A DNA stretch of 64,000 bases from Octopus vulgaris (lineage: Eukaryota). A model generated the notes under the pieces. The model saw only the letters and a program-made list of their open reading frames with translations. It did not search any database and was not told the origin of the DNA. The DNA lies in the NCBI GenBank assembly GCA_951406725.2, contig OX597815.1, positions 142,848,001-142,912,000 of the forward strand. Direction: 5' to 3'. The translations under genes were made by a program, and so were the position numbers. Shown here piece by piece: positions 1 through 64,000 of this stretch; the stretch's first letter is position 1; the number at the start of each line of letters is the position of its first letter.

Positions 1-386
1 GTCCGTTGACATAGTTCAAGGGCAGAATCAAGGTAGGAGAAGGAAGGTATAGGAAAATTAATGTTAGTGAATGTATTCTGTATGACTGGTGTTTATATTT
101 GATTAATTTTATGAATGAGTGCTCGAATGTATGAGTGTGTAAAATTGCCTTAATGTGTGTGTGTGTGTGCGTCTTTGAATGCGTGAAAGTGTGTGTGGAA
201 GGCAGAGAGAGAGAGATAGCAAGAATTAACGGTCAAGAACTGAAAAGACTGAGTCTGTGTGTTCGAATGTGTCAACTTAATACCCTATGGTCGTAACTTC
301 AACCGTGCCTTTTCTGTTGTGAGTTTGCTACCCAGGTATCGATTATCTTTCGAATTATCCGTAATAAGATAATTCATTTGTCTACT

Positions 387-388
<2 letters not shown>

Positions 389-467
<79 letters not shown>
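389..467. repeat. (TA)n(GA)n compound microsatellite
   Basis: Directly visible dinucleotide runs. Confidence 0.95.
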
Positions 468-468
<1 letters not shown>

Positions 469-501
469 AAAGTAAAGTTGTAAGGTACCGCACGAGTGGA
501 A

Positions 502-954
502 ATATATATGAAAGAAGGTTTGAATATACAATTTTAAAGATGTTTACTCACTTGACCGGTTTCACTTTTTAGAAAAAGTTTGTCAAAAGTAAAATGTAAA
601 GCTTTGTATGAGTCTCTTTGTGTTAAGTACTGCTTATCACAAAAGTATTAAAGAAAACGAAATACATTCTTTGATAACAATAAGAAAATGTTTTTCTTCA
701 TGATTTTTATTGAACTCTACTTTTTGGAGTTCCGTTCTGATTACTTTCTTACATACTTTCTTGTAAACTGTTTTTAACATTTTCTTATTCTTATCAAAGA
801 ACGTATTTCTGTTTTTAATACTTTTGTGATAACCAGCACTTAACACAACAAAGCTCATACAAAACCTTATATTTTACTTTTGACAATCTTTTTCTAAAAA
901 AAGTGAAACCGGTCAAGTGAATAAACATCTTTAAAATCGCATTTTCAAACCTTC

Positions 955-965
<11 letters not shown>
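502..965. mobile_element. Foldback element with ~190 bp inverted arms, each carrying a hammerhead-like motif (Penelope pseudo-LTR-like or MITE)
   Basis: The left arm atgaaagaaggtttgaa...ttgaccggtttcac...aagaaaatgtt is the near reverse complement of aacattttctt...gtgaaaccggtcaa...ttcaaaccttctttcat; the right end abuts (TA)n. Confidence 0.8.
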
Positions 966-1007
<42 letters not shown>

Positions 1008-1515
1008 AATAAACACAGCATACATTTTTATGAGTTACTAATAGTTTCATGCGATGAAAATTACTCAGCAGTGTATAACATTTCTGATGACTTCACGCAA
1101 TCCCCAGCCATGCCCACATGGCATAACAAAAATATATGTAATCAATGATGTGTTCCTGCGGAACCACAGTCATATGAGTGTAACAAGTTAAATATTCTTG
1201 TATTTTGGGGTGGTAATTTTTTCTTTTTACCATCCCGAAAAGGATTTAGCATCTTTGCATCCAAACAGAGGGATGGTATTATCCTCTGCGTAATATTATG
1301 CACCATTGCTCTGCTCTGGTTGAAGTCACACATGTGTGACGAAAGATTTCCGAATAATCGGCATGAATTAAAATAATAATAATAATAAACGAATGAAGAA
1401 CAAATTTTTAGTGCGTGTGTTTATTTGGCAAAAAAAAGGCCGTCCCAAAATACAACAATATCTGTTTCAACACACGATTTCACATCAGAAATCTTGCAAC
1501 ACAAATTGATAAATG

Positions 1516-1584
<69 letters not shown>

Positions 1585-3844
1585 TTAACTGTGGAACTCG
1601 AATTAGATAAAAACTATAAATAAACGCAGAATATTGACTTAAAATAAGAACTAGAACAGAACCGAGTGGATTCATTCCCACGAGTGTTCCTTGGTGCTTT
1701 GCAATCTAAGACGTTTATAGGCTATTTTCTACATGCAGTTAATTATACCTTTATGTACTTCGAGTTTTAGCGTTAAACGATTTATTTCATAACTAACGTA
1801 GTTTCCAAATAAATAAACAAACGAATGTTCCTATAATTTAAACAACATATATTTGAACAGTTTGTCTCATAATAACCGAAGTATAAACGTGTATATCATA
1901 TACTTCCAAACGTTAATATTTTTTTCAATATCTTAATTTAGAACTTAAAGACTTTAGTAGACGCGGCTGCTATAAGTTTTTGGCAAAAAGCCACGTATTT
2001 AGTTCTTTTCTACAACATGAACTTCACAAGTTTACCTACTTAAACTTTGATAATAATATATTAATATAGTAACACTGAAAATAATTGTTGCGAAAAAGTG
2101 AACTCTACAGGGGTTCAAGTTGCCTTTTAGCTGAAGCCTATTTTACAAAGGACGAAGTATTGTGTTTATAGACAATCTGCCGTCAGTCTATATTCCCTAT
2201 TCCCTTTTGTTCAATTACAGTAAATGTGATATTGTAAACAAAAGAAATTTATAGAACGTTACTAAAGAAATCATATTACCAGTGTGAAAGAAACAATTGG
2301 CGTCTTATCCAAGAGAGGTTTTCCATAATTATTATCTTTTGAAATAGAGGTCTCCTTTAATTTTGCACGAAAATTAATATTTGTTAATATTGTTCAGACG
2401 AAATGGTTTCAAAGAGAATTAATAATAATCTCAAATTAATATTTAAAACAGGGATTTGTGACATGGTCTTTTGAGACTTGTATTCACATTAATGCTTTGT
2501 AAAGTTGGCGCTATATAATGAAAGTGGCTGGCTGTGGAGCAGACGCCATGACGGTCACTGTCATAACATTTAGTTTTGAGATCAAATTCTACTGAGATTA
2601 AATGCTGTACGATCGAAAATATACAAACGGTATTTTGTGTCATTTCAATCGACTGCTGTATTCCTTTTTAATACGACTTTGTGAAGTTTGATTCACAAGG
2701 AGATATTTCTGAAAATAAGGGTTACTCTATCTCTCAGTGGATGTCTATCACCGTTCGCAATATTTCATAGGTCTTGTTGCCCATCACAAATAGGACAATG
2801 ATCGGAGGTGGAATTTAAACACAGAACACAGAAAGCTGCAAGACATCTCACTTGACGCTCTAATAACTCTATGTATCCATCCACACGGACAGCTAGTTTA
2901 TTTATCAACCTCAAAACGATAATAAAATTGAGCCAATATCAGTGGGATTTGTAAAAAAATTGCCGGGAACGAAGAAATATTGGAAAGTATTATATCCTAC
3001 TCTGTTACGACTCTGCTAGTTTAGTATCTACTGCTGCGCTATACATTAGCGGTAATTATATATGAATGTGTTATAATTATGTATGAAGATTTGTCATACT
3101 GATGCCAAGTTTTGAATAAATACAATCACTACCCTGGTACCTCATTCTTTTTTACTATAAACAACACAACCATATCTGTTCTCGAAAAATCAGTATTTTC
3201 TGTTTCTCTAAAATAGCTAGCTACATACTCTCAGCCGAATGCCTAATCCATTCCAGTCACCTACAGTGGAACAAATCATAACTACATATTTTTTGTTATC
3301 AATTGTATACACCCAAATCTTCCACAAGTATCTCTTGTTCTGAAACAGCTAGTTACGTACTCTTTCCCACCATCAACATTGTATATCCCTCTTTACAATC
3401 TCCCTGAAACACTTATTCCATTAACCTCACTCAGTACAATTTGCTATTTTGTCCCGACCAAATTATTTTTTCTACAAGCATTACACTATAGATATTAACG
3501 CTGAATGTTATCCATATCAATCTTACCAACTTGTATAGACAGGAAAACATAATGGGCATAAGACACACGCAGGTGTAAGCTTGTATTATTGTGGATATCC
3601 GTTTCATAAAGTAGCCTTCATTCATTGATGTCACAAATCACCACAAACTTACGTTTCTCCAAACGCGATATTATGGTTTTCGTTGATTGCACTCAAATAT
3701 ATTTGTGATAGAACACTTGCATATATATGAACATTTATTTATGCAGAGCATTCAGTGACTTTCTAAACACTTTGTTTATATTCATAGATCATGTATTATT
3801 TAGCCGCAGAAAAGCAACAGAACCACTTTGAGATAAGTAGAATA

Positions 3845-4585
3845 AGCTTCGATAATTCGAGGGTGATGGAGCCGGGACCCTCCATAGAAGTATGTGACCG
3901 TTTCTTTGGACAGACTGAACTATGGTGAGCACATTGGTATGGGACTTTACTTATGTTTTTGGATCGGATCATAAGTTATTACACAGGCATCTAACTGTAT
4001 TACAACTCACGTGGTTTCTCTGTTTCTTAACTATTAATTATATTGAGTGATGCATTTTGTAGCGGGTGTGTTAAATGGTAAAGTATAGGGTGCATTATCA
4101 GGAAACTTGGTTCGATTTACATGAACCGAAGGATACTTGGCCATATCTACACCGATCGGGAGATGAGTAGCCATATTTTGTTACGTCAAAGTTTTAAAAT
4201 AGGTTAAGGTGATCGAGATTTGGTTGTCCGTTTGCGAAATCTTGATAACTCCTGCTATCCTAAGGTAATCTTCAAAGTGAGTTTGCCACCTGAGACATCG
4301 ATTAGCTTTCTTTACTGCTTAACATAGTTCTGTATATTGGTTTGGATAGCAGAGGTACCTCAAACTTCTTTAAGACTTAAATCTATTTTCATCATGACCA
4401 GGAATGGCCCCAGTCTTGGTAGAACATAAATAGGATGCAACATCAACAAGAACTATAGCAACGCCAACAATATCCAAGAGACCCAACTCTAAACCGTACC
4501 TCTATTCGTTGCTCTTGACAAAGAGACAGCCATGTGCTATGTTTACGGTTTTGATGTGACCTCTTAGTTAATAGTTCAGTTTGTT
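3845..4585 (-). pseudogene. Degenerate 28S rRNA fragment (core region 3' of D2)
   Basis: Colinear matches to conserved antisense 28S motifs: aagttattacaca~GAGTTGTTACACA; aaagttttaaaataggttaagg~AAAGTTTGAGAATAGGTTGAG; cctgctatcctaaggtaatcttc...tcgattag~CCAGCTATCCTGAGGGAAACTTC...TCGATTAG (about 37/55 ungapped); ccaggaatgg~CCAGGCATAG. Confidence 0.7.
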
Positions 4586-5027
4586 CCAAACATTCCCAAC
4601 AGACTGGCAATAAATGTTTATCAGAGACTAGCGATTATCGATCTGAAATATTTTAGCTGTGTATTAGTATAAATACTGTAAGAATAAAGTAATGGTATGT
4701 TTTCTTGAAATATGAATTTTCTCAGTATTGATACTTTTGAAAGTTTCTCATATATCAACTGAGAATATATGTCTACAGCATGTCCACAGATATCACAATA
4801 TAGTCTTGGTGGAGTGGTACAATAGGAATACAGAAAGTAAATGATGGAATACTGTGCTCTCTTAGCTGCATGCTTCTTAATTCGTTTAATAGTATATAGT
4901 GTATTATTCTTAATTTTAAAAAGGTACGATTTTGGTAGAGGTAAACACGCCTGGATTTACACCACGAATGTTAGACTAAAGATTGAAAAGCAAACGTCAA
5001 TATTTGATGAGATGGAGGAACTTAAGA

Positions 5028-5822
5028 CACAAGGTGTTCGGGCTAATTTTGACGATGGCTGTGTCTCCTTTCGACAGGAACAGCTTGATGTGTCGTAGTT
5101 CATAAAAAAAATTAGCTCACATGAGGGATTATGATCCATCTCAATATGGGAAAAGAGTTACCTGTATCATGACGATTCACGCCGGTTATCAAAATGTGGC
5201 CATCATGACTGCTGTTCTGTGAACGTTGTAAAGGCTGTAAGACGTAACACGGAGAGCAACAACGGAGACTACGATGCCATACCCTCCGGGAGAGGACATA
5301 TTAGACCTGCTCACTGTGTCCGTACGCTAGAGGTCTTCCCCAAGTCATTGAAGGCTCAATTCAAATGTTTGGAGAAGATTGCTGCAGGAAAGCCATATAT
5401 GTAGCAGTAGGATTCGGTCCGTTGCCATAGTTCCGGGAAGAATCAGAAGTAGATCTCTGAGAATTCCTACAACTTCACCAACCTCAATTCCTGGCTTCTT
5501 AATTGCATAGATAACTGGAGTGGGGCGTGTTTGAGAAAGACATCAACCGCTCTGTCTACAACAATAAGGCCGATCTGCAAGCCCATATCAAGGAGGTGTT
5601 TATAAATCTTCCATGGGACACAGTGAGATATGTAGGCACAAGGTTCCGGAGCCGCCTTGAGACCACAGTGTAAGCGGAGGATGGCTACTTTAAGTAAACT
5701 GTTATCTCCCAGCCGTAATCTAGTTATGCTTTGAATATTTTTCTAAAATATTTTTATTTTTGGATGGGTTATTGTCTGACTTTTTTTAATGTAAACTCTC
5801 AAATCTAGTTCGAACACACTAT
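5028..5822 (+). mobile_element. Internally deleted Tc1/mariner (maT/DD37D-like) transposon relic
   Basis: Imperfect TIRs aaggtgttcgggctaattttga / tcaaatctagttcgaacacact. Disrupted transposase C-terminus: PYM*QQDS..H, WGVFEKDINR, RFRSRLE...EDGYFK*. Confidence 0.8.
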
Positions 5823-6514
5823 ATGATATAATTTATCAAACGATACGAAAACCATTGTGGGCTGCATTTCAGTCGCAAGGGTTAGATCGAGCTGAGGCTA
5901 CAGATTGAAGCACCTACTAAGAAACTGCGAAGTGAGATTACACTCGAAACTACAAAAGTTCTTTAGCATAATCATTCGCTTTACAAACGATTGACCGAAA
6001 GAGAGGAACCTGGTAAAAGCATCATAGATAACTGAGAACAGAATTTGGACGTATAAGGTGGCAATTGCATTTGGATAGTAAGTCCTAAATTTATACTGGA
6101 GAATAAGGGATACGTTCCGACTATAGATGTAACTGAAATGAAATGCAACGCTAGTTGAAACTACATTTTAGGTTCACACTTTCTATAAATGTTATACTGA
6201 GTCATTCAATATATCTGGCATAAGTATTATGTCTATATAGGTATTAAAGTTTTGATTGCTGTTTACGTGTTAGCCATTTGGTAGAATTGTTGCTAAGAAA
6301 TGACTAGATATTTTAGTTTGTCTGTGATTAGTTTCTAATTGGGATAATTTAATCAAGAAGAAAAGTGAGTGCATTAGCTCAAGGTAGTGAAGTTCTCTGC
6401 AGGAAGGAATAACTTTATTGACTTGCAATTTCATGAAAGATTTAGAGAATACAATAGCAATATTTGGTAACTATTTAACCGTAATCAAATGAGACAAACG
6501 CCGTGAGCAAGATA

Positions 6515-6740
6515 ATTTCGACATTATTCCAAAGACACCCTTCTGTTATCGATGATTAGTATTAATGGTTAAAAATGCAGAACCCCGTTGGTGCTGCATT
6601 TTATAATCATCTCAACCAACTTAGTCCTTCTTATTTAAGAAGAAACGTTATGTGTACAATCAAAGGTCATGTCTTTCAAATTAGGTTCTATAATTTCCAT
6701 AATATAAGTTCCGCAGTCTGAGATGAATATATTCAGGTAT
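6515..6740 (-). pseudogene. Degenerate 5' end of 28S rRNA
   Basis: accccgttggtgctgcatt~ACCCGCTTTGGGCTGCATT; ttccgcagtctgagatgaatatattcagg~CTCCGCTGACTAATATGCTTAAATTCAGC (20/29), in the expected order. Confidence 0.55.
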
Positions 6741-7034
6741 ATATTATGTTTGCAGGCAAGTCCTTTTCTTCGAATTGGATCTACTACGCAACTGTAATTT
6801 ACAAATACTTCTCAATACTTTGAGACTTTATATACAAACGTAAATTAAAGGTCAAGCAATATTTGTCTTGTGGTTCGATAATAGCGTGTGCAAAACCCAA
6901 TTATGCACGCAGTGGCTTTACAATACAATATTTAAATAGCTTTGACTTTAATCCTACTGTACGCAGGAAATAATTGCCTCAAGAATATCGGTTTCAAACG
7001 TAGCTGCTAAATTCTCTCAAAAGTTGAACACAGA

Positions 7035-7150
7035 AGCTGATGCTCATTGATGTATAATTATTTGGAAACCCAGTGTTAAATGTAACGCTTTGAAAAGTCC
7101 ACTTTGTCGGCAGTTCTACATTAATAATTTGGTTTTTAATCGACGTTCTA
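7035..7150 (-). pseudogene. Degenerate 5.8S rRNA
   Basis: gatgctca~GACGCTCA, ggaaaccc~GGAACCC, gcagttctacattaat~GCAATTCACATTAAT, gtttttaatcgacg~GTTCTTCATCGACG; lies about 300 bp beyond the 28S 5' end (ITS2-sized gap). Confidence 0.55.
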
Positions 7151-7459
7151 CAACATATTTTCTTCGTTCGATCATATTTTGATTTCTTTTTTACTTCTTT
7201 TGTCCCGTTGTCCCGATTTTCTTATCTTCCAGATCCGCCGAGTACCAGTTTATGGGAAACGTGACTTAAGGACCTATGTCTCATGAAGGTGGTAATGGGG
7301 TATACATGAAACTGATGTCTTCTTTTATGTTTCACTTGCTTCAGTTATTTGACTGCGGTGATCGGGTGTTGAGTACAACAAATCGATCCGAGTACTCGTT
7401 TGGAAAACAACTACTCTTCCCCACAAATTACATGTCCAAGACCTGGAATTTGTGAAAAG

Positions 7460-7632
7460 GGGTTAGCGGTTTACATCACCCCAGAACTTGACTGGTACTT
7501 ATTTTATCGACCCCGAAACGATGAAAGGAAAAGTCGATCTCGGCGAAATTTGAACTCAGAACGTAACGACGGATGCGATACCGCTAGGCATTTTCCCCGG
7601 TATACTAAAGATTCTGCCATCTCGCCGCCTTA
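7460..7632 (-). mobile_element. SINE family A copy (tRNA-derived)
   Basis: Reverse complement of ggcggcgag..ggcagaatc / gagttcaaatt (A/B boxes) and the cctttcatc..ggggtcgataaa..agtaccag core shared with more than 20 copies in the window. Confidence 0.85.
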
Positions 7633-7646
7633 ATAATAAAAATAAT

Positions 7647-7678
<32 letters not shown>

Positions 7679-7739
7679 AGAACGAAAGAGAGATATATTA
7701 CTTAATACAGGCTGTAACTATAGAGTACTAACTATAGAA

Positions 7740-8270
7740 ATAAAAACGAAAATTGAGGAGTACATCAAAAGTGTAGGGAACCAAATGAAGTCAAATCTAA
7801 ATGGTTCGAATCTAGTGAAGGCTGTAAATACTAGGGCAATACTCAGCAGCTTTTCTAGATTGCACAAAAACTGAATTCGCAAAGCTAAACAGAACTAGGA
7901 AGGAATTCAATATGAATGGAGGACTCCACTCATAGGCAGGGGTGGCAACACTGTACTTACCAACAAAAGAAGGTGGAAGAAGGTTAATATCAGTAGAAGA
8001 ATGCGTGGATTTAGCTAGGGTATAGACTTCTATTAGATAATAGTGAAGAAAGTTTATTAAGAGCTGCTAGAGTTACAGCAAGACATAGGGAAATCCCCAA
8101 AAAGTCAAACAAATTTAAAAACCATAAAAAAACAAAAGTTATCTGACTGGCGGGAGAAGGTTTTACATTGTAGTTTCCCTATGTTAGTTGAACCAAACAG
8201 TAGTTGTGAGACATGGTTATGGTTGCAGAAACGAAGGATAACGAAATGTATCTAATAATGCAGCTAATAA
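7740..8270 (+). mobile_element. R4/Dong-like non-LTR retrotransposon RT C-terminal fragment
   Basis: Disrupted translation MKSNLNGSNLVKAVNTRAI...NGGLH..VATLYLPTKEGGRRLISVEEC, matching the LYLPRxEGGRGL motif of RLE-clade elements. Confidence 0.75.
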
Positions 8271-8336
8271 GTACCTAAATCTCCGCAATACAACATCTAC
8301 TGCAAATAAGCAACATATTGACGAGCGTGAATCCAA

Positions 8337-8720
8337 TGGATGGAAGCACTCCGTCGGTTCCGACGACGAGGGTTCCGGTTGATCCGATCAACGTAACAGC
8401 CTGCTCGTGAAATTAACGTGTAAGTGGCTGAGCACTCCACAGACACGTGTACCCATAACGTAGTTCTCGGGGATATTCAGCGTGACACAGAGAGTGACAA
8501 GGCCGGCCCTTTGAAATACAGGTACAACAGAAACAGGAAGTAAGAGTGAGAGAAAGTTGTGGTGAAAGAGTACAGCAGGGATCACCACCATCCCTGCCGG
8601 AGCATCGTGGAACTTTATGTGTTTTCGCTCAATAAACACTCACAACGCCCGATCTGGGAAACGAAACCGCGATCCTACGACCTCGAGGCCGCTGCCCTAA
8701 CCACTGGGCCATTGCGCCTC
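8337..8720 (-). mobile_element. SINE family C copy (tRNA-like head, long-tail variant)
   Basis: Head gaggcgcaatggcccagtggttagggcagcgg...ggtttcg (A/B boxes), shared with the copies at 29558 and 39131. Confidence 0.85.
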
Positions 8721-9227
8721 GGATTCCAATAAATGTACTATGAATAATAGTAAAGCTGAACTCATCACACTACTAATAATCAAGCAAACCTTGTAGTATA
8801 TAACTTCACTGTGTCCCATGAATAACCAATGCCTTAAGGAAAATATAGTGTATAAGTGCTCTATTATCGTTCTTCGTAAAGAACATGTTAACATTAATTC
8901 GTCCACTTCCTTTTCAAATTTCACAGGAATATTCACAGACCTATATTTAGGCATGAAGAGAACGCTAACAGTATATATGTAGGTAAATTTGTACACTCTC
9001 TCACTGATAATACCATTGCATTTAAAATTACTTTGTGTGTTGTATGTAATTCACAACTATATAAAGGTTGCGGTGACTGATGTGGCCTCTGTGTATCTGT
9101 GTATAAAATGAAATTGAATATTATGCATCAACGTGATGAATTGATTGTGAGATGCAAGCATATAAATTATTTATTATTTATTATATATCTACGCTAATAA
9201 ACTTTATAAGTTAGATCAATGCAATGG

Positions 9228-9775
9228 AATAATTCCCTAGCTTGTTTAACCTACCTTAATAATGGATATTGTTTTGGACTATATTAAAACAATCTGCTAT
9301 TTGTAAGAATATTTATGCCAACACCTTAATATGAATCGTAACTGCATGCTAGCTAATTGCATATCATGGTTAACCATATTTTGGGATTATCCTGTAATAG
9401 ATAATGTATTAGAGAATATCCAGACATTTTACCACCTATATCAATATAATTGAATAATTCCCTGCCTTATTAACGATACTTTGTTTTCACATTCGTGATG
9501 TACCATATTCTAACATTCTGCAATTTGTAAAAATAATTATTATCCATTGATGCTAGCGCCTTCAATAAGACAATTCCTATATGCTAACTATACCCAAGCT
9601 TACACGTAATTATTGAACTTACGCTAATAAGTGTTTCCCTAGATTAATGCAAATGAATAATTCTCTACCTGGGTTATCCATAATTTGATAGGTAATGCAT
9701 TAAACCATATTCAGACATTATGCTGTTTGTAAAAATACTTTTTCCCCGTTGACATACAACATTCCAGGTTATTGT
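9228..9775. repeat. Degenerate ~200-225 bp tandem repeat (about 3 units)
   Basis: aataattc(c/t)ct at ~9229, 9453, 9656, each followed by ..atatt..acat(t)ctgc..tttgtaa(a/g)aata. Confidence 0.55.
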
Positions 9776-10048
9776 ATTTAATAGCTAAACTATATCTTAC
9801 ATATTGCTACCTTCTAATGAGCTCACGAGTCTGTTATTCTACTCCTTGATCCTTCTACATACCCCTGTTCTTCACTCCATCTTAGATATTATTTTCTTTT
9901 TATTATCATGATCCATTAAATTTACATCTGTTATCCACTTGGCAAATTCAATAAAATAAAAGTGTTTAATTTATAGCATTACCAACCGGTTATATCTTTA
10001 TATTCATATGCTTCCATATGAGTTCGTATACATGTTAGTTAAATCAAG

Positions 10049-10102
<54 letters not shown>

Positions 10103-10201
10103 CGTTTTTATACATATATGTGTGTTTTTGTATGAATTTATATGTATCTGCATGGTTTGTACACTTAAGTACAAAAGCATAAATACACATAAATATACGT
10201 G

Positions 10202-10266
<65 letters not shown>

Positions 10267-10456
10267 CATTATATATAAGGGCTTAGTAAAATAAATTACT
10301 TTGCCACATACTGAACTCATTAGAAATAGCAGCTAAAGAAATTTCTTCAGCTATTTCTAATACTTAAAGAAGATCTCTCTCAGATAGTGTTTGCCTAAAC
10401 CAACTCACAAAGGTATGGGGGAAAAAAACATTAAAAAATCAAGTGCAAAGGTTATT

Positions 10457-10508
10457 TGAGAACGTACGTTTCTAGATTAGTCAATTCGACATTTCTTTCG
10501 TCAGCTCA
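10457..10508 (-). ncRNA. Type I hammerhead ribozyme motif
   Basis: Minus strand: tgag CTGACGA a aga-aat-gtc-gaatt-gac-taa-tct a GAAA cgtacg TT ctca. Confidence 0.7.
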
Positions 10509-11014
10509 GAATTCCTTGAATCGGATTTGGGAACACTGAAAGTTGGGAGCATACCCTTTCGGCTTCTTATCACCTCTAGGATTCTGCTCGAACTAAAAGT
10601 GCTATCAAATTCGAATATGCAAGCGAAGAATTTCTGCTCTCCCCTTTCCACCAGCGTGGGTTAAAATTGACAAACATCATGTATTAACGGTGAAAACCGC
10701 AGCATTTAACAGAGAGAGATGAATTATAATTTCAACAATTGAGGGTAAAATTAATTAATTATTAATCAATTTCACCAAGTATTCAGTATGTAAAGGGACC
10801 ATTTTAGGCGAATTCAAAATATTACATTATATATAAGGGCTTAGTAAAATAAATTACTTTGCCACATACTGAACTCATTAGAAATAGCAGCTAAAGAAAT
10901 TTCTTCAGCTATTTCTAATACTTAAAGAAGATCTCTCTCAGATAGTGTTTGCCTAAACCAACTCACAAAGGTATGGGGGAAAAAAACATTAAAAAATCAA
11001 GTGCAAAGGTTATT

Positions 11015-11066
11015 TGAGAACGTACGTTTCTAGATTAGTCAATTCGACATTTCTTTCGTCAGCTCA
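11015..11066 (-). ncRNA. Type I hammerhead ribozyme motif (second monomer)
   Basis: Identical to 10457-10508. Confidence 0.7.
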
Positions 11067-11281
11067 GAATTCCTTGAATCGGATTTGGGAACACTGAAAG
11101 TTGGGAGCATACCCTTTCGGCTTCTTATCACCTCTAGGATTCTGCTCGAACTAAAAGTGCTATCAAATTCGAATATGCAAGCGAAGAATTTCTGCTCTCC
11201 CCTTTCCACCAGCGTGGGTTAAAATTGACAAACATCATGTATTAACGGTGAAAACCGCAGCATTTAACAGAGAGAGATGAA

Positions 11282-11354
<73 letters not shown>

Positions 11355-12994
11355 GGCTTTATCTTGATATGTATGCATAAATGTATGCATGTGTACCCAT
11401 ATATGTTTAACTGTATGGTTGTATATTTGAATTTGCATATCACATAGTCATGTATATTTATTTGCATTTATATTGTTCCAGGCGATTATGCATATTTATA
11501 TGTAAAATTTATGCATATTTAAGTAAGGTTAAATGTGCGTTTGTGTGTGCGTGCGCTCCTGTGTGCGTGCGTGTGCGCTGCTGTATGCGTGCGTGTTCGC
11601 TCACGTGTTTGCGTGTATTTTTGTGTATGTATGTGCGTGTATTTCTGTGCATTTGCATGTTTAGGTGTCTATATACCTGTATATATGTCTATAAGTATAC
11701 TTATGCATTTTTGTGAGTATGGGCGCGTTTGCAGGTAAATATGCTTGTACAGATATGTATCTGCATAAGATTTACTACTCATACATGCGCGTGCATCTAT
11801 ACACGCATCTATGTGTAAGTGCACCTATGTGTATATGTAGCTACAGGTACCTATATGAATGTAATTTGTATACGTATGTCCATTTATATCCTGCGTTTCT
11901 GTATGTGCTTTGTATGTATTTATATATGCGTATGGGCTTATACTTATGTATATGTATACATATAGGTTTCCGGGTGTATTAATGTCTGTCTTAATGCGGT
12001 CTATATGTATATTAATTGGTATAATAGTGTTCAAGTGTGTGTGATGTGTTTGTTCTTGGTATGTTAATGCTTATATATGTATATATGCTTTTATGCAGGA
12101 GTTAGTATCGTTTTGGTTTCACTACAGTTCATTAAGATAGGAGGTATTCTTTGAGGTTTACTAAGAAAATGTGATAAAATAAAGATCCATAGGCTTCCAT
12201 GTGTGATCAAAAACATTTTAATCTTATTTAAAATTTACTGTTGTTCAATAATATCTTCATATTTCGTATATTCTTTTTATTTCCAGCTGTCTGTTCCCAA
12301 TTTTATTTATATTATATGTACTATTATATATCTTTATTTTTTCTTTACTATTTTACTTCTTCTTCTATCCCTTTCTGAGCTTTGTTAACATTAAGATGGT
12401 TAATCCCCTTAACTGAGATCCAACACTTTCATTGCTATGAAACAAAATATACTTATTTCTAATGACAATGCCAAGCTAATTCAATGTAGTATTGATTTTT
12501 CCATTCATTGTATATATAGAGAAAATTTTGTATGTATACTTAGAGTTGAAGTACTGAAATATTTTGTATGTATACTTAGAGTTGAAGATGTTCTGGTGTT
12601 TTGAAACGGTAGCTTTCTTTATCTACAATCATTTGTATAAATGCAGTTGTATTGTATAATACGTAGCGTGCATATTAGTGCAGAAATGTAGAATGCTGTG
12701 AAACGGCCATATTTCTAAGGATGACAAGTGGATAAATAAGTATATTAATTTTCATACCTCCTCACATTTTATGATATAGTGTGGGTAGTTACAGTATATA
12801 CCAAAATATTTCCAGTCCCCTATATATAGTAAAGATTATTTGCCAACACAACGTGGTATTTCTGGTTCAGGACGAATGTTACTGTTATTTAGCCCCAGGA
12901 AACATTGTCCCCAGCTAGATATACGACACACTATCTGTGTCTTTATATTTTCGAACAAGTAAGTTTAGCATCCCAACCCATCACAAAACAATAT

Positions 12995-13037
12995 CTGTGT
13001 ATCGCGATTCCTGGGTTATTTCCCTTCATCAGCACAG
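12995..13037 (-). ncRNA. Minimal hammerhead-like motif with degenerate GAAA box
   Basis: ctgtg CTGATGA a ggg-aaataa-ccc a GGAA tcgcga TA cacag. Confidence 0.5.
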
Positions 13038-13101
13038 CATAACTTTTCGGCTAGAGGAGGCGCTGCTAAATTCTTGTTAATTGTTGTTGTTATATATTTC
13101 G

Positions 13102-13182
<81 letters not shown>

Positions 13183-13227
13183 CAAGTTAAGATAGAAAAT
13201 GCTAAAATAATTTTATAAAGAACATTT

Positions 13228-13265
13228 CAGTACCGGTTTCGGTCATTTTGAGACCTTTTCAACTG
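13228..13265 (-). ncRNA. Minimal type I hammerhead, U3-A8 core variant
   Basis: cag TTGAAAA ggtc-tcaaaat-gacc GAAA ccgg TA ctg, in a repeat that starts right after a (TA)n tract. Confidence 0.6.
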
Positions 13266-14061
13266 TAACGATTAAATAATTAAATTTAGAAAAATTAAAA
13301 GAACAGTTTTTTTAAAGGAATATTTGTATAGTGTTCAAATATAAGTGGCATTCTGCCTTTCTCTGTCTCCCTTGTTTGCACTTGTGTGTTCGAGGTCGAA
13401 TATATATATATATGTATATATGCATTACTAGTCGTGCGAAAAGAAAACTGAGAAGAGTGTCTTGAATGAGAATGGAAAATAATTCATAAGTCAATGAGTA
13501 GATGGAAACATTTATATCGTTTGTTACACAGCTTTCTGAAATGAGTGGAGCTCTGAAGTGAGCTTTCTGAAATGAGTAAATGTGCATAACGAATATTCTT
13601 GTACACGCAAGCTAGCAGACAGTAGTCCATCACAGGCACTTATGCGTGTGTTCAAGCAACCTGTCCACACACACACACACACACACACACACGCGGGCAT
13701 AGCCCACACCTACACACACCCATGCTCTGAGGCACTTGCAACCACACAGAAACACATATGCAAATATTCCGTTCTGTTCAACATACCGTGTGCAATGACC
13801 GCACGTAGAAAATATCTACCACATACCAGCACACGTATATGTTTGTTTTCACATATACAATAGTAAGTTATATGAATGCATTATGGAGATCTATGAAGCC
13901 TTACGCAGTAATAGGATGTAGACATTTTATTTTGTTGAATGGTTGTAGTATTACATGTTTTCAATATCGTTGCTGCGAGCATTATGTACTCTTGATGGGA
14001 CAGTGTTCTGTGATAGATGTGACATATAGACAGATAGACACAGAAAGACAGACATAGATAG

Positions 14062-14095
<34 letters not shown>

Positions 14096-14123
14096 ACAGA
14101 GATAGAGAGACAGAGACAGAGAC

Positions 14124-14155
<32 letters not shown>

Positions 14156-14345
14156 CGACATAGATAAATATGCTTATATGTACACACGGATATATATATA
14201 TACGTTTATAGATACATTTATATATAGATATGTGTGTATGTGTGTATCTGTCTGTATGTGTGTGCATCTGCCTCTCTTCCTCTCTTGCTCTCTTTCTCGC
14301 TCTTTCTTTCTCCTCTCTCTCTCTCTCTCTCTTGCTCTCTTTCTC

Positions 14346-14409
<64 letters not shown>

Positions 14410-15506
14410 TGTCTGTGTACGTGTGCGTGCGCGTGTATAACACATGGTAAGTATTTATGTATTTATATTTGGGCACTAGATGAGTAGAGCGTGATTGAAA
14501 TAGGTAAGGCAGACACTGCGTTGGGAAAACGTAGAAGCTGCAGAAACCTACGAGCCTAGAAGTACAAAGAGAAGAATATGGTGAATTGAAGTGCTAAGCA
14601 GTGATGTGTATAAATATTTGTTACCTGTGCAAATTTGAAATCCTAACAAGTTTGCATAAAATGAATAATATGAACAATAGAAAAGCTAAGATCACAATCT
14701 GTGAAGCATGTATCTTCTATATATTTCTATGTATAATTTATTCAAGCCTCAAGAAAACAAATTTCGAATATTTCCATCTACAGAGACTCCATAAGCTCCT
14801 AAAAGTCTCATCGCAAGATAATACCAACCACCTAGAAACACAGCTGTTTGTACAACTACCATGGTTGATGCCAGTCTTACCAAAATATATTTACAGTTGG
14901 ATTCTACTGTGCCAACTCTCAAGTGTCGCTTCCAGTATTTACTGAGGTGCATTTTTTTCACTGTAAAGAGTCTCATTATGACTCAAACTATTTGATTTCC
15001 AGTTCTCTTGATCTAATTGCATTCTATTTTTCATACTTGTTGTTTGTGGCTATTCAAGTTTGCCTTCTGTCTATGCAGTTTCTTTCTCCCATTTAGTTCC
15101 TAGCAATGTATCTTCTGCATTTCTCTATGTTAGCAAATGTTGTAATATTTAAGCTAGCAATGTGTACTTCATCTTCTTCACAAATTCTCCTACTTAAAAA
15201 AAAATGATTTTAGCTTTACACATATTAACCTCTATTTCTTGTTTTTTGTTTCCGCTTTTTGTTTGGTTTCTTTTGTCTGTTTTGTATAAATTATACATAT
15301 TATTAATTGAATTACTGGAAATTGAATTCCATATCGTTCATAAAGAATGCAAATATTCCCTGCTTGACATGTTTTTTCTTTTTTTTATAAATGTACTTGA
15401 AATTAGGAATTTCCTTTAAATATTCTTTCAACACGCACATAATTATAGATAAGATATACCGATAAACATAAATACACACACAAACACACAGATATACAAA
15501 TACATT

Positions 15507-16450
<944 letters not shown>

Positions 16451-17292
16451 TGACTTATTTAATTCTGGAGATTATAATGTTTATCATATATTATAAAGTA
16501 TTTAATGCGTCCATGTTTTAATATCCCTCTCAATAGATATGTTTTTCTTGATGTATTTTAACTTTTATTATAGGTAATTACGTTAGAAAACGTGACTGAT
16601 GTAGTATATATGATAGACATTAAACATTTGAAAGATTAGAAATGCGTTTTACTGTGGACTATTCTGTGTTACGCCTGATAAATGTGTGACAGATATGGAA
16701 CATTTAAGTAATACCCAATATATGAGTGATGCGGAGCGTGTGATATAGGATATGTATATGAAAGGCGGCGAGCTGGCAGAAACGTTAGCACGCCGGGCGA
16801 AGTGCCAAGCGGTATGAATGTTGTGACAGAACTTCGAAATGTGCGCGTACTTAAGTCTGTGCCGGTGTGTTATTCAATAGAGAAATATATGATTGGTATG
16901 GAGAGTGTGTAATAATTGTGTAATGTATCAATAATGTGGAATATACGACGGGCGTTGAATGAGTGATATTGAATGTATCATTGATGTCAAATAGATGATT
17001 GCTCTAGAATATGAGAGTGATGTATAGTTGCTGTGGATGGAGGTACTGCGCATGTGCTAAAATAAGTCAGTGAGGTGCAGTTTGCATGTGCTAATGTATG
17101 TTACAATAGAGTTGAGTAGGTGAGTGTTGCCAGGTATATGAGGGCAAATGTGGATTATGGAGGGGTTGTGGGATTGTTTCCGTAGAATTATGTGAAATGT
17201 GTGGAATGTGAGCGTTTTGTGATGTGTCATTGAAGTATGTGAGTGTTATGATTGTATCAGAGATATGCAAACCTGTAATTGGTATAGAATAT

Positions 17293-17516
17293 GTGGCAGA
17301 AGCGTTAGCACGCCGGGCGAAATGCGTAGCCGTATTTCGTCTGCCGTTACGTTCTGAGTTCAAATTCCGCCGAGGACGACTTTGCCTTTCATCCTTTCGG
17401 GGTCGATAAATTAAGTACCAGTTACGCACTGGGGTCGATGTAATCGACTTAATCCGTTCGTCTATCCTTGTTTGTCCCCTCTGTGTTGAGCCCCTTGTGG
17501 GTAGTAAAGAAATAGG
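17293..17516 (+). mobile_element. SINE family A copy, 5'-clipped, with probable TSD
   Basis: Family A core; direct repeat atagaatatgtg at 17284-17295 and 17518-17529. Confidence 0.85.
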
Positions 17517-18314
17517 AATAGAATATGTGAATTCAACACTTGTAAATACTGTAGAATATATATCCTGTTGAGGTACTGTGTGTGCTGCAAGATGTGAATG
17601 ACGAAAATGAATGAATGTCTTTGCTTTCGGTATATGTTCTTTGCTGGGACATTTGGAATAGCGACGTTATCATATGGTACTCCAAACTCAGACACTCACA
17701 CAGCACACACGCACTAATGTGTTCCTTTGCTAACAACTCACATAGTGTCTTCTTTCATACTGCTATGTAAGATTGATCGCATTATGTTATATATTGAGAT
17801 GTTCACATATTTTGAAGTTGAATATGTAATAAATCGATAAAATAATCATCCACGAAATTCTTCAGTAGCATTATACGCTGTAGAACTAATGGTAATCTTA
17901 AGATGAACTATGAGGGGTGCAGCAGTTGAGGTTGATGTATGTTAGTCCCAAGTCGGACAAACCATATCAACTTGTCTGCAAAGCAGTTTCAACGTTTAGC
18001 ATTTTGGCATTACGTATCTAGAACTACAATATCCGATACGCCTTCATTTTTTAATATGGCAGTGTATGATTCATGTGGTTGCTTAATTGATAAGCTATAG
18101 ATGTATATTTAGGTGGCAGGAATCTAATGCGCTTGGCTTAGATTTTCCTTTGGGGCTGGCCAGATCGGAGCAATCTCAAGATTAATCAGCCGAAATTGCG
18201 AAGATGAACCGGTTCTTGACTAAAGATTGAAGGCTTCGAATGTCCCGTCCGTGTTTTTTGTATCGTCTTCTAAATGTTTCACATTCTTGTCCCAGTTTGC
18301 ATTTTTTTACATTT

Positions 18315-18355
<41 letters not shown>

Positions 18356-18410
18356 AGTATATTTGCCACCTAAATGTGGCTGACCCATCTCGGTCAGAGA
18401 TATATTATTG

Positions 18411-18519
<109 letters not shown>

Positions 18520-18532
18520 CATTTATGCATAC

Positions 18533-18567
<35 letters not shown>

Positions 18568-19587
18568 TGTATATGTCTGTGTGTGTCTATCTACATTCTA
18601 GGCATTAGGTTTTAATGCTTTTTAATACGTTTCGCAGAAATATCAATCATGATTATTTTCATTTTGTGACCATTAGAGACCTAGGTATATATTTGGTCTC
18701 GTATGTCAAGTATATTGAAACGGAAATACTAGGAAGAGAGCAAAAATGAAAATGGCTAGAACAATATCATTTACAATAATGAATGGCACCTTTAAGCAGT
18801 CGCGTTTTAATGAGAATATTTGGTTGCTAAAAATAGTAGTCAATCTTTTTGTTACACACTACAGATTTTAAAATGGATTGGTACTATGAATAATGCGTTT
18901 CAAGTTACAATGTGACGGAAATGAAAACAGAATATACATGGTCAGAAAGATTTTTATCATGTAAAATGAATGCTGTCCTAAGAAGTACCACAAAATAACG
19001 ATAACAATAATAATAACAACGGCAAGTACAACCACAAACAACTATCCAAAACTGAGATTGCTTCAGTGTGATCACACTCCGTTCTAGAAGGATCTGCTAC
19101 ATCACACTGAATTTACACTCTATCATCTTGAAGAGAGAAAGGTCAGATTGTTGTGTAGTCCTGAAAATATGACGTGGTAGCATGGTTGTATAACATCTGA
19201 TCATAAATCTAAGGCTGCTGCGTGGTTGCACAACAACTAGAAACGTCTATAGAAATAGTTCTATTATTTCCCACTTTAAATCCCATGTATCTCCTTATTA
19301 CTGTGACCTTTAGGATTTTCTCAAATTCTAAATTAAGTTACCATGTAATAAAGTCTACTGACTTATAGTTCGCTTTTAATATGTCTGCAATTCTTTCAGT
19401 TCCAAAATTCCAATGGAGCCAGTATTTGTCTGAAGATGTTTCGCATCGGATGTTTTTCAAATAATTTCAAATGAAGAATTTATTTCCAGCAGATTTTATT
19501 TCATATAAACAAAACTACAGACATACACACTCATATACACCACACGCGCACGCACATATCATTTCTATCTATCTATCTATCTATCTA

Positions 19588-19639
<52 letters not shown>

Positions 19640-19712
19640 CATATAAACATACAAGTCCTTTTGTATTCCTCTTCCTGTTTTCGTCCCTATAAACGCAATC
19701 GTAGAAGTGCAG

Positions 19713-19775
<63 letters not shown>

Positions 19776-19821
19776 CATACATATATGTATATACAAATAT
19801 ATATATATACATATATGTATG

Positions 19822-19861
<40 letters not shown>

Positions 19862-20170
19862 AACACCAAAATGAACGACAACGAAGGAAGAAGAGTTTGA
19901 GTAATATATCGCATGAAATGAAGAAAGACACAGAGAGAAAGAGAAAGAATGAGTTAATAGGATAGTGAATGAGAGATACAAATAGACGAAAAAAGCAAAA
20001 AGACAGACACACACACACACAATAGCTGCAAGCGAAGAAGGATTAAAGAACAGGGAAGGAGAGCGAGGTTAAAATCATGGAATACATACACTATGCTTCT
20101 TCGGTACACATCACGAAACATATAAATATAGAGACGCATGAATTATAAATATCTGTGCGTACATATATGA

Positions 20171-20210
<40 letters not shown>

Positions 20211-20221
20211 TATTTCACCAA

Positions 20222-20472
20222 GTGTTCTTGTAGCAAGGCACTTTAATTCACGTTGCTCCAGTTCAGCAGCTGTAGAAATGAGTTGCGACGTCACTGGTGC
20301 CAAGCTGTATCGACCTTTGTCTTTCCCTTGGATAACACTGGTCGCGTGGAGAGAGGAGGCTGGTATGCATGGGCGACTGCTGGTCTTCCATAAAACAACA
20401 TTGCCCGGACTTGTGTCTAGGAGGGTAACTTTCTAGGTGCAATCCCATGGTCATTCATGACCGAAGGGGGTC

Positions 20473-20478
<6 letters not shown>
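20222..20478 (+). mobile_element. GC-richer interspersed repeat (probable SINE 3' half) between (TA)n tracts
   Basis: Composition shift and TA flanks only; no second copy in the window. Confidence 0.4.
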
Positions 20479-20536
<58 letters not shown>

Positions 20537-20550
20537 TATATCTATATTTA

Positions 20551-21280
20551 TCACATTGACCAAGGTATGTCGGAATCAAAATTAGTTTCTTAGACCGTAG
20601 GGTGAGTGTTGAGAGTTCTTTGGCTTTTTCTTCGCTGTTGAAGCGAACTTGTATTGTCGCATATCACACCCACCAGTTCACATAATTCTTCTATGCCTAT
20701 TTTTCGATCAGTTCCTGCGGTGTTTGTTCTGGTCTGCATGTTTTCGAGTTAATGACTTTATAAACGATTGTTCGTTTTTGAGCGGTGTATATGATATTGT
20801 GTGGGGTGTTGAGGTGTAGATTTGAACCTTGTTGAGTAAAGAGGGACTTTGTGTTATTTGTTTTGTTGTGAAGTATAGTATTGTCTTTTTGGTTTTAAGA
20901 TTTCTGCTAATTTTGATTTGTTTTTGTTGTTGTTGTCACTGGCGGTGTCGGCAGCAGAGGAGGTACTTGTAGCAGCAGAATTTGTTGTAGTAGTCGTGTT
21001 AGTGTTAACGGTAGACTTGAAGTTTTAGTTGGCATTGATGGTGGATGGCCTTCAGACATTAGTTTTGTTATTGTTGTTGTTGGTGGTGGTGCTTGTGGTG
21101 GTGGTGGCGGTGCTGGTAGTGCTGTTGGTGTTGGTGGTGCTAGTGGTACTGGTGGTGACAGCGGCGTTCAAGCAGTCAGGTTCAACAGCTAATGGTAGCG
21201 GGAGGCTAGGACATTCTTCCTCGGCCGTTTTTAGCGCATCTAGCGTTACATATTGTGCTGGCCTCTTTATTATAATAACA
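20551..21280 (-). pseudogene. Divergent gag/ORF1-like relic related to the 45.7-53.6 kb units
   Basis: Minus-strand translation QQGSNLHLNTPHNIIYTAQKRTIVYK and YATIQVRFNSEEKAKELSTLTLRSKKLILIPTYLGQ align with ERSNLRLTPPKEILEKTKKRIMFYR and TVEVRFVNEEEARKYSTVYLRSAEWALLPTY*GK of unit 1. Confidence 0.7.
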
Positions 21281-21559
21281 AAAAATAATGTAAATTTAAT
21301 TTTGTCTGTTTGTTTAATGTACTAATAAAGAAATATATTTTCGAAACGAGAAATGGCTAAAATGAATCGACGAAACCCTTCAAAATTTTGGAAATTTCAC
21401 GCACAGAGGGGCGAAATTCTATGTAAATATTAATCAAGTTTGGAATTGTATGTTCTTTAACACAAAGTATTCGACAATAAAAACTTTTATACACACAAAA
21501 CTAGCCAACTTACATGGAACCGGTTTGACCAGCTTCAGTCCATTAGATAGAAAGATACT

Positions 21560-21619
<60 letters not shown>

Positions 21620-21819
21620 CAGAGAGAGAGACAGACAGGCAGACAGACAGACAGATAGGCAGATAATATCCGTATATGCTAAAGTGCACATGCATATTTA
21701 TAAATACATGTGCACGTATGTGTACGTATATGTATGTATGTATGTAGGTATGTATGTACGTATGTATGTATGTGTGTATATTTGTATGTATATGTGTAGA
21801 TACACATGCCGCCTACGTA

Positions 21820-23430
21820 TACACAGGCTGTGTGGGAAGCAGCTTGCTTCCCGATCACATGGATCCGGGATCAGTCCCACTCCGTAGTACCTTGGGGAAG
21901 TGTCTTTTACTATAGCCTCGGGCTTACCAAAGCCTTGTCAGTGTGGATTATGTAGATGTAAATAGAAGAAAGCCCGTTGTGTGTGTGTATATATATATAT
22001 ATGATTGATTGATTGATTGATTGATTCTAGTTTCAGCTTATGAGCTGTGGCCATGCTGGGGCACCGCCATTTGGTGTTGCTACTTGGTTTCACTTCATGG
22101 AGGCTTTCTAGCAACTGCTATTTGGTGCATGAGAGAGTTCGATGCAGCTGCCCTCATCTGCCCCTCCTGCCGTGAAGTTGGTTCATCTGGGACACCTGAC
22201 AGGAAGAGATCCAGCTTCATTTTAAAGACATCTGTATCCACCCCATGCAGGTCTCTCAGGTTCTTCGGGAGGATATTGAAGAGCTGTGGGCCTCGGAAGC
22301 CCAGGCTATCACAGTATCTTGTCCTACATCTTGATGGCAGGTTTGGAGTCCTAGGCACCACGCAGTGGCGCCCAGTTCTGGCATTTGCGTAACTCTCGAT
22401 GCCAAAGTTCAGGACACTTCCCTCCAGGATCTTCCAGATGTATATTATGGCATATCTTTCCCGCCTACGCTCCAGGGAATATAATTTTAATCTCTTGAGT
22501 CTTTCCCAGTAGCTTACATTCTGCATAGAGGCTATCTTCTTTGTGTAGCTTCGTTGGATCGCCTCAAGTTCTGTGATCAACTTGACACTGGATGGTGACC
22601 ATAGCTGAGAGCAATAGTCAAAGTGGCTTAGGACAAGTGTCTTCCAGAGGACCATCATGGTTTATTGTTCTCTTGTTCTAAAGGTTCTAAGAATCCATCC
22701 AGCCAGCCGTCTACATTTCATTGTCAGTTTAGCAACATGTACATGAAAGGTCGCGTCATCACTCATGTGAATACCCAGGTCACGCACTGATTGTGCCTCT
22801 GGGATTGCAATCCCTCCGGGTCCAGTGTATTCATTGGGTATTGCATTCAGTTTTGCATGCTGATAGTATAAAGCTTGAAACTTTCCAGCATTGAACTGCA
22901 TGCTATTCTTTTCAGCCCACTTGTATATTTCGTCCAGCTCACATTGCAGGTGTTTAGTGTCCTCAGGGTTCTGTATTGCCTGTGAAACTTTTGTATCATC
23001 TGCATAACTTGTGATCGTGGCTCTCTGCGTGGCTGAGGGCATGTCTGAAAGGGCCATTATGAACAGTAGTGGTCCCAGAACAGTGCCCTGCGGAACACCG
23101 CTCACTATTTGTGTGTTAATGGAGGTGGCCCCATTGGCTACTACCACCTGACTTCTATCCTTCAGAAAGTCATGAAGCCATTCTCCCAGTTTTCCAACTA
23201 TGTATATATGGGAGGTGATGGGGGTCTTTGTGTTTGTCCATCACCACTGCTTCACAAACGGTGCTTGTATGTTCAGGTCTCCTTAACTTTTCAGTTCGGT
23301 GAAAAAGGTGCTCGAATATGTACCAATCTTTAAAAACTAAGTGTCGGGTCGTCGTTTCATTCGACTAAAAAAATACTCCAAGGCGGACCCCCACCATGGT
23401 CGCAGTATAGGGAGTGAAACAAATAAAAGA
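21820..23430 (+). mobile_element. SINE family B copy split by a nested LINE
   Basis: Head ggctgtgtgg..cttgct..cagtcccact..gtgtctt at 21820-21990; tail at ~23200-23430 matches the intact copy at 24394. Confidence 0.75.
22003..23197 (-). mobile_element. 5'-truncated CR1-like LINE (RT domain, C-terminus and (AATC)n tail)
   Basis: ORFs 22662-23147 (SGVPQGTVLGPLLF, YADD, RDLGI) and 22095-22658 (HFDYCSQLWSP, SLERRRER) separated by a single in-frame stop; 3' tandem repeat tail. Confidence 0.9.
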
Positions 23431-23799
23431 ACAAAAGTGAACGTATATAACAATGTATATTGTATTGTTACAGACAAAGAAAGTCAGAGAAGTATGAAAC
23501 AGAAAGAAACCGTGATCTCGTAGCGGCTGAAGAAATATTTTAACTAGATAGATAGATATACGTAAGTACGCGATCAGGTGCCCATGATTGTATGTGTGTG
23601 TGTGTGTACGTGTTTGTGTGCGCGCGCACATACATTGTAAATTGTATAACAGTGTGTATTATACTGTAACAGAGCTAAAGAAAGTCAGAGAAATATGAAA
23701 TAGGACGAGGCCGAGATCTCGTGGCCACTGAAGAAACTTTAACTATTCGATCATACTTCATATATATATATATATATATATATTGTCAATAATAATAAA

Positions 23800-24390
23800 G
23801 GACCATTTAAATTTACCGTAAATGGTCCTTTTACATACTGAACACTGCTTGGTAAAATTATTAATTACTAATTAATTAATTAATTTTGCCCTTTATTATT
23901 AGTGACAATATAATTCTCTCCCTGATGATAAACTACAGATTCTTCTGTAGGAATTTGTTGCTCTATAACTCACGTGGGTGGACAGGGGAAGATGTGGAGC
24001 CTCATTCGTATGTTTTGAATTCGTTAGTACTGGATGTCGGAGATGGTTTGTCTGAAGTTACTCAAATCAGATGGGTATGTTCGACTTTTAGTGCTCTCAA
24101 ATTTCAATTTAATGAAATATCTGTGCTGATGACGGGAATGTTAGAATAGGGATGTATTTCTAGCTTCTCTATATCTGACTAACCCAGAAACGCGTTCACG
24201 AGTGATCTAATTTCGAGTGAACTTTCGTTATTTTTCCCTCTATGCCTGCGTGAATTGTTTTTGAGTATACATTGTCTGGGAGACTCTTCTTACAGTGGAA
24301 GAAATAGAATTTTGTGGCTGCTATTTCTAAAAATTCGGTATGTGGTAAACCAAACTTTTTTGGCTGAACCCTAATTATATAAAATTATAT
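23800..24390 (+). mobile_element. Third member of the hammerhead-bearing ~560 bp family (opposite orientation to 10266)
   Basis: aatggtccttttacatactgaa...aattaattaattttgccct and gctgctatttcta..ttcggtatgtgg are reverse complements of segments of the 10266 monomer; short inverted hairpin aaggaccattta...taaatggtcctt at the left end. Confidence 0.75.
24123..24199 (+). ncRNA. Type I hammerhead ribozyme with extended stem II
   Basis: gtg CTGATGA c ggg-aat-gttaga-ataggg..ctctat-a-tctgac-taa-ccc a GAAA cgcg TT cac; canonical core. Confidence 0.75.
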
Positions 24391-24393
24391 ATA

Positions 24394-24752
24394 GGCGCAG
24401 GAGTGGCTGTGTGGTAAGTAGCTTGCTAACCAACCACACGGTTGCGGGTTCAGTCCCACTGCGTGGCATCTTGGGCAAGTGTCTTCTGCTATAGCCCCGG
24501 GCCGACCAATGCCTTGTGAGTGGATTTGGTAGACGGAAACTGAAAGAAGCCTGTCGTATATATGTATATATATGTATATGTTTGTGTGTCTGTGTTTGTC
24601 CCCCTAGCATTGCTTGACAACCGATGCTGGTGTGTTTAGGTCCCCGTCACTTAGCGGTTCGGCAAAAAGAGACCGATAAAATGAGTACTAAAAGGTGGTG
24701 CTCCAGCATGGCCGCAGTCAAATGACTGAAACAAGTAAAAGAGAGAAAGAGT
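24394..24752 (+). mobile_element. SINE family B, near full length (tRNA head, CORE-like ttgggcaagtg, internal TA/TG microsatellite)
   Basis: A box gtggctgtgtgg, B box gggttcagtccc; tail ...ccagcatggccgcagtcaaatgactgaaacaagtaaaaga. Confidence 0.85.
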
Positions 24753-24817
24753 AAGATATATATACATATATAGATAGATAGATATACAGACAGACAGACA
24801 GGCAGGCAGATAGATAA

Positions 24818-24848
<31 letters not shown>

Positions 24849-25303
24849 CATACATACATACATACATACATACATACATACATACATACATACATACATA
24901 AATAGATGCTAGTATGTGTGTGAGGGCGGCGTCTGTGTGCATGTCAGTGTGTGTACATACACATCTACATACATAGTATATTATTATATAACAATGTGTA
25001 TTGTACTGTTAGAGACATAAAGAGACTATGAAGAATAATAAAGAGACATAAAGAGAAATATGAAGAATGATATTGAAAATAATAAATGAGTGAAAGACCG
25101 AGAGAGTGCGGAAAGAGAAAGATGGTAAACAATGAGAGCAAGTAAGTCTATGAGGTTAAGTTTCTCAGTTGCCTTGATATATTGAAGATCTATGTAATGT
25201 GAATGTATATCTTCGTGTGTTTCCATGTGAGTGCACCATGCATAGACACATACACACGCTCTTATGCACAAGCACACAAGTACACACACAGACGTACTCA
25301 CAC

Positions 25304-25358
<55 letters not shown>

Positions 25359-27814
25359 AATGTATGTATGTCTCCATGTGTGTAAGTACTCTCACGGAAA
25401 GGCACACAGAAGATAGTGTAAGAGAGAGGGGTGAGGGAGGTAGAAAGACAAGGACTTGGAGAAAGAGAGAGAGGAAGAGAGTGAGAGATAGATGGCGACT
25501 TTATCTCATAAACATTTGACATATCAGAGAAAAACACTTCAAATGGCTACTTATACAGAGTCAAGAATCTTACAAAATTATTGTCTATTTTGGTGAAATG
25601 CCACGTTCCTATTGCTAGTGGATTTGGAGCAGTTCAAAAACAGTCAGTAATCATTCTAATCCTTAGCGTTTGTTTACTTTTCTACTAAAGACAATGATAA
25701 CAGACTATCCTTGCACCAGGTTTCAAATCAAATCTGCGCAGCAACAAAACGCAAATTCTCATCACCGTTAAAATATTCATTTTTAATTAATTCGAATGAG
25801 GAGCGTGTGAAGAAGTTATATCGTTAATGACATATTTACGCTATACTGAAACGACGACATGATTGTGTGTTGATATTCAGCATCGTAGTTCGCAGACTTT
25901 GTATATACAGTACACTTATACCATTTCTGAAAACCATCGTTAATCGTACCTGAGTTTATATAATGCACTATGTATGTAAGAAAAGTCACTTGATCAAAGA
26001 CCACTTGTTCAAATAATATACAATCCCTATTTTCAAGTCATACAGAACTACATTATCCGATATATCTTCTTTTCTACAGATCTTAATGCATGATTTCAGA
26101 CAGAATTAGCTGCTATTTCTCGTAGAGTATACGTATGAAACACATTTCTATGCACGTTGCAAGTACACAGTCTGAGATTTCCAATTTAAGAGCTGGAAAC
26201 GAAGGCCCTTCACAAGAAGTTAACATTGCCAGGAGGGAGATTATCAAACAACTTACTGATTTCAAGTGCGACGTTCTTTCCTCGTAGTTTTCAATATTAA
26301 GTCCCTAAAGTCATGAGAGTATGGATGTATGGTAGAAATACACAAACCTAAGCCAGAGTGGTAGGCAAAGCATGCAGAGATAAATCATCAAATTGATGTC
26401 ACTGTCGGCAATAGTTTCCTTCGCTTTTGAACAATTCCAGTTGTCAATGTGTTATTTGTTAGTTCAAGGCCAATGTCTGTTTTACTTTAACTATTATGGC
26501 GTAAGGTTTGCGAGAGGCACCTACGGAGAAATGGGAAGAAAAACATTTTTGGTAACATCGAAGCTCACTCCAGAACGCACATTTTGAGGGCGTTGAAAGG
26601 GATATCAACAAATCCAGTACTTTCTTTATTTTAAATACCTGATTTGAGAGAAACTTACGCATGAAGAGAATATGAAAGGAATGTGAATCAGGATATGAAG
26701 TAATGAGCTGAAGTAGGGTTGTTTATGGCAAGTTGGTGATGAACCCAACCAAAACACCCTTCGTTGGAGGGTACATAGCATTTGAAATAGAGGACTCCAC
26801 CACTCCACAAATAGTACTTTGCAAATATCTTGGATCGGTAAAGGAGGAGAAATTCTATGCAGCCGCTTGGCAGGTAGACAAGCGGATTGATGGATAGATA
26901 CATAGATCGATAGATAGATAGACAGATAGAGAGAGATAGAGAGAGGGAGGGAGGGAGGCCAAGAAATGGGAGGGAATAGACATGGTGGTGATATTCATTG
27001 AAGGAATCTGGAAGACAAATATAATTTATTGTTCTGGCATATAGAATAGATAAAGATTTTCTTCAATTTGTTTTCGGTTCTGCAGCAATATAGCTAAATT
27101 AATTTGTAACATAATTTTGAGATTAAAACGATTGATATTTGCTTTGAGAAGAATTATTAAACTCACAGCTATGAAAGCAGTCATTCAGTAAACGATTAAT
27201 TCGGGCAAATAGCTTGAGAAAAGATATGTCTGTGCATTTGTGCCTGTGCATGTATGTGTGTTGACGTGTGTGAGTACGTTATACACGGAAGACTGTATAT
27301 GATCACACGAGTGTAGCATATGTAAATCTCCATAGTAAATCACTTTCGAGATGAGTTTGCTTATATATCAGCTGTCATTATTTATATAAATGGTGATAAA
27401 ATATGATTCACCATAAGAATAATGAAATTTAGCTAGGATTCTTTTTTTCTCCTTTTTTGAACTATCTCCGGAGTTACATGCTAAGATGTTCAGAAGAAAA
27501 AGAGTGTATATTTAACCCCTCTCTGAGATATTACTTCCTAAAAAACGAAACATAAATTTCTACCTAATCTCATAAATTAGTCAACAATTTATCGTTTATC
27601 TTTATCTTTCAAATGCCATGCTATTTTTTTTTTTATAGTTTATATAGAATCCTATCCTAAATAAACAGAACTACAAATGGGATGATAAATGCTCTGCAGC
27701 AACTTGGGAGATAGACAGACAGGTATACATATAGAAAGATAGATATATATATAACAGCCTGCACATGCCATAATTCTTATATTCTTGATCAACTCCTTAA
27801 TCAGGATTGATTTT

Positions 27815-28890
27815 GAGATGAACAACAGCTCACCTTTTGCAGAATTTTTAGATCGCCGCGTAAAATATTTTACGTTGTTAAATTACAGTATTTTATGGTC
27901 TGAGTTCACCGACTTCAACCTTGTTTTCCTGCCTTCTGTGCCGATAAAATGTTGTTCTAGAAACAATGGTATTCAATAACCTCACAAAATTCAAAATTCC
28001 TGCCTTTGTTACAGATAAGTATTAATATTATCATTGATTAAATGGTGGCGAACTAGCAGAATCATTAACGCGTCGGACAAAATGCTCGGCCACATTTCGT
28101 CCGGATCTTTGCGCTATGAGCTCAAATAATGCCGAGATCACCTTTGCTTTTCATCATTCCGGGGTCGATAAAATAAGTACCAGTGAAACACTTGAGTCGA
28201 TGTAATCGACTTATCCCCTCCTCCTAAATTACTGGACTTGTGCCAAAATTTGAAATCAGTATTATTATTCATTAGAAGGAAGTGAGCTAGCAGAATGGTT
28301 ATTGCGTTGGACAAAATATTGATTTCCATTTCTTCCAGTTTTCTACGTTCTCAACCCAAATCGTACAGAGGTCAACTTCACATTTCGAGGTTGATGTAAC
28401 TAACTTGCTAACTCCACTCAAAATTCCTAGCCTTCTGTCTCAATTAGAAACCATTAGTAATATTATTGCAAAAGCGAAGGCAGCGAACTGGCAGATTTGT
28501 TAGCCCATCTTTATGTTTGGAGTTCGAATTCAGCCGAAATCTACTTCACTTTCATCTTTACGGGGGTAGATAAAATAAATACTAGTCCAGCACTAGGGTC
28601 GATGTAATCGACTAAAACGCCTTCCCGAAATTACTGGCCTCGTGCCAAAATTTAAAGCCAATATTATTGCAAAAGCGAGCTGGCAGAATCGTTAATGCTT
28701 TGGAGAGAATGCGTAGGAACATTTCTTCCGGCTCTTTACACACTGAAGTTAAATTCCGCTGAGGACTGCTTTGCTTTTCATGTTTTTGAGTGGATAAATT
28801 AAGTACTAGTTGAGCACTGCAGTCGACGTAATCGATTTATCTTCGTTCCTAAAATGCAAAGCGTTTTGCTAAAATTTGAAACCATTATCT
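27815..28890 (+). mobile_element. Head-to-tail cluster of about 5 diverged SINE family A copies
   Basis: Repeated head (~28042, 28277, 28478, 28675), gtcgatgtaatcgact and tttgaaacca..ttatt tails. Confidence 0.8.
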
Positions 28891-29489
28891 TATCTTATGG
28901 GGATGATATCCTTGATATTGTTCGATTGTCTTTTGGGTGGGGTGAAATTCATTATATAGTACTGTTTTAATAAAGATGAACGTTTGTGAACATAATTGCA
29001 GAGAAACAAATCAAGAGAAAGCAGTGCAAGTCATGATATGGGTGAAAATCTTGTTATATACGCAATGAATAAAAGATTAATCGAGTTTCAGATTGTTACA
29101 TTATGGAAATTGGATAGACATGTCCGGATACATTTACTGTTTAGACTTCGGATTGCGTGACTTGTTTCATAATATTTATAGAATATATTTACACCTGTTT
29201 ATTATCTAGTTCTTCACAATATCACTTATCCTCACTTCAATGGTGACAGTGATGTAGTGTCATATATAATATAGACAGTTTCCTTTGAATTTATTTAGAA
29301 TGTACGCAGTGCCTTTTCAACTTACTTCACAATCACAAATATACATGCATAGATGTACGCACAACACACATATTATCATACATATAGAGGTATGTACAAG
29401 AATAATTGCCACTATACGTATATACATGGATGTGTCCACGTATAATAAAGAAAGAGGATGTGTCCACGTATGTGTGTACACACACACAA

Positions 29490-29557
<68 letters not shown>

Positions 29558-29869
29558 GGAGGCGCAATGGCCCAGTGGTTAGGGCAGCGGACTCGCGGTC
29601 GTAGGATCGCGGTTTCGATTCCCAGAGCGGGCCTTGTGAGTGTTTATTGAGCGAAAACACCTAAAAACTCCACGAGGCTCCGACAGGGGGTGGTGGCGAT
29701 CCCTGCTGTACTCTTTCGCCACAACTTTCTCTCATTCTTTCTTCTGTTGGCCTGCTCGCTTAGCCAGCGGGGTGGCGTCATTCGAAGGCTAAAACAATGC
29801 GAAGCGCATTGTGACCAGCGATGTGTAGCAACATCTGATGGTCTGGTCGGTCACGGTGATCACGGTGAT
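29558..29869 (+). mobile_element. SINE family C copy (short-tail variant)
   Basis: tRNA-like head; tail ending ggtcggtcacggtgat; flanked by (TA)n. Confidence 0.88.
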
Positions 29870-30128
29870 ATATATATATATATATTTATATTTATATTTA
29901 TATATACGCATATATAAATCTGTATGGATGGATGGATGGAGGTAATACGCATTAGTACTAAATACACGGGTACTACTCAGAGTTCCATGTTTAAAGCTGG
30001 CCTGCAGATAAGGGTTCGAAGCAAATTGTATTGACAGTATCCAAGAATATAATGTTTTTATATTTTCTGCTTTACCTTCTATTGAATGCTCTGTTACTCA
30101 AGAGATATACAAATATATAAATACATAC

Positions 30129-30347
30129 AAGGCGGTGAGCTTTCAGAATCGTTAGCACGCCGGCCGAAAAGCTTAGCGGTGTTTCGTCTGCTGCAACGTT
30201 CTGAGTTCAAACTCCGCTGAGGTCGACTTTGCCTTTCATCCTTTCAGGGTCGGATAAATTAAGAACCAGTTGCGTACTAGGGTCGACCTAATCGACTGGC
30301 CTCCACCCCCAAAATTTCAGCCCTTGTACCTATAGTAGAAAGGATTA
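30129..30347 (+). mobile_element. SINE family A copy
   Basis: Full head and core. Confidence 0.85.
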
Positions 30348-30356
30348 TACACACAC

Positions 30357-30414
<58 letters not shown>

Positions 30415-30418
30415 ATAT

Positions 30419-30471
<53 letters not shown>

Positions 30472-30687
30472 TCCGTCCCTCTCTTTCTTTATATGTGTCT
30501 CTATGTGCGTTTGTTTCAAGTACATATGTTAATTTAATTTTCGCCTGATAACCTTTCACACGAATAAGTATATGTTTTGTTTACCGATACGGTATTTGAC
30601 AATCCATTGGCGTTACAATATTGTTATATTTAGGAATGGTCATATTGCCAGTTTAGCCAATAAATCTTGCACAACAAATATTTAAAC

Positions 30688-30722
<35 letters not shown>

Positions 30723-31716
30723 TGATGGAGAAACCTGCTTATTAATTAGGTATGTAACAGTTACTAAAAGAAAGCAATTATTAAAGGCTTGACAGTTTGG
30801 AAATATTTTCTATACATTCATGTTCCTAAAGATCATTTCTGAAGATTATTGAATATTTGAACTACAGGTTTTTCACAAATTTAAATATTCGTTGCATTTA
30901 CTGCGGAGAAGATTTAATAAACGATATTACTTCGTTGCAGGCGAAAATTTCTGTTTTCATATGCAACAGTCCCTCACACTCTCTCACCTCCTTTTTTCAT
31001 TAATGATAATTTAATATATATTTTCGTCTGTCATCACGTTCTGAGTTCAAATGCCTGCGGGATCGACTTTAACTTTCGTCATTTTGAGGTCGATAAATTA
31101 AATACCAGTTCTGCACTGGGGCCGATCTAATCGACTTAATCCCTTCGCCCAAATTTGAGGCCTTGTGCTTCCAGTAGATAATTTAATATATATTCATCTC
31201 AATGTTTCCATTTCAAGTTTTAATTTGCTATTTGCAAACCCACAGTTTATTCTATATACGTTATGTAAAAAAAACATTTATTGAATGAATGAATGCTATC
31301 AGACAAAATAGCTGTATAATTCTGAGGCTTATTTTTGATGAAATGAATTTTTTTTAATACACAGGTATGATTTTTTTTTTTTAATTAACAAATGATTTTG
31401 TTGGTAGGGTTGTTTAGAATATTATAAGCCTTACAATAAACTATGTGATCGCTGCCATTTCTAGGACGCTAAAACTTGAAGTTTGTTTAAATTACAGATA
31501 TATTAAAACTACGATAAATTACTAAAAGAAATATTTACTAAGCAAATGAGAATCTTTTATAAATTGATGTTTTCAGGAAAATTTACTATTATTATTGAAT
31601 ATTTGATGTTCACAAATTTAAATGATCGGTACAAGATAGTTTTTAACGAGATTTTATTTATACGATTTTTTATTTCATGTTTATTTCATTCATTGTTTAC
31701 AATGATCTCTCTCCCC

Positions 31717-31771
<55 letters not shown>

Positions 31772-32460
31772 ATTCTCTCTCTGTAATATAAAGATACACA
31801 CATTCCAGATCTTAGTAGCAGAAACCGCCCAGAAGACGGTCTTTCTGCTAGTATATATAATGTATACGCCCTGTTGATGGTCCATTTGCTGCAGTATTTT
31901 TCCTTAGAGAACATCTTATTAGGTTTAAAACAATAAATATCAGAGAGAAGCCATTCTAGCGGTAATCAGCGTTGTGTGGCGGTGAGCGGCGGCCAGCGGC
32001 AGCCAGTGATATGCCCAGATGCATTTTAGCTTTTAGGGATTTTTTTTTTCTATGGTAGGTAATCGCAGGTTGATGGATGCTCGGGCGAGAATTCTTCGTC
32101 TCTGATATATCGAAAAAGTGAATAAAACATTCACTGACGTTGTGAATAACCGCCCGATGGTTAGAATTCCGATATACACAATTCAGGCACTATTTAATTA
32201 AAATACTAATCTGGATGCCGTACTTAATATATACACACTGTCCTGCCGATAGTCCACTAACTGCAGTGTTTGTCCTGAAGCAACATCTACGGACTTGCTG
32301 TGTTCAGAACAAGACCGTGTATATCAGAGAGGTTTGAAAATTCTTTCTAAAAGTGGCCGGTAAGCGTGCTCTGTATATACCAATATGCCTTTCCCGGAAA
32401 ACATCTATTCGTCAGTCTACCTATCTATGTATTTGTCTATCCAAATACCAGTCAATTTAC

Positions 32461-33406
32461 AGCAGAATTCCGCTTTAAGCACTCCGTATAATATTTTATA
32501 AGGTTTTTTTTTTTTTTGAGCATTTTCATAAAATTTTGCTTATTTGTATTCTGCATATGAGAATTCATATGGTTATGAAAAAAGAGTTTTTCTGAATTTT
32601 TTTGATTTTTTTTTAAATATCTCGATTTTTAAAAAGCTCAGAGTTTAGAATAAGGATACTTTGAATTTTTTGCTTAAATCTCAGTGTGTGTGTTTGTACC
32701 CCTAGCATTGCTTGACAACTGATGCTGGTGTGTTTACGTCCCCGTCACTTAGCGGTTCGGCAAAAAAGACCGATAAAATAAGTACTGGGCTTACAAAGAA
32801 TAAGTTGCCCGATAAGTTGGTCGAGTTGCTCGATTGAAGGCGGTGCTCCAGCATGGCCGCAGTCAAATGACTGAAACAAGTAAAAGAGTAAAAGAGTAAT
32901 AGACCATTAAATGTGTTTATGGGGAAAAAGATATTTATTTCTTCATTGCCCATAGGGGGCTAAACATAGATGGGACAAACAAGGACAGACAAAGGGGTTA
33001 AGTCCGATTACATCGACCCCAATGCGCAACTGGTACTTATTTAATTGACCCCGAAAGAATGAAAGGCAAAGTTGACCTCGGCGGCTTTTGAACTCAGAAC
33101 GTAACGTCAGACGAAATACCGCTAAATATTTCGTCCTAACGATTCTGCCAGCTCGCCACCCCATGGGAGGAAAGATATTGAAAAACATCAATGCGTCAGA
33201 GTGACAAAGAAATGACGAGGGTATCAGTTGGTCGTGATACGTGCTATAAACAACAGCTAAACTGCCCTTAAATGACACACAACTTTTTATGCCTATTCGT
33301 ATGAATTCCCGCGAGTAAAATACAAATACGCAAAGATTTTTTGAAAATACCCGAAATTTTAAAATTATGAGGAGTTTTATGGAGGGCTTAAACCAGAATT
33401 CCGCCC
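32461..33406. mobile_element. MITE-like element with ~40 bp TIRs and nested SINEs
   Basis: gcagaattccgctttaagcactccgtata vs the reverse complement gcggaattctggtttaagccctccataaa; contains a SINE B tail (32683-32897) and a SINE A (32935-33160, minus). Confidence 0.55.
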
Positions 33407-34207
33407 ATTTTATTTCTTTGTTTGAGACAGATATCTAAGTTTCTATATGTCTCTGTTACCTCAGTTACCAATGCTGGTAGATATGAAGCTCTAGATTAGC
33501 AACAAAACTCATAATGTCTCGTATACTTTCCTATTATTTTTTATACGTATAATTGGATAATTGTCAGCTATTGTATTTTCTCACGTCTATAAAACTCTTT
33601 TAACTGCAAAGACGCCATAACCACAAATTAAAAATATTTTTCTCAAGCATAACCTTTACATATAACATTATGTTTTCTTACCACCTTCATCAATGGTCTA
33701 TAAAAAAACATCGTCTTAGAAAAAAATGATATCTATACGCCAGCTAGTCCAGAAAGCAAAGCCATAAACATTGTAATCAACCAAAATATCTATGATTTAA
33801 AGCAGTGCCTAAATGTAAGGCATGTTTATTAGTGTATTCGACTCTCGTAAAATTAAGTCAACATACAAAAAAAAAAAAAAGCTAGTACCTTGACTGTTGA
33901 TATGTGTCTGAAATATAACAATCATATCTCTTGGTGGAAGCTGTTGAATATCTCCTCGTTGTATTTTGACATTAAATATCATTTCTAGTGGTGTATGTTA
34001 ATATAGTAAATTTGAATATAAAATGATTGTACTGACATCACAGCTGCCTCACATATTTAGGATATACTGTAGTGTAGTGCTCCTTGTATAAACTCGTATA
34101 TAATAGCAGGACTTTACTGATGGCAGCAGTCTTTCTCTACTCCGTCGATGAAGACAACACTTATGATAACGAGATACCTGTTGCTTGGTCCATACATAAT
34201 ATATGCA

Positions 34208-34268
<61 letters not shown>

Positions 34269-34468
34269 GCGTGTGTCTGTGTATATTTTTATATGCTGAC
34301 AAAGAAACTCCGCTTTATAAATAGCTACTGTATTAGACCAAGACGGTTTTTTTTTTTTTTTTACTAAAACCTTCAATCATCTTCGTATGTCTTGATACAT
34401 GGTAAAGATAATGTATGTATTTTATATAATTAATTTGTGCTCGGTGTGCACACAAAAGTGAATAGGTT

Positions 34469-34504
<36 letters not shown>

Positions 34505-34756
34505 TGTGTGTGCTTGTGTGTACGTGTGCGTGTGTGTTGTGTGTGTGTGTGTGTATGTGTATGTGCATGTATGGGTGTGTGTGTGTATGTGTGGAACCAA
34601 ATATTGTTTGAAATAGCGTGACTAAATGTTTAGATATTTGTGATATACCGCAACATCCTACAAAAATTATTGAAGGCTTGACTGTAACATAGCATTCCTG
34701 TTGGGAATATACATCACTTACAGATAACATAGGACTGTCATTGAAATGAATGACAC

Positions 34757-34808
<52 letters not shown>

Positions 34809-34884
34809 GTAGCAAAAAATTCAAGAAAAATTTTCGCCACCAGCGGTCTAGTGAGAAAGAGAAATAGTCACAGACTATATATAT

Positions 34885-35080
34885 ATATAAATTCTACAAT
34901 ATTAAGGAATGGGCCTGATAGGCCATTCGACCCACTAGAAAGAGCAGCCAAACTCAAACCGCTAAATAGTTGTAATTCTGAAACCAAAGGAGAAATAAAA
35001 ACATTTACCCTTATCATCTTTGGACTATGCATAATTTCGACACTTTGGTAATGGCCTATCAGGGCAATTCCTTAATATTG

Positions 35081-35090
<10 letters not shown>
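34885..35090. repeat. Short foldback with ~40 bp inverted arms in (TA)n
   Basis: attctacaatattaaggaatgggcctgataggccatt vs aatggcctatcagggcaattccttaatattgttgaat. Confidence 0.75.
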
Positions 35091-35115
<25 letters not shown>

Positions 35116-35659
35116 GTGACCGCACCAGTTGAATACTGTGATCGATGCAAGCGTCCTAACTCTACCGCCCCCTCCTGAAATCGCAGGCCTTTTGCAAAAA
35201 TTTGAAAGCAATATAATTCATATACCACCAAGCAGGATTTCGCCGCTCTTTGAACAGTTGTCTTTCTAAATGATAACAATACATGTAAAGTCATAGTTTC
35301 ATTTCTAAGGGACCATATTCTTTCTCTCATCTTCTTTTCATGAATGTCTCTGTTCAGTATTTTTGTCTGTACGTTCTTTTATTTCAGTTTCCTTATTTCG
35401 GTCTCAGCCATGTATGCCAACAGTTTCACCCTCCAATACTTTAGTGGGAAACAAGTAAGAGATACAAAGATTCATCATGTAAAATCCGAGATAATTTGAA
35501 GTTTCATTCGTACTCATTAGTTCGTAACATAACATCATTCTTAAATATTCTTCATTTTGTTATGCTTACTATCCTAAACCTAAATATGATATGAATAAAG
35601 TTTCCTGAAGTAAGTACCAAAATCTTCAAAGGATTGTGCGTGTCTGTTAAAATATACAT

Positions 35660-35860
35660 TGGTTTCAAAATTGGAACAAGACCAGAAATTTCGGGAGAGG
35701 AAGCAAGTTGATTACATTGACCCCAGTTCTCATCCGAAAGTATGAAAGGCACAATTGATCTCAGAAGGATGGCGTTATATGAAACTTAGAACGAAAAGAC
35801 AAACGAAATGCTGCTGAACAGTTTGACCGGCGTTCTTACGATTCTGCCAGCTTGCCTCTT
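35660..35860 (-). mobile_element. Degenerate SINE family A copy
   Basis: atgaaaggc..gatctc; acgattctgccagcttgcc. Confidence 0.7.
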
Positions 35861-36365
35861 TTCTTGTCAAAAACGTATATTGAAGATAGAAGGTGGTACG
35901 TAACCCCGTAGCTAATGTAATGTTTCGTGGGTACATTCTTTGATAAATTAGGTGCAAATATTAAAATCAACATTGCCCAATCGACTGATAAATTTAAATA
36001 CAAAATTTCACATTAGTTAGAGAGAAACGAAATAAATATTTCTTGCTAAGATCATTTATTTATTTGTCGGTTATAACGATTTATATAGCTACCAGAGATA
36101 AGATATTTCTCATGTTTGCATGTTGTTAAGGAAACGTATTAAAGACAGAATACCTTCAGAAAAAGAAAGTTAGTAGTTAATACGATTCATTAAATATGAA
36201 TCTTGCGAGTTTTCTATCCACAGAGATCGTACTTTTACAAGTGTCTTCGTATGTTGTAAGAGATTTTAGAAAACCAGATTATCAAGTGCATACATACAAC
36301 ACGCACATATATACATGCATATATGCATATACATATTCTAAAACACACACAAATAGATAAACAGG

Positions 36366-36399
<34 letters not shown>

Positions 36400-36425
36400 C
36401 ATACATACATACATACATACATACA

Positions 36426-36456
<31 letters not shown>

Positions 36457-37042
36457 GTACACTCACACGCATACACATATGCGGCTTATTTTATTATCAG
36501 AACAAGGATTAAGCGTATAGCAAAGAATACAGCTATATAGCTGAGCATGGAACAGATAAAGGAGATGGAAAATAAACATACATAAGAAACTGAGAGATAA
36601 GGTAGATAAGAAGATGAAAATGGCGAAGACATTAAGGAAGAATATTAGGAATTGTTACGATACGCTATCTTCCGTTTTGTATAGTGCAAGTAGTTATGAG
36701 ATATTCAAGCATAAAAATAACTTATGTACGATATAATGCGCGAGTCAACTTTGTGTAATTAGAGTGCGTACAATGACATTTCCTGATTGAAACTGAAGAA
36801 AATGACAAAGGTGAGAGACGAATGCTTGAATCAGTTTTGGGGGGATTTTATATAAAAGTTAATAGGATTCATGTTTAATTATATATATATATATATAATT
36901 AAACATTATTTTAGAAAGAAGACCAGACCTTACTTGTAGGCAGTTGTGACAGAAATTAAAGAATCAGTTCTTTATATGACTATATTTCTACCTCTTGTGT
37001 CCACGACCCAGTGTGTTATGAATACTCTGTCGTCGTAATAGG

Positions 37043-37277
37043 TCTCTTTTACTTGTTTCAGTCATTTGACTTCGGCCATGCTGGAGCACCGGCTTCAGTC
37101 GAGCAAATCGACCCAAGGACTTATTCTTTATAAGCCTAGTAGTTATTCTATCGGTCTCTTTTGCCGAACTGCTAAGTGACGGGGACGTAAATACACCACC
37201 ATCGGTTGTCAAGCGATGTTGGGGGACAAACATAGACACACAAACATATACACACACACACGCACACACACACACAC

Positions 37278-37309
<32 letters not shown>

Positions 37310-37425
37310 CTCACGTGATCACGTGACCGACCAGACCATCAGATGTTGTTACACATCGCTGGTCACAATGCGTTTGCATTGTTTTAGCCTTTGAATGACG
37401 CCACCCCGCTGGCTAAGCGAGCAGG

Positions 37426-37462
<37 letters not shown>

Positions 37463-37624
37463 TACAGGCTTCTTTCAGTTTCCGCCTACCAAATCCTCTC
37501 TCAAGGCTTTGGTCGGCCCGAGGCTATGGTAGAAGACACTTGCACAAGGTGCCATGCAGTGGGAATGAAACCGGAACCATGTGATTGGTAAGCAAGCTAC
37601 TTACCAGACAGCCACTCCTGCACC
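37043..37624 (-). mobile_element. SINE family B with a nested SINE C tail (37311-37429)
   Basis: Reverse complement of the 24394 element, interrupted in its TA tract. Confidence 0.8.
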
Positions 37625-38210
37625 TATGGTACCAGTTTCGTACTGGGGTCGATCTATTCGACTGGCTCCCTCCACAAAAACTTTGGGCCTTGTGCCTAGA
37701 GTAGAAAAGTACACTGTCGTCGTAAATGAGAGAAGTTGTTCTGTGGCGTAAACACCCACGACGTAGTATATTCTACATTCAAATTTTTGTGAACGCATGG
37801 CAAATAAATAAACAAAGCATCGCCTCTTCTCATATATATATGTATTATGCTTTTGGAACATGTTGAAGAAAATTTTTAATTTTTTCGCCCCATTGAATAT
37901 ATGTGAATGTATAGGTGGATAAGACTGCGTGTATTCATAAATGCATTTATATACACACGCATTATTTCATCAGCATTTTTCATTATTTTTATCAATATTT
38001 CTGTTCAGTCATGTGAAAATCTATTATTTGTTATGTACAAACACTTACTTCACTCCCACACAAATCGATAATGCTTTTTTTAAAGATGAAATTGATTTTC
38101 TGGTGCTCATAGTTGTTCATTCCAGAGGTAGTACTGATCCCAAGGGACTTCTGGATATATGCTGTTATATGTGTTTTGTATATCTGTACATGAGTATCAA
38201 TATATTATAG

Positions 38211-38283
<73 letters not shown>

Positions 38284-39092
38284 TCGATGCATGTACAAAA
38301 ACACACGCATACACACACACGCGCGCGCACACACATATATATATAGCATCGCGTTTGACATTAACATTTATCACCTTTTGTTACTAACATAATTACAGAT
38401 AACTATATTTTTCTACTTTGTGTTTTGATAAGAACTGAAGTTCTTAAATCCTAACTAAAATAAATATACATTGATTTTATATTAAAGATTCTATCAATTC
38501 TGACGCACTTTAAGAGATCACACACATAAAACACACTGTTCGTGTAATGATGTGGGCGTGAGTTCAATATAGCCTTACTAATAAATGTCTTCCTCTGATA
38601 GACAATCTCTGGTTTGATAGATTGGTCTCTATCATTTCATTGTTTCTAATAATATACTACGCTTCGGAAATATTTCATGAATTTAAGGCATGAAATTTTG
38701 CATGAAAAAGTACATTATTTCACATCAATTTATGAAACTATTCAATATCGGAAAAAGCATAAACATTCTTCCTCTTATTTCATCTACATCTATACATAGT
38801 TTGACTACTTACATATATAACTATGCATGGAAGTAGGGGACACTTTCTTCTATAATAGCTCAACGCTCAGTTTCGGCTATTTCCGTAGCCGTCTTCTGTA
38901 AGAACCGCTCCTTCGGTAGATTCTGGACCAATTCTCTGCCAGTGTATATGTATTTACTATAAAAAATTATGGATGATTTAGCAGATGTATAGTGTTGTAT
39001 CTTGACAACCTTAGTCAAGTTTAGCGACAATTATATTTCCCTTTATGGTATCACATGGTACAGTTGTTTATTTTTATTTATACATTAGCAAC

Positions 39093-39130
<38 letters not shown>

Positions 39131-39134
<4 letters not shown>

Positions 39135-39417
39135 CGTGATCACCGTTGCAGCAAATCGCTGCTCACAATGCGCATCGCATTGTTTTAGCCTTCATATGAC
39201 GCCACCCCGCTGGCGAAGCGAGCAGGCCAACAGAAAAAAGAGTGAGAGAAAGTTGTGACGAAAGAGTACAGCACGGATCGCCACCACCCCTGCCGGACCC
39301 TCGTGGAGCTTTAGGTGTTTTCACTCAATAAACACTCACAACGCCCGGGCTGGGAATCGAAACCGCGATCCTACGACAGCGAGTCCGCTGCCCGAACCAC
39401 TGGGCCATTGCGTTTCC
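39131..39417 (-). mobile_element. SINE family C copy
   Basis: Reverse complement of the 29558 element. Confidence 0.85.
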
Positions 39418-39432
39418 ACACACACACACACA

Positions 39433-39521
<89 letters not shown>

Positions 39522-39523
39522 GT

Positions 39524-39590
<67 letters not shown>

Positions 39591-39595
39591 CATAT

Positions 39596-39702
<107 letters not shown>

Positions 39703-39819
39703 TATTTTTATATATACATACATATATTAAATACATACACACACATATATTTATACATACATACATATTTTTTTTTTCTAGTTTCAGCTCAGAGCTGCGG
39801 CCATGCTGATGCACCACCG

Positions 39820-39872
<53 letters not shown>

Positions 39873-39901
39873 TTTTTTTCATATATATATATATATATAT
39901 A

Positions 39902-40035
39902 TAGGGAGAGTTTTAAGAAAAATAACAAAAGACGAAGACTGGTGGTGTACAAAACAAACAGATGTATTAGTATAACGCTCAGGAATAGAAAAAGCCTTTT
40001 ACTTTTCGAGCCTACACTCTCCTACAGAAAGGGAG
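39902..40035 (-). mobile_element. Penelope pseudo-LTR-like fragment homologous to 62683-62830
   Basis: Shared aacaaaagacgaag..ggtgg..aacaaac..tgtattagtat..cgctcaggaa..tttcgagcctac.ctct. Confidence 0.6.
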
Positions 40036-40039
40036 AACA

Positions 40040-40425
40040 AGAAGAAAATGGATATTTTAAAGTTAATAAGAGATCATTTTCGGCAACAACTCAATCATTA
40101 TTTCTTACAGCTGTTTCAAGTATACACGGTGAAGTTAATTAGATATTGAATTGATATTTCTGAGCATAATCTGTTCAGATGGGAAAATATTCTCTTAGAT
40201 GTTGTTTTGTTTTTTTTGTAGATTCATGCTGCGATGAATCTACAAACAAAAATACATAACATCTTAAGGCTATATTTTTTTCCCTCTAAAGGAATTATAT
40301 GCTCAGATATATGAATTTAATATTCAGTTGATTTCACAGTGTATATTCGAAACAGCTGTAAGGGACAAAGATCGATTTGTTGTTGGTAATAAATTCTTAT
40401 TAACTTTAAAAACTCCATTTTCTTT
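40040..40425. mobile_element. Foldback with ~130 bp diverged inverted arms containing GAAAcagctgTA hammerhead-like boxes
   Basis: agaaaatgga..ttttaaagttaataaga..cttacagctgtttc vs gaaacagctgtaag..tcttattaactttaaaa..tccattttct. Confidence 0.7.
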
Positions 40426-40740
40426 TTCCCTTTGCATGAATATAAACTACAATCTATATACAAACCTATTATGTTAAGGAAATTAATCCCCCACAAAATA
40501 TTAAGTAATAAATTAATATTTCCTTAGATGCCCCCTCACTACACACACACACACACACAGACGTATATACATATATATATATATATATTGAGCGTGAAAA
40601 GTTAGATATTTATTTAATTAACATCGATTTTATACCAGTGGTCTAGCATATAAAAAAACTGAAGGTTCAGTAAAATTGTATTATATACATATTAGAGGGA
40701 AACAACTATGTGGACACCTTTTTGCTAGAAATAGATCCAC

Positions 40741-40800
<60 letters not shown>

Positions 40801-41483
40801 AAGTAGACCAATGGGGAGAATCGCTCGGCTTATCACAATCACCAGGTTATTGGATGTCTTTAACGGACGACATGATATTACTAGTGTCCTGACAGGTCTC
40901 TCCTTTAAGGATATTTTTCTCTGCCTTTTCAACAGTTTCAGACGCCATAAAAAGTATCATGGCATTGACCATTCTTTTGGCCAGGTGATAATTATATGTA
41001 CAAATATGCATGTATACCGGCATTAACAGGGTTCGAACTCATAATGGATACTTTGAAGAATCGATGATATTTAAATGCAGCTCTTTAGATCGATTAAGCC
41101 AAGCACTTCCAGTTGTTTTATTTAAGCTAAATAAAGAAAACACTTTCTACGCAGCTATCGTGAATTCAGTAATATTTGTGTTAACTATAAATGTCACAGT
41201 AAAAAAAAAGTTGTCTGTAGCAAATTATATTTGTTGTAAAAGCTGAGAGATACTACACAAGAATTTATAGAACTCATTAACCAGACATGTTCACACTTAT
41301 ACGCTCACACATAAACATATTCCACACACATACACGCACGCACACACACACACACACACATACACACATATAAACACACATATGAAGTGGGATATACGTG
41401 CTTGCTCGATGGAAACTTACTTGCATATACGGAGAAACGAAAAACACAACAAAACACATACATATATACATACATACACATAC

Positions 41484-41546
<63 letters not shown>

Positions 41547-41919
41547 TATATATACATACGAATGATATGATATAAGATACGTGCTTATACATATGTATTT
41601 TGTATGTGTGTGTGTGTCTGTGAGCGTGTTGATTGGTGTATAAATACAGACATATATACATTATGCATGCATATATGTAGATACGCACCTACCCGCATAT
41701 GTATGAATGTATGTATGTCTATGCTTCTGTGACGGTGTCTATATGAGTTGCGATATCAAATAATGTGGCTATACTAACGAGCGTGTCTCTGCCTAAGTGA
41801 ATGAAATTGTGTATATGAGTGTATATACACACCACGGTTATGGACAAATCCATAAACGCAAATGCATATAAACACGGAAGTCATTTATTATTGTACAGAA
41901 GCATACACACACATGCATC

Positions 41920-41921
41920 TG

Positions 41922-41991
<70 letters not shown>

Positions 41992-42308
41992 GGTATATAT
42001 ACATATATATATATACATATATATACACATATATATATATACACATATATATATATATATACACATACATATATACATATATACATACATACATATATAC
42101 ATATATACATACATATACATACATATATATATATATATACATATATACATACACATATATATATATATGTATATATATATACACATATATATACATACAT
42201 ATATACATACATATATATATATATATACGTATATACATACATACATATACATATATATATACACATATATATATACATACATATATATATATACGTATAT
42301 ACATACAT

Positions 42309-42349
<41 letters not shown>

Positions 42350-42422
42350 CGTATATACATACATACATATATACACATATATATATACATACATATATAC
42401 ATACATATATATATATACGTAT

Positions 42423-42460
<38 letters not shown>

Positions 42461-42565
42461 GTATATACATACATACATATACATATATATATATATATAT
42501 ATATACGTATATACATACATACATATACATATATATATATATACATACACATATGTGCGTATATA
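41920..42565. repeat. (TA)n/(TACA)n compound microsatellite
   Basis: Directly visible. Confidence 0.95.
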
Positions 42566-43029
42566 TTTTGTTCTGTATTTGCGTTTCTACATTGTGCGTG
42601 CGAACCTTTGTTTACACTCTGGTAGTTTTGTATTTATATAGTTGATCATATATAACGCCATATATATCCACCATATAAGGAAAGATCTACTACCAATTAT
42701 AGTAGATTGTCTTGCATCTATTCAATTAATTCTTCTGAAAGAATTAGTTTTGAAAGAGTCTTGTCTTGTTTATACCAAACAATTACAGTGCTTGGCAGCT
42801 GCTATAATCGGACATTTATTGTTGCTATTTCCAGATTCTTCTATTGCGGTGCAAGCCATGAAGATTTACTATCGTCTTATTGTTCAACGCCAACCAAACA
42901 GTTGTATTTTTAGACAAGCTTTAGCAAAAAGTTTCAATTTTGCTCTACTTTCTTCCATTTCATATTGATTCGATTTGGATGGTGTATGTAAGTATCTGGT
43001 GTTCGTATGTGCATATACATATATAAGTG

Positions 43030-43115
<86 letters not shown>

Positions 43116-43904
43116 TACAGAAATATATATATATATACTCAGACACACAAAGTTAACAGTGTTTTTATATAAGTATCAATCGTTATGCATTTCTCTGTAT
43201 GTACAACTGAACCTATGTATGTATGTGTGCATATATGTATGTATTCTGTGTATGCATGTATGCTTTATATGCATTTTTATGTATGTATGTTGTTTACGTA
43301 TATATGTACACACTTATTCATAATAGCATAATACAATTATAGATCGGGAACTTAATGAATTGAAAATCTGAGACACAAGACTTGGAAACTTCTTAAAGAA
43401 TTTCACAGCCACCGTTAGTAAGCTGATACAGATATACAGGGTTGGCCAAAAGTTACGCACTATATAAGATTAAAACGCTCAGAGGTTGTCAAAGGAATGA
43501 TTCAATTTTTCTAAAATTGAATAAAATAAAAAAAAATAAAGATGATGAGCAACATAATAGAAATAATAACATGATATAGGTAAAACATCAAATCTTCTTT
43601 TGGTCTTCCCTGTATTTTACGCACCTAAAATTCATGTGGATCAAGGTATGATAAAGAACTTCTACCAAATAACAACAGTAGGATTAAAAACTACTGAGTT
43701 TCAAGCAAAGTGTATCTGATAAGACAGAATAAGAAAACTGAAAGAATGAATGAAAGTAAGACAAAAGAATAAATGATAATGGATTTCCAAAAAATTGGTG
43801 AGATGGTGAAGTATGGATAAAAAAACTACTTTATGAACATTATCCAGCATGACTCATCAGAGAGAAATAAACCAGAGTAAAAACCAACACTCGCTCAAAG
43901 GATC

Positions 43905-44572
43905 AGGTATTGTTTTAGTTTTGCTGTTCCACATTTTACCAATTTTTATTTCAAGATCTTTATACTTGCTAAGTTTTTGATAGAATTTGACAGGGGCATT
44001 TATATCGATTGGGACAGTCATATCAATGAGGGATCATGGTTTTTATCTGAAGTCTTTCAATATAATGTCTGGCCTATTCGCATTCATCTTTCTGTCATTT
44101 TGAATGGTGAAGATCCAGTGGAGTGAGATGTGATGATTTTCAAGCACAGGGGGTATTTTGTGTTCCCCACCAGTTTTATCACGGGGCAGGTCCAGGTTTT
44201 TGCAAATTACCCAGTGAATATATTGTGCTGTTTTATTAAGATGTTGAGATACTCTATAGGAGCAAAAGACTGCACACGGAGACAACATGATCAATGGTTT
44301 CATTTTCTTGTTGACATACACGACATGTTGGGCTACTGCCGTTCTTTGGAATTCACTTAGATATTCCTTTGCCTCTTTTGTTACGGAATGTGATGCTTCC
44401 TTGTATTCATGCTTTAAGATATGTTTTAACATCCAGTCATCAAAGTTTTTCAGGTGACTGTCTACGCCATTTGTGGCAAACCTCATTGTTAATTCCAGTT
44501 GTAAAAGTCCACGGACTCCCTCGTTTCTTGGCAGATAAATTCGTTCTATATCAGCCTTCGGGTGGTACATTA
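43905..44572 (-). mobile_element. R4/Dong-like RLE retrotransposon C-terminal fragment
   Basis: HPKADIERIYLPRNEGVRGL; IHWVICK; NRPDIILKD; downstream IDMTVP..KLSKYKDL..KMW (restriction-like endonuclease region). Confidence 0.85.
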
Positions 44573-44616
44573 TTATTATGATTATAATTATAATTATTAT
44601 TATTATGATTATTATG

Positions 44617-44708
<92 letters not shown>

Positions 44709-44740
44709 CAGCAGCAGCAGCAGCAGTAGCAGTAGTAGTA
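44570..44740. repeat. (ATT)n(AGT)n(AGC)n trinucleotide microsatellite
   Basis: Directly visible. Confidence 0.95.
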
Positions 44741-44940
44741 CCTCTACCTTAGCGAAGGTGGAGGTATCGTTTCAGTCGTATTTGTTTGTTTGAGTGTTTG
44801 TTTCTCCGTGGACAAGATATCTCAAGAACCGCTGGATGAATTCGGATGGAACTTTCAGGGATGTTTGGTCCTGTGACTAGCACGAACCGATTATATTTTG
44901 GGATCGATCCGGTATCGGAGAAGAATTCTGGATTAGTTGT
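44739..44940 (+). mobile_element. Helentron/HINE-type non-autonomous element 5' part
   Basis: 5' hairpin tacctctacctt-agcg-aaggtggaggta, (GTTT)n tract, then atatctcaagaaccgctggatgaattcggatggaactt..gattatattttggga, an arrangement typical of HINE/DINE-like elements. Confidence 0.55.
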
Positions 44941-45319
44941 TATATTTACTTTACATGCAGTATTACGATCTTACGTTGACTTTCAAGTCTTTCTCTGATT
45001 ATCACCCCAGAAAGCACGCTCATGGTTTCCACGTAATTTATGGTGGCATTGCTGTACCTAAAGTTTTATTTTCGCTTCTCTATTATTGATTTTTACTCAC
45101 ATCTCTATCTTAGTAGAAACTGATGGATAAAGAAATCAAACTATATAAACAAACGGCAGCAAAACCGTTCAGAAATTAAATAACACTATAATATTCAGTA
45201 ACACTGATATATTTAATATATTCTCGACAGGTTTTAGTTTTACCAATTTTAAATATATGGCTCCTGTTTAAAACCACTTACCTACTTGACAATTGTATTT
45301 CTAGTTCTGCCTTGAAGGA

Positions 45320-45500
45320 CGCTTTACGTCTTGGACTCTCGTTTTTGTGCGCAACGATGTTGATAAACCTCCGTTAACAGCACCGTACGCAGGTCTTTCC
45401 GTTTTTTTTTCACGCACGGATAAATTTTCCACTATAGATTTTAATGGTCGTAAAGACACTATATCAGTACATAAACTAAAAAATAAGACCTTCATAGAGA
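45320..45500 (+). mobile_element. Ty3/Gypsy integrase C-terminal (GPY/F) fragment
   Basis: VFVRNDVDKPPLTAPYAGLSVFFSRTDKFSTIDFNGRKDTISVHKLK. Confidence 0.75.
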
Positions 45501-45729
45501 AAACTGTCTCTGTTCCCATTGCAGATGACACACACACAGCATTACAAACACGGCCCGTACACCCACATTCAATGAGGACCATTGGGATCGATTAGGTAGC
45601 GGACAAGGTTTTTTTTTTACATAATTTTTGAGAGAGATCGGGTTCATTTTTAATATTCTCGTTTGTGAGAACAGTCAAGTTTATTTCAGATATTCTCATT
45701 TTAAAAATCATCCCTGGTTAGTCAGTGAG

Positions 45730-47545
45730 AGGACGTTGGTGTTGTATTCGGCTAATCGTTTAAAGAATGTCGGCGTTGTCGTCAGTGTTGTTTTTCGAAT
45801 CATTTGATTCGGAGCTGTGTTAGCAGTGTGTTCGCTCCATGGGATTTTTGTTGTATTGTATTGTTAATTTACTGAATTTTTGAACTGTTATTAACTGGAA
45901 TTGTTGAAATTTTTGTTGTTAACTGGCTTTTATTTTTCTTCCTCATTTATGGTTGAAGTTATGAATAATATCGTCATGGAAAGTAAACCAGCGGGCAGTT
46001 ACGCTGCGGTGGCTAACAAAGGCCTATCAGTAGAAGTACTGCAGGTTCAAGAAATCGAATTAAAGGAGAAGAATTTTTTAAAATATAACGGTTGGCTAAA
46101 GAAAGAGAGGAGCAACCTGAGGTTGACGCCCCCTAAAGAAATACTTGAAAAAACTAAAAAAAGGATAATGTTTTATAGAAAGTTGAATGTAGCAACGCAA
46201 AAGTTGAAGTGGGGGAGGCTGTAGAGGAATGTCTACAAAAGATAGTTGACATAACGACATATTACACGAGAGGAAAGAAATACAGGACAGTGGAAGTACG
46301 CTTCGTAAACGAAGAAGAAGCGAGGAAATACTCCACTGTGTATTTGAGATCAGCCGAGTGGGCACTGCTACCTACTTACTGAGGCAAACGTGCGACAAGA
46401 ATAAGAATAGGTAGAGTGCCCCCAGAAATTGATGAGGCGTTGCTGGTGGAACCCATCCTCTATAACACAGAGGAAGGCACTCAGGTATTGAAGATATCAA
46501 GAACGACGGAAAGGAACTGCTGGGGATATGGACTGGCGGTGTCGGTCCATATCAGCCTGCCGGACCTCAACAAAATTGTGGAAGAGCTGGTGCTACCAGA
46601 TGAGACAAGGTTGAGAATCGTGGTGCAAGGGAAACCTCCGGTATGTTATTTATGTGGAGTAAGGGGACACATGAAAGCAAAGTGTCCCCCAGAAACACGA
46701 ACAGGAGGAGGCGGAGAAGGAGCGTCAGGAAGAAGAGGATGCAACAGCGGTTGACGAGGAAATGGTTGGAAAATATACAATGGCAGAAAGAAAGAGGAGT
46801 ATTGGAGAATCTCCACCTAAAAGCCCGAAGAAGAAAAGAAAGGCAGAGAAGAACAAGAATGGGAAAAGAAGGAATGAGGAGACAAGTGAGGAACGAACAC
46901 AAAGACCGTTGCCTTCACCTAGTAAGGAGGGGGAAGGACGGAAGAAGAAGAGACATGAAAGTGAGAAGGAAGGACAAACAGAGACGGGAATACCAGCAAC
47001 AGAGGAAGAGAGTGGTGAGGAAAAGCAAAGAGAGCCACAGAAGAGCAAATACGAAAGTACTATTATAAGTTACAAAAATGTGTAGAGATAGGAAAGAAAA
47101 TATCGAAAATGAAACATGTAATAAGGGTTAAAAGTGGCTGACAGTGAGCACAATCGAGATGAGAAAGCGGCGCTGTTGGAGGAAGAAAGAGCAAGAAGGT
47201 TGCAGGAAATATTTGGTGATAGAATAGTGATAACAAGAAATCGATTTCGTTACGATGAATTGCCACCATGGATAATATTTGACGAAACATATGGTGTGAC
47301 TTTGTGTAGCTTTTTAAACAAAAGGAAATCTAACAAGATACAAGACTGATAAGTAGGCACTTTATTCAAAAACAGTAAAATGAAACTATTTGCTTATGGG
47401 GGGGGGGCAAGTAAGTCATTCCATCTTCATTTTCATTTATATTCATAATTCATTCGTTATATGTTTTTATGTACGCCAATGTATTGTTTTGTCTGTCTTT
47501 TGTGCTGTCCCTTCTCTATGAGGCCTTGTGCCTAATTAAAGAAAT
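45730..47545 (+). mobile_element. Gag/ORF1-only unit 1 (subfamily A), frameshifted
   Basis: TTG-rich leader; ATG 45949; SYAAVA; knuckle CYLCGVRGHMKAKC at 46644-46685; K/E-rich tail; stop ~47349; 3' UTR ending aaagaaat. Confidence 0.8.
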
Positions 47546-48640
47546 CAGGACATTGGTTTTGTTGTTAGTGTCGTATCGAGTCATCTGTTGTTGAAGAAGT
47601 ATGATATTTTGTTGTATTCTTTGAACACCTTGGTTTTTACTGTCTTGAGAGTTGAGAATTGTTGTGAAGTACGTGAATTTATTGTTGAACTTTGTTGAAT
47701 CATTGTTATCGCGCGTGTAGTTTGCTGCTATTTTTGGTGATCTTAAAGTAGCCGTGTTATGGCGAGTTACGCAAAGGCCGCTGCGGCAAAGGCGACACCG
47801 CAAATGGAAGTGTCAGCAATAACGGTTAATATGGAGGAGGTGAGGAAGAATGAGAAACTGATGAAAAAGGAAGGAGACACCATCAAGTTAGTGTCTCCGC
47901 AAAAGACAATGAAGGAGAAGGAGGAGAAGACGGTGATGTGCCGCACGCTGGCGGTCGCCATCAATAAAATTGACAAACTGCGGATGAGGATATTGAGGAG
48001 TGTTTGGCCGACATAGTAGAAGAAACAGAGTTCATTGGCAGAAGTAGAAAATTCGGTACTTTGGAGGTAAGGTTTGCTACCAAGTAAGAAGCGGCTTCGC
48101 ATGCCACCAACATCTTGAAGACGAACCAAGGTATGTTGTTTCCCTCTCACAAGGGAAGTAGAAGTGTGAGAGTGAGAATCCCGAGAGTGCCACCAGAAAT
48201 CAAGACCAAGTGGTTGGTTGCAGCAGTTTTGGCGGCAACCGAAGACGGCCCTGAACTGGGTCAAGTAGGAGTGACAAACAAAAACAGCTAGTGGGGATTC
48301 GGCGTCAAAGACATTGCGCAAATCCCCTACCAGATTGAGATTGAAGGAGGAAGGCTAGGTGTAGTAGTAGATGGAAGACGGCCCAATTGCTACATTTGTG
48401 GAGCACAGGGCTATATGAAGGCTCAATGCCCCTTGGCGGAATTTATGCTATATGAGAAAGAGGAGGAACAAGAGTAAGAAAAGAAAAAAGATAGACGTGA
48501 TAGTGAGCGAGTCAGCAACATAAAGAAAAGGAATGAAGTGAAAGAGGGGAGTCATGATTTTATCAGCCCCAAAAGGAAGAAGGCAAAAGCAAGAAAAAGT
48601 CTATGGAAACTAAGAAGGAGACACAGAAAGGTGAGGAGGA
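47546..48640 (+). mobile_element. Unit 2 (subfamily B), 3'-truncated
   Basis: ATG 47759 MASYAKAAAA; VPPEIKTKWLVAAV; knuckle CYICGAQGYMKAQC at 48388-48429. Confidence 0.78.
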
Positions 48641-49904
48641 ATTTAAATCCTAAGGAAGTCATAGAAAAAACAGAGAGAAGTACCATGATATTTAGAAAGC
48701 TAAATATTGCAACAAAAAGTGAAAATAGCAGCAGTGGAGGCGGTTGAGGAGTGTTTGAGAGGGATTAAAGATTCAACGACGTACTACACCAGAGGAAATA
48801 AGTACGGCACAGTGGAGGTGCACTTCGCGGGTAGGGAAGAAGCGAGAAAGTACTCCATTTTGCCTTTGAGATCGGTGAAGTGAGCGCTACTACCGACTTA
48901 CTGTGGCAAACGTGCGGCCAGTGTAAGAATAGGTAGAGTGCCTCCAGAAATTGATGAGGCGCAGCTGATGGCAGCCATCCTCTATAATACAGAGGAGGAC
49001 ACCCAAATATTGAAAATGAGGATTTGGACTGGAGGTATTAGTTCATATAAGCTTGCCAGTCCTCCACAAGATTGCGGAAGAACTGATACTGCCAGTCGAA
49101 ACAAAGTTGAGAATAGTGGTGGAAGGAAGACCACCTGTATGCTTTCTGTGTGGAGTAAGGGGACACATGAAAGCTAAGTGCCCCCAGAAACACGAAGATA
49201 AAGAGACAGAGAAGGAATATCAGGAAGAAGAGCGTGCAACCGTTGAGGAGGAACAAATGGAAGAACAGTACACTGTGATACAAAGGAGGAAAAGTAATAC
49301 AGACTCACCACCAAAAAGTCCTAGGAAGAAAAGAAAGGCAAGTGGAGAGGAGACGCAGAGTTAAAAAGAAGAGAATACGAATGTGATGAGAAAAAAATGA
49401 AAGGTCAACAAAAGTGAGGAACGAACGCAGAGACCATCAACTAGCAAGAAGTATATAGTACAGAAGACAAAGGAAAATGAAAGAGAGATGATAGCAACAC
49501 AGAATGAGATAGAAATGCTAGCAACAGAGGAGGGGATTGGTGAGGAGAGAAGAAAAAGAGTAAAATGGAACTGCCGGATCTTTACTAAAAGATGGACAGA
49601 ATTTCAACTCAACTAAATAATTTAAAACTTCGTATACTGGTAGAATGTGTCAAAAGAAAATATTAATTTCAATTAGTTTTTTTGAGAAAATTGCATTTTG
49701 TAACTTTTACGTAGTTTAATTCTTCGAATTTTAACCAATGAAATCCGGAACTACCTGCTTATGGGGGGGGTAAGCTATTCCATCCTCATTTTTTATTATA
49801 TCCATAATTCATTCGATACGTGTTTTTATGTACCCCATTGTACTGTTTTGACTGTTTCTGTGTTGTCCCTACTTTATAGAAACCTTGTACCTAATAAAAG
49901 AAAT
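48641..49904 (+). mobile_element. Unit 3 (subfamily A), 5'-truncated
   Basis: PKEVIEKTERSTMIFRKLNIAT; knuckle CFLCGVRGHMKAKC at 49140-49181; unrelated AT-rich insert ~49562-49748; tail ending aaagaaat. Confidence 0.78.
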
Positions 49905-51628
49905 CAGGACGGTTGTGTTGTCCTTAATGTTGTGCCGAGTCATTTTACTCCCTGTTTTAGTTGATGTGTATTCGCTCCACGTGAGTCTGTTAATGTTACA
50001 TTGTTATTGTTAAAGTGATATATTACTGAATTGTTGCTCGAATTTTAATTTTTCTTCCCCATTTATGGGTGAAGTTGTAGATAATGTTATCGAAAGAAAA
50101 CAAGTACTAGCAGGCAGTCACGGTGCAGTAACTGGCAAGAGTTTAACAGCATATATACTACAAGTTAGAGAAATTGAACTAAACGAAACTAATTTCAAAA
50201 GGTATAACGAATTTGTGAGAAAGGAAGGAGACAGACTGAGGCTGACTCCGCCTAAAGAAGTCGTAGAAAATAAACAGAGAAAAAACAAACAATAATATAT
50301 AGAACGTTGTCCCTTACAACAATAAAAGTGGAAATAGCAGGAATGGAGGCGGTTGCAGAATGCTTAAAAGAAGTTTAAGAGCTAACAACATTTTACACCA
50401 GAGAAAAGTAATATAGCACAGTGGAGGTACGCTTCGTGAGTGAGGAAGAAACGATAAAACACTCCACTGTGCCTTTGAGATCAACTGAGGGGCTGCTACT
50501 ACCAATCTACTGTGACAAACGTGCGGCCAGAGTAAGGATTGTAGAGTGCCCCCAGAAATTACGTGGCGTGGCCATTCTTTATAACACAGAGAACTACGGA
50601 GGTGAACTGAGTGGGTATGTACCGGAGGTATCGGTTCATATAAGCTTATAAGACCTCCGCAAAATTGCAGAAGAATTGATACTACCGGACGAGACGAGGT
50701 TGAGAATTGTGGTGGGAGGAAGACCTCCTGTATGCTATCTGTAAGCCATGTGTCCCCAGAAACACGAAGAGGAGGAGATAGAGAAGGGACATCAAGAAGA
50801 ATAGGGGTTTAACCGTAGAGGAGGAAAAATGGAAGAGCAGTATACAGTGGTAAAGAGGAAAGAAATAACACAAACTCACCACCAAAGAGTCTTAGGAAGA
50901 AAAGAAAGGCAAGTGGAGAGGAGATGCAGAGTGGAAAACATGAAAAAACGAACGAGCAGAAAAAAAAAATGAAAGGTCAAGCAAGCAGGAGAGAGTACAG
51001 AAGAAAAAAAAAGGAAAATGAAAGAGAGAATGAGGCATACAGAGATAGGAATACCAGTAACAGAAGAAGAGATTGGTGAAAGAAAACAAAGAGTGACATC
51101 AAAAGGGAAAAATCTAAGACATATGATATAATACAGAAAAAGTGAAGAGATAGAAAAAAAGATTGCAAAGATAAAGAACGTAATTAGAATTAAATTGGCG
51201 CCCAAGGAGTACAATGAAGGTATGAAAGCTATCCTGCTGGAAAGAGAAAGATTAGAAAGAGGAGTTGTTTGGGGAAAGAATAGATGTGACAATATACAGT
51301 TTCGTTACGATGAGTTGCCGCCGGTGGTGGCATTCGAAAATATATTGGAATATATGGTGTAATTAGTGACTTTGCTTTCTTAGAAAAAAAAGGAAAACCA
51401 ACAAATGCAAGACAGGATATTGGACTGTTAAGTAAAACTTAATTTAAAAACAGTAAAGTGAAACTACCTGCTTATGGGGGGGGGGGGGGGGGCAGGTAAG
51501 TTATTCCATCCTCATTTTTCATTGTACCCATATTTCATTCGATATGTTTTTATGCACCCCATTGTATTGTTTTGTCTGTTTTTTTGTTGTCCCATCTTTA
51601 TCGAGGCCTTGCACCTAATAAAAGAAAT
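49905..51628 (+). mobile_element. Unit 4 (subfamily A)
   Basis: ATG 50065; homologous to unit 1 throughout; 21 nt deletion inside the knuckle (~50742) creates TAA. Confidence 0.8.
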
Positions 51629-51931
51629 CAGGATATTGCTGTCGTCTCAGAGATGAAACTGGATAGGAATGGAATGCTAGGCTTAGTGACTTTTGAGGAA
51701 ATGTTGAAAGAACACGGGATAGATATTTTGTAGGGAACAGGATATAAAAGGAATTAAAGGTATAGATGAAAGCTGCTCAGAGGTGGGACCGAGTGGCTTC
51801 ATTACATTTTTCATTTTCATCTTGTCATTACATGTTTTTTATACGTTCTCTTATTTTGTCCCTGCTTTGTGTCTCCACATGTGATGTATTGTCCCCTCTG
51901 TGTTCGCCACTTGGTGGGTAACAGAAAGATT
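51629..51931 (+). mobile_element. Unit 5 remnant (short leader fused to a 3' end)
   Basis: caggatattgctgtcg start; ends ttgtcccctctgtgtt..tgggtaacagaaagatt. Confidence 0.55.
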
Positions 51932-53580
51932 AGGGCGTTGGTGTTGCAGACTAACAACTTGTTTGTTTGGGTTCTGAGGTTCGTCATTCTTGACCACGCT
52001 TTTGGATTGTTGTTGCATGCTGAAGGCTTTCTCTTCGAGACTGTCCGTTGTTGAAGAATTTGTTGTGTATCACTGTTGAAGATTATCGTTGAGCGACTCG
52101 CGCGTGAGTTTTTTGCTGTTTTCTTCTCATTGTGAGGATGAAAAGTTCGTTTTTCAATATGGAAAACGGTGATTTCTACGCAAAAATCGCTGCAGTAGGA
52201 GCAGCTCTGTCGTTGGACCTAAAACAGATAATAGTGAATAAGGAGGAAATATGAAGGAGTGAACAATATATACGAAAGGAGAGAGACACAATAAAGCTAG
52301 TACCTCCAGCAGAAACGGCCGAGGATAAGAGTGATAGGACGGTGGTGTACCGCACGCAAGCGGTCGCCACCAATAAAACTGAGAATCTATGGAAGGGTGA
52401 CGTGGAGGCACGTTTGGAATCCCTTTTGAAAACGGCAACTTACGTTAGCCGATGAAAAAATATGATACGGTGGTAATGAGGTTTGCGAAAAAGAAGAGGT
52501 TGCCTCACATTCCATACTATTTTATGCAGTGAAAAGATGACGCTATTGCCCACATACATGGGGAAGACAAAGTGTACGCATTCGCATTGGAAGGGTGCCA
52601 CCAGAAATAAAGCCAGAGTGGTTGGTAGCAGCTGTTATGGCTACCACCGAGGAGTATTTCGAAATAGTGTCAGTGGGAAAAGCGATCAAGTTGAACTGGT
52701 GGAGGCACGGGGTCGAGATGTGTCTTTTAGACACTTTCAAGGACATCGAAAGTGACCCCTACCAGATAGAGATTCCGGGATTGTTGAGGGACGAAGACCA
52801 AATTGCTATGAGTGTGGAATAAGAAACCATATGAAGACGCAGTGCCCCAAGTACAAGCATCCTCAGAATGAGAAAGCTGTGGAGAGTGACCTAGAAGCAG
52901 TTGAGACCAAAGTACCAAGTGACACAATAACGGACGGAGACAGCAAACGTGGTATGGAGTGCTCCATGGATACGGAAGAGGTGGAGTCAAAGAAAGGCAG
53001 AACGAAAGCGACAAGTAAGGGGAGTGACGGGTTTGTCATCCCCAAAAAGAGGAAAAAGGTGACAACAAAGGTAAACTCTGAAAGACCAGCAGCCGAACCG
53101 GATAAGACGCTCTAAGAAGGTAAGGAACTGCCTATATTTAAAAACATGCAGACGATTGAAACAGGACAAAAGGAGTGGGAATCGGCAGAAGGGACTGAAA
53201 CAGCAGGTTTTGAAAAATAAGGCATTTGTAGTTTACTACGGTAAGAATGTGGACGTGGAAAAGAGGATTTGCAAGTGGAAGGGTTTAATAAGGAGGAAAC
53301 TACCCATGGAGGATTTCACGGATGGATAAAAGTGTGTATTATTGAACGAAGACAGATACAACACGTTTATAAAAACATGCAAAGTATATAATTTCAATTG
53401 GCGGACCGATGGGGTTTGATACCTTCCCACCGATTATTCAACATAAACTCTTGAAGATTTTAAAATATTGTAAAATATGAATATTTAAAAATGTAGATGT
53501 GAACCTTTAAAAGGAAAAAAAAAACTGTTCAGAAAATAACGTCTAAATGCAACCACTCGACTTCGGGAGTCGAGTGGGCT
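51932..53580 (+). mobile_element. Unit 6 (subfamily B)
   Basis: ATG 52159 MENGDFYAKIAA; VPPEIKPEWLVAAV; knuckle CYECGIRNHMKTQC at 52804-52845; terminal hairpin 53553-53577. Confidence 0.8.
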
Positions 53581-53784
53581 TAGCAGCATTTCACCCGTCG
53601 CTAAGTTCTGAGTTCAAATTCCACCGAGGTCAACTTTCCCTTTCATCATTTCGGGGGCGTTAAAAAAAAGTACTAGCTGAACACCGGCTTCAGTGTAATC
53701 GATTCATCCTCTCCCCCAAAACTGCTGCCCTTGTGGAAAAATTTGAAGCCATTATAATTATTATTTATTTATTATTATTATTAT

Positions 53785-53840
<56 letters not shown>

Positions 53841-54068
53841 TCTTATTGTTTGGGCGGCGAGATGATAGAATCGTTAGCATGCCGGAAAAAATGCTTCGCG
53901 TTATTTCGTCCGTCTTTACGTACTGAGTTCATATTCTACCAAGGTCTCTTTTGCCTTTCATCTTTTCGGGGTCGAGGAAAAGGTACCAGTCGACTGGTAT
54001 CGACTGGAGCCGATATAATCGACTATTCCCCTGCCCCAATTTCAGGCATTGTGCCTATAGTAGAAATG
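53578..54068 (+). mobile_element. Two SINE family A copies separated by (ATT)n(AGT)n
   Basis: Core motifs at 53578-53752 and 53853-54068. Confidence 0.8.
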
Positions 54069-54315
54069 ACTATTATAATAATTATTATTAGCATCAGATG
54101 ATGAATTCAAATTTTGGCTCAAAGACAGCAATTTTAAAAAGTAGATATGACTAAGAAATCGAAACCGGGGCTCATATAGCTCCAGTCGATTGAGAAAAGC
54201 AAAGTCGATCTCGGTGGAATCTGAACTAAATTTGTGTATCATTTCAAGTAAACGACATAAAATATCCACTCGAAATACTTGTCTCTTAGAGCATGTATGC
54301 ATTTTTAACAGCGAT

Positions 54316-54580
54316 GTCTGCAGAACCACGGCCATCTATCTCCGACGAAATAAGGGAACCGAAAGAGAAAATATATTGGGCTGTCTGAAGATAACTTCAG
54401 AATTACGCCAACCACCAGTCTTCTTTCCAGCACGTAGACAAGAAGAAAAGTTCAAAACTTGAAGCACAAAGCTATAACTGTAACCTTCAGAACAGCAATA
54501 TATCACAACCATCAAGTGGAGCATCATTACGAGATTTATGCCATACATTAACGAGTCAAAAAACTGCTGGCATTGTAGCT
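54316..54580 (+). mobile_element. Penelope-like GIY-YIG endonuclease fragment (frameshifted)
   Basis: Stitched translation CRTTAIYL..RKYIGLSEDNF/YANHQSSFQHVDKKKSSKL/TIKWSIITRFMPYINESKNCWHC. Confidence 0.75.
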
Positions 54581-57159
54581 GTGCCTGTTTCGTTGATTTA
54601 CAGTGGTGTCTGGGACTAGATTATCAAATATATTCTTTCTTTATATAAGATAGCAAATATGTGATCTGAGATCGACTTAGCTGTTATTTTTATCAGGATA
54701 TATTATGTAGAATTCTCTCTCCTAAAACAGTAGAGATGAATTTAGAGAATTTTGGCTGCTGCTATTTCTAGTATTTCTATCACTTCTTTAAGTGATTTAG
54801 AAAAGCACAATAAAATCTACATTATACCATTGCTTTGATTATAGTGGAATGAATAGAAATTATGGGAAAATATATCACCCACGTACAAAAGAGAAGCAAC
54901 CTGACCCATCACCATATTTGGTTTGCTCTAATTTGATTCTATGCTGAAGTATACTAAAATTGTTATCATCCAACACCGATAAAATCAGTAAGATACTGAT
55001 TGAACGAACTTATGGCCATCATGGAAGTCATTTTATCAACCCAGAATAAAAATAAAAAGGAAGATCTACTGTAATTACAAAAATGACTCGAGCTTTCTAC
55101 AAAATGTGTGACTTTCATCCAGTACAAGAAATCATTAGTGTTGTTACCGTTGTTGTTGTTGTTGTTTTGCTCCACCTACTGATCGTTATTTCGTTTTGGT
55201 GCGTTTATTTTATCGACTATACCTCTTTTCTAGTAAAACGAAATCAATACCAACAACAACTGTAGCAACAACAACAAACAGTGGTAAATACTATCATCAA
55301 ATGGTGCTGCATCATAAATATAAATTAACATCATGAAAACAAGAGTTAAACTAGAAAACAAAAACATTGTCGAAAACCTTGATAAAACCACAATTAGAAT
55401 AGTTCTCAAGTAAAAATCTTGTCAGTATTAGTAATATTTACACTTGTTAACGTCTAGTGACGAAGTATAAACACAGAGTTTCTGACTCGTTAACGAAGCA
55501 CAGATTAAATCATCTCAAAACATTAACTTCAAATATATGACTGAGTTGAAAGAATTGAAAGTAAAAAACTATTATTGAAGCTAAGGTTAAAAGGTTGATT
55601 TGTATTTCATATAAAGCCGTCTGAGGTTGGCTGTATAGTACGTCGTGGGTATGCAATTACTTAATGTTTCACCACAACTGTAACCCCCACTTCTTATTTT
55701 AGTCTTCCCAGACTAATATTGTTTTCAAAACGACATAAATATGAAACACATATATTTATTTGAGGGAAAAACACAGATGTATCTGTAGGAAATGTCATAT
55801 TTAGACTCCAACAAGTGAAACAATGTAAACAGAAACACTATTTAAATTATAAAATGCATCAGACGTAGAAATAGTATAATTATAATAACAAACAAGAACC
55901 AAATAGTAAAAAAAAAATGGAGAAGGGAAAGCTTCATACCACATCATATTGTATAGGAAAGATAAAAGTTAAAAACAGAATTATAAACATAGCAATATCT
56001 AAAGTAAGCAAAATCGGCAAAACACTGAAACTATGCTAGGAAAAAAAAAAAAAACGAACCTTAACACACTTTCACTATTCTGAGAAAGCAAAGCTGATTC
56101 ATAGTTTCAACAGCATTGACAAAATTCTCATTTCATATAGTAATATAATGGAGAAAAAGAGATAAAAGACCAAAACTCTTTAGCAACCATAATTCTCATG
56201 ACTCAAAAAAAAATAGCAATAAAGCGAATACAATATCATAGTTCTCTGTCTGTAGCCTATAGAGAATTCACAGCTATTTTTGCACACATACTGAGTAAGA
56301 ATAAATCAATATGTTACCAGAAACGGGGATTAACATAAATGGTCGAACAAAGGAATGAATACTGTACAGCATATTTCTCGAGTTCAAATCGCAGCGCGGC
56401 TTAAATTGCCTTTCACTTCTCCGAAGTCGATTCTGTTTGCTGTTGTCCCCTACTTTTGAGGTATGTCCTTTTAGCAATGTTAAAAATCCAGATAGCAGGA
56501 CAGAAATGATATTTTTAGCAGGAAAATGCTTTGATAGTTAAAAATGGCACACAAACAAGAAAATCCTGCCAGACAGATAACAAGATTTCTTGTAGAGGTT
56601 CTCATTCTATGACATTTGTGTGTGTATAGGAGAAACACTGTCCATGTATGCGTGCTGCATACAAATGACTATAACTGATACTCTAAAGTCCTGAACATAG
56701 ATGCATATTTTAACATGTAGGAAGGAAATGAAACATTTATTGATTGGATCTGGAAAAATACATAGCGTGGGTATGAAAATGAAATTCCATTCTAACATAT
56801 AAGCGTCAAGATATTAGAGAACTGAAACAATTGTATATTTTGGGCAGAAATTCCTCTAGGGTGTAAAAAATAATCCGACTAAATTAAACTGTACCTTATC
56901 TAAAGCTCCACAGTGTAGGTAATGTACAAGGGATGAACTAAAAATGTTGACGATATGTATCAGAAAGTGAAGGTGTTATTCTACATTTCTGTGTCAAGGG
57001 AATATAACTAATATCCATTATATAGCACTCAAGTTTATGAAAAATAGTATACCTTTACAAGCAAACAATTGTAAGTGCAGCAGGAACGCTATGACAACAG
57101 CGGCATATAAGCAACAGCAGTAGGAGGAGGAGGAGGAGGAGGAGGGGGAACAATTATAA

Positions 57160-58760
57160 TGTTGGTTACAAATTTTGGCTCAATGTCAGCAATTTCGGGG
57201 AAGGAATAAGTCGATTTCATTGATTCCAGTGTTTAACTGGTATCTATTTTATCGACACCGAAAGGGTGAAAGGCAAATGGCATTTGAACTCAGACCGTAA
57301 AGACGGACGAAATGCCGCTAAGTATTTTGCCTGACGTGCTTACTGTTCTGATAGTTCACAACCTTAGTAACAATAATGATGTTTTCAAATTTTGGCCGGT
57401 AGTTTTGTGGTAGGGATAAGTCGATAAGTAGTTTTGTGGTAAGGATAAGTCGATCGATATCAACGATCAACAGGTAAAAGGGTAAAGTCGACCTCGGCGG
57501 TATTTGAGCTCTGAACGTAAGGGCAGACGAAATGCGGCTAAGCATTTTGCATGGTGTGCTAACGATTCTGCCAGTTCGCCGCCTTACTAAAAATAATAAT
57601 GTTTCAAACTTTGCCACAAGGACAACGATTCTGGGGGAGGCGATATGTCATTTACATCGACCCTTGTGTTCAACTAGTATTTATTTTATTGACTCCGAAA
57701 GGATGAAAGCAATGTCGACCTCGGGGGAATTTGAACTCAGAATGTAACGATTGACGAAAACATTTCGTCCAGCGGGCAAACGATTCTGCCAGCTTGCCAC
57801 CTTAGTAGTAATCATTTCTATTATAGGCACAAGGCCTGAAATTTGGAGGAGGGGGATAGTCGATTACATCGACCCCAGTACTCAACTGGTACTTACTTTA
57901 TCAACACCGACAGGATGAACGGTAAATCCGACCTCGCCGGAATTTGAACTCAGAACGTAGCGACGGGCGAAATACCACTAAGCAATTCGTCGGCTCGCCG
58001 CCTTAGTAATAATAATTGTAATGTTAGCCAACAGTATAGACTGATCATAATAATAGTAGCTAACAGTATAAATTGGTTGTAATTCTAGACTTAGACACAG
58101 TAAAAAAAAAGCACATTTATATTGACACTGAACGATATGAAATTAATAGTAATAATGGTTTTTATGTGTTGGCACAAGGTCAGCAGTTTTAGGGCGAGGA
58201 GGCATTTCGATTACATAGACTCCAGTATTCGAGTTATACTTTATTTTATCTACAAAATGGTAAACGGTAAAACTGACATCAGCGGAGTTTGAACGGCTGC
58301 AAAGAATGCTAAAGCATTGTGTGAGATGCTAACGGTTTTCCCAGGTCGTCATATTAATAACTCAAATTCATTTTACATTGGTACACGCCCTCAGTACTCA
58401 ACTGGTAATTCTTTTATCAACGGTCTAAGTATGAGAGGCAGAGGAGACCTCAGCAGAATTTGCACGTAGAGTGTAATGAGCCGTAACAGTAATCTTTAAA
58501 GGAAAGAGTAAGTTTGTTATATCGTACACAGTTTCAACTGAGGCTTATTTTCTGGCCTCCTGAAGGGTAAAACGTGGCATGTGAGCTAAGAACAGGAGTA
58601 ATGTTGCTAATCATTTTGTCCGGCATGATAACGATCCTGCCACGCCACTACATGAACAGTAATCTTTTCCGCGATAAGTACAATGCCTCAGATTTTGTGA
58701 CAAGGGGCAAGTCGATGACATTGGCCCTAGTTCTCAACTAGCATTTATTTCATCGATCCC
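57160..58760 (-). mobile_element. Head-to-tail array of about 7-8 SINE family A copies
   Basis: Repeated gtcgat..cat.gac.ccagt..caactgg, tttgaactcaga and gattctgcc motifs at ~200 bp spacing, separated by (TAA)n. Confidence 0.8.
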
Positions 58761-58782
58761 GATATGATGATGATGATGATAT

Positions 58783-59293
58783 CTTAACTGATTAGAAGTG
58801 TTATCATGTATATTGTTTTGTCTTAGTATAAAAGATGGGCTACAGCAAATATTCTGCTCAATACCACAAATTTGCTTGTCAGTTTTTTTACCTTAACCAG
58901 TTGAGCAAGTGCGTTGTTGGCTGATGATATGTGCGCGATATGATCACGAGCAGAAGTAGTGGGGGAGCATCATAACCGTATGTTGAGAGGGATTCTTTGA
59001 GGTTTGAATAATTCACCTCTGGAAACATGGGTGTTTCATTCAAAATCCTTAAGCAACCCTTATTCAAGGACCATTTAAGCGGGATGGGCTACTGACATGA
59101 AGAAAATTCTAAATAGGCCCCACCTGCAAGGTCATGGGCTGCTTATCTCGATATAAGATTACCATATCGCGAACATATGGTTGAAATGCGTGTGCCTGAT
59201 AGACACTAGTCAGATGGGTAATTATGATGGGTATACATGGCTTTGTATATTTTACCCCAGCGTCATTTGATGGCATGCACTGCTCTCTCATTC

Positions 59294-59320
<27 letters not shown>
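58783..59320 (+). mobile_element. Interspersed repeat ending in (TAA)n, probable retroelement 3' end
   Basis: GC-richer block terminating in a trinucleotide tail; no internal copy for comparison. Confidence 0.35.
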
Positions 59321-59324
<4 letters not shown>

Positions 59325-59697
59325 GTGATTTTGTAATGGTCGTGGTAGTGTTGGGGTTATTGGTATTTTTGTTATCAGCGGTGGTGGTGGTGGTGGTGAT
59401 TGTAGCGGCGGCGGCGTTGGTGCCGTTAGTGGGAGAGGAGTGATTATATTGCTTATTCTGCTTATTTTCTATTTCTTGACCCATTGTTATATTTTCCCTT
59501 CGTTTTATCTGAAACCCTGCCGTCATATCCCAACAAAAACTTAATGAAATTGGAAAATACCCCGCTGATTTCTCTTATAACTCATCGTTTCACTAAACAA
59601 CTGTTATTACTATATTAGCTGTATAATGTACACGTTTTGGGGTCCTTTTTGTATCAATGTATGCATGCGTGTGTATATGTATGAGTGTGTGTGTGTA

Positions 59698-59735
<38 letters not shown>

Positions 59736-60145
59736 TGTGTGTGTGTGTGTGTTTGCACGTGCGCGCAAGAACCATATTCTTTCCATACACAAAACTGGTT
59801 TAAAGCGAATGGTTAAGAAAAATATGCAGCTCGCTTCATTATCGTAGCAGCAATGCAATATTCATTGTGTTAATGCTTTCCATTATATACCAGTCAGAGA
59901 ATGGCAATTGGTTACATTAAGAACATTCTTTAACTGTTATACGTCAATAGGCATAGATTTGGCTACTTTCTTTTACGGAGTCTTTAATAGAACTTCTGCT
60001 GGGCTGCTTCTATTTTAGGTCGATGGTCTTTCGTTACTGAGCAGAAATTAGTATGGCATTCATACGGCTATTATTTCCTAAGTCTTTACTCTCAATACTT
60101 TTATACACACACACATAGACGCATACACACAGATACACACAGGCA

Positions 60146-60184
<39 letters not shown>

Positions 60185-61401
60185 TTACATACGTACATAT
60201 ACACACGCATATACATACGCATGCGTATATATATATATATATACATATATATGTACATATATATGTATATATATATATATATATGTACATATACATACAT
60301 ATCTACACACATATGTATGTATGTACAGGCACAGACACATACACATAGAACGAGACGTGTATATATACATATATACACACACATACGCGTGCCCATATAC
60401 CTGTTTGTATACATGCATTTATATTACAATTGTTATCTTCCCCCTCTGCAATGTATATCACAATTCAGAGACTACCGAATGTAATGCTTTATTTTCATTT
60501 AGCTAGTCTTATTAAGCTGCGGTTTCGAAACCCGTCGAAGTTGACTTTGCCTTCTATATTACTAAGGTCAATAAAATATGTACCGGCGAATTATACTGTA
60601 AACAATCCCCAGTACCCACAGTGGAAATACGTGGTTTTATATTAAGGCAAGGAATGACTTTCGTTTCTTACTTTAATTTATGTTTTACACATTATTTGAT
60701 GTCTTGGCCTTTAGTGGCACATGGCCATTTAAGTGACACAGAATATACTTTCGCTACTGTCTGTTTCTTCAACAGTTACATACATAAGACCCTTACAATT
60801 TCGCGTCCTTAATCGTTGCGACTGTTTGCTTACGGTGGCGCCAGTATTAAAAAGCAACTTGGAATAGCTAATGAACATACACGACAAAGACGAAAGCAAA
60901 CACGACAAAATAAAATAATTATGATAATTATACATATACAACAAAAGGACCGTACGGCTGCCAGACAAACGAATATTGCTAGCGCAGAAGAAAATAAAAT
61001 GTCCTATAAGACTAGAGGTGAGAGGAGGGCAGATAGCAAGTCAGAACGAAAGAAGTAAATAAACCAAGTCGATCAGTCTTCTTTGCCCTCCTACACCTTT
61101 TTCTAAGATATCGTAGTATGTATAAACATATAAATACATATAGATGCATGTACGTGAATCTACATATACGTATATAATAATATAAATAGTCTGTATGTAT
61201 ATATATACATGCATATGTGGGTACAGGACATCAAAAAACGTTGAACACAATGAGAAACGAAAACATAAAAACAAAAACATAGAAACGAACTTTTTTTTCA
61301 AACAACGAGAAAACAGAGTACAAGACATTCAACACGAGGAATATTCCCCTTCTTCAGTTGTCCCTGTTTCGTCTACTCCGCGTTTCGAATATATATATAA
61401 C

Positions 61402-62245
61402 AATTTTAGAAATAGCAGCCAAAGGACTATTATTTCCTTTTTCTACAAAAAATGTCTTCGATTAATTATGGACGTACGTTTCTGGATTAGAATCATAAGA
61501 TTCATTTCCTTCATCGATATAATATTCCGATAAATAAATCTAGAAATGCTAGGAAAACTTACCCCTTATATTTCTGACCAAGCGTCATCAGAACATATAA
61601 AAGCTAATAAGCATATCCACATTTATATAGACGAGTGAATTCGTATTTCCCTCCAAATTTTTCTATCATGTGAGTTACAAAATAGTACTGCCGAAAAAAG
61701 ATTCGTAGTTTTGTCGTAGGGGAGTGAAATAATCATTACAAATATAGGGTGAAAGATAATTAATTTAATAAAATCAACAAATTTCACCTAGTAGTTTTCG
61801 GTATGGAAAAGGACCATATTTGGTGAAAACTTATACAAAAAGTTTTTTCATATATAATTATAACAATAAGGGTTTTGCAACAAGTTGCTTGACCACATAC
61901 CGAAAATTTTAGAAATAGCAGCCAAAGGACTACTATTTCCTTTTTCTACAAAAATATGTCTCCACAGACAACAGTATTTGTAACTCACACATGGCAAAAA
62001 AAAAAGAAGTAAATAATGAAATCAAAAGGTCTTCGATTAATTATGGACGTACGTTTGTGGATTAGAATCATAAGATTCATCTCCTTCATCGACATAATAT
62101 CTCGATAAATAAATCTAGAAATGCTAAGAAAACTTACCCCTTATATTTCTGACTAAAATTTCTAAATTTTTGGTATGTGGTCAAGTAACTTGTTGCAAAA
62201 GCCTTATTGTTATAATTATATATAAAAAAAACTTTTTGTATAAGT
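61402..62245 (-). mobile_element. Hammerhead-bearing tandem monomers (~575 bp spacing) with an inverted ~85 bp terminal copy
   Basis: 61402-61578 is repeated at 61905-62153; 61829-61916 is inverted at 62158-62245; hammerheads at 61466-61522 and 62041-62097. Confidence 0.75.
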
Positions 62246-62373
62246 ATGGTGCCTCAATTTATGTACCTAATTCAACGGAATCTTAATTATATTAAGAATT
62301 ACAGCGTGGAAGGGGTTTATAAGCCATTTAAAAACACAAAAACCGTTAGATTCACTTCAACGTTTAAATTTAA

Positions 62374-62424
62374 TTTGTCAAAATACTTTCGTGACTTCGA
62401 AACACAGACCTGTTCACTGACAAA
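62374..62424 (-). ncRNA. Hammerhead-like motif, G3-C8 core variant
   Basis: tttgtca GTGAACA g[stem II, partly decayed]c GAAA gtat TT tgacaaa; 7 bp stem I. Confidence 0.5.
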
Positions 62425-62486
62425 ATTCCGTGCTGCATCTGGGAAAGTAACAATTAGTTCAGAATGTATGCATGTATGTATATAGT

Positions 62487-62651
62487 CACAGGAGTGGCTG
62501 TGTAGTAAGAAGCTTCTTTCCCAACAACATGGTTCCGGGTTAAGTCCCACTGCGTGGCACCTTTAGCAACTGCCATCTACTATAGCGGCGGGCCAACCAA
62601 ACCCTTGTGAGTGGATTTCGTAGACGGAAACTGAAAGAAGCCCATCGTGCG

Positions 62652-62683
<32 letters not shown>

Positions 62684-63154
62684 ACGGGAAGCTTTATGAA
62701 AATAAACAAAAGACGAAGGCAGGTGGAAAACAAACGAACAATTGTATTAGTATGGCGCTCAGGAAATATAAATAAAACAAGTCTTTAACGTTTCGAGCCT
62801 ACGCTCTTCAACAGAAAGATACACAGAGAGAAAAACACAGAAAGAAGGAGAGAAAAAAATGCGTGCAGTAGCTAACGAATCAACATGGCGATCTGATTTC
62901 GGCCAGAGGTCAAAGATCAAACATGAGACGCGAGAGCGAAATAAGGGGAGATAATAGGGTTGATAAATGGGTTGAGGGACCAGCTAAAAGTGCGTGGGAG
63001 GGGTCTGGATGTGTGTATGTATAGGATTGGTGTATGTATTAGTATGTATAATGGTGTGTGTGTGTGTGTGTGTGTGTATGAGAGAGTATTAGTGCGTAAG
63101 ATTGGTCTGGACGTGCGTATGTATGGGGTTGGTGTATGTATTAGTATGTATTAG

Positions 63155-63193
<39 letters not shown>

Positions 63194-63390
63194 GTGTGTC
63201 TGTTTATTACCCCACCATCGCTTGAAACCGATGTTGGTGGGTTTACGTCCACGTAACTTAGCAGTTTGGCAAAAGAGACTGATAGAATAAGCACTAGGCT
63301 TACAAAGAATAAGTCCTGGGGTCGATTTGTTCGACAAAAGGCGGAGCTCCAGCATGGCTACAGTCAAATGACTGAAACAAGTAAAAGAAT
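62487..63390 (+). mobile_element. SINE family B split by a Penelope pseudo-LTR-like insert (~62683-63160)
   Basis: Head 62487-62650, tail 63190-63390. Confidence 0.78.
62782..62819 (-). ncRNA. Minimal hammerhead-like motif
   Basis: tcttt CTGTTGA a gagc-gtag-gctc GAAA cgt TA aaga; A6U deviation. Confidence 0.5.
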
Positions 63391-63495
63391 ATATATATAT
63401 ATTATTCATATATGCATGAAGAGAGAGGGGCAATTGAGAAAGCTGTATATGTATATATCTACATATATGCGTATATATACTTATATGTATATATT

Positions 63496-63646
<151 letters not shown>

Positions 63647-64000
63647 TTCCATTTAATGTTATTGTTAGTTCATACATTATATTATATTTTCAATATGTTA
63701 TGAATAATTTGCCTGGAAAAAGTTCAAGCTGAAATATTATTACTCAAATACAATTACAAATATACGCGTGAAAAATATCATATGCGTATTTTTCTCAGTT
63801 TGAAAGTTGAGATGATAACCAATCCCTAACCTGAGGATATTTCAACAGCTCTGTATCTAGGAACCATATCTTCTTGATATCATACATCGTAATTCTACAA
63901 CTATACCATCCTGATAAATTATCATGTACGAATGACTATAATACGTATTATCTCCATCTCATCGGACGTGGTAAGCTTAACAGGACAACGAGTACATTAT

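Follow-up and report, generated by a model that had tools for sequence, protein, structure and literature searches.

A candidate hammerhead retrozyme with Penelope-like insertion ends in the genome of Octopus vulgaris

Animal non-LTR retrozymes are described in PMC7229834 and 10.64898/2026.07.22.740005 as non-coding tandem repeats with a G+C content below 50%, one type I hammerhead per unit and strong self-pairing, all features that they share with the insertion reported here (copy A). According to PMC7229834, axolotl retrozymes cleave weakly as monomers and better as dimers, and among the predicted Xenopus retrozyme dimers reported in 10.64898/2026.07.22.740005 just one of nine was cleaved in vitro. 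In both sources the mobilisation of animal retrozymes by Penelope-like elements (PLEs), with an RNA circle as template, is still presented as a hypothesis. The marks of PLEs given in PMC8557442 are partial tandems, inverted 5' pieces, tails and a bias towards (TA)n. For a PLE of Anolis, PMC11167929 demonstrates two internal start sites and reports that hammerhead mutants were without effect on insertion in vitro.

Here we describe copy A together with two older relatives, copies B and C, in a window of 64,000 nucleotides of Octopus vulgaris contig OX597815.1 (positions 142,848,001 to 142,912,000, forward strand). It is well supported that the element is real, structured, hammerhead-bearing and mobile. 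We consider it fairly probable that copy A is a recent copy of a non-LTR retrozyme of octopods, and that RNA of this retrozyme is cut as a double hammerhead, circularised and recopied by a Penelope-like element.

A tandem insertion between (TA)n tracts

When the window is compared with itself, positions 10266-10726 and 10824-11284 are identical at 461 of 461 bases, with 0 differences and an offset of 558. The insertion as a whole (10266-11284, minus strand, 34% G+C) contains 1.83 units of a 558-nt non-coding element, head-to-tail, between a left (TA)n target at 10232-10265 and a right one at 11285-11354. In the RNA sense it consists of a 5' partial unit of 461 nt (10824-11284), a 97-nt segment that occurs once (10727-10823) and a 3' repeat (10266-10726), and its 3' end is at 10266. 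The perfect direct repeat in (TA)n of the original prediction is thereby recovered, with its period of 558 and its start at 10266. Its tandem monomers become 1.83 units, as 10727-10823 occurs once, and its end moves from 11285 to 11284, the terminal base of the element. Tandem Repeats Finder does not list the 558 repeat, as its period limit is 500. The 97-nt segment is counted in the unit because it pairs with 10306-10316, and it sits between two AU-rich sites at which copies of the family meet (TA)n.

The unit is non-coding, as had been predicted: its longest stop-to-stop frame is 62 aa, and ARAGORN found no tRNA gene. A search for a target-site duplication of more than 4 bp returned (TA)n on both sides of copy A, the target being itself a repeat. 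By eye, the ends differ from TG...CA, and LTR ends, PBS and PPT are absent. We rejected an LTR/TRIM reading (461-97-461) on the grounds of the type I topology of the hammerhead and of the 97-nt middle, which belongs to the folded unit.

The 0 differences in 461 bases bound the divergence between the two repeats at 0.65%. They are compatible with a young copy A: on the scale that PMC13282606 gives for O. vulgaris (0.09 per 25 My), the sequence would place it under about 0.9 My, provided that neither conversion nor misassembly has occurred.

The window is rich in microsatellites and holds several other repeats. A decayed trimer of about 215 bp adjoins copy A at 9200-9760; its six frames are closed by stops, and it has no match to the retrozyme profile. 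Two SINE-like heads recur, one at 8701, 29561 and 39397 and the other at 21826, 24405, 37600 and 62496. We take them to be octopus SINE heads, and ARAGORN found no tRNA in them. A broken LINE-type reverse transcriptase (RT) frame lies at 22095-23240 (minus strand; Pfam RVT_1, E 2e-12) and has relatives with an APE-type endonuclease domain. Among the 120 relatives listed, its species-named matches are two from Argonauta hians (56-57% identity), and closer matches carry no species name. Taken with the SINE heads, these matches would suggest an octopod host. Three to four decayed head-to-tail copies of a purine-rich element occupy 46190-52900, with spacings of about 2.5 and 1.6 kb and 60-84% identity. 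This element has a zinc-knuckle frame and no RT match, and it is possibly a non-autonomous tandem of L1/Tx1 type. Finally, a frame at 44043-44771 (minus strand) looks by eye like the end of an RTE-type element and has no Pfam match.

The hammerhead motif and its palindromic stem III

Each unit carries a type I hammerhead motif on the minus strand, in agreement with the original prediction, one downstream at 10448-10517 and one upstream at 11006-11075. The downstream motif contains the core CUGACGA (10504-10498), GAAA (10472-10469) and U17 (10461), with a predicted cut at 10461/10460. Its stem I pairs 10508-10505 with 10460-10457 (UGAG/CUCA, 4 bp). Stem II is built from AGA/UCU, an AAU/UAA internal loop and GUC/GAC, with an A·A mismatch (10497/10473, A10.1·A11.1) at its base. 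Stem II is followed by GAAA, C-GUAC-G, U16.1 and U17, and the stem III palindrome is ACGUACGU at 10469-10462. All of these parts recur at +558, with the upstream core at 11062-11056, GAAA at 11030-11027 and the predicted cut at 11019/11018. The predicted cuts are 558 nt apart and delimit a predicted monomer of 558 nt (10461-11018, minus strand). No second ribozyme was found on the plus strand of the unit, and CUGANGA...GAAA is present on the minus strand only. The earlier description of the hammerhead as minimal does not hold, since copy A has a full stem II, A·A at its base and U17.

After the motif had been seen, we drew up a descriptor for it as a type I hammerhead, comprising a 4-bp stem I, the core, a 3-bp stem II that may have one mismatch at its base, and stem III. 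It matches three places in the window, namely the two hammerheads of copy A and 24126. Of 300 dinucleotide shuffles of the window, 11 contained any such site (mean 0.04) and none contained one whose palindrome reached at least 6 nt; of 20000 shuffles of the unit, 15 contained a site. Searches with Rfam gave 0 matches at the gathering score and, at E up to 10, eight matches of which none was to a hammerhead family. One of them, a mir-31 match, is the hairpin 10314-10365; it is far below the gathering score and was set aside as irrelevant. A published rnabob descriptor might likewise reject the motif of copy A, given the A·A mismatch. The local fold of the hammerhead has -9.6 kcal/mol, and the short motif alone folds no better than shuffles (z 0.3-0.7). 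Both this and the silence of Rfam would suit a satellite or SINE-like repeat in which a hammerhead-like motif arose by chance. The low descriptor rate per unit, the covarying stems and a palindrome that varies in length argue against such a repeat, and we regard it as extremely unlikely. Rather, we see a natural hammerhead variant missed by Rfam, with a 10.1/11.1 mismatch, U17 and a stem III palindrome of 6-10 nt.

Positions are given in the conventional hammerhead numbering, and U17 weakens hammerhead cleavage. With A10.1·A11.1 and U17 as weakening features, the modelled copy A ribozyme may cleave poorly. In the predicted linear fold, the 5' strand of stem I has an alternative upstream partner (10448-10590, minus strand), which is a possible on/off switch.

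Stem III is self-complementary in all versions seen, with 8 nt in copies A and C, 6 nt in copy B and 10 nt in three contigs of one public run (X4), where the listed place was read as the first aligned base. That stem III stays palindromic despite these changes of length points to dimeric cleavage, as far as sequence can tell. In the unconstrained fold of the 1019-nt RNA (the 1.83-mer), the two palindromes pair with each other. The dimeric ribozyme lies 5.4 kcal/mol above this free fold and two monomeric ones lie 9.2 kcal/mol above it. In the free fold, U17 is paired with A14 and stem I is sequestered, so cleavage is expected to be slow. Taken together, covariation, palindromy across lengths and the pairing of the palindromes in the free fold support, at the level of models, the predicted role of stem III in a dimer. 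As for the release of a 558-nt RNA, we infer it only.

Relatives, fold and variation of the family

Copies B and C were recovered by BLAST and nhmmer within the window. Copy B (23779-24395, plus strand) is an older relative, 64% identical to copy A, and consists of one full unit and an inverted end piece (23779-23813) that adjoins (TA)n; a SINE-like head follows it directly at about 24395. Its hammerhead (24122-24200, plus strand) has the intact core CUGAUGA, a C·A at the base of stem II, a long stem II and a palindrome of 6 nt. Copy C (61389-62156, minus strand), also older and 52% identical to copy A, is a partial tandem with a period of 575. On its 5' side lies an inverted piece (62157-62245, plus strand), the reverse complement of 61829-61916. 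The hammerheads of copy C (61467-61521 and 62042-62096, minus strand) have the altered core UCGAUGA in place of CUGAUGA and a GUC site, and one repeat additionally lacks G12. Either copy C was made from a template whose ribozyme was already dead, or UCGAUGA is a variant of the core. The repeats of copy C differ from each other at 9 of 183 bases (8/133 and 1/50), which suggests that the family has long been active. A weak profile match to the hammerhead region at 26517-26584 (minus strand, E 0.09) is possibly a very old fragment.

The circular fold of the minus-strand 558-nt monomer has -143.8 kcal/mol (z -6.2), with 0 of 40 shuffles equally stable, and that of the plus strand has z -4.4. Copy B reaches z -8.0, with 0 of 100 shuffles equally stable. 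Each of copies A, B and C gives a long branched-rod fold, in which the hammerhead junction occupies one end and AU-rich hairpins the opposite end. Of the 173 pairs predicted in copy A, 16 are changed on both sides in copy B and 27 in copy C (P 0.02 each). Broken pairs number 37 in copy B against a null mean of 55 (P 0.0004) and 61 in copy C against 77 (P 0.002). On a noisy alignment, the three independent folds have only 17 pairs in common. The stems of the hammerhead were compared in four rows from three insertions, with the structure taken from copy A; 39 of 40 cells are paired, and four of the ten pairs, in stems I and II, are altered on both sides in a compensatory manner. A11.1 is present in 4/4 of these rows, facing A or C, and the AAU/UAA internal loop of stem II in 3/4. 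The covariation with the two older copies lends support to the retrozyme reading of the original prediction.

Parts of the unit are also present in 20 of the 24 public sequence runs listed (10 studies, four coded organisms), and 11 of the runs listed have half of its words or more. Four runs, one per organism (X4, X5, X9 and X17), were aligned to the unit. None of the runs is on record as RNA; X9 and X17 are presumed to be, and their contigs were used for sequence variants and joints only. Read depths in the four runs are not copy numbers. Contigs fitting the unit number 57 to 1575 per run, with identities from below 90% to above 99%, and cover 30 of 30 bins. The exact 21-nt pattern gave 0 matches in metagenome and viral contigs, and the hammerhead pattern gave 0 in metagenomes. 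A looser pattern gave 32 matches in viral contigs, which we rejected as none had both stem I and stem II.

These runs bear on whether the element is real but its doubling at copy A arose through an error in assembly, or through a local duplication at a later time. Such an event would fit the lack of any difference in 461 nt and the position between microsatellites. Against it, the head-to-tail joint from 10823 to 10266 is present in X9, X5 and X4, three of the four independent runs aligned. Copy C is likewise a partial tandem, and with its 8/133 and 1/50 differences it is no collapsed duplicate; moreover, both ends of copy A lie on sites that other copies use. We therefore consider a spurious doubling improbable.

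At 10473, 56-86% of the depth across the four runs supports the base with which stem II closes by an A-U pair, so that copy A carries the minority, apparently older, A·A mismatch. The two repeats of copy A share minority alleles: of six places checked, five are minority in 4/4 runs, as expected from one template copied twice. Among the variants listed, the only change in the core is at the variable position 7 (10500). Of 40 variants listed (a further 47 are outside the pair test), 20 affect unpaired bases, 15 leave a pair intact or restore it, and 5 disrupt a minus-strand pair, where 12.9 would be expected (P 0.001). In this set of 40, two-sided changes do not exceed the chance level (P 0.15). 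The test is also passed by the plus-strand fold, with 9 pair-breaking variants against 18.0 (P 0.0009). On the plus strand, T>C exceeds A>G in the four runs (14:2, 21:4, 9:3 and 13:3; binomial P 0.0008, 0.0002, 0.08 and 0.005, for runs that are not independent), an excess we ascribe to the tolerance of G·U on the minus strand. ADAR editing was rejected as its source, being unneeded when G·U tolerance explains it; the listed sites are too few for a neighbour test. Because the variant test passes on both strands, we assign the strand from the ribozyme, from the better of the two folds and from the excess of T>C.

Insertion ends, template and comparison with known systems

Seven RNA-sense 3' ends could be mapped (in copy A coordinates). 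They are at 10266 for copy A, about 10819-10266 for copy B, 10725 for the inverted piece of copy B, about 10810 for the inverted piece of copy C (with no TA following), 10725 and 10732 for two X17 contigs joined to (AT)n, and about 10317, ambiguously, left of copy C. Six of the seven fall close to one or other of two AU-rich sites, separated by about 100 nt, and none is at the cut site. The 5' end of copy A (10726) coincides with the second of these sites. The two are the only TATA-containing sites in the unit, and TATA microhomology or target pairing alone may fix them. The Penelope/non-LTR retrozyme picture of the original prediction thus stands for the shapes of the insertions, with inverted ends in copies B and C, partial tandems in copies A and C and (TA)n targets, and fails for the element ends, which are the AU-rich sites and not the cut site. 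Copies A, B and C all cross the cut site intact. Priming at the end sites on a linear cut monomer could yield no more than about 195 or 295 nt, which argues for a circle or an uncut multimer as the template.

We propose the following scheme for the circular template. Minus-strand transcription would run through both hammerheads, and the two palindromes would pair as stem III of a dimeric ribozyme that releases 558 nt. Cleavage of the dimer would probably be slow or aided by protein, owing to A10.1·A11.1 and U17. A host ligase of RtcB type would close the circle, by analogy with PMC7229834. A Penelope-like protein with RT and GIY-YIG would then nick (TA)n, and the cDNA would start from either of the AU-rich hairpins, at about 10266 and 10725, which lie at the end of the rod remote from the ribozyme. 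Copying of more than one round would yield identical partial tandems, and priming from both target strands would yield inverted ends.

It is worth considering that the element may instead be a non-autonomous derivative of Penelope, copied from uncut multimeric RNA, with a hammerhead that is weak, protein-dependent or idle and no need of a free circle. The A·A mismatch, U17, the 4-bp stem I and its sequestration in the free fold would all agree with this. A dimer left uncut would equally explain the read-through of the cut site, and PMC11167929 describes internal RT initiation on unprocessed RNA for the Anolis element. In addition, the altered core in both of its repeats did not prevent the insertion of copy C, which suggests that cleavage may be dispensable. 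On the other hand, the core, the stems and the palindromy are kept over 36-48% divergence, the 5' and 3' parts of the unit pair into one closed rod, and copy B is almost exactly one round of the unit in length. We regard copying from an uncut multimer as rather unlikely.

A different possibility is that the copies are 5'-truncated pseudo-LTR pieces of an autonomous PLE and that there is no free-standing small element. The extra base before stem II and the palindromic stem III resemble the PLE hammerheads described in PMC4209133, the ends are of PLE type, and 22% of the X17 contigs run into unlike sequence. However, units are joined directly without an ORF, at periods of 558 and 575 and with no frame above 62 aa, and the same closed unit is kept in three diverged lineages. 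We consider pseudo-LTR pieces very improbable. At copy A there is no ORF with RT and GIY-YIG between pseudo-LTRs, and no GIY-YIG and no second RT match were found among the 126 frames of the window for an autonomous partner. As candidates, PMC13282606 describes 31 recently active Penelope-like families in O. vulgaris. According to PMC8557442, Naiads lack hammerheads and are mere remnants in cephalopods, which would favour a partner of the Neptune, Nematis or Penelope/Poseidon type.

Returning to the circular template, the reading can be extended, tentatively and with more doubt than confidence, to octopus genomes at large. They may contain an abundant, old family of viroid-like circular RNAs of 560-585 nt, whose hammerhead is selected for cutting only as a dimer. 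A Penelope-like RT would enter the circle at two hairpins of fixed position, on the side away from the ribozyme, and roll round it, and the insertions would be a direct record of rolling-circle reverse transcription. Octopus shows very high A-to-I editing. If the circular RNA exists, edited variants might be written back into DNA.

Among the openly accessible papers searched, we found no report of hammerhead repeats in cephalopods, and nothing useful on 10.1/11.1 mismatches or SINE motifs. The word 'ribozyme' is absent from the text of the O. vulgaris repeat paper PMC13282606 and from its one supplement. Octopus repeat libraries may already contain the family without a name, and cephalopod examples may be contained in the supplements of PMC7229834 and 10.64898/2026.07.22.740005. 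The class itself is already known, and this family would extend retrozymes to cephalopods. As its insertions are short, datable and dispersed, with ends that can be mapped, a genome-wide tally of start sites, rounds and inverted ends would test both PLE mobilisation and the circular template.

Among known systems, the plant-type LTR retrozyme (type III hammerhead in LTRs, PBS, PPT, 4-bp TSD) is unlike copy A, which has type I topology and a 97-nt middle folded into the unit. Viroid double hammerheads are closer, with a dimeric hammerhead formed through a palindromic stem III and a rod-like RNA; in contrast to viroids, the unit has no second-polarity ribozyme and hence gives no sign of RNA-to-RNA replication. 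Satellite 2 of newts and salamanders, as described in PMC7229834, also combines a dimeric hammerhead through a palindromic stem III with a rod-like RNA.

PLEs (PMC4209133, PMC8557442, PMC11167929) have several traits in common with this family: insertions with partial tandems and inverted 5' pieces, targets that are AT-rich or (TA)n, a pair of internal start sites and an extra base before stem II. Unlike them, the family lacks an ORF and its hammerhead is not minimal. In the minimal PLE hammerhead, stem III is reduced to its core, with G10.1-C11.1 and a single extra base before stem II, whereas in copy A stem III has 2 bp and a tetraloop, and both sides of stem II have an opposed base. The end sites are about 100 nt apart here and 30-40 nt in PLEs. 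Here they are AU-rich and match the target, whereas the start site of the Anolis element is AC-rich and lacks homology to the DNA that is cut.

Compared with animal retrozymes, the unit of 558-585 nt is longer than the 150-450 bp of most animal repeats and is within the 51-972 bp reported in 10.64898/2026.07.22.740005. The axolotl motifs in PMC7229834 offer precedents for a minimal stem III with a palindromic tetraloop (HHR_Amex1) and, in the U·U mismatch at the base of helix II of HHR_Amex2, for the stem II mismatch here. This family differs in its dispersed insertions of 1-2 units in (TA)n with inverted ends, in the purine or C·A mismatch at 10.1/11.1, in U17, in an extended stem II with the AAU/UAA loop and in its cephalopod host, and its circle is predicted. 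By the features compared, the best reading of the sequence is an animal non-LTR retrozyme that would insert like a PLE.
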